From: Candidatus Omnitrophota bacterium
GTDB lineage: Bacteria > Omnitrophota > Gorgyraeia > Gygaellales > Profunditerraquicolaceae
Assembly: GCA_049517335.1 (NCBI GenBank)
Contig: JBEKSD010000002.1
Coordinates: 64,001 to 128,000 of the forward strand
Reading direction: 5' to 3'
DNA length: 64,000 bases
In this document: piece after piece, positions 1 to 64,000 of the stretch
Numbering within the stretch: the first letter of the stretch is position 1
Layout: each line of letters starts with the position of its first letter
The notes under the pieces: model-generated
The model's input: the letters and a program-made list of their open reading frames with translations, nothing else
Told to the model about the DNA's origin: nothing
Databases searched by the model: none
Made by a program: the position numbers and the translations under genes

Positions 1-116
1 ATTCCTGCACTTCCGACGTAAACGGTTATACTTTTGAAGCGTCTCCCGTAACTTTGGGAATGACCGGCAGCATTACCTATACCGTAACTACAGGTGGAAT
101 ATTGACTCCTTTGTAA
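1..116 (+). CDS. 3' end of a gene running in from the left; possibly a pilin-like/secreted protein C-terminus
   Basis: Open frame from base 3 (SCTSDVNGYTFEASPVTLGMTGSITYTVTTGGILTPL) to TAA at 114-116; the GYTF.A.P...G.TG pattern recalls pilin-like C-termini. Confidence 0.4.
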   Translation, partial: SCTSDVNGYTFEASPVTLGMTGSITYTVTTGGILTPL

Positions 117-140
117 GAATTAGAGATACTAAAAAAATTC

Positions 141-168
141 TTGACAAGATTTTTTTTTGATTTATAAT
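141..168 (+). promoter_or_regulatory. sigma-70 promoter of groESL
   Basis: TTGACA (141-146), 16-bp spacer, TATAAT (163-168). Confidence 0.8.
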
Positions 169-194
169 TAGCACTCTTGAAGAAAGAGTGCTAA
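168..194. promoter_or_regulatory. CIRCE element (HrcA operator)
   Basis: Exact TTAGCACTC-N9-GAGTGCTAA directly upstream of groES. Confidence 0.97.
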
Positions 195-229
195 CATAAC
201 CAATAAACTTTTATAAGGAGGTGTAAGAA

Positions 230-520
230 ATGGATATTAGACCGTTGGGCGACCGCATAGTTGTCAAACCCTTGGAAGCAGAAAGCAAAACCAAGGGAGG
301 CATAGTCCTGCCTGATGCAGCCAAAGAAAAACCACAAGAAGGTAAAATCGTCGCTATTGGCAAGGGTAAAACTTTAGAAAGTGGCGCAATACAAACACCT
401 GAAGTAAAGGTAGGAGATAAGGTATTATACGGAAAATACTCCGGAAACGAGATTACTACCAAAGAAGGCGAAGAATTATTGATTATGCGTGAAGATGATA
501 TTTTAGCAATTATCAAATAA
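230..520 (+). CDS. groES: Co-chaperonin GroES
   Basis: [20 protein letters not shown] and GDKVLY motifs; AGGAGG RBS. Confidence 0.98.
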
Positions 521-534
521 CAAGGAGAGAATGA

Positions 535-2178
<1,644 letters not shown>

Positions 2179-2208
2179 TCAGGTAACAGGTAGCGATAAA
2201 AGTGAAGC

Positions 2209-2260
2209 ACCATAAAAAGGGGACGGGCTCCTAGGAGCCCGTCCCCTTTTTATGGTTTTT
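2209..2260 (+). terminator. Intrinsic terminator formed by a 48-bp perfect palindrome of the GGGGWCRG REP-like type
   Basis: ACCATAAAAAGGGGACGGGCTCCT/AGGAGCCCGTCCCCTTTTTATGGT followed by a T run after groEL. Confidence 0.8.
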
Positions 2261-2278
2261 ATAGTATTAAAAAAGTTA

Positions 2279-2307
2279 TTGACAATGTTATCTGTATGGT
2301 GTAAAAT
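2279..2307 (+). promoter_or_regulatory. sigma-70 promoter upstream of guaB3-guaA-dnaE
   Basis: TTGACA-N17-TAAAAT. Confidence 0.75.
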
Positions 2308-2394
2308 TTAACATCCTTTCAGTAATTGTTCCTCAAAAGGGAAAAATCATAATTCTTTGCACAACAACAACTTATAAAAAATGAGGAGTTAGAA

Positions 2395-3555
2395 ATGGCA
2401 GAGTGGATTGGCATAGGCAGAAGAGGCCGCAGATGCTATGGCTTTGATGAAATCGCATTAGTCCCGGGAGCGCAGACTGTAAATCCCGAAGAAGTAGATA
2501 CTTCTTTTGAAATTGACGGTAAAAGGTTCAAAATCCCTATACTTGCTGCGGCAATGGACGGCGTGGTTGACGTAAAATTCGCAGTTGAAATGTCTAAATT
2601 AGGCGGTATTGCCGTATTGAATTTAGACGGTGTGCAAACCAGATATGAAAACCCGGATTCCGTCTTAGAGCAGATTGCCAAAGCCACCCCGCAAAAAGCT
2701 ACAGAATTAACCCAGTCCGTATATACCAAACCTATAAAAGAAAACTTGATAACAAAGAGAGTTTCCGAGATAAAGCGTAAAAAAGGAACCAGCGTGGTAA
2801 GCTGTATTCCCGCGCACGCTGAAAAATTTTCTAAGTTAGCGATAGCTGCGGGAGCGGATATGTTTGTGGTCCAGTCCACGGTTACAACTACTAAACATAT
2901 CGCCAAGGAATACAAGAGCCTTGACCTTTATAAATTCGTCAAATCAGTTAAAATTCCGGTTATTCTCGGTAACTGCGTAACTTATGAGACAACTTTAGAG
3001 CTTATGGAAACCGGTGCTACCGGCCTTTTAATTGGAGTTGGCCCGGGCGCTGCCTGCACAACCAGAGGAGTATTGGGGATAGGCGTGCCTCAGGTAACCG
3101 CGACCGTAGATGCGGCAGCAGCAAGGGACTTCTATTTTAAGCGAACCGGTAGGCACGTTGCCATAATCACCGACGGCGGAATGAACCGCGGAGGGGACGT
3201 CTGTAAAGCGTTTGCTTGCGGAGCGGATGCAGTGATGATCGGCTCAAGTTTTGCCCGGGCAAAAGAAGCCCCGGGCAAGGGTTATCACTGGGGCATGGCT
3301 ACTTCTCACGTTAACCTGCCGCGAGGGACACGCATTTATGTAGGAACTACCGGCTCTTTAAAAGAAATCATCCTCGGGCCCGCGCGCGTTGATGACGGCT
3401 CCCAAAACTTAATCGGCGCATTAAAAACTTCAATGGGCTCGCTGGGCGCCTCAAATTTAAAAGAAATGCACGATGTGGAAATAATTATTGCACCTTCAAT
3501 TCAAACTGAAGGAAAAATATTCCAGGTAGGGCAAAGGGTAGGAATGGGAAAATGA
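2395..3555 (+). CDS. guaB: GuaB3-type IMP dehydrogenase family protein (no CBS domain)
   Basis: AAMDGVVD, catalytic loop [18 protein letters not shown] motif; adjacent to guaA. Confidence 0.88.
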
Positions 3556-5198
3556 AAACAAAACGCAAAACAAAAAAACCGGCTAAGAAACAAAGTAAAA
3601 AACAAGCCAGAAAACGAGTCAGGAAAACAAAAATTAAACTTATTAAAGCTGAAAAAACAACAAGACAAACAATATTAATCCTTGATTTCGGTTCTCAATA
3701 TACGCAATTAATCGCGCGCAGAGTCCGGGAAAATAAAGTATTTTCTAAAATTATTCCTTTTAATACCCCAGTAGATGAAATTGCCGCAATGGCACCCAAA
3801 GGACTAATCCTTTCAGGCGGGCCTGCTTCGGCCGTAGAAAAAAAGAGCCCGCTACCGGATAAAGGTATTTTTAAATTAGGGATTCCGATCCTTGGAATAT
3901 GCTACGGAATGCAGGTTACTGCTGAACTTTTAGACGGAAAGGTTAAGCACACGAAAGAACGGGAATACGGAAAAGCCGAATTGTTCGTTGATGATAATCG
4001 CGATATTTTCACCCATTTGCCGGGTAATTTTACCTGCTGGGCAAGCCACGGGGATTATGTGGCCAAACTTCCCGCTGGCTTCCACATAGCAGCGCACACG
4101 ATGAATGCGCCAATAGCCGCAATTTCAAACCCGAAAAGAAAAATTTACGGCGTGCAATTCCATCCAGAAGTAACCCACACGGAAAAAGGAAACCAGATTT
4201 TGAGCAACTTCCTTTTTAAAATCTGCGGTTGCCTTGCCCGCTGGACCATGCATTCTTTTATCAAGAACACAATTGAAAACATTAAAAAAACGGTGGGAAA
4301 AGATAAAGTGGTTTTGGGCTTAAGCGGAGGAGTGGATTCTTCGGTAGCCGCCCTCCTTTTACACAGCGCCATAGGTAAGAATTCAAGGTGCATATTTATC
4401 GATAACGGGCTCCTGCGTAAAGACGAGCCCCAGCAGATAAAGAGAGTTTTTAAAGAGGGATTCCACCTTAACCTTGACTATGTGGATAGAAGTAAAAGGT
4501 TTTTAGAGCGCTTAAAAGGTATAACTGACCCGGAAGAGAAACGTAAAATCATAGGAGATGAGTTTATAAAGGTTTTTGAAGAAGAGGCAGAGAAAGTCAA
4601 GGGCGTAAAATTTTTGGCTCAAGGTACTCTTTACCCAGATGTGATTGAATCAATCTCTCCCAGCGGAGCGCCCAGCAGGAAAATCAAAAGCCACCATAAT
4701 GTCGGCGGGCTTCCTGCGCATATGAAACTAAAACTGATTGAGCCTTTAAGAGAAATATTCAAAGATGAGGTGCGTCAAATAGGCAGAGAACTAAACCTTC
4801 CCGATATAATCCTCACCAGACAGCCTTTCCCGGGGCCGGGTCTGGCTATCAGGATTATCGGCGAAATTATGCCTGAGCGCCTGGATTTATTGCGCGAGGT
4901 GGATAAGCGGGTCGTAGAAGAAATCCACAAGGCAAACCTCTATGAGCAAATCTGGCAGTCATTTGCTATTTTACTACCTATTAAGAGTGTCGGGATCATG
5001 GGGGATGAACGCACCTATGAGAACGTCGCCGCTGTCAGGTGTGTGACAAGCATAGACGGTATGACTGCGGACTGGGTAAGGCTCCCCTATGAAGTAATGG
5101 AGAAAATTTCCAACCGGATTATTAATGAAGTCAAAGGCATAAACCGCGTAGTTTACGACATTTCATCAAAGCCGCCCGCAACGATAGAATGGGAATAA
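3552..5198 (+). CDS. guaA: GMP synthase (glutamine-hydrolysing) with a Lys/Arg-rich N-terminal extension
   Basis: [36 protein letters not shown] and KPPATIEWE motifs. Confidence 0.98.
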
Positions 5199-5231
5199 AT
5201 CAGTTAACTGACTAACTGGCTAACTTATAAC

Positions 5232-8200
5232 ATGCCGCGAAGCGAATTCGTCCACCTGCATTTACATACCCAATACAGCCTTTTAGACGGCGCCTGCCGC
5301 ATCCCGGAGTTACTGGCTTTAGCTAATCAATTCAAAATGGGTTCAATTGCGATTACCGACCATGGGAATATGTTCGGCGCAATTGATTTTTACGTTGAAG
5401 CTCAGAAAGCCGGGATTAAACCGATTATCGGATGCGAAGCGTATATCGCACCCGCAAGTAGGTTTGACAAGTCCACTTCGGGAATTGAAGACGCAGCTTA
5501 CCATTTAATACTTTTAGCTAAAGATGAAACCGGCTATTCAAATTTAATGAAGCTGGTATCCTGCGGTTATCTGGAAGGTTTCTATTACCGCCCGCGTATA
5601 GACAAAGAAATATTGGCGCAGTGCTCAAAAGGCTTAATCGGCATGACTGCCTGTTTAAAAGGAGAGGTTCCTGTCCTTCTCCAGCAGAGAAGGTTTAATG
5701 ACGCTTTAAAATGCGCGGATACCTACCTGCAGATATTCGGGAAAGACAACTTTTTCCTAGAACTGCAGGGTAATTCCATTCCCGAACAGAAACTCGTCAA
5801 CGAAGATTTAATTAAGCTTTCTAAAGAACTCAATATCCCGCTGGTTGCCACTAACGACGTTCATTATTTAACCAAAGAAAGGGCCTCGTCCCATGAGGCA
5901 TTATTGTGCATCCAGACGCAGACGACCCTTGAAGACCCTAACCGCATGCGTTTCCAGACCGATGAATTTTATTTTACTTCGCCCCTTGAGATGAAAAAGC
6001 TTTTTAACAGCTTACCTGAAGCAATAAACAATACGATTGCGGTTGCCGAACGCTGCAACCTTGAGCTAGATTTCAATAAAGTACACCTGCCTAAATATGA
6101 AGCTCCCGTAGGAATCAGCAAAGAAGAATACCTACGCCAACTTTGCGAAGAAGGGTTAAAACGAAGATACGACAAAATTTCCCTCGAGATTTCATCCCGA
6201 TTGGAACATGAACTCAAAATCATCAAAGATATGGGTTTTGTCAGCTATTTCCTCATCGTCTGGGACTTCATTCATTACGCTAAAAAAGAAAGTATCCCCG
6301 TTGGACCGGGAAGAGGCTCAGCCGCAGGAAGCCTGGTAAGTTATCTGCTCGGGATTACTGACCTTGACCCGTTAAAATACGGCCTGCTTTTTGAAAGATT
6401 CCTGAATCCCGAACGTATGGGGCTACCTGATATTGATATAGATTTCTGTTATGAAAGAAGACAAGAAGTAATCAATTATGTCACTAATAAATACGGACAG
6501 GAGAACGTAGCGCAGATTATCACTTTCGGGACCATGCAGGCCAGAGCAGTTGTGCGCGATGTAGGAAGGGTTATGGGGATACCCTATGCCGATGTTGACC
6601 GCATTGCCAAACTTATACCTCCTGAACTTGATATGACTTTAAAGAAAGCTCTTGATAGCGAAGCAGAGTTGATGAATTTATATAAGAACGACCCTCAAAT
6701 AAGTAAACTGATAAATACGGCGCTGGCGCTTGAAGGTTTAAACAGACATGCTTCCGTACATGCGGCGGGAGTTGTTATCGCAGATAAACCCCTTGATAAT
6801 TATAGCCCGCTTTTTAAGACCGGAGATGATCAGGTTACTACCGGGTATAGTATGGGGGTATTAGAAAAAATCGGCTTATTAAAAGTAGATTTCTTAGGTC
6901 TAAGGACCTTAACGGTAATTGACGAAACCATAAAGCTTGTCAAGCAAACACAGGGTAAAATTATTAACCTTGAGACTTTGCCCCTTGATGACCCAAAAAC
7001 TTATAAACTTCTTGCTTCCGCCCAGACTTCCGGAGTGTTTCAGGTTGAAAGCTCAGGCATGCGCGACCTCTTAAAGAAGATGGAGCCAAGCCGTTTTGAA
7101 GACCTAATCGCTTTGCTTGCATTATACAGGCCCGGCCCTATCGGCTCAGGCATGCTTGACGATTATATCCGGCGTAAACAAAATCTGGTCCCCATTAAAT
7201 ACGAACATCCGAAGCTTGAGCCGATTTTAAAAGAAACCTACGGAATAATGGTCTATCAGGAACAAATCATGGAGATTGCCTCCAGCCTAGCCGGCTTCAG
7301 CCTCGCTCAGGCGGACTTATTGCGCAAGGCCATGGGCAAGAAGATTCCCGAAGTCATGGAGAAACAAAGGAACAATTTTATTTTAGGGTGCGTTAAAGGC
7401 AACATCAGGGAATTAACCGCCAGTAAGATATTTGACTTAATTGAATACTTTTCCGGCTATGGCTTTAATAAGTCGCATTCAACCGCTTATGCCTTAATCT
7501 CCTACCGCACAGCGTATTTAAAAGCAAATTATCCGGTTGAATTTATGAGCGCTTTACTTACTTCCGAACGTAATAATACGGACAAAATCGTGGAATACGT
7601 TAATGAAGCCGGGCGTATGGGAATAACTGTCCTGCCGCCGGATATCAACGAGAGCGAGGCGCTATTTAAAGCAATTGACTCAAAAACAATCCGTTTCGGC
7701 TTGCTGGCCATAAAAAATGTGGGCGCAGGGTCGGTTGAATCAATTATCGCATCAAGAAAAGGTTCTAAATTTACCTCTCTGGAGGACCTCTGTTCATATA
7801 TTGATTTAAGGCTGGCAAATAAAAAGGTCTTAGAAAGCCTAATTAAATGCGGGGCACTTGATTGTTTTAATCTTCCCCGGGCGCAGATGTTTGCATCGTT
7901 AGAATTTATTCTGGAATCAGCTTCACGCACCCAGAAAGAGAAAGCTAAGGGACAGATTTCTTTCTTTGATACCGCTTTCGCGCAGAACGGCTTCCATAAT
8001 GGCGCTTCATCCATAAACATTCCGCACATCAAAGAGTGGCCGGAACCGCAGCTTTTGGCATTTGAAAAAGATATGCTCGGGTTTTATGTGAGCGGCCACC
8101 CTTTAGCCCGCTATGCCCGGCAATTGAGGCGGTTTGCCTCAACCACAACCTCAAACTTAAAATCGCATCAGGATGAAGAAGAGGTCAAAATCGTAGGGCT

Positions 8201-8672
8201 TATCGCTAAAATCAAACAGACTATCACAAGAGCAAAGCAGGAAAAAATGGCCATCTTAAAACTTGAGGACCTTGAAGGTTCGGTTGAGACGCTGGTCTTT
8301 CCGCGCGCATACCTTAAAGTGTCCCGTTATATCCAGCCCGGCACTGTAGTCTTAGTCAGGGGAATACTTAATTTAAAAGAAGATACCCCGAAAATCATCG
8401 TAAATGACCTTTTTCCTGTTGAAGAAATATATAAATTAATCTCAAGTTTAAATATTAACCTTTCCGGATTGCGGGAAAATATTTTTGAAAGCCTTAAGGA
8501 AGTCCTAACATCTTCCAGCGGTAATATTCCCATTTATCTCCACCTTGATTCTCATAACAAATCAAGGGTGCAGGTTGTGGTGGGAGAGGGACTTTATGTA
8601 ACCCCCTCTGAAAAGCTTATCCACGATATTGAAAACCTGCTCGGTGAAGAACGTTTAACTGTGGTAATTTAA
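5232..8672 (+). CDS. dnaE: DNA polymerase III alpha subunit
   Basis: FVHLHLHTQYSLLDG PHP domain, GRGSAAGS, PDIDIDF, YGFNKSH, C-terminal OB fold. Confidence 0.98.
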   Translation: MPRSEFVHLHLHTQYSLLDGACRIPELLALANQFKMGSIAITDHGNMFGAIDFYVEAQKAGIKPIIGCEAYIAPASRFDKSTSGIEDAAYHLILLAKDETGYSNLMKLVSCGYLEGFYYRPRIDKEILAQCSKGLIGMTACLKGEVPVLLQQRRFNDALKCADTYLQIFGKDNFFLELQGNSIPEQKLVNEDLIKLSKELNIPLVATNDVHYLTKERASSHEALLCIQTQTTLEDPNRMRFQTDEFYFTSPLEMKKLFNSLPEAINNTIAVAERCNLELDFNKVHLPKYEAPVGISKEEYLRQLCEEGLKRRYDKISLEISSRLEHELKIIKDMGFVSYFLIVWDFIHYAKKESIPVGPGRGSAAGSLVSYLLGITDLDPLKYGLLFERFLNPERMGLPDIDIDFCYERRQEVINYVTNKYGQENVAQIITFGTMQARAVVRDVGRVMGIPYADVDRIAKLIPPELDMTLKKALDSEAELMNLYKNDPQISKLINTALALEGLNRHASVHAAGVVIADKPLDNYSPLFKTGDDQVTTGYSMGVLEKIGLLKVDFLGLRTLTVIDETIKLVKQTQGKIINLETLPLDDPKTYKLLASAQTSGVFQVESSGMRDLLKKMEPSRFEDLIALLALYRPGPIGSGMLDDYIRRKQNLVPIKYEHPKLEPILKETYGIMVYQEQIMEIASSLAGFSLAQADLLRKAMGKKIPEVMEKQRNNFILGCVKGNIRELTASKIFDLIEYFSGYGFNKSHSTAYALISYRTAYLKANYPVEFMSALLTSERNNTDKIVEYVNEAGRMGITVLPPDINESEALFKAIDSKTIRFGLLAIKNVGAGSVESIIASRKGSKFTSLEDLCSYIDLRLANKKVLESLIKCGALDCFNLPRAQMFASLEFILESASRTQKEKAKGQISFFDTAFAQNGFHNGASSINIPHIKEWPEPQLLAFEKDMLGFYVSGHPLARYARQLRRFASTTTSNLKSHQDEEEVKIVGLIAKIKQTITRAKQEKMAILKLEDLEGSVETLVFPRAYLKVSRYIQPGTVVLVRGILNLKEDTPKIIVNDLFPVEEIYKLISSLNINLSGLRENIFESLKEVLTSSSGNIPIYLHLDSHNKSRVQVVVGEGLYVTPSEKLIHDIENLLGEERLTVVI

Positions 8673-8698
8673 CGTCTGCAGTCTAATTAGATTTCCGC

Positions 8699-8727
8699 TT
8701 GACATCGTAAGTTTTTGGTGTTACTAT
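8699..8727 (+). promoter_or_regulatory. sigma-70 promoter upstream of the HU gene
   Basis: TTGACA-N17-TACTAT. Confidence 0.7.
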
Positions 8728-8740
8728 ATTTAGCAATAAG

Positions 8741-8800
8741 CTTGCCTGTCTACCGACAGGTAGATCTGATGAGCAGGCAGGCCCGCCTACGGCGGACAGG
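8741..8800. repeat. Cluster of short GC-rich palindromes in the HU 5' leader
   Basis: CCTGTC-TACC-GACAGG (8745-8760), CCGCC-TAC-GGCGG (8783-8795) and alternative arms CTTGCCTG/CAGGCAGG. Confidence 0.6.
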
Positions 8801-8809
8801 GAGGATAAA

Positions 8810-9082
8810 ATGACCAAAAAAGATATCATACTAAAAGTTTCAGATCAGAGCAATTTAAAGCAAATTAACGTTAAAGAAGTGGTACAGAAGACTTTTGACT
8901 GCATTATAGATGCCCTTGTCCGGGGCGAAAAGATTGAATTGCGCAATTTCGGCGTCTTTAAGGTCAAACAGAGAAAGAGCCGCACAGGCAGGAATCCGCG
9001 TACCAATCAGGTAATTCCAGTCCCACCGAGAAAGGTAGTCGTCTTTAAAGCCGGCTTAGAAATGAAACAAAAAATAAAATAA
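8810..9082 (+). CDS. HU/IHF family DNA-binding protein
   Basis: IELRNFGVF and RTGRNPRT motifs, 90 aa. Confidence 0.95.
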   Translation: MTKKDIILKVSDQSNLKQINVKEVVQKTFDCIIDALVRGEKIELRNFGVFKVKQRKSRTGRNPRTNQVIPVPPRKVVVFKAGLEMKQKIK

Positions 9083-9110
9083 CCCTCTTACAAAAACAAA
9101 ACCTAAAATA

Positions 9111-10349
9111 ATGTTTAAACGGATAGCGGGAACAAAGGATATTTTACCGGATGAGGTTCCTCTTTGGCAGGAGATTGAAAAGATAAGCCGCGATATATTT
9201 TTTCTTTATAACTATAAAGAAATACGATCGCCCTTAATTGAAGAGGAAGCTTTATTTAACCGCTCTCTGGGAGAAAACGCAGAGATTGTTCAAAAACAGA
9301 TGTTTCTCATCAGGAACAAGGAAGAAGTTTATGCGCTCCGGCCCGAAGGGACCGCGTCGGTAGTGCGCGCTTACATAGAAAATAATCTGGATAAGACCTT
9401 GGGGTTTGCTAAATTGTATTATATCGGCCCAATGTTCCGGCTTGAACGACCCCAGAAAGGCAGGCTACGCCAGTTTTATCACATTGGCTGTGAAGTAATC
9501 GGCTCCTCCGAGCCGAATTCGGACGTTGAGGTAGTCTCGCTTGCGGATACGTTATTAAAAAAACTTTCTATCAACGGATATACAATTAAATTAAACACGC
9601 TCGGCTGCTCAAAAGACAAAATAGAACTAAATAACTATATTGCTAAAGCATTAAAAGATAAATTTGCAAAACTTTGCGATGACTGCAAAGTGAGGATCAA
9701 AAAAAATCCTTTAAGGGTACTTGACTGTAAGAACGAAACCTGCCGGGATATCGTAAAGGGGCTGAATATAACCGATACCCACATCTGTCCTGAGTGCAAA
9801 GCGCAGTTTGCAAAAGTAAAAGAAGGGCTGGATAGTTTAGGCGTAAAATATGAAATTACCCCCTTACTTGTGCGTGGCCTTGATTATTATACGGGGACAA
9901 TCTTTGAAGTCACTCATCCTGAATTAGGTTCACAGGATGCCATCGGAGCAGGAGGAAGATATAATAACCTAGTTAAAGAGTTAGGCGGAGCGCAAACCGG
10001 GGCAACCGGTTTTGCATTTGGGGGAGAGCGTTTAATCTTAGCCACAAAATTAGGCATAAATAATAAAGCGAAAACCCTGGTTTACCTGATTACCCTCGGA
10101 GAAGATGCAAAGAAACTCGGAGTTATATTGCTGGCTGACTTACGGCTAAACGGTATCCCTGCCGACTCTGACTATGAAGGAAAATCTTTAAAAGGTGCGA
10201 TGCGCAAAGCTAATGACTTGTCGGCAAAATTTGTTTTGATAATAGGAGAAAACGAATTGAAGAGTGGATTGGTGACTTTAAGAAATATGACTTCGGGGAA
10301 ACAAAAAGAGATCAAGATGATAAACCTTATAGAGGAATTAAAATGTTAA
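9111..10349 (+). CDS. hisS: Histidine--tRNA ligase
   Basis: LRPEGTA, RPQKGRLRQF, LVRGLDYY and GGRY motifs. Confidence 0.97.
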   Translation: MFKRIAGTKDILPDEVPLWQEIEKISRDIFFLYNYKEIRSPLIEEEALFNRSLGENAEIVQKQMFLIRNKEEVYALRPEGTASVVRAYIENNLDKTLGFAKLYYIGPMFRLERPQKGRLRQFYHIGCEVIGSSEPNSDVEVVSLADTLLKKLSINGYTIKLNTLGCSKDKIELNNYIAKALKDKFAKLCDDCKVRIKKNPLRVLDCKNETCRDIVKGLNITDTHICPECKAQFAKVKEGLDSLGVKYEITPLLVRGLDYYTGTIFEVTHPELGSQDAIGAGGRYNNLVKELGGAQTGATGFAFGGERLILATKLGINNKAKTLVYLITLGEDAKKLGVILLADLRLNGIPADSDYEGKSLKGAMRKANDLSAKFVLIIGENELKSGLVTLRNMTSGKQKEIKMINLIEELKC

Positions 10350-11740
10350 GGACGCACACCTGCGGAGAATTAACTACCCAAGACGCGGGCAAAGAAGTGA
10401 CTTTATGCGGCTGGGTAAACTCGCGGCGCGACCACGGTAAACTTATTTTTATAGATATCCGCGACAGATACGGGCTTACGCAGGTCATGTTTATCCCGAG
10501 AGATGCGGGAGAATCCTATAAGCTTGCGCAAGGCATCCGTTCGGAATTCGTAATCAAAGTCACCGGTATAGTAAATCCTCGCCCCGCAGCTACCCTTAAT
10601 CCGAAGCTTTCTACCGGCAAGATAGAAATACTTGCTAAATCTTTAGAAATATTGAATCCAAGCCTTACCCCGCCGTTTGGAATAGAAGATGAGGCACAGC
10701 CCGGAGAAGATGCCCGCCTGAAATACCGCTATCTGGATTTAAGGAGAAAAAAGGTATTTAATAATTTTATCCTTCGTAGCAATCTTTACAAAATCATCCG
10801 TTTATATCTGGACAAGCATGATTTTATTGAATGCGAGACCCCTATTTTGACCAAATCAACTCCTGAAGGCGCGCGCGATTACCTTGTACCTTCAAGGCTA
10901 AATCCGGCTAAATTTTACGCGCTTCCACAGTCACCGCAGCTATTCAAACAAATCCTGATGGTTGCTGGTATTGAAAGATATTATCAAATCGCCAAATGTT
11001 TCCGCGACGAGGACCTGCGCGCAGACAGGCAGCCGGAGTTTACCCAGCTGGACATGGAGATGTCTTTCATTAACGAAGAGGCTGTTTACACAATGATTGA
11101 AGGGTTGATGCAAAAGATATTAAAAGAATTAAAAGGCATTGATATAAAAATTCCTTTCCCGCGCATTAGCTATGCGGACGCTCAAAATAAATACCAAACT
11201 GATAAGCCGGATTTAAGAAAAGAATTCAATTTTGATTTTGCTTTTGCCTGGGTAGTTAATTTTCCGCTTTTTAAGTATAACGAAGAAGAGAAACGCTGGG
11301 AAAGCGAACATCATCCGTTTACGGCTCCGGCAAATGAAGACTTGGAATTTTTGGAAAAACACCCGGAAAAGATAAAATCACGCTCTTACGACCTGATTTT
11401 AAACGGTACGGAGTTAGGTTCCGGCTCAATAAGGATACATAATCAGGAATTACAGGAAAAAATATTTAAGATTATCGGCATAGACCGAGAAAATGCCCAT
11501 AAACGTTTCGGGTTTCTTTTAGAAGCGTTCAAATACGGCGCCCCGCCGCACGGCGGTTTTGCTTTCGGCATTGACCGGCTGTTGGCAATTTTAGCCGGCG
11601 TTGACAGTATCAGGGAAGTAATCACATTTCCCAAGACGAGCGCTGGAATCTGCCCTTTAACAGAAGCGCCTTCGGATGTAGATGAAAAACAATTAAAAGA
11701 ACTTAATTTAACCATTACCAAGGGGAGGGTAAATCAATGA
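10343..11740 (+). CDS. aspS: Aspartate--tRNA ligase, short bacterial form lacking the GAD insertion domain
   Basis: RTHTCGEL, TPEGARDY, ALPQSPQLFKQ, RQPEFTQLD and GAPPHGG motifs; only 465 aa. Confidence 0.95.
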   Translation: MLRTHTCGELTTQDAGKEVTLCGWVNSRRDHGKLIFIDIRDRYGLTQVMFIPRDAGESYKLAQGIRSEFVIKVTGIVNPRPAATLNPKLSTGKIEILAKSLEILNPSLTPPFGIEDEAQPGEDARLKYRYLDLRRKKVFNNFILRSNLYKIIRLYLDKHDFIECETPILTKSTPEGARDYLVPSRLNPAKFYALPQSPQLFKQILMVAGIERYYQIAKCFRDEDLRADRQPEFTQLDMEMSFINEEAVYTMIEGLMQKILKELKGIDIKIPFPRISYADAQNKYQTDKPDLRKEFNFDFAFAWVVNFPLFKYNEEEKRWESEHHPFTAPANEDLEFLEKHPEKIKSRSYDLILNGTELGSGSIRIHNQELQEKIFKIIGIDRENAHKRFGFLLEAFKYGAPPHGGFAFGIDRLLAILAGVDSIREVITFPKTSAGICPLTEAPSDVDEKQLKELNLTITKGRVNQ

Positions 11741-12291
11741 AAATAAGTACACTAATAAAGATACTGCTTCTGGGTTCGGTTTTAGTTTTAGCAGGCTGCA
11801 CAGTCAGGAGTTATCCTTTAACCAGAGAAAGGGTCAACCAGAGCTTAACAGAAGGTAACCGCGGCTACTTGCAGGGAAAGCCTCCTGTAACAAGTGAAAC
11901 TCCGAGAAAAAAAACGCGCACCGTGCAGATTATTGAGGTGGAACTTAATTCTCCTATTAAGTTTGAAAAGACAAAAAAGGTTTCACCTGAACAAACAAAT
12001 GCAATTTCCGAAGCTGTAGCGGAGCCGGTTATTGAAGGTAACCGCGGTTATGTGAACCAGAGTGAACCTACACAGCCGGAAGCCGGCTTTGAGAAATACG
12101 TTGTACAGAAAAACGATACCTTACAAAAAATATCCATGAAATTCTACAGCACAAGCAAAAAATGGATTAAAATTTATGAAGCTAACAAAGATACGCTGAA
12201 GACGCCGGATAAACTTTATCCAGGGAAAACCCTGAATATACCCGTAGAAGACAGACAAACGTTAAAGGGGGCAGGAGAAAACCTTAAATAG
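11737..12291 (+). CDS. LysM-domain lipoprotein
   Basis: Lipobox LAGC; C-terminal YVVQKNDTLQKIS...IYEAN...LYPG LysM domain. Confidence 0.85.
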   Translation: MKISTLIKILLLGSVLVLAGCTVRSYPLTRERVNQSLTEGNRGYLQGKPPVTSETPRKKTRTVQIIEVELNSPIKFEKTKKVSPEQTNAISEAVAEPVIEGNRGYVNQSEPTQPEAGFEKYVVQKNDTLQKISMKFYSTSKKWIKIYEANKDTLKTPDKLYPGKTLNIPVEDRQTLKGAGENLK

Positions 12292-12300
12292 AATTTATTA

Positions 12301-13248
12301 ATGGAGAGAGCGGTTAAGTTAACCAGCCATCAGGAAGCGCAGGCGCTTTTTGGGTCGCACGATGAAAATATCAAAACCATTGAGAAGGATTTCAAGGTAA
12401 AGATATCCGTGCGGGGAGAACATCTTAAAATAAGCGGAACGGCTAACAACATAAAAAAAGCCGCCGCGCTTATTGACTACATTCTGGCATCTTTACGTTC
12501 GGGAAAATTAGAGTTATGCAGACAGAATTTTTCCGACATCCTCTCCGATTTCCGTTCGCCAAGGGCTAAAAAAGAAAGCCCAGATGTACTAACCGTTTCA
12601 TCCACAGGCAAGTATATCGGACCGCGTACCGCAGGCCAGCGCGAATATGTGGAAGCAATAAAAAAATACGACGTTGTCTTTGGCATCGGGCCGGCAGGTA
12701 CCGGAAAGACATACCTTGCCATGGCTTGCGCGGTTGAGGCGCTTAAAAAACAGGAAGTGCGCAGGATCATTCTGACCCGCCCCGCAATTGAAGCAGGCGA
12801 ATCTTTAGGGTTCCTTCCCGGAGACATGATCCAGAAATTATCTCCGTACCTTCGACCCCTATATGATGCGATTTATGATATGCTTGAAGCCGAGCGCATT
12901 GAAAAATATCTTGAAACAGGCATTGTAGAAGTAGCACCTCTTGCCTATATGAGAGGTAGGACCCTTAACGACGCTTTCATCATCCTTGACGAAGCGCAAA
13001 ACTGCACTGCCGAGCAGATGAAGATGTTCCTGACGCGACTCGGTTTTGATTCCAAAGCGGTAATAACCGGTGATATGACCCAAAGCGACCTTCCTGAAGG
13101 CAAGCCCATAGGTCTGCTGCAGGCAGAGGATATATTAAAGAACATTGAAGGGATTAAGTTAATTTATTTTTCCGGCTCGGACGTGGTCAGGCACGCGCTC
13201 GTCCAGAGGATTATAGAAGCATATGATAAAACAACTCGCTCAGCTTAA
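12301..13248 (+). CDS. phoH: PhoH family ATPase (N-terminal KH-like domain)
   Basis: GPAGTGKT, LGFLPG, YMRGRT and DEAQN motifs. Confidence 0.95.
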   Translation: MERAVKLTSHQEAQALFGSHDENIKTIEKDFKVKISVRGEHLKISGTANNIKKAAALIDYILASLRSGKLELCRQNFSDILSDFRSPRAKKESPDVLTVSSTGKYIGPRTAGQREYVEAIKKYDVVFGIGPAGTGKTYLAMACAVEALKKQEVRRIILTRPAIEAGESLGFLPGDMIQKLSPYLRPLYDAIYDMLEAERIEKYLETGIVEVAPLAYMRGRTLNDAFIILDEAQNCTAEQMKMFLTRLGFDSKAVITGDMTQSDLPEGKPIGLLQAEDILKNIEGIKLIYFSGSDVVRHALVQRIIEAYDKTTRSA

Positions 13249-14617
13249 AATAGGCTATGTGTTTCTGGGATTACTGGCTTTTGCCTTAAGTTATCTTCTT
13301 AAGGTTAACCTTGCCGTCCCCTTAACCCTGATTTGTCTCGTATTTTACCTGCGCTCGCGGAAAGAGAGTATCCGGAATTACAATTTACTTAACCTTTCCC
13401 TTTTATACCTGATTATTTTTGTCGCCGGTTATTTCATTATAGCTGAAGCCTCATGCGTGTTTTGCATTCCTTTCTCAATCGTTCCCATGCTGACTATACT
13501 TCTATTTAACAACTTAGAGCTTGCGCTGGTCATGTCTTTGGCAATATCAATTTCAATTGCCTCACTTACCAATAACCCCTTCGGCACATTCCTTTTATCC
13601 ATCGCCGGCAGCGCACTGGCTATTATGGTCGTAAAAGGAGCGCGCAAACGCACAAACATTATCAGCGCAGGCCTAATTATCGGCATCGGACAGGTAATTA
13701 CTTTAATACTGCTGGACCATTTCTGGATAGGGCAGCCAAAGAGGTATGTTATTCTCCTAATAAACGGCATAGCTTCAAGCATTATCGTGCTGGGCATTTC
13801 CCCGGTATTTGAGTACCTTTTTAAAACAGTGACCAATATCAGCCTACTTGAGCTGGCGGATTTTAATCACCCCTTACTCCAGAGGATGATACTTGAGGCG
13901 CCGGGAACATACCACCACAGCCTCGTTGTGGGGAACCTTTCGGACAGTGCCTGTAGCGCCGTAGGCGCAAATGCGCTTTTAGCCCGCATCGGCGCCTATT
14001 ACCACGATATCGGGAAACTCCAGAAACCGGAGTATTACAGCGAAAACCAGGAACTGACTGAAAACAAGCACGCCGCACTTTCCCCGACCATGAGCAAATT
14101 AATCATCATGAACCACGTTAAGGACGGCATAGAGCTGGCTAAAAAATATAAACTCAGCCCAGTGATAACTGACTTTATTTTTCAGCACCACGGGAACAGC
14201 CTCGTCTATTATTTTTACCGCCGGGCGCTTGAGAATCTGGAAGAGGATGAGGAGATAAAAGAAGACGGGTTCCGTTATCCGGGACCTAAGCCCAACACAA
14301 AAGAAACGGCAATCGTATTGCTGGCTGATTCCGTTGAAGCGGCTACCCGGGCCTTAAAGGACTCTGCGTCTTCAAAAATAGAAGAAGTGGTGCATAAAGT
14401 AATAAACAACAAATTTATTGACGGGCAACTTGACGAATGCGACCTTACCCTGAAGGACCTTGAGAAAATCTCAGCGGTGTTTATCCGTATACTAACTGGA
14501 ATATACCGCAGCCGCGTAAGTTACCCAGAAGAGCAAAAAAGTGCGGAAAATAACAATAAAAAATCTTCAAAGGAAGATTCCCGTCTATCCCAAAAGGATA
14601 AAAACAGCGGTTCTTAA
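13223..14617 (+). CDS. Multi-TM HDIG phosphohydrolase (PgpH-like, possible cyclic-di-AMP phosphodiesterase)
   Basis: Hydrophobic N-terminal half; APGTYHHS, YYHDIGK, QHHG and LADSVEAA motifs; phoH-HD-ybeY context. Confidence 0.85.
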   Translation: MIKQLAQLKIGYVFLGLLAFALSYLLKVNLAVPLTLICLVFYLRSRKESIRNYNLLNLSLLYLIIFVAGYFIIAEASCVFCIPFSIVPMLTILLFNNLELALVMSLAISISIASLTNNPFGTFLLSIAGSALAIMVVKGARKRTNIISAGLIIGIGQVITLILLDHFWIGQPKRYVILLINGIASSIIVLGISPVFEYLFKTVTNISLLELADFNHPLLQRMILEAPGTYHHSLVVGNLSDSACSAVGANALLARIGAYYHDIGKLQKPEYYSENQELTENKHAALSPTMSKLIIMNHVKDGIELAKKYKLSPVITDFIFQHHGNSLVYYFYRRALENLEEDEEIKEDGFRYPGPKPNTKETAIVLLADSVEAATRALKDSASSKIEEVVHKVINNKFIDGQLDECDLTLKDLEKISAVFIRILTGIYRSRVSYPEEQKSAENNNKKSSKEDSRLSQKDKNSGS

Positions 14618-14969
14618 AGTCTTTACCGCGGAAGGTAAAAAATTATCCCTTGATATAACTGTCTCTTTTGTAAATGATAAATTAATCAGGGAATTAAACC
14701 GTAAATTCTTAAAAGTAAACCACCCAACCGACGTACTGGCCTTTGACTTAAGCCGTGCTCAAGGTAAGAAGCATCTGGTTGCCGACTTGGTCATATCTAC
14801 GGACACAGCCGAGCACAACGGGAAAATTTATAAAACTTCCACGCAGTACGAACTGGAACTCTACGCAATACACGCAGCGCTGCACCTTTTAGGTTATGAC
14901 GACCGAACCTTAAAAGGCGCAAACCTCATGAGAAAAAAAGAATGCCAATTCATAAAACAGACGCCTTAG
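14541..14969 (+). CDS. ybeY: rRNA maturation endoribonuclease YbeY
   Basis: PTDVLAF and HAALHLLGYDD motifs. Confidence 0.9.
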   Translation: MRKITIKNLQRKIPVYPKRIKTAVLKVFTAEGKKLSLDITVSFVNDKLIRELNRKFLKVNHPTDVLAFDLSRAQGKKHLVADLVISTDTAEHNGKIYKTSTQYELELYAIHAALHLLGYDDRTLKGANLMRKKECQFIKQTP

Positions 14970-15700
14970 TTTTAAATAAACGGGAATTCCGCGAAACCTC
15001 CCTTATCGCGGATTTATTTACCCGTGATTTTGGTAAAATTTGCGGCTTATTTAAGGCTATCCGCAGCGAACCGACAAAGTTCGCAAGCCCATTGGAAATA
15101 TTTTCGCTCAACGAAATCATCTTCTATTCCGGTAGAAGCTCGTCTCTACATCTGGTGAGCCAGTGCGATATAAAAGATAATTTCGGTGTTTTAAGACAAA
15201 GTATGACAAAAATAGGGGTGGCAAGCTTCATGATGGAGCTTCTTTCGACGCTAATGCCACTGGAAGATAAAAACGAAGAAATATTTGATTTAACCGTAAA
15301 CTGCCTTAATGAACTTAAAGTATGCGCTAATCCCAATAAAATAATGACTATCTTTAAAATCAAGGTGCTCGCACTCTCCGGTTTTAAGCCGCATTTTGAT
15401 TCCTGTATATCCTGTGCGGACAAAGTATCGGGACAGTCGAAATTCAGCCTTGCCTTGGGAGGGCTACTTTGTGGGAAGTGCGAAAAGAAAGATTTTACTT
15501 CGCGTAATATCTTCCGCGGCACAGTAGCGTCCATCCTGCATATTGAAAAAAGCGACTTACGGGGCGCATTAAACCTCGGGATGAACCCCCAGATCAAACG
15601 GGAACTAGAAGCTATCCTAAACGCATTTTTAAATTTTCACCTTGAGAAAGAATTAAAATCCCAGAAAGTATTCAATAAAATAGCGGCAATTTCAGTTTAA
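14942..15700 (+). CDS. recO: DNA repair protein RecO
   Basis: N-terminal OB fold (ETSLIADLFTRDFGKI), CxxC...CxxC zinc finger, ybeY-recO synteny. Confidence 0.9.
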   Translation: MPIHKTDALVLNKREFRETSLIADLFTRDFGKICGLFKAIRSEPTKFASPLEIFSLNEIIFYSGRSSSLHLVSQCDIKDNFGVLRQSMTKIGVASFMMELLSTLMPLEDKNEEIFDLTVNCLNELKVCANPNKIMTIFKIKVLALSGFKPHFDSCISCADKVSGQSKFSLALGGLLCGKCEKKDFTSRNIFRGTVASILHIEKSDLRGALNLGMNPQIKRELEAILNAFLNFHLEKELKSQKVFNKIAAISV

Positions 15701-15730
15701 AGTTTAAAATCAAAAAACTGGAGAAAATAT

Positions 15731-16663
15731 ATGAAAATAGTTATCGTCGGGCCTGGGGCAATCGGCTGCTTATTAGCTTCATTCTTATCCAAGAGCCGTG
15801 ACGAAATCTGGCTGCTGGATAAGAATAGCGCACGCGTAGCTAAAATAAACGAAAACGGGATATCTGTTGAAGGCATATCCGGAGAATGTAGCGTAAAAGT
15901 AAAAGCTACGGTTGAAACAGAAAAAATCGGAAAAAGTGATTTAGTAATAATCTCCGTTAAGTCGTATGATACCAAAGAAGCAATATTGGCATGTAAAAAC
16001 CTGATATCCGATAATACTTCCGTCTTGACCTTGCAGAACGGCTTAGGTAATCTTGAAATTATCGGTGAAACTGTGGGCACAGATAAAGTAATCGGAGGCG
16101 TAACAAATTTAGGCGCGACATTGTTAGGCGCGGGGAAGGTAAGGCATGCGGGTAAAGGCGAAACCATAATCGGGCGCATAGACGGAAAAATCACCGTCCA
16201 GATGCGCCGTATACGCGAGATTTTCAACGCCTGTGGCCTTGAAACAAGGATATCCAAAGACATAAAAGGCATCTTATGGTCAAAATTAATAATTAATGCC
16301 GGCATTAACGCGCTTACCGCCATAACAAGACTGCATAACGGTAGAATAATTGAATTTGAAGGAACGCGCAAAATCCTTCGCGAAACAGTCACGGAAGCAG
16401 TGCGTATTTCAAAAAGGAAAAGAATCAAGCTCATTTATGACGATCCGCTGGCAAAAGCCGAAGCAGTATGCGAGGCAACTTCAGGGAATATTTCATCAAT
16501 GCTGCAGGACGTTTTAAGAAAAAAACGTACGGAAATTGATTTCATAAACGGCGCCATTGTCCGGCAGGCTCAAGAATTAGGCATACCCGTCCCTTCAAAC
16601 CAAATGCTGGTTGACCTGGTAAAAACCATAGAAACAAGTTATAAATTCGCCGTCAAAGAATAG
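15731..16663 (+). CDS. panE: 2-dehydropantoate 2-reductase
   Basis: GPGAIG, LQNGLG, W.KLIINAGIN and SSMLQD...TEID motifs. Confidence 0.92.
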   Translation: MKIVIVGPGAIGCLLASFLSKSRDEIWLLDKNSARVAKINENGISVEGISGECSVKVKATVETEKIGKSDLVIISVKSYDTKEAILACKNLISDNTSVLTLQNGLGNLEIIGETVGTDKVIGGVTNLGATLLGAGKVRHAGKGETIIGRIDGKITVQMRRIREIFNACGLETRISKDIKGILWSKLIINAGINALTAITRLHNGRIIEFEGTRKILRETVTEAVRISKRKRIKLIYDDPLAKAEAVCEATSGNISSMLQDVLRKKRTEIDFINGAIVRQAQELGIPVPSNQMLVDLVKTIETSYKFAVKE

Positions 16664-16671
16664 ACGAACAG

Positions 16672-18381
16672 ATGAATGTAGCTGAACTTAGCGCACTATT
16701 CCGCAATATTGCAAGCATACTGGAAATAAGGGGCGAGAATGTTTTCCGTATCCGCGCGTACGAGAAAGCCGCCGAAAGTATTGAGCGTTTCCCTAATACG
16801 CTTGAAACCCTGATTAAAGAAGACAGGCTTAGCGAAATCCCCGGTATCGGCAAAGACCTCTCGTTAAAGATTAAAGAATTCTACGCAACAGGAAAGATCA
16901 AAGCTTACGAAGACCTAAAAAAAACAATCCCCCAAGGCCTGCTTGAGCTCCTTAATATCCCTTCGGTCGGCCCGAAAACTGCAAAACTCCTTTTTGAAAA
17001 ATTAAAAATTAAGAGCCTTGCCGACCTTGAAAAAGCCATCAAGCAGAATAAATTAACCGGGCTAGCCGGAATAAAAGAGAAAACGATCCAAAATATCGCA
17101 AAAGGCCTTGAAATATTAAAAAAGGGGAGAAAACGCATGACCCTCCAGCAGGCAATGGACCTTTCAGATACTTTCCTCTCCAATATGAGCAAGACCCCCG
17201 AAGTAAAAGACATTGAAACTGCGGGATCCCTGCGGAGGAAAACGGAAACTGTCGGTGACATTGATATACTGATTACCTCAAAAGAACCGGAAAAAATAAT
17301 GGATCTTTTTGTAAAATTACCCGACGTAAAAACTGTTTTAGCTAAAGGCGAAACTAAATCCTCAATACGCACCAAAAACGACATTCAGGTTGACTGCCGC
17401 GTGGTTGAACAAAGGTCATTCGGGGCTGCCTTATTATATTTTACCGGCTCCAAAGACTTTAATATCAGGCTCCGGCAGCTTGCTATAAAAAAAGGGTTAA
17501 AAATAAATGAATACGGCGTATTCAGGAAGGATAAATTTATCTGCGGCAGGACGGAAGAGGAGATCTTTAAGACCCTCGGCATGAGTTTCGTGGTGCCTGA
17601 ATTGCGAGAAAACAGAGGGGAGATAGAGCTGGCTTTAAAGGGAAAATTACCTGAGCTGATCGGGTTAAAAGACATTAAAGGTGACCTACATGTTCATTCC
17701 GAATGGTCTGACGGGCTTAACTCCATTACCGAGATGGCCGAGGCAGCAAAGGCTTTAGGATATTCCTATATTGCCGCAACCGACCACTCACAAAGTTTAA
17801 AAGTCGCTGGTGGCTTAAACGTTAAGAGACTGCTGGAGAAAAAAAAGGAAATTGAAAAAATTAACTCACGCTTGAGTAATTTCAGGGTCCTCTTAGGTAC
17901 GGAAGCAGAAATAGATTCTGACGGTAATATTGATTATAGCGATAAAATCTTGAAAGAAATAGACATCGTTGTTGCCGCCATACATTCTGGTTTTAAACAG
18001 GGGAAAGATAAGCTTACCAAGAGAACAATCAAAGCCTGCTCCAATAAATACGTACATATAATCGCCCATCCTACGGGAAGGCTCTGGGGGATGCGGGACG
18101 CTTATGAACTGGATTTTAAGGAAATTTTTAAGGCTGCCCATGATACGAATACTGCATTGGAAATCAACTCTTACCCCGAGCGCCTTGATTTAAACGACAA
18201 CAATGCCCGTGCAGCAGTTGAAGAAAAAGTAAAATTAGCCGTTAATACGGATGCCCATAGAATTGAACACTTAAAAGCAATACAGTTCGGCCTTGCGGTC
18301 GCCCGCAGGGGCTGGGTGGCTAAAGATGACGTAATCAATACTTTAACAGTAGATAATTTATTAAAAAAAATAAAAAAATAA
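16672..18381 (+). CDS. polX: DNA polymerase X / PHP 3'-5' exonuclease
   Basis: AGSLRR...GDIDIL, YFTGSK, DLHVHS..SDG and TDAH motifs. Confidence 0.95.
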   Translation: MNVAELSALFRNIASILEIRGENVFRIRAYEKAAESIERFPNTLETLIKEDRLSEIPGIGKDLSLKIKEFYATGKIKAYEDLKKTIPQGLLELLNIPSVGPKTAKLLFEKLKIKSLADLEKAIKQNKLTGLAGIKEKTIQNIAKGLEILKKGRKRMTLQQAMDLSDTFLSNMSKTPEVKDIETAGSLRRKTETVGDIDILITSKEPEKIMDLFVKLPDVKTVLAKGETKSSIRTKNDIQVDCRVVEQRSFGAALLYFTGSKDFNIRLRQLAIKKGLKINEYGVFRKDKFICGRTEEEIFKTLGMSFVVPELRENRGEIELALKGKLPELIGLKDIKGDLHVHSEWSDGLNSITEMAEAAKALGYSYIAATDHSQSLKVAGGLNVKRLLEKKKEIEKINSRLSNFRVLLGTEAEIDSDGNIDYSDKILKEIDIVVAAIHSGFKQGKDKLTKRTIKACSNKYVHIIAHPTGRLWGMRDAYELDFKEIFKAAHDTNTALEINSYPERLDLNDNNARAAVEEKVKLAVNTDAHRIEHLKAIQFGLAVARRGWVAKDDVINTLTVDNLLKKIKK

Positions 18382-18423
18382 TTTCTTTAAAAAAATCTTT
18401 GTGATAAAATTAAGCTTAAAAAA

Positions 18424-19248
18424 ATGTTCATAATAATCAATAAAGAAGAGCTGGCGCAGGAAATAACCAAGCTTGAAATCCAGGCGCCGCAAGTAGCGGA
18501 TAAAGCCAAAGCAGGACAATTTGTAAAAATTATCATCAGTGAAAAGGGCGAGGCAGTGCCTTTAACTTTAGCTGATTGGGATAAAGAAAAAGGCACAATT
18601 ACTTTAATTTTTCAGAAAGCCGGTTTTACCACAAAAACATTGGGGTTGCTTAACCGAGAGGACAATATCAACCATATACTCGGGCCACTTGGGCACCCTA
18701 CTGAAATAAAGAATTTAGGGGAAGTTTACTGTATAGGCGCAGGTGTGGGTATTGCCGAACTATATCCTGTGGCGCGCGCTTTTAAGAAAGCAGGGAACCG
18801 TGTTATCGGGATTATCGGCTCGCGCAAAAAAGAGCTGGTTATTCTGGAGGACGAACTGCGTAAAGTTACGGACGAATTATTCATTACTACTGATGACGGT
18901 TCTTACGGAAAAAAAGGACTTGTTACCGATATTTTAAGAGAGTTGTTTGAAGTAATTGAAAAATCTACGCATACCAAATATCCGGCGCAAGTCTATGCAA
19001 TCGGCCCGGTAAGAATGATGCAAGCAGTTGCGGAGTTTACACGCAATTATCAGGTAAGAACTATTGTCAGCGTAAACCCGATTATGGTTGACGCAACCGG
19101 CATGTGCGGCTCATGCCGCTGCACTGTCGCAGGCAAAACTGTGTTTGGCTGCGTGGACGGCCCTGATTTTGACGGGCACAAACTGGATTTTGAAGAATTA
19201 GTAAAAAGACTGGATTCATTTAAAACACAAGAAGATAAACTTAAATAA
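18424..19248 (+). CDS. NfnA/SudB-like FAD/NAD-binding 2Fe-2S subunit
   Basis: AGQFV, GPLG, TDDGSYG and MVDATGMCGSCR...CVDGPDF motifs. Confidence 0.9.
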   Translation: MFIIINKEELAQEITKLEIQAPQVADKAKAGQFVKIIISEKGEAVPLTLADWDKEKGTITLIFQKAGFTTKTLGLLNREDNINHILGPLGHPTEIKNLGEVYCIGAGVGIAELYPVARAFKKAGNRVIGIIGSRKKELVILEDELRKVTDELFITTDDGSYGKKGLVTDILRELFEVIEKSTHTKYPAQVYAIGPVRMMQAVAEFTRNYQVRTIVSVNPIMVDATGMCGSCRCTVAGKTVFGCVDGPDFDGHKLDFEELVKRLDSFKTQEDKLK

Positions 19249-19254
19249 TTTTTT

Positions 19255-21846
19255 ATGAAAAATAACGGTATAAAAAATAAAACCGCCCTTAAAACTAACC
19301 TGCACTATAAATCTCAGGACATGGACTTTGACTACATAAATTGTACCACGGAATTACTTTTTGATAAATTCAAAACAACAGAAAAAGGCCTTTCGGAAAA
19401 TGAAGCCTCCCGCAGGCTAGCCGACTACGGCTATAATGAACCCGCCAAAAAAAAGAAAAGAACCATTGCTAGGGAAATTCTGTCCAAGTTCGTTAACCCT
19501 CTAGTTATAGTATTGCTTATCATTGCTGGTTTCTCATTGTTTTTCGGTGAGAAAATAAGCGCTTTAATAGTTTCCCTCATGGCTATTATGAGTGTTACGC
19601 TTGCTTTTGTGCAAGAACACCGCGCAAGCAAGGCAGCTGAAAAGCTTAGCGAAATGGTGCGTACTACCGCCACCGTTATACGTAATGGTAAACCAAAAGA
19701 GATAAGTATTAAGGAAATAGTTCCTGGAGATGTTGTTGATCTTTTCGCAGGAGACATGATTCCCGCTGATTTACGCATAATTTCCTGCAAGGACCTGTTT
19801 ATTAATCAGGCTTCTTTAACCGGAGAGTCTTTCCCGATTGAGAAAGTAGCTACTCCTATTACTCCCAAAAATAATTCTATTTCTGAATTAAATAACATTG
19901 CCTTTATGGGTTCAAGTGTTGTTAGTGGTACCGCTTTGGGTGTAGTCATAAAAACCGGCATAGCTACACAATTCGGAGAACTCTCACGTAAACTTACTAC
20001 CATACGCATAGAAACTAGCTTTGATAAAGGAGTTAATAAGTTTACGATGTTAATGGTTAAGGTAATGATTTGTATGGTCGTGGTTATCTTTGCTATCATT
20101 GCTTTTCGCCATGGGAATTTTATTGAAGCGCTGCTTTTTTCTCTTGGTGTTGCAGTTGGTCTTACGCCCGAAATGCTTCCCATGATTGTAACACTGAATC
20201 TTTCCAAGGGTGCAATTTCCATGTCAAAAAAAGAAGTTATTGTCAAACGTCTGAATTCTATTCAGAACTTCGGTGCCATGGATGTCTTATGCACGGATAA
20301 AACCGGTACTCTTACCATGGACAAGATTGTGTTAGAAAAACACTGCGATGTAGTGAGAAAAAATGACGATGATACCCTACGCTACGCTTACATCAATAGT
20401 TTTTATCAGACGGGCCTTAAGAACCTTTTAGATAGGGCAATACTTAAGTATGAAAAATTACTGGTAAAGCAATATAAAAAGGTTGATGAGATACCGTTTG
20501 ATTTTTCTAGGAAGATCATGTCTGTAGTAGTCGAGGCAGAGGATAAACACAAGATTATTTCAAAAGGTGCGCCGGAAGAGATATTCAAAAGATGTACTCA
20601 GTACGAGTTGGACGGAGAGATTAATGATATTGACCCACTTATTATTTCAGATCTAAAAGAGGAATTTGATAGTTTAAGCGCAGATGGTTTTAGGGTTTTG
20701 GCTGTCGCATATAAAAATTTCGATAATAAGAAAGACGCATATTCAAAAGATGATGAGAAAGATTTGATTCTTAAAGGCTACATTGCTTTCCTTGATCCTC
20801 CAAAAACAAGTTCAAAAAGGGCTATTCAAGCGCTTAAAAAACTGGGTATAGATTTTAAGGTTTTAACTGGAGACAATGAATTAGTCACTAGAAAAATATG
20901 CAGTGAAGTTGGCCTGGATGTCAAAGGGTTAGTAACCGGAGATATAGTAGAAAAGGCAAGTGATAACGAACTAAAAGAGTTAGTGAAAACAACTAATATT
21001 TTTTCTAGGCTTTCACCTATGCAAAAAGAAAGAGTAATTCATGCCCTACATGCCAATGGGCATATCGTAGGCTATCTGGGTGACGGCATAAACGACGCTC
21101 CGGCATTAAAAAGTTCGGATGTCGGGATTTCGGTAAATAATGCAGTAGATATTGCCAAGGAATCGGCTGATATCATCTTGCTTAAAAAGAGCCTTATGGT
21201 CTTAGAGGACGGTGTAGTAGAGGGAAGAAAAGTCTTCGGTAATATTATTAAATATATTAAGATGGGTTCAAGCTCTAACTTCGGGAACATGTTTAGCATG
21301 ACTGGCGGTAGCTTGTTTTTGCCGTTTTTGCCGATGTTGCCTATCCAGATTCTTTTGAATAATTTCCTTTATGATGTATCGCAGATTGCGATTCCTACTG
21401 ATCAGGTTGATAATGAATATATACTGAAACCTAGGCCTTGGAACGTTAAGTATATCAGGAATTTTATGATGATTATTGGGCCAATCAGCTCAATTTATGA
21501 TTTTCTAACTTATGGGGTTATGTTATTTATTTTTCATTCTTCAGCCGAACTTTTTCATACCGGTTGGTTTATAGAATCATTATGTACTCAGACTTTAGTT
21601 ATACATATAATCCGAACAGGAAAAATTCCTTTTGTTGAGAGCCGGCCGAGTAGATTCTTAATGTTGATGTCTTTGCTTATAGTTTCTATAGGCATTGCTA
21701 TCCCATTTAGCCCATTAGCTAAACCTTTCGGGTTTGTAAAGCCGCCGCCTATGTATTTTGTGGCACTATTTATTATGACTGTTACTTACTTGTTTCTTGT
21801 TCAATTAGTTAAGAAATGGTTTATTAGGAAGTACGGTTATGAATGA
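19255..21846 (+). CDS. mgtA: Magnesium-translocating P-type ATPase
   Basis: TGES, TPEMLPMI, DKTGTLT, GDGINDAP and SSNFGNMFS motifs. Confidence 0.93.
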   Translation: MKNNGIKNKTALKTNLHYKSQDMDFDYINCTTELLFDKFKTTEKGLSENEASRRLADYGYNEPAKKKKRTIAREILSKFVNPLVIVLLIIAGFSLFFGEKISALIVSLMAIMSVTLAFVQEHRASKAAEKLSEMVRTTATVIRNGKPKEISIKEIVPGDVVDLFAGDMIPADLRIISCKDLFINQASLTGESFPIEKVATPITPKNNSISELNNIAFMGSSVVSGTALGVVIKTGIATQFGELSRKLTTIRIETSFDKGVNKFTMLMVKVMICMVVVIFAIIAFRHGNFIEALLFSLGVAVGLTPEMLPMIVTLNLSKGAISMSKKEVIVKRLNSIQNFGAMDVLCTDKTGTLTMDKIVLEKHCDVVRKNDDDTLRYAYINSFYQTGLKNLLDRAILKYEKLLVKQYKKVDEIPFDFSRKIMSVVVEAEDKHKIISKGAPEEIFKRCTQYELDGEINDIDPLIISDLKEEFDSLSADGFRVLAVAYKNFDNKKDAYSKDDEKDLILKGYIAFLDPPKTSSKRAIQALKKLGIDFKVLTGDNELVTRKICSEVGLDVKGLVTGDIVEKASDNELKELVKTTNIFSRLSPMQKERVIHALHANGHIVGYLGDGINDAPALKSSDVGISVNNAVDIAKESADIILLKKSLMVLEDGVVEGRKVFGNIIKYIKMGSSSNFGNMFSMTGGSLFLPFLPMLPIQILLNNFLYDVSQIAIPTDQVDNEYILKPRPWNVKYIRNFMMIIGPISSIYDFLTYGVMLFIFHSSAELFHTGWFIESLCTQTLVIHIIRTGKIPFVESRPSRFLMLMSLLIVSIGIAIPFSPLAKPFGFVKPPPMYFVALFIMTVTYLFLVQLVKKWFIRKYGYE

Positions 21847-23210
21847 TGCCTAAATTGACGTCCAAACAAGGACCCAAAGAACGGATTAAAAATTTTTTCG
21901 AAGTTGCGCTGGGTTTCTCTAAAAAAGAAGCTGAAGAGGAAGCTAAGCGCTGCCTTCAATGTAAAGAGCCACTTTGCGTTAAAGGATGTCCGGTTGAAAT
22001 TGATATACCGGCATTTATAAAGTTAATAAAAGAAGGCGAGCCTGAAAAGGCGCTAAAAAAAATAAAAGAAAAGAATGCCCTGCCTGCTGTCTGCGGAAGA
22101 GTTTGCCCGCAGGAAAACCAGTGTGAAGCAGTGTGCGTATTAAATAAAAAGAAAATCGCAATAAATATCGGGGCATTAGAAAGATACGCGGCAGACCATG
22201 GAATTAACAGGCCAGTCACCAACGAGCCACTCCGCAAAAATATAAAAGTGGCTGTTGTGGGAAGCGGGCCTGCAGGCCTTACCTGTGCAGCTAGCCTTGC
22301 AAAAATGGGCTATATAGTGATGCTCTTTGAATCCTTGCACCTTCCCGGCGGGGTTTTATCTTACGGTATCCCGGAATTCCGCCTGCCTAAGGAAATAGTC
22401 CAGAGAGAGGTTGAATACATAAAAAACTTGGGCGTTGATTTAAAAACGGACATTTTAATCGGAAGTACATACTCCTTAAACGACCTTTTTGCTGCCGGCT
22501 ACAAGGCAATTTTTTTGGCTGTGGGCGCAGGTTTACCGCAGTTTTTGGGCATTCCAGGAGAAAACCTTGCCCGAGTTTATTCGGCAAATGAATTCTTAAC
22601 CCGGACAAACTTAATGAAAGCCTACAAGTTTCCCGAATACGCCACGCCTATAAACATAGGAAAGAAAGTGGCGGTTATCGGAGGAGGAAATGTGGCTTTG
22701 GATTCGGCAAGAACAGCTTTACGCCTAGGAAAACAGGTCTTCTTAGTTTACCGCCGGACGGAACTGGAGATGCCCGGCCGACTTGAAGAGATTACAAACG
22801 CCAAAGAAGAAGGGGTTATTTTTAAATTCCTCACCCAGCCAATAAGGATACTCGGGGATGACTCCGGATTTGTCAAAGGCTTGGAGTGCATAAAAATGGA
22901 GCTGGGAGAAATGGATTCATCCAACAGAAGAAAACCCATTCCGGTTAAAGGCTCAAATTTTATTTTAGATGCAGATACGGTTATTGTGGCAATAGGGCAA
23001 AACCCTAATCCGCTCTTAGCAAAAACAACTGAAGGCTTAAAGATTAAAAGTAACGGCACAGTTATAGTTGATGAAAACTATATGACTTCATTAGCAGGAG
23101 TATTTGCCGGAGGCGATATAATCACTGGCGCAGATACCGTAATTCAGGCAATGGGCGCAGGAAAGAAAGCCGCAATAGCCATAGATAAATATCTAACCCG
23201 CGGAGGATAA
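21843..23210 (+). CDS. NfnB/SudA (GltD-like) NADPH-dependent oxidoreductase
   Basis: RCLQC..P.C..GCP, CGRVCPQE.QCE, GSGPAG, GGGNVA and FAGGD motifs. Confidence 0.9.
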   Translation: MMPKLTSKQGPKERIKNFFEVALGFSKKEAEEEAKRCLQCKEPLCVKGCPVEIDIPAFIKLIKEGEPEKALKKIKEKNALPAVCGRVCPQENQCEAVCVLNKKKIAINIGALERYAADHGINRPVTNEPLRKNIKVAVVGSGPAGLTCAASLAKMGYIVMLFESLHLPGGVLSYGIPEFRLPKEIVQREVEYIKNLGVDLKTDILIGSTYSLNDLFAAGYKAIFLAVGAGLPQFLGIPGENLARVYSANEFLTRTNLMKAYKFPEYATPINIGKKVAVIGGGNVALDSARTALRLGKQVFLVYRRTELEMPGRLEEITNAKEEGVIFKFLTQPIRILGDDSGFVKGLECIKMELGEMDSSNRRKPIPVKGSNFILDADTVIVAIGQNPNPLLAKTTEGLKIKSNGTVIVDENYMTSLAGVFAGGDIITGADTVIQAMGAGKKAAIAIDKYLTRGG

Positions 23211-23215
23211 ACGAG

Positions 23216-24046
23216 ATGCCAAAGATAACTGTTCAGGATATTCTGGCCTTAAAAGGTAAACGTAAAATAACCATGCTTACCGCTTATGATTATCCGCTTG
23301 CGGCATTAGTGGATAAAACAGGCATTGATATGATTTTAGTCGGAGACTCACTGGCTAATGTTGTTTTAGGGCTTGATTCAACGACAAAAGTGGGTATGCC
23401 TGAAATGCTGCATCATGCAAAAGCGGTAACCCGTGCGGTAAAACACGCGCTGGTAGCCGGGGATATGCCTTATGATTCTTATCAGGTCAACCCGGAAGAA
23501 TGCGTAAAGAACGCAAGAAGGTTTATCTCTGAGGCAAACTGTGACTGTGTAAAGCTTGAGTGGTTTGACAAATGCTTGGAGGTAACCGAAAAAATCATCA
23601 AGGCGGGAATTCCGGTAATCGGGCATATTGGTTTAACTCCGCAAACCGCAGAAAAAATAGGCGGTTTTAAAGTTCAGGGAAAGGATGCAGAAGCCGCTAA
23701 ACGCTTAATTGAGCAAGCACTTGAGCTGGAAAAACTAGGGGCCTTTGCGCTTGTCCTTGAATGCGTACCGGATAAGATTGCCGAAATAATCACAAAGAAG
23801 CTTAAAATCCCGAGCATCGGAATAGGCGCTGGCTCCCATTGCGACGGGCAGGTTTTGGTGATGCACGATATGCTCGGCCTTTTTGAACGCTATACCCCGA
23901 AGTTTGTAAAAAAATATATCAATCTTTCTCCCATGATCTTGAAAGCCATTGAAGAATTTAAAACAGAAGTTGTTGAAGGGAAATTTCCTGGTCCAGAGCA
24001 TACCTTCAGTATCAAAGAAGAAGAAATAAAAAAACTTAAAGCATGA
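23216..24046 (+). CDS. panB: 3-methyl-2-oxobutanoate hydroxymethyltransferase
   Basis: MLTAYD, LVGDSL, HIGLTPQ and GIGAG..CDGQVLV motifs. Confidence 0.97.
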   Translation: MPKITVQDILALKGKRKITMLTAYDYPLAALVDKTGIDMILVGDSLANVVLGLDSTTKVGMPEMLHHAKAVTRAVKHALVAGDMPYDSYQVNPEECVKNARRFISEANCDCVKLEWFDKCLEVTEKIIKAGIPVIGHIGLTPQTAEKIGGFKVQGKDAEAAKRLIEQALELEKLGAFALVLECVPDKIAEIITKKLKIPSIGIGAGSHCDGQVLVMHDMLGLFERYTPKFVKKYINLSPMILKAIEEFKTEVVEGKFPGPEHTFSIKEEEIKKLKA

Positions 24047-24786
24047 AAATTAAAGATAGAATAATCAAATATTTAAGCGCAGCAATATTCCTTATTGCCG
24101 GCCTTAGCTTTATAGCCAAATTCGGAGGGCCTCAGATATTAAAGTATTACGTCCAAACAGGCATAGGCGACTGCGAAAGAATCCCGATTTTTTGCATGTC
24201 TCCGTACGAAACGATAGACGTTTCAAAACCGAATTCCGCATACATGGCCGAACTTGTTCCTTATAAAGCTTACAAAATCTCGGCATATGTACCGAAAGGT
24301 TTTAACGTCGTGCAGGAACTGATTATGAAAACAAGCTTTAAAAAACATAAGCGCATGTTTAAGGGAGATATTATTTATATGCTTTGTCAGGATAAAGATT
24401 TTTTTACCCGACTATACCCCCAATTGAAAAAAGAGGGCGTAAACGACAACTATGAGTTCATCCGCCGCGTTATGTACGCGAAAGAGGATGAAATCAATAA
24501 TATAACCGATACCTTTTTCGTAATTATGAAAGGAATATTCATTCCGGATATCGGAAACCAGTTAAACGCAAAAATGATACGGGTAAATCTAGGCGGATTC
24601 AAAGGCTTCATAAATTACAATATGGAAAAAACGGGGAATTATTTTGACTGTAACGTTGTTGACGGAGAAGGGAAATTTTTTAAGGTATATATTAAAGATA
24701 AAAGCAGGGTTCTTAATTTGGAGAAGGTTTTTACCATTCTCTCAACCGTAAAATGCATTGACGCGGGAATTCTCTTGCCCCGTTAG
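24043..24786 (+). CDS. Hypothetical membrane-anchored protein
   Basis: 247-aa ORF coupled to panB by an ATGA overlap; N-terminal TM helix. Confidence 0.7.
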   Translation: MKIKDRIIKYLSAAIFLIAGLSFIAKFGGPQILKYYVQTGIGDCERIPIFCMSPYETIDVSKPNSAYMAELVPYKAYKISAYVPKGFNVVQELIMKTSFKKHKRMFKGDIIYMLCQDKDFFTRLYPQLKKEGVNDNYEFIRRVMYAKEDEINNITDTFFVIMKGIFIPDIGNQLNAKMIRVNLGGFKGFINYNMEKTGNYFDCNVVDGEGKFFKVYIKDKSRVLNLEKVFTILSTVKCIDAGILLPR

Positions 24787-24830
24787 AAATATTATGGTAA
24801 TATATTTTTCTATTTGAGGTTATTAAATTT

Positions 24831-26144
24831 ATGCCTGAGAACTTAATGGAAAAAATAGTTTCTTTCTCTAAGCGCCGCGGGTTTATTTTCCAGTCATCGG
24901 AAATATACGGCGGCTTAAGCAATACCTGGGATTACGGACCGTACGGTATTGAGCTTAAGAACAATTTAAAACGCGCCTGGTGGAAAACAAATGTTTACGA
25001 GCAGGACGATATTTACGGTATGGACGCAGCCATCCTTATGCACCCCAAAGTCTGGGAGGCAAGCGGGCATGTTAATAATTTCTTTGATATATATTTAGAT
25101 TGCCTAAACTGCAAAAAAAGAATAAAAGTTGACGACCCAACTTTCAAGAAAGTAACTAATACCTGTCCTTATTGTGGCGAGTCTGGACTCACTGATCCAA
25201 GAGAATTTAATTTAATGTTTAAAACTCATCAGGGTCCAATTGAAGAAGCAGCCAATCTGATCTATCTTCGTCCTGAAACCGCGCAGGGGATGTTTGTTAA
25301 TTTCTTAAATATCCTTGATTCAAAACACTCTAAGTTGCCTTTTGGGCTGGCTCAAATAGGAAAAGCATTCCGCAACGAAATCACTCCGGGAAATTTTACC
25401 TTCCGTACCCGGGAATTTGAACAGATGGAGATTGAGTATTTTGTCAACCCTGAAGAAGCAGATAAAAAATACGAAGAGTGGATTAATGCCCGGTTCAATT
25501 GGTATTTAGGGTTGGGGCTAAAAAGAGATAACATACGTTTAAGGCCGCACGGAAAAGAAGAACTTGCGCATTATGCCTTGGCGTGTACCGACATAGAGTA
25601 TAATTTCCCGTTTGGCTGGTCTGAGCTTGAAGGGATTGCCAACCGCACGGATTTTGACCTAAAGCAGCATGCTAAAGTGAGTGGTAAAGATCTAAGGTAT
25701 TATGACGACGCAACGAAAGAAAGATTCTACCCTTATATAATTGAGCCTTCCGGCGGAGTGGACAGGAGCATTTTAGCGTTCATGGTCGATGCTTACCATG
25801 AGGAGAAAGTAAAGGGAGAAACGCGCGTAGTGATGAAATTACACAAAGAGCTGGCTCCGATAAAAGTTGCAATTTTACCGCTTTTACGCAACCGGCCTGA
25901 AATCGTAGAGCTGGCAAAAAAAATCAGCGCGGAATTAAAAAAGAAACTTGCCACTGTTTACGACGATACCGGCTCTATCGGCAAGCTTTACCGTCGGCAG
26001 GATGAAGTCGGCACGCTTTATTGTATTACGGTTGATGTACAGTCTTTGGAGGATAAACAAATTACGGTTCGCGATCGCGACACGATGTTGCAAGAACGAG
26101 TTTCGGTCGATAAAATAAAAGAATATCTTGCAGATAAGCTATAA
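24831..26144 (+). CDS. glyQS: Glycine--tRNA ligase, homodimeric alpha2 type
   Basis: KRRGFIFQSSEIYGG, LRPETAQG, FRTREFEQME and IGKLYRRQDEVG motifs. Confidence 0.95.
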   Translation: MPENLMEKIVSFSKRRGFIFQSSEIYGGLSNTWDYGPYGIELKNNLKRAWWKTNVYEQDDIYGMDAAILMHPKVWEASGHVNNFFDIYLDCLNCKKRIKVDDPTFKKVTNTCPYCGESGLTDPREFNLMFKTHQGPIEEAANLIYLRPETAQGMFVNFLNILDSKHSKLPFGLAQIGKAFRNEITPGNFTFRTREFEQMEIEYFVNPEEADKKYEEWINARFNWYLGLGLKRDNIRLRPHGKEELAHYALACTDIEYNFPFGWSELEGIANRTDFDLKQHAKVSGKDLRYYDDATKERFYPYIIEPSGGVDRSILAFMVDAYHEEKVKGETRVVMKLHKELAPIKVAILPLLRNRPEIVELAKKISAELKKKLATVYDDTGSIGKLYRRQDEVGTLYCITVDVQSLEDKQITVRDRDTMLQERVSVDKIKEYLADKL

Positions 26145-26164
26145 AAAGGAGGGTTTTAAAAGTA

Positions 26165-28903
26165 ATGGTAAAGAAATACGTTTACAGTTTTGGCGGAGGT
26201 AAAGCAGACGGAAATGAAAGCATGAAAAATCTTCTGGGTGGCAAAGGCGCCAACCTGGCTGAAATGGCAGGGCATAAAGATTTGAAACTTCCTGTTCCTC
26301 CGGGATTTACGCTTACTACCGAGGTTTGCACATATTATTACCAGCACCACCGGACTTATCCTTCTACCTTAAAAACAGAAGTAAATAAGGCGTTAGCGCA
26401 TGTTGAGAAATTAATGCTCAGGAAATTCGGCGACGTGGAAAGCCCGTTATTGGTTTCCGTGCGCTCGGGCGCAAGAAAGTCCATGCCCGGAATGATGGAA
26501 ACGGTTTTAAACGTCGGCCTGACTGAAAGGACTATCCCCGGACTGATCAAGCAAAGCGGAGGCAATGCGCGTTTTGTTTATGATGCCTACCGCCGACTGA
26601 TTATGATGTATTCCGACGTTGTTATGGAGAAAGCGGCAGGTATCGAGCCAAAAGACGAACAGGGAATACGCAAGCAGCTAGAAAGAATTATGTTGCAGAT
26701 AAAGAATGAAAAAGGCTATAAGAGCGATACCGACTTAACTGCCGAAGATTTAAAGAAGCTCTGCAACCTTTTTAAGGCGAGAATCAAAGAAGTATTAAAG
26801 AAGGAATTTCCGGATGAACCTATGCAGCAATTATGGGGCGGTATAGGCGCCGTATTTGCTTCATGGAATGGCAAGCGCGCGATTTCCTACCGCCGCATTG
26901 AGAGGATTCCCGATGAATGGGGAACCGCGGTAAACGTGCAGACCATGGTATTCGGCAATATGGGCAATGATTCCGCAACCGGCGTTGCCTTCAGCCGTAA
27001 CCCCGGCACAGGAGAAAACTATTTCTACGGCGAATATTTACTTAACGCCCAGGGCGAAGACGTTGTTGCGGGCATCCGTACGCCAGCCCCCATAAATGAA
27101 TTATCAAAATCAGAACACAATAAAGAACTGGTCACACTGGAAAAATCCATGCCTAAACTCTATAAAGAACTGGTTAACTACCGTGACCGTCTGGAAAAAC
27201 ATTACCGCGATATGCAAGATATTGAATTCACCATAGAAAAAGGCCGCCTGTTTATGCTTCAGTGCCGCGTGGGAAAACGCAACGGCCCGGCAGCAGTATG
27301 CATGGCTATGGAGATGATAAAGGAAAAACTGATTAAACGGGAAGAAGCAGTTCTAAGAGTTTCCCCTGAGCAGCTTGACGAGCTGCTTCATCCGATTATT
27401 AATCCTAAAGCAGAATTAACCCATAAGCCGCTGGCTAAAGGTTTACCTGCAGGGCCGGGAGGAGCAACAGGGCAGATTGTTTTTTCCGCAAATGATGCAG
27501 TAGAATGGACAAAGCAGGGCAAAAAAGTAATACTGGTGCGCGAAGAAACCAACCCCGAAGATGTTGAGGGTATGCGCGCAGCTGAAGCAATTCTGACTGC
27601 CCGGGGAGGAATGACTTCACACGCCGCCTTAGTTGCCCGTGGCTGGGGAAAATGCTGCGTTGTCGGATGCTCTGCGCTACATGTTGAATTTGATAAGAAA
27701 GAAATATCTATCGGAGGTAAAACCTTAAAAGAAGGCGACTGGATTACCTTAAACGGAAGCAAAGGGAATGTCTATGAAGACAAGCTCCCGATGATGGACG
27801 CCACAAAGGAAAATAAAGTCCTTAACGCTTTCTTAAAGATTTGCGCTGACATTAAGAAACTGGGGATTCGCACTAACGCCGACACTCCAGAAGATGCGGC
27901 TAAAGCAAGGGAATTCGGCGCAGAAGGTATCGGCTTGTTCAGGACCGAGCACATGTTTTACGGCAAAGGCTCTGATGAAGCCTTGTTCCTGCTGCGTAAG
28001 ATGATTATTTCAAAGACCTTGGAAGAAAGGACAAAAGCCCTTGATGAGCTGGCTCCTTATGTCAAAAAAGACATAAAAGGAACCCTTGAAGCTATGGATG
28101 GATTCCCGGTAGTTATCCGTTTACTGGACCCGCCCCTTCATGAATTCGTACCGCGCGATTCCGAAAAGCTTGAGCACCTTGCAAAAGAGCTTAACATCAG
28201 TATGGAAGAATTGTCCGAGCGCGCAGAAAATTTACACGAATCTAACCCGATGATGGGACACCGCGGGGTACGTTTGGGAATAACTTATCCTGAAGTAAGC
28301 AGTATGCAGGTCCGCGCGATATTTGAAGCTACGGCAGAGTTGATTAAAGAAGGCAGGAAACCTTATCCGGAGATTATGATCCCCGTTGTCTGTGACGTAA
28401 AAGAACTGACTAACCAGCTTGAGTTATGCCGCAAGGTTTATGCCGAAGTGCTGAAAAAATATGGGTTAAAAAATATCAAGCATATGTTCGGGACGATGAT
28501 TGAAATTCCGCGTGCGGCATTGCTTGCGGATAAGCTTGCGGAAGTTGCTCAGTTCTTCTCATTCGGGACTAACGACTTAACCCAAATGGGATTTGGCTTT
28601 TCGCGCGATGATATTGGGGGCTTTGTTCCGGATTATCTGAAATTGGGTATTTTACCGGAAGACCCGTTCCAAAGCATTGACCAGGAAGGGATAGGCCAGC
28701 TTATTAAAATAGGCATTGAACGCGGCCGCAAGACAAATAAAAAACTTGAAGTGGGCATTTGCGGCGAACACGGAGGAGAGCCGAAATCAGTTGAATTCTG
28801 CCATAAAGTCGGCATGAATTATGTCAGCTGCTCGCCGTTCCGTGTTCCGATTGCGAAATTAGCTGCAGCTCAGGCGGTATTAAAAGAAAAAAGAAATAAC
28901 TAA
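26165..28903 (+). CDS. ppdK: Pyruvate, phosphate dikinase
   Basis: LGGKGANLAEM, GGMTSHAA, GIGLFRTEHMF and GICGEHGG motifs. Confidence 0.98.
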   Translation: MVKKYVYSFGGGKADGNESMKNLLGGKGANLAEMAGHKDLKLPVPPGFTLTTEVCTYYYQHHRTYPSTLKTEVNKALAHVEKLMLRKFGDVESPLLVSVRSGARKSMPGMMETVLNVGLTERTIPGLIKQSGGNARFVYDAYRRLIMMYSDVVMEKAAGIEPKDEQGIRKQLERIMLQIKNEKGYKSDTDLTAEDLKKLCNLFKARIKEVLKKEFPDEPMQQLWGGIGAVFASWNGKRAISYRRIERIPDEWGTAVNVQTMVFGNMGNDSATGVAFSRNPGTGENYFYGEYLLNAQGEDVVAGIRTPAPINELSKSEHNKELVTLEKSMPKLYKELVNYRDRLEKHYRDMQDIEFTIEKGRLFMLQCRVGKRNGPAAVCMAMEMIKEKLIKREEAVLRVSPEQLDELLHPIINPKAELTHKPLAKGLPAGPGGATGQIVFSANDAVEWTKQGKKVILVREETNPEDVEGMRAAEAILTARGGMTSHAALVARGWGKCCVVGCSALHVEFDKKEISIGGKTLKEGDWITLNGSKGNVYEDKLPMMDATKENKVLNAFLKICADIKKLGIRTNADTPEDAAKAREFGAEGIGLFRTEHMFYGKGSDEALFLLRKMIISKTLEERTKALDELAPYVKKDIKGTLEAMDGFPVVIRLLDPPLHEFVPRDSEKLEHLAKELNISMEELSERAENLHESNPMMGHRGVRLGITYPEVSSMQVRAIFEATAELIKEGRKPYPEIMIPVVCDVKELTNQLELCRKVYAEVLKKYGLKNIKHMFGTMIEIPRAALLADKLAEVAQFFSFGTNDLTQMGFGFSRDDIGGFVPDYLKLGILPEDPFQSIDQEGIGQLIKIGIERGRKTNKKLEVGICGEHGGEPKSVEFCHKVGMNYVSCSPFRVPIAKLAAAQAVLKEKRNN

Positions 28904-28905
28904 AC

Positions 28906-28981
28906 TAGGGACGGTTCTCAAGGCGAAGCTAAACTGTCCCCTAAAGGGGACAGTTTAAGATTAAGTTGAGAACCGTCCCTA
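28906..28981. repeat. Nested REP-like palindromes (GGGACGG / GGGGACAG ends)
   Basis: Outer arms TAGGGACGGTTCTCAA / TTGAGAACCGTCCCTA enclose inner TAAACTGTCCCCT-AA-AGGGGACAGTTTA. Confidence 0.8.
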
Positions 28982-28990
28982 AAACAACCT

Positions 28991-29806
28991 ATGGAATCCT
29001 TAAAATTATACCTCAAGGAAGTCAGAAACATACCTTTATTGACTCCACAGGAAGAAATTAATCTGACCCGTAGAGTGAAGAAAGGTGATGAGCAGGCGCG
29101 TAAAGGCATGATCCGCGCAAACCTCAGACTGGTCATAAATATTGCTAAGCGCTATATGTATTTGGGTATCCCGCTCATAGACTTAATAGAAGAGGGGAAC
29201 CTCGGGCTTATCAAAGCAGTTGAAAAATTTGAACCAAAGAAAGGCTTCCGCTTTTCAACTTATGCCGCATGGTGGATTAAACAGGGGATTACCCGTTCAA
29301 TTTCAGAACAGGGAAAAATGATCCGCATACCTGTTTACATGAATGAGCTAATCTCCAAATGGCGCAAGGCCAAAGAGCGGCTTTCCCAGAAGTTAAAACG
29401 CCTGCCGAAAGATGAAGAAGTTGCCAAAAAAATCAAGCTTACAAGAGATAAAATTGAACAGATAAACTTCTGGATGAGCTCATCCACGTCCTCACTTGAT
29501 ACTCCCATAGGGGATGAAGAAAACAGCCAGGTCTCTGATTTAATAGAAGATAAGACCTCCGCTTCGCCGGATGCGACCGTCGGGATTATGATGGACAAAG
29601 AAAGAGTGAACAACCTTCTTGATATAATGAGCGGGAGGGAAAAAGAAATACTTGATATGCGCTTCGGGCTTAATGACAATAAACCGCACACACTGGCGGA
29701 AGTTGCGCAAAAGCTGGGAGTTTCCCGCGAAAGGGTACGCCAGATAGAAGAAGCGGCTTTAAAGAAACTCAAAAAATTCGTAACCGATCAGGAGGGCGAG
29801 TTATGA
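28991..29806 (+). CDS. RpoD/RpoS-family sigma-70 factor lacking region 1.1
   Basis: YLKEV..IPLLT, NLRLV, DLIEEGNLGL, GFRFSTYA.WWI and SRERVRQIE motifs. Confidence 0.92.
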   Translation: MESLKLYLKEVRNIPLLTPQEEINLTRRVKKGDEQARKGMIRANLRLVINIAKRYMYLGIPLIDLIEEGNLGLIKAVEKFEPKKGFRFSTYAAWWIKQGITRSISEQGKMIRIPVYMNELISKWRKAKERLSQKLKRLPKDEEVAKKIKLTRDKIEQINFWMSSSTSSLDTPIGDEENSQVSDLIEDKTSASPDATVGIMMDKERVNNLLDIMSGREKEILDMRFGLNDNKPHTLAEVAQKLGVSRERVRQIEEAALKKLKKFVTDQEGEL

Positions 29807-30327
29807 GCCCTAAAATCAACTTAAAAGGAATAATAAGGAATATCCCGGATTTCCCCAAGCCTGGAATTTTATTTTATGACATCACAACCCTGCTCAACGA
29901 TAGAAAGGCACTTAAATACGCAGTTAATGAATTAGTAAAAAAATTTAAAAGTAAAAGAATAGATAAAGTGGTTGCCGTTGAAGCAAGGGGTTTTATTTTC
30001 GGGGGAGCGATTGCGCACCAACTGAACGCGGGATTTGTCCCAGTCAGAAAAAAAGGAAAACTCCCGTGGAAAACCAATTCGGCAACTTATGCATTAGAAT
30101 ACGGGACAGATACCCTTTATATGCATAATGACGCCATAAAGCCTAAAGACAATATTCTAATCGTTGATGACCTGTTGGCAACCGGCGGCACGATTAAAGC
30201 AGTAACGGATTTAGTTAACCAGCTAAAAGGTAATATAAAAGGGATAATTTTCCTCATTGAGCTGCTGGATTTAAAAGGTAAAGAAAAGCTTAAAGGTTAT
30301 CCGGTATTTTCTTTGATAAAATATTAA
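29803..30327 (+). CDS. apt: Adenine phosphoribosyltransferase
   Basis: [24 protein letters not shown] and [10 protein letters not shown] motifs. Confidence 0.97.
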
Positions 30328-30361
30328 GCAAAATTCTGCAAATCGGAGGTGGAGGTACCCA

Positions 30362-30643
30362 GCCTATGTTGGCAATAATAATTACCGGACGCCCCTTATT
30401 TCGCCTATTTACGCTGATTTATCCGGATTACCCCCTATGCTCATCCAGGTTGGTGAATGGGAAATTTTGTTAAGTGGTGATTCCACCCAGCTGGCGGAGC
30501 GGGCCCGTAATGCCGGAGTTGATGTAACGCTAGAGGTGTGGGATTGTATGTGACATGTATGGTATTACTTTACGCCCTATGTACCCGAGAGCAAGCGTGC
30601 CATTAAGAAAATTGGAGAGTTTCTACGTAGCCATATAGACTAA
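30362..30643 (+). pseudogene. C-terminal remnant of an HSL-family alpha/beta hydrolase (esterase)
   Basis: Frame reads [37 protein letters not shown]...[16 protein letters not shown]...; internal TGA at 30551; no 5' half. Confidence 0.8.
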
Positions 30644-30743
30644 ACCTGATACGTAAATCAGTTTAAGATAGCCCATGCATCAAAGGCGAGAAAAAGAATT
30701 AAAATCAGGTCAGGGTAGGGAATATTTAAAAATTATTTTATCT

Positions 30744-30817
30744 GCGCCTATAGCTCATAAGGATAGAGCAGCAGTTTCCTAAACTGCGTGCGGCAGGTTC
30801 GATTCCTGCTAGGCGCA
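30744..30817 (+). tRNA. tRNA-Arg (anticodon CCT)
   Basis: Acceptor stem GCGCCTA/TAGGCGC, anticodon arm GCAGT-TTCCTAA-ACTGC, T arm GCAGG-TTCGATT-CCTGC; CCA not encoded. Confidence 0.95.
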
Positions 30818-30828
30818 TCTATTTATCT

Positions 30829-31479
30829 ATGTATAACTTACACACCCATACATTATTAAGCGATGGGGTATTACTTCCTTCGGAAGTCGCGGTGCGTTAT
30901 CTTGATAAGGGCTATAAGGTAATCGCGATAACCGACCACGCTGATTACTGTAACATTAAACCCCTAATAAACGCCGTTACCGCTTTCTGCAGCCATTGGC
31001 CCAAAAATTCCGGCATAACCGTCCTACCCGGCATTGAGTTAACCCATATCCCTCCCGAACAATTTAAGCCTCTGGCTAAATACGCGCGAAAAAACGGGAT
31101 TAAGGTAATTGTCGCTCACGGCGAAACTACAATGGAGCCGGTAATAACGGGAACTAACCGCGCAGCGATTATGTCCGATATTGATATCCTCGCGCACCCC
31201 GGATTAATAAACGATGGAGACACACTGCTTGCAAAGGAGAGAAATATTTTTTTGGAACTAACCAGCCGCAGAGGGCATTCAGATACCAATAATCACGTGG
31301 CAAAACAGGCGTTAAAACACGGTGTAAAACTGATATTGAATAATGACAGTCATGAACCGCAAGATATAATCACGCCTGAAGAATTAGCCGAAATAGGGAC
31401 TAATTCGGGAGTCAGTAAAGAGGGTATTGATATTATATATAGGAACATAGAAGAATTTATAAAAAGGAGGAAAGGATAG
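30829..31479 (+). CDS. PHP-domain (histidinol phosphatase-like) protein
   Basis: LHTHT.LSDG, AITDH, HGET, ILAHPG and DSH motifs. Confidence 0.88.
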   Translation: MYNLHTHTLLSDGVLLPSEVAVRYLDKGYKVIAITDHADYCNIKPLINAVTAFCSHWPKNSGITVLPGIELTHIPPEQFKPLAKYARKNGIKVIVAHGETTMEPVITGTNRAAIMSDIDILAHPGLINDGDTLLAKERNIFLELTSRRGHSDTNNHVAKQALKHGVKLILNNDSHEPQDIITPEELAEIGTNSGVSKEGIDIIYRNIEEFIKRRKG

Positions 31480-31480
31480 G

Positions 31481-31945
31481 ATGAAACGAAAAAATATAGT
31501 TCTCGTATTTGTGTCTTTGTGTGTCCTCGTGTTCGCCGGGTGCGCCATGATGCAGCAGGATAAATCCTTAAGCTCTAGTACCTCAACATTAGAGCCGCAG
31601 GCAATGATTAAATTTCCCGATGTCCCTGTTCCCAGCGGTTTCAAAAGCCTACCTAGCCAGTCATATTCCTTTGAAAGCTCGGGCGTGCGGGTCGGAGTCT
31701 TAAAATTCCAGGGAAAAGCTGAAATAGACCAAATCGTGAATTTTTACAAAGAACAGATGGTAATGTATAACTGGAATCTGCTGAATGTAATTGAATACGG
31801 GGACCGCCTCTTGAATTTTGACCGCGAAAATGAAACCTGCGTCATTACCCTGATACCGAAAGGAAAAACGGTTATAATTACTGTTTCTTTGGGGCCGAAA
31901 TCGCAGGCAGTTACTAAAAAAACGAAGAAAGAACCGGTAAAATAA
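31481..31945 (+). CDS. Hypothetical lipoprotein
   Basis: Lipobox FAGC after a hydrophobic signal; GGAGG upstream. Confidence 0.75.
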   Translation: MKRKNIVLVFVSLCVLVFAGCAMMQQDKSLSSSTSTLEPQAMIKFPDVPVPSGFKSLPSQSYSFESSGVRVGVLKFQGKAEIDQIVNFYKEQMVMYNWNLLNVIEYGDRLLNFDRENETCVITLIPKGKTVIITVSLGPKSQAVTKKTKKEPVK

Positions 31946-31973
31946 TATAAGGTGAGAGAAGCGTAAAAAACTC

Positions 31974-32002
31974 TTGACAAACATAGAGTTATGTGATAAA
32001 AA
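31974..32002 (+). promoter_or_regulatory. Putative sigma-70 promoter of the porin gene
   Basis: TTGACA-N17-TAAAAA with extended -10 TG. Confidence 0.5.
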
Positions 32003-32196
32003 GGACATAATATAATTTGGATATACCATTGGAGATGGCTTTAATGTTCGGCGGAAAGGAGGATGAAGCATATAAAATAAGCCGGAGGCCAGAGAAAATC
32101 CAGTGATATACTATAGAAAATATACCTAGGATACAATTGAAGAACCTAGTTAAGTGATATAGTCAAGAATTTTATTTATCAAGGAGGATTAAGCAA

Positions 32197-33621
32197 ATGA
32201 GGAAACATTTAATATTAGTTCTGGCATTAGCGTTAGTAGCCGGCTTAACCGTTGGCGCCTACGCTGAAGTCCAGAATGTAAAGTTAAGCGGAGACCTAAC
32301 AGTCTTGGGCTTATCCCGCGACTTATGGATTACTTCTCACCCCGCTGAAAATACTCTGGCGAGCATTGCCCGTTTAAGAGTTGATGCTGACTTAACGGAT
32401 AATGTCATAGCCACGGTAAGGCTGATCAATGAAAGATATTGGGGAGCAACGATGGAGACAGGAAGTACTTCTACGAGCGATATGTCAGAAAACACCAATA
32501 TTGACCTTGATTTAGCCTATGTAACCTTAAAAGAGTTCCTGTATTCACCGCTGACCTTAACCGTTGGCCGTCAGGAACTGCATTTCGGAAACGATATGAT
32601 TATTGGTGACGCTTATACCAATAACCATGCTTCCAAAGACAGCGTATTCAATAATACCATTGACAAAGATTTAAGTATGCGCAAATCATTTGATGCTATC
32701 CGCGCAACCTTAAATTATGACCCCTTGGTTATTGATGTTGTAGGCGCGCAAATTAGAAAAAACTATACAACTTATACGAATATAGCGGGTTATACAACTA
32801 ATGCCTTAACTAAAGATGACCAGGAAACCCTCATTGGTATGAACGCTAATTACGCTGTTAGTAAAACAACAGACGTAGAAGGTTATTTCTGGAGTAGAAG
32901 AATAGGTAAGGATTCTATTACTGCCGGCAACAAACAAGACACGACCAATGTCGCTGGTGCGCGCATCGTTACCAAACCTATTACAAACTTGACTTACCAA
33001 TTAGAAAGCGCATTTGAGTTTGGTAGAAATACGGTTAATACCAATACTTACACTGACCTGATAACCGCCGCTCCTTCTAAGGACTTGCAGCGCAGGGCTT
33101 GGGCACTTGAAACATCAGCAACTTATGACTTTAAAGACTACAAGAAGATTGGCCAGTATAAGCCGACAGTAACCGCGCTTTATGCTTATTTTAGCGGTGA
33201 CAGAGGTTCCGGAAGCGGTAGCAAAACCAACGGCGCTTGGGATCCGATGTATGAAAACCAGAAGTTCGGCGACATCGCCAATGCAGCATTCAACATGAGC
33301 GACGGACACACAGCAGGCGGTATCGTAACAATGAAGCCTGTTGATGATGTCATGTTAAAAGGCGAATATTATGCTTTTTGGTTGGATAAGAGATATGCCG
33401 ATGGCCAGCAAGTTGCCGTAGTAGCAACCGACGAAGTTGCAACGATGACCCATAAGAAATTCGTAGGACAGGAACTTGACCTTTCAGCAACCTATGACTA
33501 CACTGAAGATGTGCAGTTCGGCATCCTCGGTGGTATGTTCTTCACCGGCTCAGCTCTCGCAAAAGATAACAACCGTAATGTGGCAAGTGAAGTTATTGGT
33601 TCAATGAAGGTAACATTCTAA
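32197..33621 (+). CDS. Outer-membrane beta-barrel protein (alginate-export-like family), probable major porin
   Basis: Signal peptide ending AYA, LTVGRQEL.FG motif, alternating beta pattern, C-terminal Phe, strong RBS and own terminator. Confidence 0.8.
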   Translation: MRKHLILVLALALVAGLTVGAYAEVQNVKLSGDLTVLGLSRDLWITSHPAENTLASIARLRVDADLTDNVIATVRLINERYWGATMETGSTSTSDMSENTNIDLDLAYVTLKEFLYSPLTLTVGRQELHFGNDMIIGDAYTNNHASKDSVFNNTIDKDLSMRKSFDAIRATLNYDPLVIDVVGAQIRKNYTTYTNIAGYTTNALTKDDQETLIGMNANYAVSKTTDVEGYFWSRRIGKDSITAGNKQDTTNVAGARIVTKPITNLTYQLESAFEFGRNTVNTNTYTDLITAAPSKDLQRRAWALETSATYDFKDYKKIGQYKPTVTALYAYFSGDRGSGSGSKTNGAWDPMYENQKFGDIANAAFNMSDGHTAGGIVTMKPVDDVMLKGEYYAFWLDKRYADGQQVAVVATDEVATMTHKKFVGQELDLSATYDYTEDVQFGILGGMFFTGSALAKDNNRNVASEVIGSMKVTF

Positions 33622-33638
33622 TAAAAGTTATGTAACAT

Positions 33639-33678
33639 AAAAAAGCCCTTGGGGGCGTAAGTCTCCGAGGGCTTTTTT
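33639..33678 (+). terminator. Intrinsic terminator
   Basis: AAAAAAGCCCTTGGGGGC-GTAA-GTCTCCGAGGGCTTTTTT hairpin with G-U pairs on +. Confidence 0.88.
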
Positions 33679-33690
33679 ATTACCCATTAT

Positions 33691-35256
33691 ATGCTATATC
33701 TTGCTTTCATCTTCCACATGCACCAGCCATACTATAAGGATCTCCTCACCCAAGAGGCAGAGCTTCCGTGGGTGCGGCTGCACGGGGTCAAGGATTACCT
33801 TGATATGGTGCAAATCTTGGGGCAATTCCCGAAAATTAAACAGAACTTTAACCTTGTCCCGTCACTACTGGAACAAATTGAAGGCTACGCAAACGACACT
33901 TTAAAAGATAAATTCCTTCAATTATCCTCTAAGCCCACAAATGAGCTCAGTTCTTCCGATCAACAATTCATACTTGATAATTTCTTTTCTATAAATATAG
34001 AGAAAGTCATCGCAACGCACCCGCGGTATTATGCTCTCTATTTTAAGCGCCTTAATAAAGAACAATTTACTGAACAGAACTTTTTAGACCTGCAGGTTTG
34101 GTTTAATTTAGCCTGGATTGACCCCTCATTTAGAAATGAGATAGCTGAATTAAAGAAACTTATACGCAAGGCCCGTTTTTTTAGCGAAGAAGACAAGCAG
34201 GTTGTTTTAAGCAAACAGGCTGAAATCCTACAAAATATAATCCCTGTGTATAAAAAATTTATGCAGTCAAAACAGGTTGAATTCACGGTAACGCCTTATT
34301 ACCACCCCATTCTGCCGCTTCTCTATAATACAAACATAGCAAAGGAAGCTAACAGCAAAACCATCCTGCCAAAAGTTAAATTTTCTTATCCGCAGGACGC
34401 AGAAACCCAGATAAATTTAGCGGTTGATTACTTCAAAGCAAAATTCGGCTCAGCACCAGTTGGTATGTGGCCATCTGAACAGGCGATAAGCGAACACATA
34501 TTGCCTTACATAATTAAATCCGGAATAAAATGGATTGTCTTGGATGAAGCGATATTATTTAAGTCCCTAAGAAGAAAAAAGAGGGATACTAACCTGCTTT
34601 ACCAGCCGCATTTTATAAAGAGAGAGGAAGGTGAGCTTTCAATAGTATTCCGCGACAGGAATTTATCAGATTTAATCGGATTTGTATACCATAAGTGGAC
34701 AGCGGAAAACGCAGTTTCAGATTTTATCAGGCACCTTGAGGAGATTGCCTCAAGTTTTAAAGACAGGGATATTTTGGTAACTATTGCTATGGACGGGGAA
34801 AACGCGTGGGAATATTATTCAAATGACGGGCATGATTTCCTTCAGCTGCTTTATCAGAGGCTTTCGGAATCAAAGATGATTCAAACAACAACGGTAAGCG
34901 AATATTTGAATCTTAAGCCTACTGCATTAAAAATTGACAGGCTTGCCGCCGGCTCATGGATTTTTGGGGAATTCGGAAAATGGATAGGCAATCCGAAAAA
35001 GGCGAAAGCGTGGGAATACCTTGCTAAAGCCAGGCAAGAGCTAGAAGAAATCAGAACAGGAATTAATTCCAGCTCCGCCAATATAAACTTCGAACTTGCA
35101 TGGAAACAAATGTATATTTTAGAGGGGAGCGACTGGTTCTGGTGGTTTGGCGAGGATCCCGATGGCAGTTTTGACCGCCTTTTCCGCAGGCATTTAACAA
35201 ACTTCTATAATATAATAGGTAAGGAAGCCCCAGAATATACAACTCGCCCCTTATAA
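33691..35256 (+). CDS. Glycoside hydrolase family 57 (amylopullulanase-like)
   Basis: HMHQP, YHPILPLL, GMWPSE (nucleophile), DGENAWE (acid/base) and EGSDWFWW motifs. Confidence 0.93.
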   Translation: MLYLAFIFHMHQPYYKDLLTQEAELPWVRLHGVKDYLDMVQILGQFPKIKQNFNLVPSLLEQIEGYANDTLKDKFLQLSSKPTNELSSSDQQFILDNFFSINIEKVIATHPRYYALYFKRLNKEQFTEQNFLDLQVWFNLAWIDPSFRNEIAELKKLIRKARFFSEEDKQVVLSKQAEILQNIIPVYKKFMQSKQVEFTVTPYYHPILPLLYNTNIAKEANSKTILPKVKFSYPQDAETQINLAVDYFKAKFGSAPVGMWPSEQAISEHILPYIIKSGIKWIVLDEAILFKSLRRKKRDTNLLYQPHFIKREEGELSIVFRDRNLSDLIGFVYHKWTAENAVSDFIRHLEEIASSFKDRDILVTIAMDGENAWEYYSNDGHDFLQLLYQRLSESKMIQTTTVSEYLNLKPTALKIDRLAAGSWIFGEFGKWIGNPKKAKAWEYLAKARQELEEIRTGINSSSANINFELAWKQMYILEGSDWFWWFGEDPDGSFDRLFRRHLTNFYNIIGKEAPEYTTRPL

Positions 35257-35266
35257 CAGTAAACTA

Positions 35267-35295
35267 TTGACAGACAATGAGTTTTATGCTATAAA
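35267..35295 (+). promoter_or_regulatory. sigma-70 promoter, probably leaderless transcript
   Basis: TTGACA-N17-TATAAA with extended TG; ATG follows 8 nt later with no SD. Confidence 0.7.
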
Positions 35296-35303
35296 AAGCC
35301 GAT

Positions 35304-35867
35304 ATGGATAAGAAGGATATTTACGAGCATCTGGCTAAAATATATCTTGATGCTTCGTCCACAAAAAAGAAGAAAAATAAAGTTTACTCCAAAATATTCA
35401 AAAATCTTTTCTTAATCAGCCTTGTGTGTGTTTTTGGATTATCCACCGTTTTGCTTTCAAATTTACGCAGGCCTAAGATAAATAATTCTGAAGTTGCCCT
35501 CATCTTGGCTCCTGAAGCCTTAAAAATCAACTTTAATTTTGACCCCGCTAAAAAAGAAACTCTTACCCTTGATTTAAACCGACTTAATTTAAACAATTAC
35601 AAAAGAATCGCCTTTTCGGTAAAGAAACTGGATATTTCCAACACAATCGCTTTAAGGGTTGAATTTATAAGCGCGTATAAAGAAAGATCGGAAGTTTACC
35701 TGAAAAATATCCCTAGCAAATGGCAGGATTATACGTTTAATCTTTCTGATTTTAAGAATATAACTGATTGGTCGGAAACAAAAAATTTATCTTTTACGGT
35801 TGAAGAATGGAATACGAAAGAGAATAAAGGAATAGTTTATATAGATAACGTTAGAGTATTAAAATAG
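35304..35867 (+). CDS. Single-TM protein with a C-terminal carbohydrate-binding-like (CBM11/CIA30-like) beta-sandwich
   Basis: Basic patch plus TM helix; DL..Y..I.F.VK, W..Y...LSDF and G.VYIDNV patterns. Confidence 0.6.
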   Translation: MDKKDIYEHLAKIYLDASSTKKKKNKVYSKIFKNLFLISLVCVFGLSTVLLSNLRRPKINNSEVALILAPEALKINFNFDPAKKETLTLDLNRLNLNNYKRIAFSVKKLDISNTIALRVEFISAYKERSEVYLKNIPSKWQDYTFNLSDFKNITDWSETKNLSFTVEEWNTKENKGIVYIDNVRVLK

Positions 35868-35880
35868 AGAGGAGTGTTAG

Positions 35881-37017
35881 ATGCGTATAATCTGCGTCAC
35901 CAATCAAAAGGGCGGGTGCGGTAAAACCACGACAGCGATTAATCTGGCTGCGTCTTTATCCTTAAATGACAGGAAAGTATTGCTAATTGACCTTGACCCG
36001 CAGGCGCACGCTACTTTAGGCCTGAATATAAAAGCAGACTTAAGCATCTATAACGTCTTATCCAAAATTACCAGTAAGAAAGCTCAGCTGGAAGAAATCA
36101 TTAAAAACGTAAACCCTAATTTTGACATAGCGCCTTCTGGCATGATTTTGAGCACCTTAGAACAGGAGTTGGCAGGAGAAATCGGAAGGGAATCGTGCCT
36201 AAACGATACCATTAACAATTTTAAGGGCTCTTACGATTACCTGATAATTGATTCGCCCCCCAATCTGGGGATTTTGACGGTTAACGCCATACGCGCCTCA
36301 AGCGAGGTAATCATCCCGGTTGAAGCAAGCCGTTTTTCCCTGGAAGGAGTGTCCCAGCTTTTAAGTATTATTGAATTGATTAAAGACCGCCTGAACCATA
36401 AGGTCAGGCAGCGGGTTTTAGTCGCTAATTTTGATTCGCGCCTAAGGCATTCGTTTGAAATGCTGAATAAGATAAAAGCTGATTTTAAGGATATATTGTT
36501 CAGCAATATTGTGCACGTAAACGTAAAACTGAAAGAAGCGCAAAATTCGGGGACGCATATTTTCAATTTTGACAAGTATTGCCGGGGCGCCAAAGATTAT
36601 TTCAGCCTGAGCCGGGAAATTATCACCGCGGAAACCGAAGTTCCTGAAAAATTCCCCACGGAGCTTAAGGATATTGTAAAAAGATTCACCGAGAAAAAAA
36701 TGGCTAAGGTGGAAAAACGCCTTAACGAGATATTAAAGGAGGAACTGCCTAAGCTTAATGAAGTGGTGTTTTCAGTATCCGCACCGGCCGCAAAAGAGGT
36801 ATTCCTTGTTGGTGAATTCAATAATTGGAAGGCGGATGAATCCGGGAAGATGAATAATGTTGACGGGACCTGGATAAAAAGCCTCATGCTTCATCCGGGG
36901 AAATACCGTTACCGCTTTATCATTGACGGCTCCTGGACAGAGGATGAAAAGAACCCGCTTAAAGAAAGCAACCCTTTCGGTACGCTTGACTCATTTGTTG
37001 AGGTAGAAAAAGCATGA
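35881..37017 (+). CDS. ParA/Soj-family ATPase fused to a C-terminal glycogen-binding CBM48/AMPK-beta-like domain
   Basis: Deviant Walker A NQKGGCGKTT, DLDPQ, IDSPP; C-terminal VVFSV.AP.AKEVFLVGEFNNW...W...L.PGKYRYRFIIDG.W..D..NP. Confidence 0.88.
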   Translation: MRIICVTNQKGGCGKTTTAINLAASLSLNDRKVLLIDLDPQAHATLGLNIKADLSIYNVLSKITSKKAQLEEIIKNVNPNFDIAPSGMILSTLEQELAGEIGRESCLNDTINNFKGSYDYLIIDSPPNLGILTVNAIRASSEVIIPVEASRFSLEGVSQLLSIIELIKDRLNHKVRQRVLVANFDSRLRHSFEMLNKIKADFKDILFSNIVHVNVKLKEAQNSGTHIFNFDKYCRGAKDYFSLSREIITAETEVPEKFPTELKDIVKRFTEKKMAKVEKRLNEILKEELPKLNEVVFSVSAPAAKEVFLVGEFNNWKADESGKMNNVDGTWIKSLMLHPGKYRYRFIIDGSWTEDEKNPLKESNPFGTLDSFVEVEKA

Positions 37018-37340
37018 ACGCTGGAAGAGAAGAAAAAGAGATACAGGAGGGAAAGTTTTTTGCCATAATTTCGTATTTAAGCTTCCTGTGTATAATTAGC
37101 CTTGTCTTAAAAAAAGACAACAAATTTTCCCTTTATCATGCCAAGCAGGGCCTTGTGCTCTTTGTTTTTGAAGTCGGCTCTTTCATATTAACCATTATCC
37201 CTATTTTGGGAGGCGTAGTGAGGGTACTCAGCCTGATAATTTTTATCCTTGCTTCCCTTTGGTGTATCTTGCAGGTTTTAATGGGCAATTACAACCGTCT
37301 GCCCGTAATCTCAGAGATAGCGGATAATATTACAATTTAA
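37014..37340 (+). CDS. DUF4870-like small membrane protein
   Basis: A.ISYL, HAKQGLVLF and Y.RLPVI pattern; three hydrophobic segments. Confidence 0.7.
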   Translation: MNAGREEKEIQEGKFFAIISYLSFLCIISLVLKKDNKFSLYHAKQGLVLFVFEVGSFILTIIPILGGVVRVLSLIIFILASLWCILQVLMGNYNRLPVISEIADNITI

Positions 37341-37351
37341 GGAGGTGGGAT

Positions 37352-37723
37352 ATGCCTTCAAAAAAGAAAACAATAGGAAAAAAAACGGTAAAGAAAAAGG
37401 CAGTAAAGAGGAAACCGGCTGGGAAAAAAACAGGTAAGAAAACGGTTAGGAAAGTGCCTGTTGTAAAAAAACCGAAAAAAGAACCCATCATAGGTAAAGT
37501 AACGCATTATTTCCCGCACGTACGCGCGGCTGTAATCAAATTAAAGGCGCCCTTGGCAGTAGGAGATACCGTAAAAATTAAAGGCCACACAACGGATTTT
37601 AACCAGAGAGTCTCATCCTTACAGATAGACCGCACGCCAATAACCGAAGCAAAAAAAGGACAGGAGATCGGCCTTCTTGTGGATTCACGGGTAAGGCAAC
37701 ATGATGTGGTAATCAAAATTTAA
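37352..37723 (+). CDS. Translation-factor-like beta-barrel (U32 C-terminal-like) protein with Lys-rich N-terminus
   Basis: IGKVTHYF...AAVI.L...L.VGD.VKIKGHTTDF.Q.V.SLQI motif preceded by a ~44-aa polybasic tail. Confidence 0.75.
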   Translation: MPSKKKTIGKKTVKKKAVKRKPAGKKTGKKTVRKVPVVKKPKKEPIIGKVTHYFPHVRAAVIKLKAPLAVGDTVKIKGHTTDFNQRVSSLQIDRTPITEAKKGQEIGLLVDSRVRQHDVVIKI

Positions 37724-37744
37724 ACAACAGGAGGGGAGTCAGCT

Positions 37745-37927
37745 ATGAGGCTTTTGGCAATTGAAAAGAAAGCGAAGGATTTAGGTATCACTGATACCTG
37801 GAAATACTCCAAGAGTGACTTAATTAAGCTTATCCAGAAGAAAGAAGGCAATCAGGAGTGTTTTGCCACAAAATCGCGTTCAAAATGCAACCAGTTTATT
37901 TGCTGCTGGAGGGCTGACTGCACATGA
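37745..37927 (+). CDS. Small SAP/Rho-N-like protein with a Cys cluster
   Basis: K.DLIK.IQ..EGN..CF...C....CCWR.DC pattern; GGAGG RBS. Confidence 0.7.
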   Translation: MRLLAIEKKAKDLGITDTWKYSKSDLIKLIQKKEGNQECFATKSRSKCNQFICCWRADCT

Positions 37928-38109
37928 AATATCGCTGCCAGATCTGTGACAGGGATATTGACGATTATGTCAGCATTGCCCATATAAAGGCCGAAGAATA
38001 TCTTATTGATCTTATTCAAAAAGACCATCCGGAATGGCACGAAAGCAAGAAAACCTGCCATAAATGTATCGAATATTACCGAAAATTAGTTAAAGAAAAC
38101 GAAATTTAG
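37924..38109 (+). CDS. Small putative zinc-binding protein
   Basis: CxxC, HPEW and CxxC motifs; ATGA overlap with the upstream gene. Confidence 0.6.
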   Translation: MKYRCQICDRDIDDYVSIAHIKAEEYLIDLIQKDHPEWHESKKTCHKCIEYYRKLVKENEI

Positions 38110-38114
38110 ACAAT

Positions 38115-38148
38115 AAACCGGGGTCGGAATTAATTCCGACCCCGGTTT
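38115..38148. repeat. 34-bp perfect REP-like palindrome (may double as a terminator)
   Basis: AAACCGGGGTCGGAATTAATTCCGACCCCGGTTT. Confidence 0.85.
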
Positions 38149-38161
38149 TTAACCTTATTTC

Positions 38162-38175
38162 TGAGTATATACTCA
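38162..38175. promoter_or_regulatory. Palindromic putative operator upstream of the DUF134 gene
   Basis: TGAGTATATACTCA, perfect 14-bp palindrome 43 nt before the ATG. Confidence 0.55.
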
Positions 38176-38218
38176 TATTAACCCCAGCGTTAAAAGTAAG
38201 TAAGTTCGAGTAAAGTAA

Positions 38219-38557
38219 ATGCAGTTACAAGGAAGGCCCAAAAAATATAGGATTGTGCGCACAGACCCCAAAATTAGCCAATTTAGCCCAAGGGGCCGTC
38301 CAGGAAGGCCTAATGAAGCGGATCTCACTATGGATGAGTACGAAGCCATACGGCTTTCAGATTATATGGGATTATCCCAGAAAGAAGCCAGCCAATCAAT
38401 GCACATATCCCAGCAAACTTTCAGCAGAATCCTGAAAAAGGCCCGGAAAACAATAGCAAAAGGGCTGATTGACGGAGCAACTATAAAGATTCAGGGCGGC
38501 CAGTACGTAGTTACATCCCACAAAGATTTCCAACCAAATTCCTACAAAAAACTCTAA
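38219..38557 (+). CDS. DUF134 family HTH DNA-binding protein
   Basis: RPKK.R, DEYEAIRL.DY.GLSQ.EA..M.IS..TF.RIL..ARK.IA and I.I.GG pattern. Confidence 0.88.
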   Translation: MQLQGRPKKYRIVRTDPKISQFSPRGRPGRPNEADLTMDEYEAIRLSDYMGLSQKEASQSMHISQQTFSRILKKARKTIAKGLIDGATIKIQGGQYVVTSHKDFQPNSYKKL

Positions 38558-38639
38558 AATTCCGGTAAATACAAGTAAACAACTATAGACGCTGAGCCTC
38601 AAAAGCGGTCGACTTGGTACCAAAATCGCTATTTGCTCA

Positions 38640-38667
38640 ACTTCCTATAATATACATTATGTTAACT
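38640..38667. other. dif chromosome dimer resolution site (XerC/XerD)
   Basis: ACTTCCTATAA-TATACA-TTATGTTAACT, 11-6-11 layout close to Firmicute dif; intergenic, at the convergence of + and - gene blocks. Confidence 0.88.
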
Positions 38668-38842
38668 TGATGATATTGAGAAAATTACCTTATCTTATTC
38701 TATCCCAATAGGTTATATTATATTGTTTTTATGCTGTGGATAAGTCAAAAACCGTTTCCTTAAACTTACTTCTTTTTTAAAAGGTTGATATTCCGGTGGG
38801 ATTACTTTCATTTTCCTATAAGGTTTTTTTGCGTTTAATCGC

Positions 38843-39268
38843 TTATTTCATCTTGCGGGTAAAACTGACTATGGCAGGATAGATTGAGTTTTCTCCAAAG
38901 CGGTCGCGTTAATCCGGTCTACGGCTTTCAATAAGCCCTCCCTCCGTTTTTGCTCAAAAAACAAGACAGGGTAGCTTTCTCGGCAAAGCTCCCACTCCCA
39001 GAGCCCTGATTTCAGGGGTTCTAGGGCCTGTTTTAGCCAGTATTTTAAGGGATCTCTGGAAATCCCTATAACTTCATTGATTGCATGAGTCGAAGTTTTC
39101 TGAGCTGAAAAACTGCCTATTTCCGGGCCATTTAGCCAAAGATGAATGGTAAAACTAAGGAGATTTTGCTCCCTGAGCTGCCTGGTAACCATAACCTATC
39201 CAGGCTCTTATAAATTGGGGGTTTCTGGAACCACTAGGAAAGGTATACGAGTGGCCAATTGACTTGGG
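38843..39268 (-). pseudogene. dinB: Frameshifted 3' remnant of DNA polymerase IV (little-finger domain and C-terminus)
   Basis: Pieces in different frames: PKSIGHSYTFP, RQLREQNL..FTIHLWL, PEIRALGV, KAVDRIN / DRFGENSIYPA; catalytic N-terminus absent. Confidence 0.8.
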
Positions 39269-39282
39269 TAAACCGGGGTCAG
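39269..39282. repeat. Left 14-bp inverted repeat (REP-like arm)
   Basis: TAAACCGGGGTCAG, exact reverse complement of 42428-42441 and near-identical to the arm of 38115-38148. Confidence 0.7.
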
Positions 39283-39325
39283 AGTCTAAGGGTTCTAACT
39301 CTAATTAATGCGTAAAATCATTTGA

Positions 39326-41044
39326 TTATTTTGGGAGTTTTTTTAAGCTATATAAAGCTGCCTGATTTGCGGGATCTATTGTTAATGTTTTCTGCCACAT
39401 CTTTCTTGCTTCATCATAATTATTCATTTTAGCATAAGTAATCCCAAGCCCGTTATATGCCTCAGGGTATTCTTTATTTAATTCTACGGCTTTTTCGTAA
39501 TACCTAATCGCATCTATATATCTTCCGTTTTGCCCTACAGCGCTGGCTAAATTATTCCATGCCCTATAAAAATTAGGGTCTAAATCCAAAGCTGCCTTAA
39601 ACTCCTCAATGGCTTCTGCGGTCATCCTTTTATTGAAATAACATTTACCCAATTCATTATGGTCTTCCGCATAATTCTTATCTAAACTTACCGCGATTTT
39701 ATACTCTTTAATCGCTTCATCCAATAAACCTCTTTCAACATAAAAAGCGGCTAAGGTACTATGAGGCAGGGAATTGGTAGGATATTTATCTACCATATTC
39801 ATCCAAAAAATAATATTGTTTTTATAGTAGAAATTACCCGTGAACGTAAAAATAGCATAAAAAATAATAATAGCTATTGCTATATTCTTAGAAAACTTCG
39901 AAATTAGCAACGCAAGGATCAAACAAAAACCTACTGCCGGTAAATATAAATAACGGGGGGCAATGTAATTTGATAACGGGTATATTATGTTAGAAACTGG
40001 AATAAGACAGGCAAAGAACCAAAATACCCCAAATGCAACCAAAGGAAGCTTCTTATGCAATTTAAACGTAGTAAAAACAATTGATATTATCAATAAAACC
40101 GAAATTATAACTTTCAGGTTAAGTAACGAGTATGAAATTAAACCTGGATCATCCGGCAACGTAGAATGAATATTAACGGGAAAGAACATCCATTGAACAT
40201 ATCTGGCCAAAACCCTTAGCATGGTAAGAATATTTGTATATAAATTCCTCATTGGGTATGTAATTAACGGATTATCAATGCTAGCCATTACAAAAAACCT
40301 GATAAAAATATAAAAAATCAAAACGCCTAAATACCCCAAATAATACCTTTTAAAATGAGAAATAACGTCTTTGGGCCTTTTATTCAACAAATAATCGTAA
40401 CCTAATAAAAGAATAGGGAAGGTAACAGACATTTCTTTAGAAAATAATGCCAAACAAAAAGAGACTAAAGAAGAGAAGTAAAACAACGCCCTCCTCCCTG
40501 CCTCCTCCCCCCTGCTTTTTATATAAAAAATAAAGGCTAAAATATAAAACAAGAAAGCAAGCAGATCCTTCCTAAAAGAAATACAGTTTACTGCTTCTAC
40601 ATTTACAGGATGAAGAGCAAAAAACAAAGATGCCAATATGGCTACTACCTCATTTCCTACTATTAAGTTTATAAACATGAAAAGAAGCAACGCATTCAAC
40701 ATGTGCAGGATAAGGTTTGTAAAGTGGTACCCGAAAGGGTTCAGCTTCCAAAAAGAATAATCTAGGAAATAAGTAAAAGTCCCTATCGGTCTGTATGTAA
40801 ACTCTCCGGAACCTGTATCCTTTTTTCCAAGATAATCCAAATCCGAAACTTTAGTCAGGTAACTTCTGTTAAAAAGACGGGGGAAATTATTCCAGGATTT
40901 GACAAAATCATTATTCACTATAACTGTAGAATCATCCCATATAAATGAATTTTGGAGGGAATTAGAATAAGCTAATGCCGTAAAAAACACTATGAATATA
41001 ATAACCCATTTATTACCGCGTAAAATTGTATCTTTCGATATCAT
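39326..41044 (-). CDS. TMTC-like multi-TM GT-C protein with C-terminal TPR repeats
   Basis: F.WDD, YRP, HPVNVEAV, ALFSKE and RYLYLP motifs; TPR repeats; visibly AT-rich. Confidence 0.85.
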   Translation of the reverse strand: MISKDTILRGNKWVIIFIVFFTALAYSNSLQNSFIWDDSTVIVNNDFVKSWNNFPRLFNRSYLTKVSDLDYLGKKDTGSGEFTYRPIGTFTYFLDYSFWKLNPFGYHFTNLILHMLNALLLFMFINLIVGNEVVAILASLFFALHPVNVEAVNCISFRKDLLAFLFYILAFIFYIKSRGEEAGRRALFYFSSLVSFCLALFSKEMSVTFPILLLGYDYLLNKRPKDVISHFKRYYLGYLGVLIFYIFIRFFVMASIDNPLITYPMRNLYTNILTMLRVLARYVQWMFFPVNIHSTLPDDPGLISYSLLNLKVIISVLLIISIVFTTFKLHKKLPLVAFGVFWFFACLIPVSNIIYPLSNYIAPRYLYLPAVGFCLILALLISKFSKNIAIAIIIFYAIFTFTGNFYYKNNIIFWMNMVDKYPTNSLPHSTLAAFYVERGLLDEAIKEYKIAVSLDKNYAEDHNELGKCYFNKRMTAEAIEEFKAALDLDPNFYRAWNNLASAVGQNGRYIDAIRYYEKAVELNKEYPEAYNGLGITYAKMNNYDEARKMWQKTLTIDPANQAALYSLKKLPK

Positions 41045-41076
41045 ATTTTAAGCCTATTCTTTACAGTATAATTATT

Positions 41077-42285
41077 TTATAAGGATTCAACGATGGCATT
41101 ATAAACCGTTTCCGGCTTAATTGTTTTAAGGCACTTATTATCGCTGCAATCAGAATTTCTATGGTTTTGGGCTGATAAGCAGGGTGAACATGGCCAATTT
41201 GAGTAAATTATGCGGCTATTCTTACCTATGGGCCCGAAAACCTGCGGGCTTTCTGGTCCAAAAAGAATAAATTTCTTGATCACAGTAAGCATTGCTAAAT
41301 GCACCAGTCCGCAGTCATTTGAAATCAGAACTTCTGAAATAAGGAATAATTCCATAAGTTCTTCTAGTGAAGTTTTTCTGGTAAAATCTATACACCGGGA
41401 ATTACTGATAGCTCCGCGCATTAACCCGCTCTTTTTAGTGGCACCTTCGGTTCCTATGATAAGTATATAGTTCCTGCTATCTTGTAATAATAAATTAACA
41501 AGTGAAATAAAATTCTCCAACGGCCACTCCCTTAAAGGCAATACGCCTTCACCGGGATTAATAAGGAATATCCTGCGTTTGCTACCGATACCAGCATCTT
41601 TTAATTTCTTTTCTATGCTTTCTTTAATCTTAACCTTTGAGGCGTATTCCGGGAATACTAATTCTTCTTCAATTATTGCCGAATCTAATTGCGGATGATC
41701 TTTGGAGCTCGCTGAAACCGCTTGGGCAAAAGAAAGATAGGTTTTACTTACATGATTTGAAGGGTTATATTGAATTTTATGTGTGAGGAGGCTGCCTCTA
41801 TATAACCCTTCAAAAGTATAATGATGCAATCCTACTCTCTTTTTAGATCCGGACAGATAAGAAATTATTGCAGAAAAACGCGAAAAGAACTCCAAATCGA
41901 AAATAATATCTACGCCTTTTCTTCTTAATTGCCAGATTATTTTCAATGTATCCAAGACAAAAGTCAGAGGCGTTGTTTCGTCTATCGTAAGGATGTTACT
42001 ATCCGGTATTATATTTCCGAGTAATTTAAAAATATCCTTATTTTTATTAAATGTTACAAAAAATACTTCGGCTAAAGGGTATTCTCTTTTTATATGGTTT
42101 AAAAGCGGATAGGATAAAATAACTGTGCCTAATTCTGGTAGCTTTATAAAGGCTATTTTCTCAGGCGGTTTGTTTATTTTATTTTTTATGCGCAGTATTT
42201 TAGAAATATAAACCAGGATACTTAATAAAAAACATAAGGGTATTCCCAGCCAATAATCTATTTTTCTTGCCTTATCTATGTCCAT
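41077..42285 (-). CDS. Glycosyltransferase family 9 (heptosyltransferase-like)
   Basis: INPG...REWP.E.F, SNDCGLVHLA, LFGP and PCSPC...C.DNKCLK motifs. Confidence 0.85.
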   Translation of the reverse strand: MDIDKARKIDYWLGIPLCFLLSILVYISKILRIKNKINKPPEKIAFIKLPELGTVILSYPLLNHIKREYPLAEVFFVTFNKNKDIFKLLGNIIPDSNILTIDETTPLTFVLDTLKIIWQLRRKGVDIIFDLEFFSRFSAIISYLSGSKKRVGLHHYTFEGLYRGSLLTHKIQYNPSNHVSKTYLSFAQAVSASSKDHPQLDSAIIEEELVFPEYASKVKIKESIEKKLKDAGIGSKRRIFLINPGEGVLPLREWPLENFISLVNLLLQDSRNYILIIGTEGATKKSGLMRGAISNSRCIDFTRKTSLEELMELFLISEVLISNDCGLVHLAMLTVIKKFILFGPESPQVFGPIGKNSRIIYSNWPCSPCLSAQNHRNSDCSDNKCLKTIKPETVYNAIVESL

Positions 42286-42325
42286 ATTGACTTTAATTAT
42301 ATCACAGATTCGGCAAATACGCGCC

Positions 42326-42463
42326 CTAACTTATTATCTTATCTAGCTGCCACCTGAGGCTGGTATTATTAAACGATATTTGATAAATGTTTACGCCGGT
42401 ATCTATGGAAAAATAATATACAGATTCCTGACCCCGGTTTAAAGATTTTCCTTTTGAAGTCAA
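42326..42463 (-). pseudogene. Probable 3' remnant of a small beta-rich gene immediately downstream of lexA
   Basis: Short frame ...RGQESVYYFSIDTGVNIYQISFNNTSLRWQLDKIIS*; resembles (from memory) small proteins found beside dinB in SOS cassettes. Confidence 0.4.
42428..42441. repeat. Right 14-bp inverted repeat (REP-like arm)
   Basis: CTGACCCCGGTTTA. Confidence 0.7.
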
Positions 42464-43065
42464 TATTTTCTTATTACTGTAATAAGCTTGCCTATAACCT
42501 TAAATTCTTCAAATATTGGCGGGTAGTTCTGATTAGCGGCTTCTAAATGGAACTTACCGGCTTTAGTACGTAGCCTCTTTAAAGTAACTTCATTATTATC
42601 TAAGAGTGCCGCGACTATATCGTTATTACTGGCATCAGGCCGTTTTTTGATAATGGCAATATCGCCATCAAGAATTCCAGCACCAATCATACTGTCGCCT
42701 TTAACCCTTAAAGCAAAAACATCATCAAAGCCTAAGCGGCCAAGGAATAAATCATCGGCATCCACATAACCCTGGATTTCTTCATAAGCCAGATTCGGCT
42801 TACCGGCCATTATGGTGCCAATTATGGGAATCTTGTTAAAGCTGGCGCACTCAGTTAATTCAATTGCCCGGGATTTATTGTTCATACGCCTGACCAAGCC
42901 TTTCTGCATTAAAGCCTTTAAATAGTCCCTTACTGTGCCCGTGGATTTAAACCCCAGCTCCTCCCCTATTTCACGGATTGTAGGAGGGAGCCTCTCCCCT
43001 ACCTGTTTACGGATAAAATTAAGCACTTTTTCCTGCTTCGCAGTCAAATTCGGCTTCTTTTCCAT
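42460..43065 (-). CDS. lexA: SOS repressor LexA
   Basis: LT.KQ..VL.FI, PPTIREIG, AG cleavage site (IMAGKP), GDSM Ser, TLKR Lys; start moved to ATG at 43065. Confidence 0.95.
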   Translation of the reverse strand: MEKKPNLTAKQEKVLNFIRKQVGERLPPTIREIGEELGFKSTGTVRDYLKALMQKGLVRRMNNKSRAIELTECASFNKIPIIGTIMAGKPNLAYEEIQGYVDADDLFLGRLGFDDVFALRVKGDSMIGAGILDGDIAIIKKRPDASNNDIVAALLDNNEVTLKRLRTKAGKFHLEAANQNYPPIFEEFKVIGKLITVIRKY

Positions 43066-43071
43066 GCTTCC

Positions 43072-43102
43072 ACATATACCACACATTTGTGTGGTTTGTC
43101 AA
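43072..43102 (-). promoter_or_regulatory. lexA promoter with an 18-bp palindromic candidate SOS box
   Basis: TTGACA (43102-43097), palindrome ACCACACA-TT-TGTGTGGT (43078-43095) filling the spacer, TGGTATAT extended -10-like element. Confidence 0.7.
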
Positions 43103-43235
43103 GAAAAAAAACAAGCACCTTAAGTTTTTGTTCAGCGCAGTCTTTTGCACAAAGCGCAAAGGAAAAGTGCCTTATTATAGTAACATGAAAATATTTGAGA
43201 GTATTTCGATAAAATGGTAGACGGAATGCAGCGTC

Positions 43236-43706
43236 CTAAAATCCTTTTCTATTTACACTTGTTACAGTTATATCGCCACTCACACGCATCCCTCTTGATT
43301 CTTTTCCTGTAGCATTAGAACTGTCCGCTTGCTTCTCCTTAATAACAATCACAAAAGACTCTTCATTTATTGGAGGCTTACCTTTTTCCCACGGACGCAC
43401 ATATTTAAAAAAGATAGTCGTCTTCCCTGCCTTAAGCGCTTCGATAGTCCACAGTTGTTTTCCACCTGAACCGATAAGTTTAGGGTTGTTTCCTGAATAT
43501 GAAGACCTTATCAATTCCAACATATCTTTATCTAATGACCTTGCAAATTGCCATCTGTAACCGGTAGTCGCATTTGATTCCAGCGTAATCGTGAAACTCT
43601 GGCCAGCATAGGTTTCAATAACTTTAACTTGTTTTTGCTCTTGCGCAAAACAAATCGAAGAAAAAAATAACAAAATAAATACGGATTGAATAAGCTTTTT
43701 CATCAT
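43236..43706 (-). CDS. Chagasin-like cysteine protease inhibitor (I42), secreted
   Basis: Signal peptide; L.SN.TTGY.W, GSGG and Y.RPWE motifs; extra C-terminal tail. Confidence 0.88.
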   Translation of the reverse strand: MMKKLIQSVFILLFFSSICFAQEQKQVKVIETYAGQSFTITLESNATTGYRWQFARSLDKDMLELIRSSYSGNNPKLIGSGGKQLWTIEALKAGKTTIFFKYVRPWEKGKPPINEESFVIVIKEKQADSSNATGKESRGMRVSGDITVTSVNRKGF

Positions 43707-43710
43707 TTAT

Positions 43711-43739
43711 GGGGTCAGGCCCGAAGTTCGGGTCTGACC
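43711..43739. repeat. REP-like palindrome with a GGGGTCAG end
   Basis: GGTCAGGCCCGAA-G-TTCGGGTCTGACC, abutting the start codon of the I42 gene. Confidence 0.7.
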
Positions 43740-43846
43740 ACTGTTTTGGGTAAATTACCTATTTCCTAATTATATCACTTCCATTTCAAAATAGTAAATG
43801 ATTTAGAAAAAAGGGTGGCTGAACGATTACTAAACACATCTATTTT

Positions 43847-44010
43847 CAAATTCACGAGGTGACTCCCTTGAGGACGGGCAGTAATATTGCACAAGGGGAC
43901 GCCCTCTCTGTAAACAGCTATTGGCAAATTTGAGAGGTATTCCCGTTAAGGACCCCAGAAAGGAGTCACCATAGAAAGACTCTCTGTAAACAGGTAGGGC
44001 AAAATTAGAG
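43847..44010. repeat. Two tandem copies of a ~75-bp imperfect repeat (family B)
   Basis: Shared blocks CAAATT..GAGGT(G)AYTCCC..T.AGGAC and CTCTCTGTAAACAG..GGCAAA with a variable middle. Confidence 0.7.
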
Positions 44011-44023
44011 CGGACAAACTTTC

Positions 44024-44719
44024 TTAAATACATAAAGATGAATCTTCACGAGAAACAATCCTACCATCCTTAAGATAAACCACCCTCGCTGCCTGCGAGC
44101 CGAGCTTAGGGTTATGCGTAGTCAATATAACTGTAAGGTTTTCTTTCTTATTTAAATCAGCCAGTAGGCCAAAAATATCCTCACCGCTTTTTGTATCCAG
44201 GTTTCCCGTTGGCTCATCGGCAAAAAGGATCTTTGGCGATGTAACCAAAGCACGGGCAATAGCCACCCTCTGTTTCTCTCCTCCGGAAAGCTCTTTTGGC
44301 AAATGATTTATACGTTTTCCTAGTCCGACCCGTTCCAATAATTCTCTCGCCTGCCTAGCCTGCTGCGACATGCGCGCAAAAAGCAAAGGCAGTTGCACGT
44401 TTTCAATCGCTGTAAGCGTAGGGATAAGCAAAAAATCCTGAAACACAAATCCTAAATACTTACGGCGCATTGAAACAAGCACATTCTCCTTTGCCTTCGA
44501 AACATCTTTACCAAGTATACTTAAACTCCCACTTGTAATTGTAGTTAAGCAACCAAGGCTATCAAGCAACGTAGTTTTACCTGATCCGGATGGCCCCATA
44601 ATAGCGATAAAATCTCCTGCCGCTACCTCAAGATTAACATCACGCACAGCATAAATCTCTTCGGCCAAGAGTTTATAAACTTTAGTCAATTTATTTGCTT
44701 AAATTATATATTCTTTCAT
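44024..44719 (-). CDS. ABC transporter ATP-binding protein (LolD/MacB-like); in-frame TAA at codon 7
   Basis: GPSGSGKT, LSGGEKQRVAIARAL, ADEPTGNLD; natural start MKEYII*ANKLTKVY with GGGAG RBS; the ORF track starts at TTG 44689. Confidence 0.88.
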
Positions 44720-44721
44720 AA

Positions 44722-45909
44722 CTATTCTCCCGCGCGAATCGCTTCTACTGGTTTCATTAGCGATGCCCGCAATGCCGGATATGCCCCGGCCATCAAACCC
44801 ATAGCCACCGTGGCAAAAAAGGCTATCAAAAGAAACTCTGGTTTAATCAATACGAGTTTCCCTGACGGCGCATAAGGGAGGGTGTGACGGATGATTTTTT
44901 CTACAAGCGCGCTTCCTATAGAGGCAAGCATCACTCCAAATAACCCGCCGAATACGCAGATAAGCACTGTCTCTGCCCAGATTACCTTAAAGATATCTAG
45001 AGCCGAAGCTCCTAAAGCCTTCATTACTCCTATTTCACGTGTACGTTCAAAAACCGACATCAGTATTGTGTTGGTTACGCCGATAACCGCAATAAAAATA
45101 GCGATTAATGCTATGGAATTAGCCATTGCCCGCGCCGAAGCCACGAGGTTGAGAATCGTTCCGCGTACCTGGGCAAGGCTGACCACCTGAATCCCCGGTT
45201 CGTTGTAAAGCGATTCTTCGAACTCACCTATCTGCTGAATATTCTTAAGCTTTATACCAATACCAGTGAGTTTACCTGGTAAATTAAATATACGCTGTGC
45301 AGTAGCAAGCGGGATAAAAATAACTCCGTCATCTTGTGTTCCGGTACGCTCAAATATCCCTTTCACGGTAAGCACCTTATTAATTCCGGAAACAAAAATC
45401 TTATCACCTATTAATCTCTGCTCTAATTCCGCGGCTTCATAGCCCATGATTGTCTCATCTGCATCGGAACCGGAAAACCATCCGCCGGATTTAAACTTCG
45501 ACCAAGGTTTTAACTCAATGTAAGATTTATCTATGCCCATGTAAAGAGCAAATGATCCACGGTTCTGCGGACCGCCTTCCTGATTATAAACACTGGAAAC
45601 CAATTGGGGCGTGATCTTGTCTATGTGCTTGTCTTGTATTATACGCTTATAAACCGCATCATCCATATAGCGTAGCCCGCCGCCACCTTGAAGCATCAGC
45701 GTTGCCGCCTCATAGGGACAACCCTTAGCCGTAACTAAAAGATGGTAGCCCAATTTATCAATATCCTTATTTAACCCGTTTTGATAACCTGCATCAAAAC
45801 CAAAAAGACTAACTAATACCGCAACTGCCACTGCCACGCCTCCTATGGTAAGAGCAGTGCGAATTTTCTTACGTTTCAGGTTCTTATACGCTAAAGAGAT
45901 GAATTTCAT
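44722..45909 (-). CDS. ABC transporter permease (MacB/FtsX family)
   Basis: RTALT..G, large periplasmic domain, ERTREIGVMKALGA and YPA.RAS...PVEAIR motifs. Confidence 0.92.
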   Translation of the reverse strand: MKFISLAYKNLKRKKIRTALTIGGVAVAVAVLVSLFGFDAGYQNGLNKDIDKLGYHLLVTAKGCPYEAATLMLQGGGGLRYMDDAVYKRIIQDKHIDKITPQLVSSVYNQEGGPQNRGSFALYMGIDKSYIELKPWSKFKSGGWFSGSDADETIMGYEAAELEQRLIGDKIFVSGINKVLTVKGIFERTGTQDDGVIFIPLATAQRIFNLPGKLTGIGIKLKNIQQIGEFEESLYNEPGIQVVSLAQVRGTILNLVASARAMANSIALIAIFIAVIGVTNTILMSVFERTREIGVMKALGASALDIFKVIWAETVLICVFGGLFGVMLASIGSALVEKIIRHTLPYAPSGKLVLIKPEFLLIAFFATVAMGLMAGAYPALRASLMKPVEAIRAGE

Positions 45910-46280
45910 TTAAGCTCAACTCCTTCTCCAATAACGGAAATTTGATTATCTTCTTTTTTTACCTTGCCCTCTGCCACTACCTTGCTACCGACTGCCTGCG
46001 GTATGGCTATTTCAGAAGGATGCAAGTCAACTAATATAACTCCCGTAGCATCCTTAAGCATGAACCATCCTCCGGCAGGGCATTCCTGGACAATTTTTCC
46101 CTCTAGCCGTACGGACTTCCCGGAGAACTGATCTGATTGCTTTAAAATTTCTGTCACGGTAGTAACTTTTGCTTGACTAAGCTGGCTGCCGTAAATTCCT
46201 GGCTTCTTAGCGCAGCCGTAGAGAACAAACCATATGGAAATACCCGAAATCAACGTAAAAACTAATAATATTTTCTTCAT
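45906..46280 (-). CDS. OB-fold lipoprotein
   Basis: Signal with YGC lipobox-like site; GK.V..EGKI...CP.GGWF.LKD.TG.I.V OB pattern. Confidence 0.65.
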   Translation of the reverse strand: MKKILLVFTLISGISIWFVLYGCAKKPGIYGSQLSQAKVTTVTEILKQSDQFSGKSVRLEGKIVQECPAGGWFMLKDATGVILVDLHPSEIAIPQAVGSKVVAEGKVKKEDNQISVIGEGVELK

Positions 46281-46292
46281 CTAAACTCTCCT

Positions 46293-46883
46293 TTATTTCT
46301 GCGAAAGTAGCAATAGATCCAAAAGAATCATATTTTTTCTCAATCCCCGTAACGTCGCCCGGAAATCCTCAGGGCTGTTTGAGCTTGGGTCTTTTACAGA
46401 AACATTCCCCTTGATAAAATCGTCCAGCGTCAGGCCTTTGAACTGTGAAGTAAATTTAGTATTCATAAACTTGCCTGCTTCTGGAGAAGACATCTTTTGG
46501 TAATAGAAATCGACTATCTTACCGTTTAAATCAGTGGCCATAATAAGCTGCATCCCCCCGTATTTGCCTTTTTGGTTTACCCCATGGACATAGCCGATTG
46601 GATCTTTACCCTTAAGCACCGTGTAAAAAACATAAGGAACATCCAAATTCTCATATACCGGCTCAAGTTTGTCATTCAGTTTATCTTCCACTTCTTTCTT
46701 TAATGTTTCTCCACCTTTTTCCTTAATAGTAACAAAGGTGGTTTTATAGCCGGTGGACTCTGGAAAGATCCTCGCTATGTCTCGGTCAGGGTCATTAAGG
46801 CTACAGCCCACCGCAGCCCAGGCAGAGCTGACGAATAAAAACAGCACGGCAAGAACCATTAGAGTCTTAAATATTTTTTTCAT
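46293..46883 (-). CDS. Exported FMN-bind-like (RnfG/NosR-fold) protein
   Basis: Signal peptide ending AWA; KGKYGG.Q...A.D..GKI and F.SQFKG.T patterns; no SGAT flavinylation motif; start moved to 46883. Confidence 0.55.
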   Translation of the reverse strand: MKKIFKTLMVLAVLFLFVSSAWAAVGCSLNDPDRDIARIFPESTGYKTTFVTIKEKGGETLKKEVEDKLNDKLEPVYENLDVPYVFYTVLKGKDPIGYVHGVNQKGKYGGMQLIMATDLNGKIVDFYYQKMSSPEAGKFMNTKFTSQFKGLTLDDFIKGNVSVKDPSSNSPEDFRATLRGLRKNMILLDLLLLSQK

Positions 46884-46884
46884 C

Positions 46885-47898
46885 TTAGTCCCCCAAGAAA
46901 TAGAATTGCACCACAAATCTATCTTCCGGCTTTGTATTCATCATACCAAAATCATGCAAGTATGCCGCGCTCAGCTTTGTCGACTGGCTTAGCCTGTATG
47001 TTGCACCAAGAGTAAGTGTAGGCTCATCACTAGATTTTATATGCATATCATTAATCCATGATTTATACTGCAACTCAAACTCTATGTTCTGATGCGCAGG
47101 AAGCGTGTAAACTATCTCAGTAAGATAGCCCAATACCTCATTTTTATCATCGCGGCCATAAGCACATTCTCCCTTAAAAAGAAACGGTCCGTAAAGATAC
47201 TGTCCGTCTAAACCTACTCTATTCTTATTCATCGCATCGGGTGATAAAAGCTTATCTTCAGGAAAAGTACGCATGCCTTCGCTCTCTAGGGTGCGGCCAG
47301 ATAATAATGAGAGCCCAGCTTGTAAATTTCTACCTTGGGGTGTTCCTATTCTTAACGTTGCCAGATAGCTGTCGTCCTGGCGGCGTATGCTCATGCCTGA
47401 TCCTGTTTGCAGACTGGCTTCGTAATCAAACTTTGGAAATGATCCGCGCATCTGCACACCCCAGTCTTTGTTAAATCCAATATCCTGGTCAGCTAAAGTC
47501 TGCAGTAACGTGCTGTGCGTATCTACCACCGGCTCAAGGCCAAACGAGGGGGTAAAATGCCCCCCTCTTATTTTAAGATACTGCGAGATTTTATACTCGA
47601 GCCAGGCATTATGAATCTCTGCTCCCCCTGCCTGGTGGGAATTCTCCCTGCTATCATAGGCAGCGCGCATCTGCAGGTCAGCGGTAAGAAAATCTCCGTA
47701 ATCTCCGGAAAACTTACGGTATAATTCAAAACCTGCGGAGCTGTTCATTGTCCCGTTTTTGTCAATCCAACCATCCCGACTGGAATAACCTCCTATAAGG
47801 TTTAGTTCCTTATAGAAAAACCCTTCAGAATCTGCAAAAGCCCAAGATACAGGAAATAAAGCTATTAAGGCTAAGACTATTAATGATTTATAGGGCAT
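46885..47898 (-). CDS. Exported probable outer-membrane beta-barrel protein
   Basis: Signal peptide ending AFA; HNAWLEY...IRGGHF.PSFGLE porin-like pattern; aromatic alternating C-terminal strand. Confidence 0.65.
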   Translation of the reverse strand: MPYKSLIVLALIALFPVSWAFADSEGFFYKELNLIGGYSSRDGWIDKNGTMNSSAGFELYRKFSGDYGDFLTADLQMRAAYDSRENSHQAGGAEIHNAWLEYKISQYLKIRGGHFTPSFGLEPVVDTHSTLLQTLADQDIGFNKDWGVQMRGSFPKFDYEASLQTGSGMSIRRQDDSYLATLRIGTPQGRNLQAGLSLLSGRTLESEGMRTFPEDKLLSPDAMNKNRVGLDGQYLYGPFLFKGECAYGRDDKNEVLGYLTEIVYTLPAHQNIEFELQYKSWINDMHIKSSDEPTLTLGATYRLSQSTKLSAAYLHDFGMMNTKPEDRFVVQFYFLGD

Positions 47899-47906
47899 AA
47901 ATCTTT

Positions 47907-48188
47907 TTACAATTTCCTGAACTGTCGGATAAGCTGCAGTATCTCCTCAATCTTTTTTGCGCGCTCAACTCCTGACTTGCCCCGTATAGCTTCGCTGACG
48001 CAACCGTTAAAGTGTCTCTCCAAAACTTTATCTTCTACAGAAACAAGTGCTTTCATTACCGCATGCGTCTGATTGAGGATATCCACGCAATACTTGCGCT
48101 CTTCAATCATTCTCTGTATTCCCCGCACCTGGCCCTCTATCCTCTTTAATGCCACGATGCTCTCTGTGTGATTCGGATATTCCTTCAT
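47907..48188 (-). CDS. csoR: CsoR-family metal-sensing repressor
   Basis: LKRIEGQVRGIQRMIEE..YC.DIL.Q and H...C give the Cys-His-Cys Cu(I) fingerprint; start moved to 48188 (GGAGG RBS). Confidence 0.88.
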   Translation of the reverse strand: MKEYPNHTESIVALKRIEGQVRGIQRMIEERKYCVDILNQTHAVMKALVSVEDKVLERHFNGCVSEAIRGKSGVERAKKIEEILQLIRQFRKL

Positions 48189-48212
48189 AATGCTTCCCTC
48201 CTTTATCGTTGT

Positions 48213-48246
48213 ATATAGCATACAATAGGGAGGTATAGTATGTCAA
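48213..48246 (-). promoter_or_regulatory. csoR promoter with a CsoR-type operator
   Basis: On -: TTGACA...ATAC-CTCCCTATT-GTAT...GCTATAT; ATAC/GTAT arms around a C-tract between -35 and -10. Confidence 0.65.
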
Positions 48247-48251
48247 GTATT

Positions 48252-48295
48252 TTATTAAGACCTGCCCGTGCAAATATTAGCTATAATTACATCCT
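48252..48295. repeat. Direct repeat, copy 1 (family C), downstream of the MFS gene
   Basis: TTATTAAGACCTGCCCGTGCAAATATTAGCTATAATTACATCCT; 37/44 identical to 49498-49541 by manual count. Confidence 0.75.
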
Positions 48296-48307
48296 ACGGT
48301 ATTAATT

Positions 48308-49489
48308 CTAATCAGAATATGCTTTTTGTTTACTGATAGCGCTAATAAATATTGGTAAAGCGGCAATCTGTAAGACTACTGAAAAGATAATCAGGGCAGG
48401 CAGTGATTTAACATATAGAATTCCCATAATAGCGCTCCCTAAAAACCAGGCAATTCCAAATCCGGTATCAAATACACCGAATGCTGTGCTTCTCTTATCT
48501 CTGGAAATCACATTAGCGAGCGTTGCTTTAAGAAGAGATTCTTGCGCACCCAAGCCAATACCCCAGAGTATCATGCCGATAATAATCAAAAAGAACTTGC
48601 CCAAGAAGACAAACGGAGCAAAGAATGCCCCGAGGAAAAAGGCAACTAGCATCACCTTTGGGCCTATTTTGTCTAATAAGCGGCCGAAAATAAGAGAACT
48701 GATTCCCGCCATGGCCATAGCTACCGCATAAAGAATCGGAATCCAATGCATGGGAACATTTTTTGTTTTATCAAAATGAAATGCGATTAAAGCAAAATCT
48801 GCGAATCCCGCTCCAATCAAGGCTCCACCTGACAGATAAAGCCAGTAAACCTTTGTTAATCCTTTGGTTTCTAAGCCTACAGCTTCTTTTTTATCTAAAT
48901 CCTGAGGCTTAGGAAAAAACAATCTTGCAGCTACAAGCATTACTATACACAATAGTGCTGATATCAAAAGAACGCCATATCCGTATTTATAACTATTTTT
49001 TATAAATAACACCCAAGCCACAATTAAAGGACCTATTGTTGCACCAAACTGATCCATGAACTCATTAAGCCCGAATACCCAGCCGATACCCATTTCTTTG
49101 CCAGCGAAGGAAAGCATGGTCTCTACCGCTGGTTTCCTGATAGCTCTTCCTGTGCGCTCTAGGATTATCAACACGCAAGCCACGGGCCAATTACCTGCTA
49201 AGGCCAAGGCAGGCACGGCAAGCATATTAATTGCATAACCAACAAAGGCAAAAATCCAATATTTGTGAGTTTTATCGGCAAAAAATCCTGCTATGGAGCG
49301 TAGCGCGTAACCGAGTAATTCTCCAAGACCAGCTACAAATCCCACTACAACGGCACTAGCGCCTAAACTGGATAAAAATGCTCCATTAATACTTCTTCCT
49401 CCTTCATAGGTAAAGTCTGCAAATAAATTTACAATGCCTATAATCAGCACAAATTCAAATGCAAGTTGAGCAATATTCTTTTTATTCAT
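48308..49489 (-). CDS. MFS transporter
   Basis: About 12 hydrophobic segments; NLFADFTYEGGRS, ERTGRAIRKP and GRLLDKIG motifs; start moved to MNKK at 49489. Confidence 0.9.
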   Translation of the reverse strand: MNKKNIAQLAFEFVLIIGIVNLFADFTYEGGRSINGAFLSSLGASAVVVGFVAGLGELLGYALRSIAGFFADKTHKYWIFAFVGYAINMLAVPALALAGNWPVACVLIILERTGRAIRKPAVETMLSFAGKEMGIGWVFGLNEFMDQFGATIGPLIVAWVLFIKNSYKYGYGVLLISALLCIVMLVAARLFFPKPQDLDKKEAVGLETKGLTKVYWLYLSGGALIGAGFADFALIAFHFDKTKNVPMHWIPILYAVAMAMAGISSLIFGRLLDKIGPKVMLVAFFLGAFFAPFVFLGKFFLIIIGMILWGIGLGAQESLLKATLANVISRDKRSTAFGVFDTGFGIAWFLGSAIMGILYVKSLPALIIFSVVLQIAALPIFISAISKQKAYSD

Positions 49490-49497
49490 AATTTTTA

Positions 49498-49541
49498 TTA
49501 TTAAATCCTGTCCATGCAAATATTAGATATAATTATATCTT
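49498..49541. repeat. Direct repeat, copy 2 (family C), upstream of the MFS gene
   Basis: TTATTAAATCCTGTCCATGCAAATATTAGATATAATTATATCTT. Confidence 0.75.
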
Positions 49542-49592
49542 GTAGTAAGAGATAGTTCAAGATAATCTGATGCCTTTTTTTAGACTTGTCTG

Positions 49593-49654
49593 AAATTTAA
49601 GAGGTGACTCCCGTAAGGACGCCCAGAAATACGGCGCGACAGAAAGACTCTCTA
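49593..49654. repeat. Third copy of repeat family B
   Basis: AAATTTAAGAGGTGACTCCCGTAAGGACGCCCAGAAA...AGAAAGACTCTCT matches blocks at 43856-43875 and 43953-43985. Confidence 0.75.
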
Positions 49655-49738
49655 TATATAAGCTTTTATAGTTTATATTTAACTCACTCAACACCTGTCT
49701 AACCTTCTCCCTCGAATCTCTACAGTTAAATTCCCTCT

Positions 49739-50875
49739 CTAAAACCTAACATATTTCTCCGCTTTCTTAATCATCTTAGTTTGCCTGCCTAAGTCTTTGA
49801 GAGAGTGAAGCTTTGCTCCATTTTCCCGCAACGCAAGTATCCGCTCAACCATCACCTGCCCTAAACCGGGAACGCGAAGCAGGTGGTATTTATCAGCATT
49901 ATTGATATTCACGGGGAAAAACTCCGGGTGCAACCTCGCCCACATCTCTTTTGGGTCAAGGCTAAGGGATAGATTGCCGTCTGCCTCAAGAGGAATTTCA
50001 TCACCTAAAAAGCCGTATTTACGGATAAGCCAGTCCGCCTGATAGAGACGGTGCTCGCGCGTTAAAAGGTCGCTGTTATTGACGCTCGATTGTTCACCGG
50101 GCAGTTCAGGAGAGCCTGCGCCGCGCTGGTAAGCGCTAAAATAGATTCGGCTTAAGCCTAATTCCTTATATAATTTCCAAGAGTAGCTGAGAATCTCCTT
50201 GTCTGTTTCTTCTGCAGCACCCACTACAAACTGGGTAGTATGTTTAACTCCTGCGTAGTAAGAGCCTTTTGCCGTAAGGCGGCTAATGAGCTGTATCGGA
50301 CGAATGATATCGCGAAGATAATTTTTGGTAGTACTTAGATGCCTGAAATTATTTTCACCAGCAGTTTCAATATTTAACGATACAGCGCTTGCCAAGGCAA
50401 GGCTTGAGCGAATAGCCGCATCAGATGCGCCGGGAATAATTTTTAAATGAATGTAACCCCTGAACTGCTTCCTGCGCAAATTAAGCGCCACGCGGTTAAT
50501 ACGCTCCATAGTAGCATCAGGGCTGTTGCTTACTGCGCTGCTTAAAAAAAGGCCGCTTACCCTGCAGGTTTTGTAATAGGAAAGAAAGGTACTGGTTAAC
50601 TCCTCAGGGCTCAAGGAACAGCGCTGGGCGTCTTTCCCAACTCTGAGTGGACAGTATTTACAGTTATTGACGCACTCATTAGAAAGCAAGGTCTTAAAAA
50701 GATACATGTATCCGCCGTTAGGAAGGGTAACCGGGTATATCCATTTATTATCTTTTGAGCGCTTGCGGTGCTCATCTTCTCGGGTTGCGCAGGCACAGGC
50801 AAGATCGTATTGTGAATCCTGCGATAAAATCGTAAGCTTTTCGGTAGTATCAAGACTTCTCTTAATTAATGCCAT
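49739..50875 (-). CDS. Putative DNA modification/repair radical SAM protein with HhH motif
   Basis: YD.AC, C.NNC.YC, GLFLSS, YIHLKIIPG, REHRLYQADWL and LLRVPGLG motifs. Confidence 0.88.
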   Translation of the reverse strand: MALIKRSLDTTEKLTILSQDSQYDLACACATREDEHRKRSKDNKWIYPVTLPNGGYMYLFKTLLSNECVNNCKYCPLRVGKDAQRCSLSPEELTSTFLSYYKTCRVSGLFLSSAVSNSPDATMERINRVALNLRRKQFRGYIHLKIIPGASDAAIRSSLALASAVSLNIETAGENNFRHLSTTKNYLRDIIRPIQLISRLTAKGSYYAGVKHTTQFVVGAAEETDKEILSYSWKLYKELGLSRIYFSAYQRGAGSPELPGEQSSVNNSDLLTREHRLYQADWLIRKYGFLGDEIPLEADGNLSLSLDPKEMWARLHPEFFPVNINNADKYHLLRVPGLGQVMVERILALRENGAKLHSLKDLGRQTKMIKKAEKYVRF

Positions 50876-50877
50876 TT

Positions 50878-51663
50878 TTAGCGAGAACTTACTAAATCCT
50901 CTAAGGTTATTTCAGGATTGTGATAACGTTTCCTGTTTAGAGTACTCCTTCCATACTGGATAGCCTCTTTTGGGCACCATTGAAGGCAGGCAAAGCATTG
51001 TTCGCATTTATGCAGCCATTCGGGCTTTCCGTTTACAAGCCTGACATTATTCACCGGACAGACCCTTACGCAGATCCCGCAACTATTACATTTATCATTA
51101 ACCCAGAACCCTTTATCCTGAAACGGTATTGATGGCGATGCCAGATTGTAGATTAGGCCTGAGAATATCAGGTTGGCCAGAAAATTACCTCGTTTTATCC
51201 TGCATTGTTTCCCCTCTCTGATTATCCCGGCTATCTCTTTAATCCTTTTTTTCTCTTTTTCAAACAGCTTATTTTGTTTCTCTACCGCTAGAGCTCCGTA
51301 AAGAACCGTATAATTCCCGGGCATCTGGATAAAAAATCCTGCGCTAAGCTGAATACCTAAAGATTTAAACAGCCTGGCATTTTGTCCAAGGGTATCTGCA
51401 GCCAAGCCGCCCCCTGTAGCAATGGCGAAGAAATATTTACCGGGGTTACCTTTAAACTTCTTGATAAAGCGCGTAACGATTAAAGGCATCCCGAATTCAT
51501 AAACAGGATAAATAATACCTATACAGTCTGCCGATAAATCGAGCTCATTGTTAATTACCTGCGCTATATTGATAATACTCGTATCCCTGAGCTCTTTGGC
51601 TAAATCCCGCGCTACTTTCAGGCAGTTCCCTGTTCCCGTAAAATAAAAGATAGTTGTCTTCAA
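50878..51663 (-). CDS. EFR1-type flavodoxin/4Fe-4S ferredoxin fusion
   Basis: YFTGTGN, MPGNY and two CxxCxxCxxxCP motifs. Confidence 0.88.
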   Translation of the reverse strand: MKTTIFYFTGTGNCLKVARDLAKELRDTSIINIAQVINNELDLSADCIGIIYPVYEFGMPLIVTRFIKKFKGNPGKYFFAIATGGGLAADTLGQNARLFKSLGIQLSAGFFIQMPGNYTVLYGALAVEKQNKLFEKEKKRIKEIAGIIREGKQCRIKRGNFLANLIFSGLIYNLASPSIPFQDKGFWVNDKCNSCGICVRVCPVNNVRLVNGKPEWLHKCEQCFACLQWCPKEAIQYGRSTLNRKRYHNPEITLEDLVSSR

Positions 51664-51687
51664 TTACCCCCTCCCCTCTCCTCTTTT

Positions 51688-52182
51688 CTATCTGTAATTT
51701 CCAAATGCAAGCGGGATAGGAAAATCCAACCCCCTTAAGTGCGCGATGACAGCCTGCAGTTCGTCCTTCTTTACCGAACTTACCTTAATCTTTTCTCCTT
51801 CAATTTGAGTTTGCACTTTCAGGCCCAGCCCCTTTATGATAGCTGTCAGCTCTTTTGCCTTCTCCTTATCTATACCCATACAAATCTCAACTACCTGGCG
51901 AAGATACCCTTCAAAAGCCTTTTCAGGGTTATTATATTTTAGAACCTTAAGAGAAACATTCCTTTTAGCCAAACGGGTAAGCAAAATATCGGTAAGGGCA
52001 CGTAGTTTGAAATCATTATCGGCAATCAAAGTAATGTTTTTCTCCTTGCGGTCATAAGCAATAGAAGCCTTGCTGTTTTTAAAATCATAGCGCTGCGAGA
52101 GCTCCTTATTTGCCTGATTTACCGCATTATCCACTTCCTGCAACTCTACCTCAGAAACAATATCAAAAGAAAAATTTGCCAT
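51688..52182 (-). CDS. yajQ: YajQ family nucleotide (c-di-GMP)-binding protein
   Basis: SFDIVSEV..QEVDNAVNQ..KE...RYDFK and KKDELQ...F.NYR motifs. Confidence 0.93.
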   Translation of the reverse strand: MANFSFDIVSEVELQEVDNAVNQANKELSQRYDFKNSKASIAYDRKEKNITLIADNDFKLRALTDILLTRLAKRNVSLKVLKYNNPEKAFEGYLRQVVEICMGIDKEKAKELTAIIKGLGLKVQTQIEGEKIKVSSVKKDELQAVIAHLRGLDFPIPLAFGNYR

Positions 52183-52195
52183 ATCCTATCTCCCG

Positions 52196-53104
52196 TTAAA
52201 ATAATAAAATCCCAATATAAACAAGATTAACCCCTATATTAACCAAAATCGTGAGTAAACACATTCTCTCAAGCAGGACACGGTTGTTAAAATTCCCTGA
52301 GGCCATTATACAGATAGCTAGAAGAGAAATAACGCCAACCGGTAAATAAAATAAGCCTCCGGCTAGCGGCAAACCTTTAGTCAAAGAAATCAAAAATATT
52401 ATAATTCCGCTTATCGCTACTAAGAGATAAATAAAAGCGGCCTTCTCCTTGCCAAGCCTGACCACTAAATTCCTTTTATTGGCCTGGATATCTGCCTGAT
52501 AATCAGGGAATTCATTTATTAATATCACATTAAAGATCGAACAGGCAATGGGAATTGCGATCCAGTTCAGATGAGAATTTATGCTACCTGCTTGCAGGTA
52601 AAACCCCACTACCAGAGGAAGCCAACCATAGCTATAGGCTATAAATAACTCCCCAATCCCTCTTTTTACCCAGCGCAAAGGTGGTTTTGAATAATAAAAA
52701 CCGGTAATTATACCGCTTAAGCCCAGAGGTATGGTCCAAGGGCCTGTTTTAAAATAAAACTGAAGCAGTAACCCAATTGCGCATGCGCTTATTATTATTA
52801 AACGACTGGCTAAATCGACTTTGTCTGAAGAAACCAACCCGTCCACAATGACCTGGCTGCCTCCGTAAAATGGGCTTCTTCCCAGTTTCGCCGAAAACCT
52901 GTCTTCATTTATATCATATATCTCTCCGTTAAAATTTGCCGAGAGCATAATAAGCACGACCGCGCCAAGCCCCCAAAGAAATACCGGAAAGTTGAAAACT
53001 TTTACCGTTCGTAAGGCAAGAAGTGAACCGGCCACAAAAGGCAGTGCACCTGCGAAATGAAACGGCAAACGAGCAAGCAAAATCCATTTAATAATCGTTT
53101 TCAT
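52196..53104 (-). CDS. UbiA/MenA-like prenyltransferase
   Basis: Multi-TM; N..IYD, YS.PPLR...RG.GE and NEFPDY.AD...KR.LVVRLG motifs. Confidence 0.85.
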   Translation of the reverse strand: MKTIIKWILLARLPFHFAGALPFVAGSLLALRTVKVFNFPVFLWGLGAVVLIMLSANFNGEIYDINEDRFSAKLGRSPFYGGSQVIVDGLVSSDKVDLASRLIIISACAIGLLLQFYFKTGPWTIPLGLSGIITGFYYSKPPLRWVKRGIGELFIAYSYGWLPLVVGFYLQAGSINSHLNWIAIPIACSIFNVILINEFPDYQADIQANKRNLVVRLGKEKAAFIYLLVAISGIIIFLISLTKGLPLAGGLFYLPVGVISLLAICIMASGNFNNRVLLERMCLLTILVNIGVNLVYIGILLF

Positions 53105-53495
53105 TTACCTTGGCGCGCAGGGATTTCTTTTCCGAGCGCTTGCGTTTTGCTTCCAGAATTTTTAATTTTGCCCTGCGGGAACGCCGGCGCTTCTGCCTGC
53201 GGATTTTTTCTCTACGCCTATTTTCTTCGGAAAGCTTTCCTAAGGTCCGGGATTCAATCTTTTTTAACAATATTCTTCTGGCGAGCAGCCTATTTGCGGA
53301 TTGAATTCGTTCCTGCTGACATTTAACTTCAATGCCGGTGGGGATATGGCGCAGATATACGCAGGTTGAAACTTTATTTACATTCTGCCCTCCGGGCCCC
53401 TGCGCACGGATGAATTTCTCAACAATATCCTTCTCCCGCACGCCCAGGCGCGCCATCAGTTCACGCGTTTCTTTTTCCTTATCCAAAGCAATCAT
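53088..53495 (-). CDS. Peptide chain release factor-like (ArfB-type) peptidyl-tRNA hydrolase
   Basis: GPGGQNVNKV (GGQ) and a very basic C-terminal tail. Confidence 0.88.
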   Translation of the reverse strand: MIALDKEKETRELMARLGVREKDIVEKFIRAQGPGGQNVNKVSTCVYLRHIPTGIEVKCQQERIQSANRLLARRILLKKIESRTLGKLSEENRRREKIRRQKRRRSRRAKLKILEAKRKRSEKKSLRAKVNENDY

Positions 53496-53601
53496 TATTT
53501 CATTCCGTATTACCCTGTTTTTTTACATTTTTAAATATCATCAAAGTTATCAGGTAGGCGAAGAAGCCAAAAAGTAAACCCAATAGAATATACCTCCCTT
53601 T

Positions 53602-54576
53602 TTAAGAGCCTTCCTTTAATAACGAAGGTTTGATGTTTACTCCAGCAAACCTTTCTTCTCCGTAGGATTCCTGAATCCAGCCGTTATCCAGACCGAAATT
53701 ATGCATTATATCCTGCGCCTCTGTATATTCTTTTTCCTTAAGGCGGCGACCGATATCCGAAAACTCTCTTGCTTTATAATACGGCAGGTATTGGCTCATA
53801 AGGCTGATGTAGGTCTCAGGAGAAAGTTCCTCACTTATAAATTTCATAATTGAGTGCGTTCCCGAAACACCATTGGGTAAAACCAAATGCCTTAGAATAA
53901 CGCCTCTCTGGATTATGCCTTCCTTGTCAATATCGGCAATGCCTACCTGTCTGTGCATTTCTTTAAGGGATGCCTGATTATATTCAGGGTAACTGGGCGC
54001 TGATGAATATTTAATTGCCATTGAGCTGTCGCCGTAGCGCATATCAACAAGGTAAATATCCACGATCCCTTCAAGCATCTTTATAATCTCCGGCAATTCA
54101 TAACCAGACGTATTATAAACTAAAGGTATATTCAGGCCTTGGGGAACGGCAATCAGAAGGCTTTTTAGGATTTGCGGCATCACGTGGGTAGGCGTCACAA
54201 GGTTTATATTATGGCATCCTGACTTTTGCAGTTGCAACATAAAATCCGCCAATTCTTCAGGTGGCACTTCCCTACCTTGGCCTAATTGACTGAATTCATA
54301 GTTCTGACAATATACGCAAGCCATATTGCAGTGGGAAAAAAATATCGTCCCTGAACCGTTCTTTCCTGAAACAGCCGGCTCTTCCCCGTGATGGCCCATA
54401 AAACTACAGACCTTTGCCTTAAGACCCGTCTTACAGAACCCTACCTCACCCTTTTTACGGTTAACTTTACATTTACGCGGGCAAATTGAACAGGACTCAA
54501 GCATACTAAACGCTTTGTTGGCAATTCTTTGTAGTTTTCCGCTATTAAATGTTTCTAAATAAGAGGGAGAGCGCAT
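53602..54576 (-). CDS. PflX-like radical SAM protein
   Basis: C.ICPR.C...R, HHGEE, CNMACVYCQN, HNINLVTP and RHLVLP motifs. Confidence 0.88.
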   Translation of the reverse strand: MRSPSYLETFNSGKLQRIANKAFSMLESCSICPRKCKVNRKKGEVGFCKTGLKAKVCSFMGHHGEEPAVSGKNGSGTIFFSHCNMACVYCQNYEFSQLGQGREVPPEELADFMLQLQKSGCHNINLVTPTHVMPQILKSLLIAVPQGLNIPLVYNTSGYELPEIIKMLEGIVDIYLVDMRYGDSSMAIKYSSAPSYPEYNQASLKEMHRQVGIADIDKEGIIQRGVILRHLVLPNGVSGTHSIMKFISEELSPETYISLMSQYLPYYKAREFSDIGRRLKEKEYTEAQDIMHNFGLDNGWIQESYGEERFAGVNIKPSLLKEGS

Positions 54577-55100
54577 ATTTTCTTCAGTTGTTGCCCGTAT
54601 ATTTCCCTTATCCTGGTTAATATATCTATATATTCTTTGGTCTTATAGTCCTGGTAAGTCCATTCCCCCGGTAGAAAAGTATTATGCTTAAAATACAAAG
54701 TTATTTCCGCAAATATCCCTTTGTCCAGATAAATACGGTGGATATAATCTTTAGTAGTTGCCAAAATATATTTAGCCGAGTCCAGGTATCCCGGGTCAAT
54801 ATTAACCAGGCGTAGCCCAAGCCTAGAAAATTTACCTTCTACTCTGTTAGTAAATAATTTTATTTTTACGAGTTCTTGTGGGTATATTAGGTTTGAAAAA
54901 CTTAAGAATTTCTTTTTTAAGTTGCTGCCGAACTCAAACTCATAGTAATCGGTGAAATTAAAGGGGAGGATACTGCTTTCGTAATCAACGGCACCGAATT
55001 TTCTTTTTAAGATTGTTTCGGCTTTTTTTAATACGGATTCTTCCTTAAAAATCAGGCCCATTACCAGTTTGACGGGATTTGCTTTTCTTACCTTCCCCAT
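54555..55100 (-). CDS. DUF4416 family protein
   Basis: T.YY..E.G, R.VNIDPGY, LATTK...HRIYL..GI and WTY.DY pattern. Confidence 0.8.
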   Translation of the reverse strand: MGKVRKANPVKLVMGLIFKEESVLKKAETILKRKFGAVDYESSILPFNFTDYYEFEFGSNLKKKFLSFSNLIYPQELVKIKLFTNRVEGKFSRLGLRLVNIDPGYLDSAKYILATTKDYIHRIYLDKGIFAEITLYFKHNTFLPGEWTYQDYKTKEYIDILTRIREIYGQQLKKICALPLI

Positions 55101-55480
55101 GTCACTGCGGCAGGAGCTTCCTTAGGCAGGAATTGATTCACATATTGCGAGATCTTCTTACGCTGGTCTTCCCTTATTCTGTTAAAAAATATGGCGACAT
55201 TAAATCCGCTACCGTCCGGCTCATCCTGAACCCTCACAATCACGCCGTTACATTCAATAGCCAGATGTTTTACTCCCTCACTCATGGCCACAGGGAGGCT
55301 TAATTTTATAGCTACCCGCGTAAACGGCGGGATGTACTTATCAATACGGCAATAAGTGCCGAGGCAGCTAATATTCTGGGTTGCGGTCTTGAAATCAAAG
55401 CCGTTGGCCGCTACCTTAAGCGGCAGAGAATGGTCCAGGCGCGGATGCAGCCTTTTCTCTACGCCTATTTTCTTAATCAT
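55088..55480 (-). CDS. PilZ domain protein
   Basis: EKRLHPR (RxxxR) and NISCLG motifs. Confidence 0.8.
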   Translation of the reverse strand: MIKKIGVEKRLHPRLDHSLPLKVAANGFDFKTATQNISCLGTYCRIDKYIPPFTRVAIKLSLPVAMSEGVKHLAIECNGVIVRVQDEPDGSGFNVAIFFNRIREDQRKKISQYVNQFLPKEAPAAVTWGR

Positions 55481-55680
55481 TGTTTCTTCTCCGCTTTTTG
55501 CTTCTCCAAAAAGTCTTTATAGCATTTCTTGGCGCAATAGAATTTACCGTCGCGGTAATAACGTTTTAGCTTCTTGATAGGTTTATTGCAGGTTATGCAA
55601 TTTGCCTGTTTCTCTACTTTTGGTTGTTCTGCTACAATTACCGGAGCCGCTACCTGCGGTGCCTGTGTCTGATCTGCCAT
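55477..55680 (-). CDS. Small Cys-rich (zinc-finger-like) protein
   Basis: CxxC...YYR.GK.YCxxxC; AAGGA RBS; ATGA coupling to the PilZ gene. Confidence 0.6.
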   Translation of the reverse strand: MADQTQAPQVAAPVIVAEQPKVEKQANCITCNKPIKKLKRYYRDGKFYCAKKCYKDFLEKQKAEKKQ

Positions 55681-55705
55681 TTCTTTTTAAATTTCCTTTC
55701 GTTGT

Positions 55706-56044
55706 TTAAGCTTGTTGTGTGCTCACGTAATCCGCCAAGTATCCCTTATCAGTCAGCCCCAATTCTATGAATTCCAGCCCGATATGATTCCTGTAAGAGT
55801 GCGGCAGGGGCTGAGTACGGGTAACCTTGCCTATCGCCCTTAATGTCCGCGAAAAAATGTTAATTTCCAGCATTAACGGAGTTGCGGGAGGTATGAAACG
55901 TTCGCTTACGAACCCTAAACCGCCTAAGCTGATATTATCACAGATTGTGTTATCAATACGGGACTCGCCCCTTACCTGATAAGTAACGGGGGTACGCAGT
56001 TCAACACGGGGAAAACGCCTGTTATCTTTTGTAATAGCGGCCAT
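55706..56044 (-). CDS. PilZ domain protein
   Basis: NRRFPR, NISLGG and GLEF motifs; start moved to MAAI at 56044. Confidence 0.82.
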   Translation of the reverse strand: MAAITKDNRRFPRVELRTPVTYQVRGESRIDNTICDNISLGGLGFVSERFIPPATPLMLEINIFSRTLRAIGKVTRTQPLPHSYRNHIGLEFIELGLTDKGYLADYVSTQQA

Positions 56045-56098
56045 GATTTCCTTAAAAAATATTTTAAGAGAAGCCGTGGCTTTCCTTCCCTGTTGTAA

Positions 56099-56159
56099 AT
56101 AGTAACACATAATCCAACTGATGTCAATACTTTACAAGGGGGCGTAATTTTGTTATAAT
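56099..56159. promoter_or_regulatory. Back-to-back divergent sigma-70 promoters
   Basis: On -: TTGACA-N17-TACTAT; on +: TTTACA-N17-TATAAT with extended TG. Confidence 0.65.
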
Positions 56160-56175
56160 CATTGATGAGGAAAAT

Positions 56176-57000
56176 ATGTATTCTGAATTTTTTCAATTAA
56201 AAGAGCGCCCCTTTAACGTCACATCAGACCCTGCTTTCTTCTATTTTAGCCGCAAACACAAAGAAGCCCTCTCCCATCTTCTTTACGGCGTCTCCCAGAG
56301 AAAAGGGATTATCGTTCTAACCGGAGAAATCGGTACCGGGAAAACTACGCTTTGCCGCTATTTCTTAAACCAACTCGGCTCAAACGTCAAAACAGCCTTT
56401 ATCCTTAACCCCCATTTTTCAGAAATGCAATTACTGGAAGCTATAGTCAAGGATTTCGGCATTACGCCGCGCGATAATTCCCGTCTCGGCTTGGTTAAAG
56501 ATTTAAATAGATTCCTGCTTAATGAGTCCGAAGCACAGAATAACGTTGTTTTGATTATTGACGAAGCCCAGAACCTTAAGACCCAGATGCTTGAGCAGGT
56601 ACGCCTGCTTTCTAACCTTGAGACCGATAAGGAGAAATTATTACAGGTATTGTTAGTGGGGCAACCTGAATTAAATAAACGGTTAAATGTTTATGATTTG
56701 CGTCAACTCAGACAAAGGATAATGGTCAGGTACCATATCGCTCCGCTAGAGGAAGACGAAATAAAAAATTATATTTATCATCGTTTAACCGTTGCGGGCT
56801 CGGATGGAAGGATAATCTTTACAGATGAAGCCGTTAAGATGATCTGGAATTTCTCCGCCGGTACTCCCCGTTTGATTAATATGCTTTGCGATCGTTCGCT
56901 CTTAGCCGCCTTTGTCGTCGAAACGCACAAGATTGACGCAGAGATTATAAAAAGAAGCCTTGAAGAACTGGAAAGTTATTTTGTGGGAGAAAAACTTTGA
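56176..57000 (+). CDS. ExeA/GspA-type AAA ATPase (cytoplasmic domain only)
   Basis: MY..FF.L...PF, GEIGTGKT, IIDEAQ, LVGQPEL and G.PRLIN.LCDR motifs. Confidence 0.9.
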   Translation: MYSEFFQLKERPFNVTSDPAFFYFSRKHKEALSHLLYGVSQRKGIIVLTGEIGTGKTTLCRYFLNQLGSNVKTAFILNPHFSEMQLLEAIVKDFGITPRDNSRLGLVKDLNRFLLNESEAQNNVVLIIDEAQNLKTQMLEQVRLLSNLETDKEKLLQVLLVGQPELNKRLNVYDLRQLRQRIMVRYHIAPLEEDEIKNYIYHRLTVAGSDGRIIFTDEAVKMIWNFSAGTPRLINMLCDRSLLAAFVVETHKIDAEIIKRSLEELESYFVGEKL

Positions 57001-57485
57001 GTATAATCTATGACGCTCTTAAGAAAGTTGAACAATCAGGCACTCCTCTTTTAAAAAATAAAAGCGATAAGGAAATAACTGTGCCTAAAAATAAGGTGAA
57101 AAGATACCTTATCTATATTTTATTTATGGCGCTGGGATTATTTTTCGCGAACATTCTTTTATCTTACCTCGGACCGGCGCTCACCAAAGTTAAAGCCGTA
57201 AATGAAACCAAAAGTAACCTCACCCAAAACAAACTTCCTATTCAGCCACCCGTACAGCAAACCCTTCCTCCTCCTGCTATTATAGAAAAACCCGCACCTC
57301 CTCCTAAGCCAACGCTTGCGTTAAACGGAATATTTTTCTCAGGAGAGGAAAGTTACGCGCTTATTAATAATCAGATTGTAAAAGTGGGGGATAAAATCAG
57401 CGGGGCTGTCATTAAGAAAATTTCTTCCGATGAAGTGCTGCTTAATTTTGAAGGGTCGGAAATAAAGCTAACTACGGCCCATTAA
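56997..57485 (+). CDS. ExeB/GspB-like membrane protein
   Basis: MSIIYDALKK N-terminus, TM helix, Pro-rich linker, L.LNGI......ALINNQIV..GD domain. Confidence 0.7.
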   Translation: MSIIYDALKKVEQSGTPLLKNKSDKEITVPKNKVKRYLIYILFMALGLFFANILLSYLGPALTKVKAVNETKSNLTQNKLPIQPPVQQTLPPPAIIEKPAPPPKPTLALNGIFFSGEESYALINNQIVKVGDKISGAVIKKISSDEVLLNFEGSEIKLTTAH

Positions 57486-58566
57486 TCCTGTTTCTGAGCG
57501 CCTCTTTTATAATAGCAAACGGAATATTATCAACAACTTTCACCTTTCCTATTCCGGCGCAAAGCACAAACCTGTTTCTTTTCCCGGTGAATTTCTTATC
57601 TTTATAATGAGCACTAATAATATTTCCCGAGTCTATTTTCTCAATAGTTATCGGCAGACCCGTTTCTTTTATGACCTTTTCAATACGCCCTAAAGTCTTA
57701 CTATCAGTTAAACCAAGCGCAACGCTTATATCGCCTGCCACAAGCATACCTATGGCCACCGCTTCCCCATGATTATAAGAGTTGTACCTGCCGGCTGTCT
57801 CAATCGCATGCCCCAAAGTATGGCCGAAATTTAATATAGTACGAAAACCTCTTTCTTCGCGTTCATCTTTACTTACGATATCGGCTTTGATTTTACTACA
57901 ACGCTCAACAATAAACTCTAAATACGTCTGTCTCTTTTTTAAGACGGATTTATAATTTTTTGCAAGGAAAGAAAACAACTCCTTGTCTTTTATAATCCCG
58001 TATTTGATGACCTCTGCCAACCCGGTTTTCAACTGCCGGGAAGAGAGGGTCTGTAAAAAATTGGTGTCGCTAAAGACAAGCCGCGGCTGATAGAATGCTC
58101 CCACAAGGTTTTTGCCTGCTGACAGGTCTATAGCGGTCTTGCCTCCGATGGCCGAATCCACCTGAGCCAATAATGTAGTCGGTATTTGAATATAGGGAAC
58201 CCCGCGTTTATAAATAGAAGCGACGAAACCGCCTAAATCTCCTACCACTCCTCCACCGAAAGAAATTATGAAGACTCTTCTGGCTTTATCAAAGCCTGCT
58301 AAATCTTTAATTACTGCGGAAGCAGTTTCTACGGACTTACTTTTCTCGGTATCTGGAATTATCCTGAATCTGGCAGTTATACCCGAAGCCCTTAGTGAAG
58401 ATTCCAGAGCTTTACCGAATTTCGTTCTTATAAGCTTATTTGTAATTATAAAAGCATCTGTACCTAATTTTAAAGCTCTGATTTCCCTGCTAAGGCGCTT
58501 AAGGATACCGCTTCCTACAATAATCTTATAAGAGCGCTTCTTAAGATTTACTTTTATTATTTTCAT
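57472..58566 (-). CDS. aroB: 3-dehydroquinate synthase
   Basis: GGGVVGDLGGF, PTTLLAQVD, KNLVGAFYQP and LNFGHTLGHAIE motifs. Confidence 0.97.
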   Translation of the reverse strand: MKIIKVNLKKRSYKIIVGSGILKRLSREIRALKLGTDAFIITNKLIRTKFGKALESSLRASGITARFRIIPDTEKSKSVETASAVIKDLAGFDKARRVFIISFGGGVVGDLGGFVASIYKRGVPYIQIPTTLLAQVDSAIGGKTAIDLSAGKNLVGAFYQPRLVFSDTNFLQTLSSRQLKTGLAEVIKYGIIKDKELFSFLAKNYKSVLKKRQTYLEFIVERCSKIKADIVSKDEREERGFRTILNFGHTLGHAIETAGRYNSYNHGEAVAIGMLVAGDISVALGLTDSKTLGRIEKVIKETGLPITIEKIDSGNIISAHYKDKKFTGKRNRFVLCAGIGKVKVVDNIPFAIIKEALRNRINGP

Positions 58567-58574
58567 TGTCGGTT

Positions 58575-59342
58575 TTATTCTACTGCTTCTATAGAAACAA
58601 TTTCAATAATGGGGTATTTCCCTTGGTAGCCGCTGAGTTTTCCGGTGACTTTTACTTTATTATAATTAATAGCGTCCAAACTTTTTTTATTACCCTTAAG
58701 AAGGTAAGTTTTGTCTAGGGAGACGAGCTTATGGGTGGCTTGACGGCCGAATATCCTGCCGTAAGGCTGAATGATCCCTGTTATCGCGACTAAATCCGGT
58801 GAGGGCAGATCCAAAACCGGGGTAGGAATTAATTCCGGTCCCGGTTTTGACTCCGGTTTTTGCGCCGGCTTTACAAACTTCTTATTTACATAACCGAAGC
58901 TGTTGCGAATGGGCTCAATTTGAAACCAACCATTGGCATCCCCTAAAACATTTACAATCTCATCTTTATTAACCTTCCCTAAGATTTGCGAGTTCTCAGA
59001 AGGCTTAAGCCTGACATTAATCCTGTCTTTAGTGGCTTTAGCACTGCTACAGCTGGGTTCAAGCGGAAGACACTCAAATAAAGACTTTTTTACGAAAGAA
59101 GGGGCGTTTTTAGGCAGGCGTATCCTATACCAGTCATATAATTCAGCACTTACCTCAACTGTATCATGGCTCTTTAATACGCAAATTACTTCGGAGGAGA
59201 CCGTGGTATCGGCCCTGACATTAATGTTGTCAGAAGATATTTCCCCGTTAAATTTCCGGAATTCCTGCGCGAATGTAGTTGTGGCTGACAAAACCGCCAC
59301 TGTCAACAGGACGAATACTATTCTAGGCAAAAAACAGCGCAT
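58575..59342 (-). CDS. Secreted protein with two bacterial SH3 domains and a C-terminal OB-like domain
   Basis: Signal peptide; two INVR...S.VI/IL...V.V...W..I repeats; Pro-rich linker. Confidence 0.8.
   Translation of the reverse strand: MRCFLPRIVFVLLTVAVLSATTTFAQEFRKFNGEISSDNINVRADTTVSSEVICVLKSHDTVEVSAELYDWYRIRLPKNAPSFVKKSLFECLPLEPSCSSAKATKDRINVRLKPSENSQILGKVNKDEIVNVLGDANGWFQIEPIRNSFGYVNKKFVKPAQKPESKPGPELIPTPVLDLPSPDLVAITGIIQPYGRIFGRQATHKLVSLDKTYLLKGNKKSLDAINYNKVKVTGKLSGYQGKYPIIEIVSIEAVE
58813..58848. repeat. REP-like palindrome embedded in frame in the SH3 gene
   Basis: AAAACCGGGGTAGGAATTAATTCCGGTCCCGGTTTT; 32/35 identical to the intergenic palindrome at 38115. Confidence 0.8.
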
Positions 59343-59349
59343 TTTTTAG

Positions 59350-59655
59350 TTATTTCTTTTCTGCTTTCGGAGCTGCGGTTTTTGCGGGTGCGGGTTTTGC
59401 AGCTACTGCGGCGCCTGTCGCAGTCGCTGCTGCGGGAGCGCCTTCCGCTCCGGCAACAGTTACTTCGGCAGGTTTTTCAATCTTTTCTTTCTTGATCTTA
59501 AGCCTCACAGCCTTGATTTTAGGCAGGCGGTAAACATCATCCCCTTCTTTCCACTGCCCTTTTTCCATCATTGACCTGAGGCGCTCGCTGCGCTTTAGGA
59601 CGGACCTTTGTTTTTTGTCTTTTTCGGAAACTGCTAACGACGGATGAATTGACAT
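59350..59655 (-). CDS. PVC-superphylum small basic (signature) protein with an Ala/Lys/Pro-rich tail
   Basis: MS.H.SL......R.VLKR.ER.......G.W.EG..V..LPK pattern. Confidence 0.8.
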   Translation of the reverse strand: MSIHPSLAVSEKDKKQRSVLKRSERLRSMMEKGQWKEGDDVYRLPKIKAVRLKIKKEKIEKPAEVTVAGAEGAPAAATATGAAVAAKPAPAKTAAPKAEKK

Positions 59656-59661
59656 TATCCC

Positions 59662-60222
59662 TTATAACCTCCTTAAATGGCAACCCTGGTATTTTTTAGC
59701 CAATTGAGCTAATAAAGATTGCGCGGTTTCTTTGTCAGTAAATTTCCCCACACATAATATCGTATAATTGCCTTTAGATATGATTTGCGGCGAAAAACCC
59801 TTCTTTTTCAAAAGCTCGGCTTCTTTCTGGGCGAAAGCCCTTGTTTTGTAACTTGCAAGCTGGATAGTGTATCCTGCCCCGTATTCAGCCGCCTTTTTTG
59901 TATTTTGAGCGGGACTCGTATTTACGCTTACTATCGGAAGCGGCTCAAACTGTTTAGCCTGTAATGTATTTACGGCAGCCGTAACGGCAGCCTTATCTTC
60001 CGTGCTCTCCGTATTTTTTAAAGGTGCAATACGCTTGCCTTTTTCAACCCCGATAGAAAAACATATTATGCCTGTTACGGCAATCCCTATGATTAAAATA
60101 ATTTTCTTTTCATAAGCGCGGATAAAAGAATAAAAACGCTCCTGTTCATGCAAGCCTTTTACTTGGGGTTTACCGGATTGCGAAAATAAATCAAGCTGCA
60201 GGTTCTCTTCTTTTTCCATCAT
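59662..60222 (-). CDS. SPOR domain membrane protein
   Basis: TM helix; C-terminal YTIQLASY....A......L.KKG...VG.F.....A SPOR pattern. Confidence 0.82.
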   Translation of the reverse strand: MMEKEENLQLDLFSQSGKPQVKGLHEQERFYSFIRAYEKKIILIIGIAVTGIICFSIGVEKGKRIAPLKNTESTEDKAAVTAAVNTLQAKQFEPLPIVSVNTSPAQNTKKAAEYGAGYTIQLASYKTRAFAQKEAELLKKKGFSPQIISKGNYTILCVGKFTDKETAQSLLAQLAKKYQGCHLRRL

Positions 60223-60238
60223 ACGGGGTATTATATCT

Positions 60239-61306
60239 TTACTTTAATGGTAATTTCAAGTAATTTTTAGTTTTAATTTTTTTTACTACTTTAAGGAACG
60301 CCTCGACGACTTTAGGGTCAAATTGTTTATTGCTTTTCTTCTTTATCTCCCTCACCGCAGAAGCAATATCCATCCTTTCGCGGTAAGGCCGGCCGTAAAC
60401 CATAGCCTCAAAAGCGTCGGCAACGGACATAATACGCGCACCCAGGGGAATCTGCAATTTCTTCAACCGCGATGGATACCCCGTGCCGTCATATTTTTCA
60501 TGGTGATGCATGATTATCGGGATAACCGGTTTCAATGTCTGGAATGACCGGAGTATATTTGCGCCCTTTTGCGGATGGGTTTTGATTATATTATATTCTT
60601 TAGGCGTCAATTTTGTGGTTTTAGTCAGTATTTCAAGCGGGATTTCCGCTTTGCCCGCATCATGCAGCAAGCTGGCATATTTCAGGCTCTCAATCTGTTT
60701 TTCATCCAGATGCATCTGATTGCCTATTGAGGTTACCAGCCGACTGAAATACGGGGAATGAGTAAATTCTTGTGGTACACGGGTATCCAACAAAGTAACC
60801 AGCGATTTTATGCTCCCTAACACTGTCTTTTGCTGCTCCTCGTAAAGCTGCAGGTTTTTAATCCCGATTACCGACTGTTCAATGAGGGTATTAAGTATCT
60901 GCTGGTCAAATTTTTCAAAATGCGGCTGGCCTTTTCTGCGCCGTAGGATGATAATTCCTATTATATCTTCGCAGATCATCGGGCTCGCAAGAAGTCCGTC
61001 CTTCCTAATTGTGGAAAGATTCCGCAGAATCTGTTTTTCAATACGGTTTGTAATCCTGCGTTTTTTATCACAGACAACTTTCCTTTTCCTGTCAGCGATG
61101 CATCTTATAAGCGAACACTGGTGGGCCTGATCAAGAATTAGAATTGCGCAGTATTGCGTATTGAATATCTGGCAAATTAGTTTGGTAAGGCGGGAGACCA
61201 ATTCTTTAAGCTCATAAGTAGAATTAATCAGCCGGTATATACTGTGTATACCTGAAGCTAAAGTGTTATACTTTTTCGTAGGGGTAAAATAGTTTTTTAT
61301 ATTCAT
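60239..61306 (-). CDS. GAF + HD-GYP phosphodiesterase
   Basis: LHDAGK, HHEKYDGTGYP, ADAFEAM...RPYR and QFDP motifs. Confidence 0.9.
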   Translation of the reverse strand: MNIKNYFTPTKKYNTLASGIHSIYRLINSTYELKELVSRLTKLICQIFNTQYCAILILDQAHQCSLIRCIADRKRKVVCDKKRRITNRIEKQILRNLSTIRKDGLLASPMICEDIIGIIILRRRKGQPHFEKFDQQILNTLIEQSVIGIKNLQLYEEQQKTVLGSIKSLVTLLDTRVPQEFTHSPYFSRLVTSIGNQMHLDEKQIESLKYASLLHDAGKAEIPLEILTKTTKLTPKEYNIIKTHPQKGANILRSFQTLKPVIPIIMHHHEKYDGTGYPSRLKKLQIPLGARIMSVADAFEAMVYGRPYRERMDIASAVREIKKKSNKQFDPKVVEAFLKVVKKIKTKNYLKLPLK

Positions 61307-62420
61307 CTAACGCGTACCTATCGGTCATGCCCGCGATATAATCGCAAACTACTCTCTTCACGCCGTCTTTTGGTATTTTCTTCTGTATTTGCGCCGGTAA
61401 CTGCTCCGGTTTCTTAAGATAGTCCTTAAATAACTCGGTTATAAAACGTTTTGCTTTATTACTCATCCTTACCACCCGGTAATGGTGATAAAGATCCGCC
61501 ATAAGGAACTTCCGTAAAGGCTTCCTTAAGTCCAGCATCTCTTTACTAAAAACAACTACTTTAATGCCGCATTTTTTTGCTTTGAATGCGGAATCCAACT
61601 TAAGCCTCTTTAGGTTATTTTCCGTCTGCGATATGAGATCGGTAACCTGAATATCAATAAGAGACCTGATAATCTGGTATTTACGCAATTCGACATTTAT
61701 TTTAGCATATTTAGAACCTATTTGTCTATTTATATTCTCCCAGATAGCCAGTCTTTCAAGTTCACCTTCCCTGATAAGTCCGGAAGTCAGGCCGTCATCT
61801 ATATCGTGGTTATCGTAGGCGACCTCATCGGCAATATCAACTACCTGCGTTTCAAGTGTGGGCATCTCTTTAGCGGAAAATTCCCTGATTTTTCCGGCTT
61901 TATCAAAAAGGGAAGAATGCCTTACGATACCTTCCCTTACCTCCCAGCTTAAATTCAGGCCGGGAAAACCGGGGTATCTTTCTTCAAGATAATCCACCAC
62001 TCTTAAACCATGGACATTATGATTAAAACCGCCACAGTCTTTCATTAATTCATTCAGCACCTCTTCCCCTGAATGGCCGAAAGGAGTATGGCCCAAGTCA
62101 TGCGCAAGGGCAATGGCTTCGGTTAAGTCCGTGTTTAACCTCAGTGCCGAAGCTATAGTGCGGGCGATTTGAGCTACTTCTATCGTATGGGTCAGCCTTG
62201 TCCGGTAATAGTCCCCTTCATGGTTTACGAATACCTGCGTCTTATATTCAAGCCTCCTGAAAGCGGCAGAATGTATTATCCGGTCGCGGTCCCTCTGATA
62301 AACAGAGCGATAAGCATGTTCCTTTTCGGGATACTTCCTCCCTTTTGAGTTACAGCTCTTCATGGCGTAAGGCGCCAGAAAAACATCCTCGTATTCTCTA
62401 ATTTGTCTTTGATTCAGCAT
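61266..62420 (-). CDS. dgt: Deoxyguanosinetriphosphate triphosphohydrolase-like HD protein
   Basis: QRDRDRIIHS.AFRRL..KTQVF, RTRLTH, HDLGHTPFGH and DYIAGMTD motifs. Confidence 0.92.
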   Translation of the reverse strand: MLNQRQIREYEDVFLAPYAMKSCNSKGRKYPEKEHAYRSVYQRDRDRIIHSAAFRRLEYKTQVFVNHEGDYYRTRLTHTIEVAQIARTIASALRLNTDLTEAIALAHDLGHTPFGHSGEEVLNELMKDCGGFNHNVHGLRVVDYLEERYPGFPGLNLSWEVREGIVRHSSLFDKAGKIREFSAKEMPTLETQVVDIADEVAYDNHDIDDGLTSGLIREGELERLAIWENINRQIGSKYAKINVELRKYQIIRSLIDIQVTDLISQTENNLKRLKLDSAFKAKKCGIKVVVFSKEMLDLRKPLRKFLMADLYHHYRVVRMSNKAKRFITELFKDYLKKPEQLPAQIQKKIPKDGVKRVVCDYIAGMTDRYALDEYKKLFYPYEKV

Positions 62421-62874
62421 CTCTTAAACGTTTATATAAATCTTTGAGCGACTGCGAAATCACCCTTACCTCGCCGATGGTGGCAATAAAATTAGTATCG
62501 CCTACCCAACGCGGCACGATATGCAGATGCAGGTGCTCGGTAATTCCCGCTCCTGCCGCACGCCCGAGATTTGCGCCGACATTATATCCGTCGGGTTTTA
62601 ATACTGTATCGAGCAGCATCTTGGCTTTGTTTAACGCTCTTATAAGGTCCAGCATCTCTGTTTCTTTAAGCTGGGCAATATCAGGGATATGCCTCTTTGG
62701 AGAAACCATAAGGTGGCCGTTATTGTAAGGGTATAGATTCAGCATGCAAACGCAATGCCTAGTCCGAAAAACTACAAAATCCTTTTGTGAGTCGCAAAAA
62801 ATACAGCGGGATTTCTTTTTCGCTTTACTGATATAGTTTATCCTCCACGGCGCCCAGAGTGTATCCATAGTCAT
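62398..62874 (-). CDS. HIT family hydrolase
   Basis: LWAPWR, CIFC, NLYPYNNGH and HLHLHIVPRW motifs. Confidence 0.92.
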   Translation of the reverse strand: MTMDTLWAPWRINYISKAKKKSRCIFCDSQKDFVVFRTRHCVCMLNLYPYNNGHLMVSPKRHIPDIAQLKETEMLDLIRALNKAKMLLDTVLKPDGYNVGANLGRAAGAGITEHLHLHIVPRWVGDTNFIATIGEVRVISQSLKDLYKRLRDAESKTN

Positions 62875-63359
62875 AGTTTGACGAGTTTTAACTCAATCTT
62901 ATTGTTTAATTCAATTATTCCGTAGGTATTTTCTTTGGCATAAACTTTATCGGTAGGGCTGCCCGGGTTAAAAAATATAATTCCGTTCTTTTCCTGATTC
63001 AGGCCCAAGTGCGAATGGCCGAAAATAACAATGTCCACCGAATCATTCCTGAATATCTCGCTTAAAAACTCTACTAAATTTGCCGCAGCCCCATAACCGT
63101 GGTAAACGCCTATCCTGAATTTACCGGCGCTGACTATCTGCTTTTCCGGAAACTTATTCCTGACTTCCGCCGGGTCCATATTGCCGCAAACCGCTATTAC
63201 ATTGGGACAAACTTTTTTTAGCTTATCTATAACACTACAATCCACTAGATCCCCGGCATGGATTATCAAATCCGCCCCCTTAAAATCCTCAAGCATCTTC
63301 TTTGGGAGCTCCTGCGATTTATCGGTTAAATGTGTATCGGAAAGTACCCCTATTTTCAT
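62871..63359 (-). CDS. YfcE/MJ0936-type metallophosphoesterase
   Basis: SDTH, HAGD, GNMD, FGHSH and NPGS motifs. Confidence 0.92.
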   Translation of the reverse strand: MKIGVLSDTHLTDKSQELPKKMLEDFKGADLIIHAGDLVDCSVIDKLKKVCPNVIAVCGNMDPAEVRNKFPEKQIVSAGKFRIGVYHGYGAAANLVEFLSEIFRNDSVDIVIFGHSHLGLNQEKNGIIFFNPGSPTDKVYAKENTYGIIELNNKIELKLVKL

Positions 63360-64000
63360 ATTATCACTCTCGGCTTATAAAATAAATCCAAAATTTGGTT
63401 TAAATTATTGGCATCCCACGTCCAGATTTTTTCTTCCAGAGCCCTTAACCGCGCATTCGTGTCAATATCGGAAAGCGTAATAATAATTTTCCTCTGTAGT
63501 TTATGGCGGTATTTTTTGCATTCTTTTGCGAAATCGGTGACGTCCTCTTCGGTAAGTATTTCCCGTTTGACAGCCATAATCCATAAACTGTCATTAGACC
63601 TGCCGATAAGTCCGTCTTTTAAGGTTTTTGAGTTGAATTCAAACTGCTTTACTTCCCTGAAATGGTTCAGCCGTACCCGCTTTCTTTCCAGCAGGAACGT
63701 TTCATCTTCAAAAAGGCGCATCAGCTCAGTCAGGCGTTGGGAAATCGACTTTTGTGCGGCCAAGAGGAATTCTTCAATCATATCTTCTATGTGGTCGCGG
63801 AATTTTTTCTTCTGGTTCTGGGCGTCAAATGTAAGCGACTGGAGTTTTTCCTGATACACAAACTTAAGCCAGAATCCGAAGACACGGTCATTAATTTTTA
63901 AGAAATCCCCGCTTTTAGTTATGGTATCTGCCTCAAGCAGACGATTGATATCCGCATTAAGCTCTTTCTGCGTCTTTTTTAAGACATGCGCGATATCCTT
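63356..64000 (-). CDS. 3' part of a larger protein running in from the right (wHTH-like segment plus C-terminal domain)
   Basis: Frame stays open from 64000 (KDIAHVLKKTQKELNADINRLLEAD...DRVFGFWL) into the listed ORF. Confidence 0.65.
   Translation of the reverse strand, partial: KDIAHVLKKTQKELNADINRLLEADTITKSGDFLKINDRVFGFWLKFVYQEKLQSLTFDAQNQKKKFRDHIEDMIEEFLLAAQKSISQRLTELMRLFEDETFLLERKRVRLNHFREVKQFEFNSKTLKDGLIGRSNDSLWIMAVKREILTEEDVTDFAKECKKYRHKLQRKIIITLSDIDTNARLRALEEKIWTWDANNLNQILDLFYKPRVII

Follow-up and report, generated by a model that had tools for sequence, protein, structure and literature searches.

A ParA-type ATPase fused to a CBM48 module in Omnitrophota: a possible ATP-switched tether for alpha-glucan

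Orphan ParA-family ATPases are believed to distribute cargo other than DNA, with the nucleoid serving as a matrix, in the McdA/McdB system of carboxysomes and the PpfA/ParC system of chemoreceptors. In both, a separate cargo adaptor also activates the ATPase. Storage granules are attached to the nucleoid by proteins of the PhaM/PhaF type, passive DNA-binding phasins through which both daughter cells inherit PHB/PHA granules. A ParA ATPase carrying a C-terminal carbohydrate-binding domain (AMPK1_CBM) has been described in an October 2026 preprint as part of a ‘CBM-containing system’ (ConB5), which its matching passages propose to be an immune sensor on the grounds of a sporadic distribution and a fast-evolving CBM (bioRxiv 10.64898/2026.10.19.760177). 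The protein considered here, ParA-CBM, has the same architecture as described in those passages. Its locus corresponds to ConB5 variant 1, in which a single-TM protein with a periplasmic CBM is encoded upstream, and loci here termed class B correspond to variant 2, with a second, degenerate ParA and a REase-like gene. The word ‘Omnitrophota’ does not occur in the text of the preprint, and glycogen tethering is not proposed in its matching passages. The initial annotation knew of no characterised example; this is correct experimentally, although the architecture was already catalogued in that preprint.

ParA-CBM is encoded on the forward strand of the window, the whole 64,000-nucleotide stretch of DNA analysed, which belongs to a 1.45-Mb genome. 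The open reading frame listing confirmed the positions first assigned to four consecutive forward-strand genes: a GH57 enzyme (33691-35256, 521 aa), a TM partner (35304-35867, 187 aa), ParA-CBM itself (35881-37017, 378 aa) and a 108-aa membrane protein (37014-37340) whose start shares 4 nt with the stop of ParA-CBM. The last of these had been labelled DUF4870-like, a label that is not supported, there being no Pfam DUF4870 match even at E<=5; no Pfam or NCBIfam family was found for this protein at all. With a downstream homologue in 24/38 testable closer loci, it is a frequent but not constant companion of ParA-CBM. Further downstream on the same strand lies a 123-aa protein (37352..37723) with a Lys-rich, HC2-like N-terminal tail and an EF-Tu-domain-2-like barrel (weak GTP_EFTU_D2 match, 21.4 bits, below the cut-off). 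It is a syntenic companion: in 32 of the 34 closer loci where this could be assessed, its gene lies no more than 2.2 kb downstream. Upstream on the forward strand, an outer-membrane beta-barrel porin of the Alginate_exp family (32197..33621; PF13372, E 5.9e-24) provides syntenic context and is possibly part of the unit: its gene abuts that of the TM partner in 9/37 testable closer loci, in which GH57 is absent, and in most others it is found upstream of GH57. The conserved synteny around ParA-CBM comprises APRT, PHP and this porin, and further housekeeping genes of the window encode sigma-70, PPDK, a tRNA synthetase and LexA. No parB is adjacent, as first noted: the sole strong ParB_N match of the genome sits on another contig (C7), adjoining a canonical 263-aa ParA. 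ParA-CBM is an orphan in the sense that it is additional to this canonical ParAB pair, and in this it resembles McdA and PpfA.

The ATPase domain of ParA-CBM (residues 1-251; 35881..36633, forward strand) is complete, with an AAA_31 match over residues 1-175 (E 1.7e-53), AF2 pLDDT above 90 and a Walker A motif whose signature Lys is kept in 77/77 family sequences, as are K10, K15, D39 and D124. Its closest solved relatives are, from sequence comparison, chromosomal ParA/Soj proteins, namely the ParA-ATP dimer of M. xanthus (8RAY, E 1.7e-50), HpSoj (2.2e-39) and TtSoj (8.2e-38). These align almost without gaps over 250 residues, and the deviant Walker A with its signature Lys, Walker A', Walker B and the basic DNA-binding positions are common to both. 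Similarity to McdA (6NOO, 5e-15) is far lower, and identity to the canonical ParA of the same genome is 40%. The FDSR and NVKL motifs had been suggested to place basic residues where Soj binds DNA, and the alignment bears this out. By the equivalences given in the consulted part of PMC6393308, R182 and R211 of TtSoj correspond to R187 and K216 of ParA-CBM, and so do R189 and R218 of BsSoj, which bind DNA according to mutagenesis. Lys or Arg occupies position 187 in 77/77 sequences, 199 in 67/77, 216 in 64/77 and 218 in 72/77. Position 213, one of the four Soj DNA-binding positions, is basic in 0/77; the other three are basic and conserved. Judged by these alignments, the residues for ATPase activity and non-specific DNA binding are intact. 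The fusion differs from the ParA of ParABS systems in being an extra copy with a C-terminal linker and CBM48, and no parS is implied.

The linker (residues 252-292; 36634..36756, forward strand) was correctly described as helical, since AF2 places a helix at residues 261-287, with pLDDT of about 60. It is poorly conserved, with identity to the window sequence of 31% among closer homologues and 11% among distant ones, and ranges across the family from about 45 to about 150 residues; in the long variants it is a low-complexity segment of roughly 100-150 aa (6/6 fetched). Such variability, together with the low complexity of the long forms, is in keeping with a leash rather than a rigid allosteric coupling. 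The C-terminal module (residues 293-378; 36757..37014, forward strand) was also rightly assigned to the CBM48/AMPK-beta type: both AMPK1_CBM (residues 303-377, 48.5 bits, cut-off 26.8) and CBM_48 (29 bits, cut-off 22.4) match above their cut-offs, and AF2 predicts a beta-sandwich with pLDDT above 90. In the PDB it matches the CBM of AMPK beta1 (1Z0N, E 1e-10), an entry that is presumably the cyclodextrin complex, as well as pullulanase, SEX4, LSF1 and branching enzyme, all proteins of starch or glycogen. AMPK beta, SEX4 and LSF1 belong to the same Pfam families, and their FNNW and DGxW Trp platforms are retained in ParA-CBM, where the module would be a candidate glucan binder on a ParA instead of on a kinase scaffold (AMPK) or a phosphatase. 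Residues F313, W316, Y344, W352 and S371 are kept in 77/77 sequences, and the two Trp platforms, W316 and W352, align with the AMPK-beta1 sugar site. The position equivalent to the Lys of the AMPK ‘YKF’ motif is R, K or Q, and that equivalent to the AMPK Asn alternates between N and D. Among 76 homologues, identity to the window sequence across phyla is 41% in the CBM, 45% in the ParA domain and 11% in the linker, and nine CBM columns are invariant in 58 sequences; this pattern suggests strong constraint on the CBM, about as conserved as the ParA domain. The genome also encodes a stand-alone CBM48 protein, which shares 43% identity with the fused module.

The enzyme encoded upstream is, by its sequence, probably an alpha-glucan hydrolase of the amylopullulanase type (Glyco_hydro_57, E 1.2e-66). 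Its translation contains the conserved regions HMHQP, WPSEQA, DGENAW and EGSDW, no signal peptide was seen, so that it is read as cytoplasmic, and its nearest solved relative is 8ZYI/9JLQ (E 6e-89). The consulted part of PMC12106739 identifies these entries as AaApu, a GH57 amylopullulanase of 477 aa with glycogen-hydrolysing activity. An alpha-glucan hydrolase thus does lie upstream in the window, as first proposed, but this arrangement is clade-specific: GH57 is adjacent in 23/37 testable closer loci and in 0/39 distant ones, although at one of these, L063, an incomplete GH57 ORF lies some 1.7 kb upstream. The genome possesses a full glycogen pathway of GlgC (477.6 bits, cut-off 424.9), GlgA, a GH57 branching-type enzyme and phosphorylase, and its alpha-glucan gene set also includes an amylopullulanase-type GH57. 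Across the phylum, the co-occurrence of the fusion with glycogen genes is weak. GlgA is near-universal (275/301 genomes), and its co-occurrence therefore hardly discriminates. At least six genomes carry the fusion without a PF08323-type GlgA, strong ParA-CBM matches being present in six (G169, G205, G220, G258, G290 and G002) of the 20 genomes listed as GlgA-negative, and families without the fusion (f12, 0/5; f15, 0/3) still possess GlgA (5/5 and 3/3). In other phyla a GlgA-type domain was found in four of five carriers; PF08323 has no match in one carrier labelled Rokubacteria.

These data bear on whether the C-terminal domain recognises glucan at all. It might instead be a CBM48-fold module for protein interaction or a non-glucan lectin, in which case the glycogen link would be spurious and ParA-CBM an ordinary orphan ParA positioning some other cargo. 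The glucan ligand is deduced from homology, the AMPK Lys-equivalent is Gln in 12/77 sequences and the Asn-equivalent either N or D, some carriers lack PF08323 GlgA and, outside part of the phylum, no glycogen gene adjoins the fusion. Nevertheless, this explanation is considered highly improbable: both aromatic platforms and their surrounding motif are invariant, the Pfam and PDB relatives of the CBM are all alpha-glucan binders, the genome combines a CBM48 paralogue with the full pathway, and the fusion is flanked by GH57 in much of the closer set and by a stand-alone CBM48 gene at one locus (L078).

The constant partner of the fusion is a membrane protein, not GH57. Its gene lies immediately upstream of ParA-CBM in 41/41 closer loci, while GH57 adjoins the fusion in only part of the phylum. 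The protein comprises an N-terminal peptide (residues 1-28; 35304..35387), a transmembrane helix (AF2 helix 29-54; 35388..35465) and a CBM-like beta-jelly-roll (residues 65-186; 35496..35861), all on the forward strand. The initial description as a single-TM protein with a CBM-like sandwich is upheld by AF2 (pLDDT above 95) and by Foldseek matches to CBM folds, the PDB matches being CBM11 (6R31, E 2.7e-7, TMq 0.47), CBM30, CBM4, CBM28 and CBM16, at 12-18% identity; no Pfam family matches this domain above cut-off. The helix is not conserved in sequence, its hydrophobic window starting at residue 34, and the charge of its flanks (+5.7 on the N side, +1.6 on the C side, 41 sequences) makes it likely that the protein resides in the inner membrane with its peptide in the cytoplasm and its CBM-like domain in the periplasm. 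Overall identity among partners is 24-61%. The periplasmic domain, in which E127, W140, F164, E167, W169 and N170 are invariant, is much less conserved than the N-terminal peptide, the most conserved segment among 40 sequences (A11 invariant; M1, Y7, H9, L10, Y14 and L15 at least 90% conserved). This peptide consists of a short helix (AF2 residues 3-17) and a Lys-rich stretch. Its core, ‘[E/Q]xLA[D/K][I/T]Y[F/L]’, recurs in the TM partners of nine distant loci, and class-B partners carry a related motif, ‘LGRGLEDVSHLFLS’; in other distant loci a downstream partner begins with a ParB-like LGRGL motif.

Residues 1-28 of the partner are a candidate ParA-binding and ParA-activating motif. Like ParB, the partner bears a hydrophobic and basic peptide at its N-terminus (for that of ParB, see the relevant part of PMC12462528); unlike ParB, it is a membrane protein with no ParB_N, HTH or CTPase domain. 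A complex prediction for this peptide gave a score of 0.36 (runs 0.46, 0.36 and 0.01), against 0.00 for the best of three controls, with agreement between runs in at least 68% of contacts and partner pLDDT of at least 43. The mark used in this test was reached by 58/80 solved complexes and 2/110 mismatched pairs, and at scores of 0.60 or below by 7 of the 80 solved complexes and both mismatches; a pass may also show likeness only, because ParA-ParB-peptide complexes have already been solved. The prediction lends weak support to ParA binding by the peptide.

An activator in the inner membrane, with a CBM-like domain in the periplasm, does not fit the canonical cargo-borne activator. An alternative is a carbohydrate-status switch, or the positioning of a membrane complex, in which the membrane partner and its envelope contacts, such as the porin, would be the true cargo or the output. 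Nucleoid-bound ParA would position or regulate this complex in the way that PpfA/ParC act on chemoreceptor arrays, the CBM48 would report cytoplasmic glucan load and the periplasmic domain external or envelope glycan, and both would tune the ATPase cycle. In AMPK, the homologous CBM plays a regulatory role. ParA systems normally have their activator on the cargo, and the protein that bears the peptide here is in the membrane; the partner is always adjacent in closer loci whereas GH57 is dispensable, the porin is conserved upstream and in some loci abuts the partner gene, and carbohydrate-binding-type folds are predicted on opposite sides of the membrane. This explanation is nonetheless rather unlikely. 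The highly variable linker, disordered in its long forms, speaks against the CBM signalling allosterically to the ATPase, and neither an output domain nor a regulated target is identifiable. Nor are the class-B partners found in other phyla membrane proteins, which excludes membrane positioning as a function common to the whole family.

ParA-CBM proteins form a conserved family, widespread in Omnitrophota and patchier elsewhere. Matches at E<=1e-50 were found in 234/301 sampled genomes of the phylum and in 39/40 of the same family, and about 191/301 sampled genomes have strong matches (<=1e-57) as read from the match table. Identity declines stepwise with kinship, a pattern that vertical descent would produce: roughly 61-73% within the family, 58-61% at order level, 40-58% at class level and 35-44% across the phylum. 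This distribution bears on the immune role set out in the preprint, in which the lectin-like CBMs would detect infection-associated carbohydrates or polysaccharide depletion and ParA would then multimerise on DNA to limit the invader. The architecture and both neighbourhood variants described in its matching passages were found independently here, occurrence outside Omnitrophota is patchy (6/101 genomes of one other phylum) and the periplasmic domain of the partner is comparatively variable. Weak PADLOC matches were obtained for the class-B REase-like third gene (PDC-S18 and PDC-S11, best E 5.1e-9; 2/17 neighbour proteins) and for ParA-CBM (mad8, 4.5e-7), but these are to generic P-loop or nuclease folds. 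Both grounds for immunity given in those passages fail for Omnitrophota, where the gene is widespread, syntenic and anything but sporadic, and its CBM is not fast-evolving. Conserved housekeeping synteny surrounds the locus in its 1.45-Mb genome, PADLOC shows no defence-island signal in the window, and no match to the fusion occurs among 72,556 plasmid and 50,697 phage records. In its breadth, kinship-tracking identity, synteny and absence from defence islands, plasmids and phages, the family behaves as a housekeeping one, and an immune role in this lineage appears improbable.

ParA-CBM thus combines an intact Soj-type ParA with a flexibly linked CBM48, and the adjoining gene encodes a membrane protein with a conserved cytoplasmic N-terminal peptide. 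The explanation tentatively preferred is that ParA-CBM may have a housekeeping role as an ATP-switched tether between alpha-glucan particles and the nucleoid, reset by its membrane partner. ATP would bring the ParA domains together in a sandwich dimer, with R187, K199, K216 and K218 making non-specific contacts to nucleoid DNA. Each dimer would present two CBM48 modules on flexible arms, so that a glycogen particle could be kept at the nucleoid by multivalent contacts with many dimers, and particles would be spread along it and passed to both daughter cells. The cytoplasmic peptide of the partner would dock at the dimer in the manner of a ParB peptide and stimulate ATP hydrolysis, releasing ParA-CBM and glucan where the nucleoid meets the membrane; the periplasmic domain might, as the most speculative step, couple this reset to envelope or external glycan. 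GH57, where adjacent, would represent the degradative side of glycogen turnover and is not obligate in the module.

The concept of joining a storage granule to the nucleoid is shared with PhaM/PhaF, which lack an ATPase cycle and have no sequence relationship to ParA-CBM. In contrast to McdAB and PpfA/ParC, ParA-CBM carries its cargo-binding module on the ATPase polypeptide itself, and the protein that would activate it is membrane-bound. Because this presumed activator has a periplasmic CBM-like domain and lies in the membrane, glycogen itself would bear no ATPase activator, unlike the cargo of ParABS or McdAB, and granule spacing by a diffusion-ratchet is not an automatic consequence. The glycogen-granule positioning initially envisaged is accordingly retained in part: an orphan ParA, intact ATPase, DNA- and sugar-binding residues and a pathway making the cargo all favour it, whereas the clade-specific GH57, the weak co-occurrence and the membrane-bound activator do not. 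If the tether proposal is true, the fusion could tether or distribute the glycogen store of the cell.

ATPases of the ParA/MinD type are the general means by which bacteria place chromosomes, plasmids, carboxysomes, chemoreceptor arrays and division sites. To our knowledge, a separate adaptor marks the cargo in every such system studied, whereas in the 378-residue protein encoded at 35881-37017 (ParA-CBM) motor and cargo-recognition module appear to form a single chain. All of the reading frames proposed in the initial annotation were exact on translation of the window, and its view of this one as a complete ParA domain joined to a CBM48-type domain is confirmed by both Pfam and AlphaFold2 structure prediction. 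AAA_31 covers residues 1-175 (E 1.7e-53), AMPK1_CBM (PF16561) spans residues 303-377 at 48.5 bits (cut-off 26.8) and CBM_48 (PF02922) scores 29 bits (cut-off 22.4). The AlphaFold2 model, built on a 58-sequence alignment with a mean pLDDT of 91.4, consists of a ParA core (1-251), a low-confidence helix (261-287) and an eight-strand beta-sandwich (293-375, pLDDT >90).

The ParA domain harbours the deviant Walker A motif KGGxxGK[ST] with its signature lysine, a Walker A' motif and the Walker B aspartate, and residues K10, K15, D39 and D124 are each found in 77/77 family sequences. It aligns, nearly free of gaps, with HpSoj, TtSoj and M. xanthus ParA (8RAY, E 1.7e-50; PMC12462528 gives this accession under data availability). 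In PMC6393308, the four residues with which HpSoj contacts DNA are equated with R182, R194, R208 and R211 of TtSoj and with R189, K201, R215 and R218 of BsSoj, and R189 and R218 of BsSoj are reported to be important for nucleoid binding. By alignment these four positions become R187, K199, V213 and K216 in ParA-CBM. The suggestion that basic residues occupy the Soj DNA-binding sites holds for R187, K199 and K216 but not for V213, a position that is basic in 0/77 sequences; lysine or arginine is present at position 187 in 77/77, at 199 in 67/77, at 216 in 64/77 and at 218 in 72/77. To judge from these residues, the protein has a basic patch that would let it bind DNA non-specifically when loaded with ATP. 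Its orphan status was also correctly recognised, as the neighbouring genes encode no ParB_N domain and the ParB of this genome (288 aa), which opens with a classical 'ALGKGISALIP'-type peptide, lies on another contig (C7), directly after a canonical ParA (263 aa) that is 40% identical to the ParA domain of the fusion. The existence of this canonical pair rules out ParA-CBM as the main chromosomal ParA, and no ParABS arrangement, with an adjacent ParB_N protein acting on parS, was found among its neighbours. A carboxysome-type ParA was also rejected, McdA (6NOO) matching at E 5e-15 versus 1e-50 for Soj-type proteins, and neither McdB nor any other carboxysome context occurs among the window neighbours.

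The fused CBM matches that of AMPK-beta1 (1Z0N) at E 1e-10, with FNNW aligned to FNNW and YRYRFIIDGSW to HQYKFFVDGQW, such that W316 and W352 fall on the FNNW and DGQW of 1Z0N and both aromatic platforms are retained. The two tryptophans of AMPK beta1 are its sugar-binding platforms, and the AMPK residues aligned with positions of the fused CBM contact cyclodextrin. Residues F313, W316, Y344, W352 and S371 are conserved in 77/77 sequences; position 345, the lysine equivalent, is lysine or arginine in 65/77 and glutamine in 12/77, position 366 is phenylalanine or tyrosine in 67/77 and position 370 is asparagine or aspartate in 76/77. Glycogen is the likely cargo of ParA-CBM, and it is very improbable that the ligand of the CBM is something other than a glucan. 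Mean identity to the window protein among 38 closer homologues is 69% for the ParA domain, 31% for the linker and 51% for the CBM, and among 38 distant or cross-phylum homologues it is 45%, 11% and 41%, respectively. These values indicate that the CBM is about as constrained as the ATPase; the linker is the only free part of the protein, in sequence and in length. ParA-CBM is an orphan of the Soj type whose ParA domain is intact and whose DNA-binding residues are conserved, and it bears on a variable leash a CBM48 whose aromatic platforms are intact. The same genome also encodes a stand-alone CBM48/AMPK1_CBM protein on contig C16 (L009:1450-1725; 91 aa, E 1.8e-16), which has no signal peptide, is 43% identical to the fused CBM and is flanked by reading frames of no obvious defence character.

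Upstream of ParA-CBM lie an Alginate_exp porin recognised by Pfam (474 aa, 32197-33621), a GH57 enzyme (521 aa, 33691-35256; Glyco_hydro_57, Pfam E 1.2e-66) and a single-TM protein that matches no Pfam family (187 aa, 35304-35867), here termed the partner. Downstream, the start of a 108-aa membrane ORF (37014-37340) overlaps the ParA-CBM stop and is followed by a lysine-rich ORF (123 aa, 37352-37723) with a histone-H1-like tail and a weak EF-Tu-domain-2-like barrel. The 'DUF4870-like' label given to the 108-aa ORF could not be upheld, with no Pfam match at E<=5 and none in NCBIfam. Between 31900 and 38700, promoter-like sites (10 versus 15.7 expected) and terminator-like sites (8 versus 7.6 expected) do not rise above chance, and the operon is accordingly inferred from spacing alone (13 nt between partner and fusion, and a 4-nt overlap). 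In the 41 loci carrying closer relatives (L022-L062), a partner homologue is found immediately upstream of ParA-CBM in every case (41/41). The gene directly 5' of the partner encodes a GH57 enzyme in 23/37 testable closer loci, with two more cut at contig ends; a porin abuts the partner gene in its place in 9/37, and some other gene stands there in 5/37. Further downstream, the 108-aa ORF is retained in 24/38 testable closer loci and the lysine-rich ORF lies within 2.2 kb in 32/34. The proposed pairing of a GH57 enzyme with ParA-CBM is therefore true of the window and of those 23 loci but does not extend to the 39 distant loci, none of which has a glycogen enzyme beside the fusion. The constant neighbour of ParA-CBM is the membrane partner and the GH57 enzyme is not constant.

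A number of other features of this region were observed. The 123-aa lysine-rich protein could be a nucleic-acid-binding companion of ParA-CBM. Two small overlapping ORFs at 37745-38109, one of 60 aa with a weak Rho_N-like match and one of 61 aa with two CxxC pairs, keep their synteny 3' of the ParA-CBM locus in many genomes, and the latter is unusually conserved for its size (67-85% identity between loci). Across 36000-39300 the GC skew turns from positive to negative at 38000, with a cumulative maximum at 36-38 kb, and the coding strand switches from plus (up to 38557) to minus (from 38869). Together these changes have the look of a replication terminus or of the edge of an inversion, a short way 3' of the ParA-CBM operon.

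The AlphaFold2 model of the partner (pLDDT 89.2) comprises an N-terminal helix (residues 3-17), a TM helix (29-54) and a beta-sandwich (65-186, pLDDT >95). This sandwich resembles CBM11, CBM30, CBM4, CBM28 and CBM16 at the level of fold only, its best structural match having an E of 2.7e-7 and a TMq of 0.47, with identities of 12-18%. Conservation across the 187-aa family is highest in the N-terminal peptide, where A11 is invariant and M1, Y7, H9, L10, Y14 and L15 are at least 90% conserved; the sequence of the TM helix is not conserved. Flanking charge across 41 sequences is +5.7 on the N side of the TM helix versus +1.6 on the C side, an imbalance that orients the partner with its peptide cytoplasmic and its CBM-like domain periplasmic. 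When two ParA domains (1-255) were co-folded with ATP and partner residues 1-34, the score was 0.36 (runs 0.46, 0.36 and 0.01) versus 0.00 for the best of three controls, graded as weak support; contacts agree in at least 68% between runs and partner pLDDT is at least 43. The mark used is reached by 58/80 solved complexes and 2/110 mismatched pairs, and scores of 0.60 or below include only seven of those 80 complexes and both mismatches. As ParA-ParB-peptide complexes have already been solved, this result may reflect likeness rather than binding. Binding of the peptide to ParA is a conjecture made likely by the invariant adjacency of the two genes and the conservation of the peptide, to which the co-folding adds a little. 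In this phylum the locus is inherited in housekeeping fashion, and its invariant partner joins a cytoplasmic peptide that is conserved to a lectin-like fold in the periplasm. A different reading of this pairing, in which the ParA-CBM module positions or regulates the membrane partner and the CBM acts as a sensor, is considered rather unlikely.

The fusion family is large and is mostly found in uncultured, small-celled bacteria. Amongst 8000 candidates scored, 7023 relatives were recovered at E<=0.001, not all of which are fusions. PF16561 is present in all 120 homologues among the matches listed (66-100% identity), 119 of which are 361-388 aa long and one a 309-aa fragment, and those that are named belong to Omnitrophota. 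With each species represented by a single genome, a relative is encoded in 584 candidate stretches, and 76 of the best 80 of these loci hold complete two-domain ORFs; carriers among those loci are labelled Rokubacteria, Myxococcota, 'delta proteobacterium', Phycisphaerae/Planctomycetota, Eisenbacteria, Thermodesulfobacteriota and Auribacter. Of 301 genomes sampled evenly from the phylum of the window, 234 have a match at E<=1e-50, including 39/40 of the same family; by hand count, 43 of those 234 fall between 1e-51 and 1e-56 and probably represent the canonical ParA, and about 191 are strong matches (<=1e-57, from the match table). Among the 150 matches listed, 134 span the query from residues 1-3 to at least 373 and 14 cover only the ParA part, in ORFs of 342-487 aa. 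That such short matches represent ParA proteins with a different C-terminus was rejected for the six of the 14 that were fetched, all of which carry the CBM, preceded by a long linker rich in E, A, K and Q. Identity to the window protein declines step by step as kinship grows more distant, at roughly 61-73% in the family, 58-61% in the order, 40-58% in the class and 35-44% in the phylum, as is typical of vertical descent.

Outside the closer loci the neighbourhood is more varied. In 9/39 distant loci a single-TM protein (55-304 aa) is encoded upstream of the fusion, and its N-terminus carries in all nine a core, '[E/Q]xLA[D/K][I/T]Y[F/L]', that is also the core of 'EHLAKIYL' in the window partner. 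In six loci (L070, L072, L073, L078, L096 and L099), here referred to as class-B, the gene downstream of the fusion starts with a ParB-like LGRGLEDVSHLFLS peptide, and in L070, L073 and L078 the LGRGLEDVSHLFLS-type protein runs on into a second, degenerate MinD/ParA-like domain. This gene is followed by one for a 188-266-aa protein without a Pfam family. A partial GH57 gene lies ~1.7 kb upstream of the fusion in L063, and a stand-alone CBM48 gene lies near it in L078. In three loci of Phycisphaerae/Planctomycetota type (L092, L094 and L098), secreted P_proprotein (proprotein convertase P) proteins are encoded 3' of the fusion, and neither a TM partner nor an LGRGL-type partner was recognised nearby.

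Full-text searches of the literature uncovered neither a paper in which ParA is proposed to position glycogen nor any active positioning system for this polymer. The only paper found to mention the fusion is a preprint of 22 Oct 2026 (bioRxiv 10.64898/2026.10.19.760177), which catalogues it as a 'CBM-containing system'; the ParA-CBM architecture is therefore not new. The earlier statement that no characterised example was known stands for experimental work, and for glycogen positioning by ParA within the scope of the search. [quoted passage not shown] In its text, the preprint reads the system as immune on the grounds that it is 'sporadically distributed' and that its CBM shows 'rapid divergence'. 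In keeping with this, the fusion is patchy outside Omnitrophota, occurring in 6/101 sampled genomes of the phylum of the Rokubacteria-labelled carrier, and the PADLOC candidates PDC-S18 and PDC-S11 match weakly 2/17 neighbour proteins of distant loci (best E 5.1e-9), these being the 188-266-aa-type proteins of L072 and L078. Within the window's phylum, however, both grounds are contradicted, by the 234/301 genomes (39/40 in the family) with a match and by a CBM that is 41% identical across phyla against 45% for ParA. Moreover, the window neighbours are housekeeping genes by Pfam, encoding a P-type ATPase, PanB, a class II tRNA synthetase, PPDK, a sigma-70 factor, APRT, a heptosyltransferase, LexA and an ABC transporter. 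A search of 29 window ORFs against PADLOC-DB gave only generic-domain matches (the sigma factor to MzaA, an ABC ATPase to mad3 and ParA-CBM to mad8 at 4.5e-7), with no specific model or defence island, and a linker-plus-CBM query matched none of 72,556 plasmid and 50,697 phage records, collections that are biased to cultured hosts. There is concrete reason to doubt an immune role in Omnitrophota, and the idea is retained, as an unlikely one, chiefly on account of the class-B loci outside this phylum; if right, it would represent a new kind of carbohydrate-sensing defence.

The genome that holds the window (1.45 Mb in 31 contigs, 92% complete) encodes a complete glycogen pathway, including GlgC (477.6 bits, equivalog cut-off 424.9), GlgA (461 aa) and a phosphorylase (779 aa). 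A second GH57 enzyme on contig C1 (L015:1456-3060, 534 aa) aligns over its full length with GH57 branching enzymes; it matches NCBIfam branching models at E 1.8e-106, under their cut-offs, and its PDB matches are 2B5D (E 4e-167), 3N8T and 1UFA. As this enzyme is of branching-enzyme type, glycogen branching in this genome is predicted to be GH57-based. The window GH57 is closest to AaApu (8ZYI/9JLQ, E 6e-89), a 477-aa amylopullulanase acting on glycogen, pullulan and starch according to PMC12106739. Its HMHQP, WPSEQA, DGENAW and EGSDW motifs correspond to all but the second of the five conserved regions of AaApu, and with a putative catalytic glutamate in WPxE and aspartate in DGEN it would be an amylopullulanase-type enzyme. 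Its assignment as a Thermus-type branching enzyme was rejected (23.5 bits versus a cut-off of 920).

The proposed co-occurrence of the fusion with glycogen genes is weak. A GlgA-type domain (PF08323, E<=1e-25) is present in 275/301 genomes of the phylum, so a phylogenetic profile against GlgA hardly discriminates. Families free of the fusion keep GlgA (f12, 0/5 versus 5/5; f15, 0/3 versus 3/3), and by hand cross-tabulation the 20 GlgA-negative genomes among those listed include six with a strong ParA-CBM match, seven with ambiguous matches only and seven with none; amongst carriers from other phyla, PF08323 is matched in 4/5. These counts, in which related genomes are not independent, indicate that the fusion is enriched in genomes with this synthase and also occurs outside them. 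In family f9 the GlgA domain lies inside ORFs of 1025-1046 aa (e.g. G055, G266, G073, G008 and G230, and also G173, G185, G270, G286 and G161), which indicates that GlgA is fused to a second half; this family has almost no strong ParA-CBM matches (4/17, all ~1e-51).

ParA-CBM is a real, conserved variant of ParA. In the proposed mechanism, the fused CBM48 would bind glycogen, ATP dimers of ParA-CBM would bind the nucleoid and the peptide of the partner would activate the ATPase. The simplest mechanism to unite these steps would be a tether, switched by ATP, that keeps glucan particles on the nucleoid and undergoes its reset at the membrane; we regard it as possible, if somewhat short of probable. 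The main difficulty of such a tether is that the activator is off the glycogen and, as a result, the classical self-organising spacing mechanism does not follow. If the tether is right, it would extend ParA biology to storage polysaccharides and offer a simple two-protein system for reconstitution. More tentatively, and on balance doubtfully, this may be the first dedicated machine for partitioning or tethering a storage polysaccharide, in which the leashed CBM48 is a built-in adaptor and a glycan-reading inner-membrane protein resets the ATP cycle, its periplasmic lectin-like domain reading an envelope or external glycan. Were this true, the supply of carbohydrate outside the cell would have a physical link to the places inside it where glycogen is kept, set free and passed on, and the system would be a core feature of the cell biology of most Omnitrophota that recurs in several other phyla.
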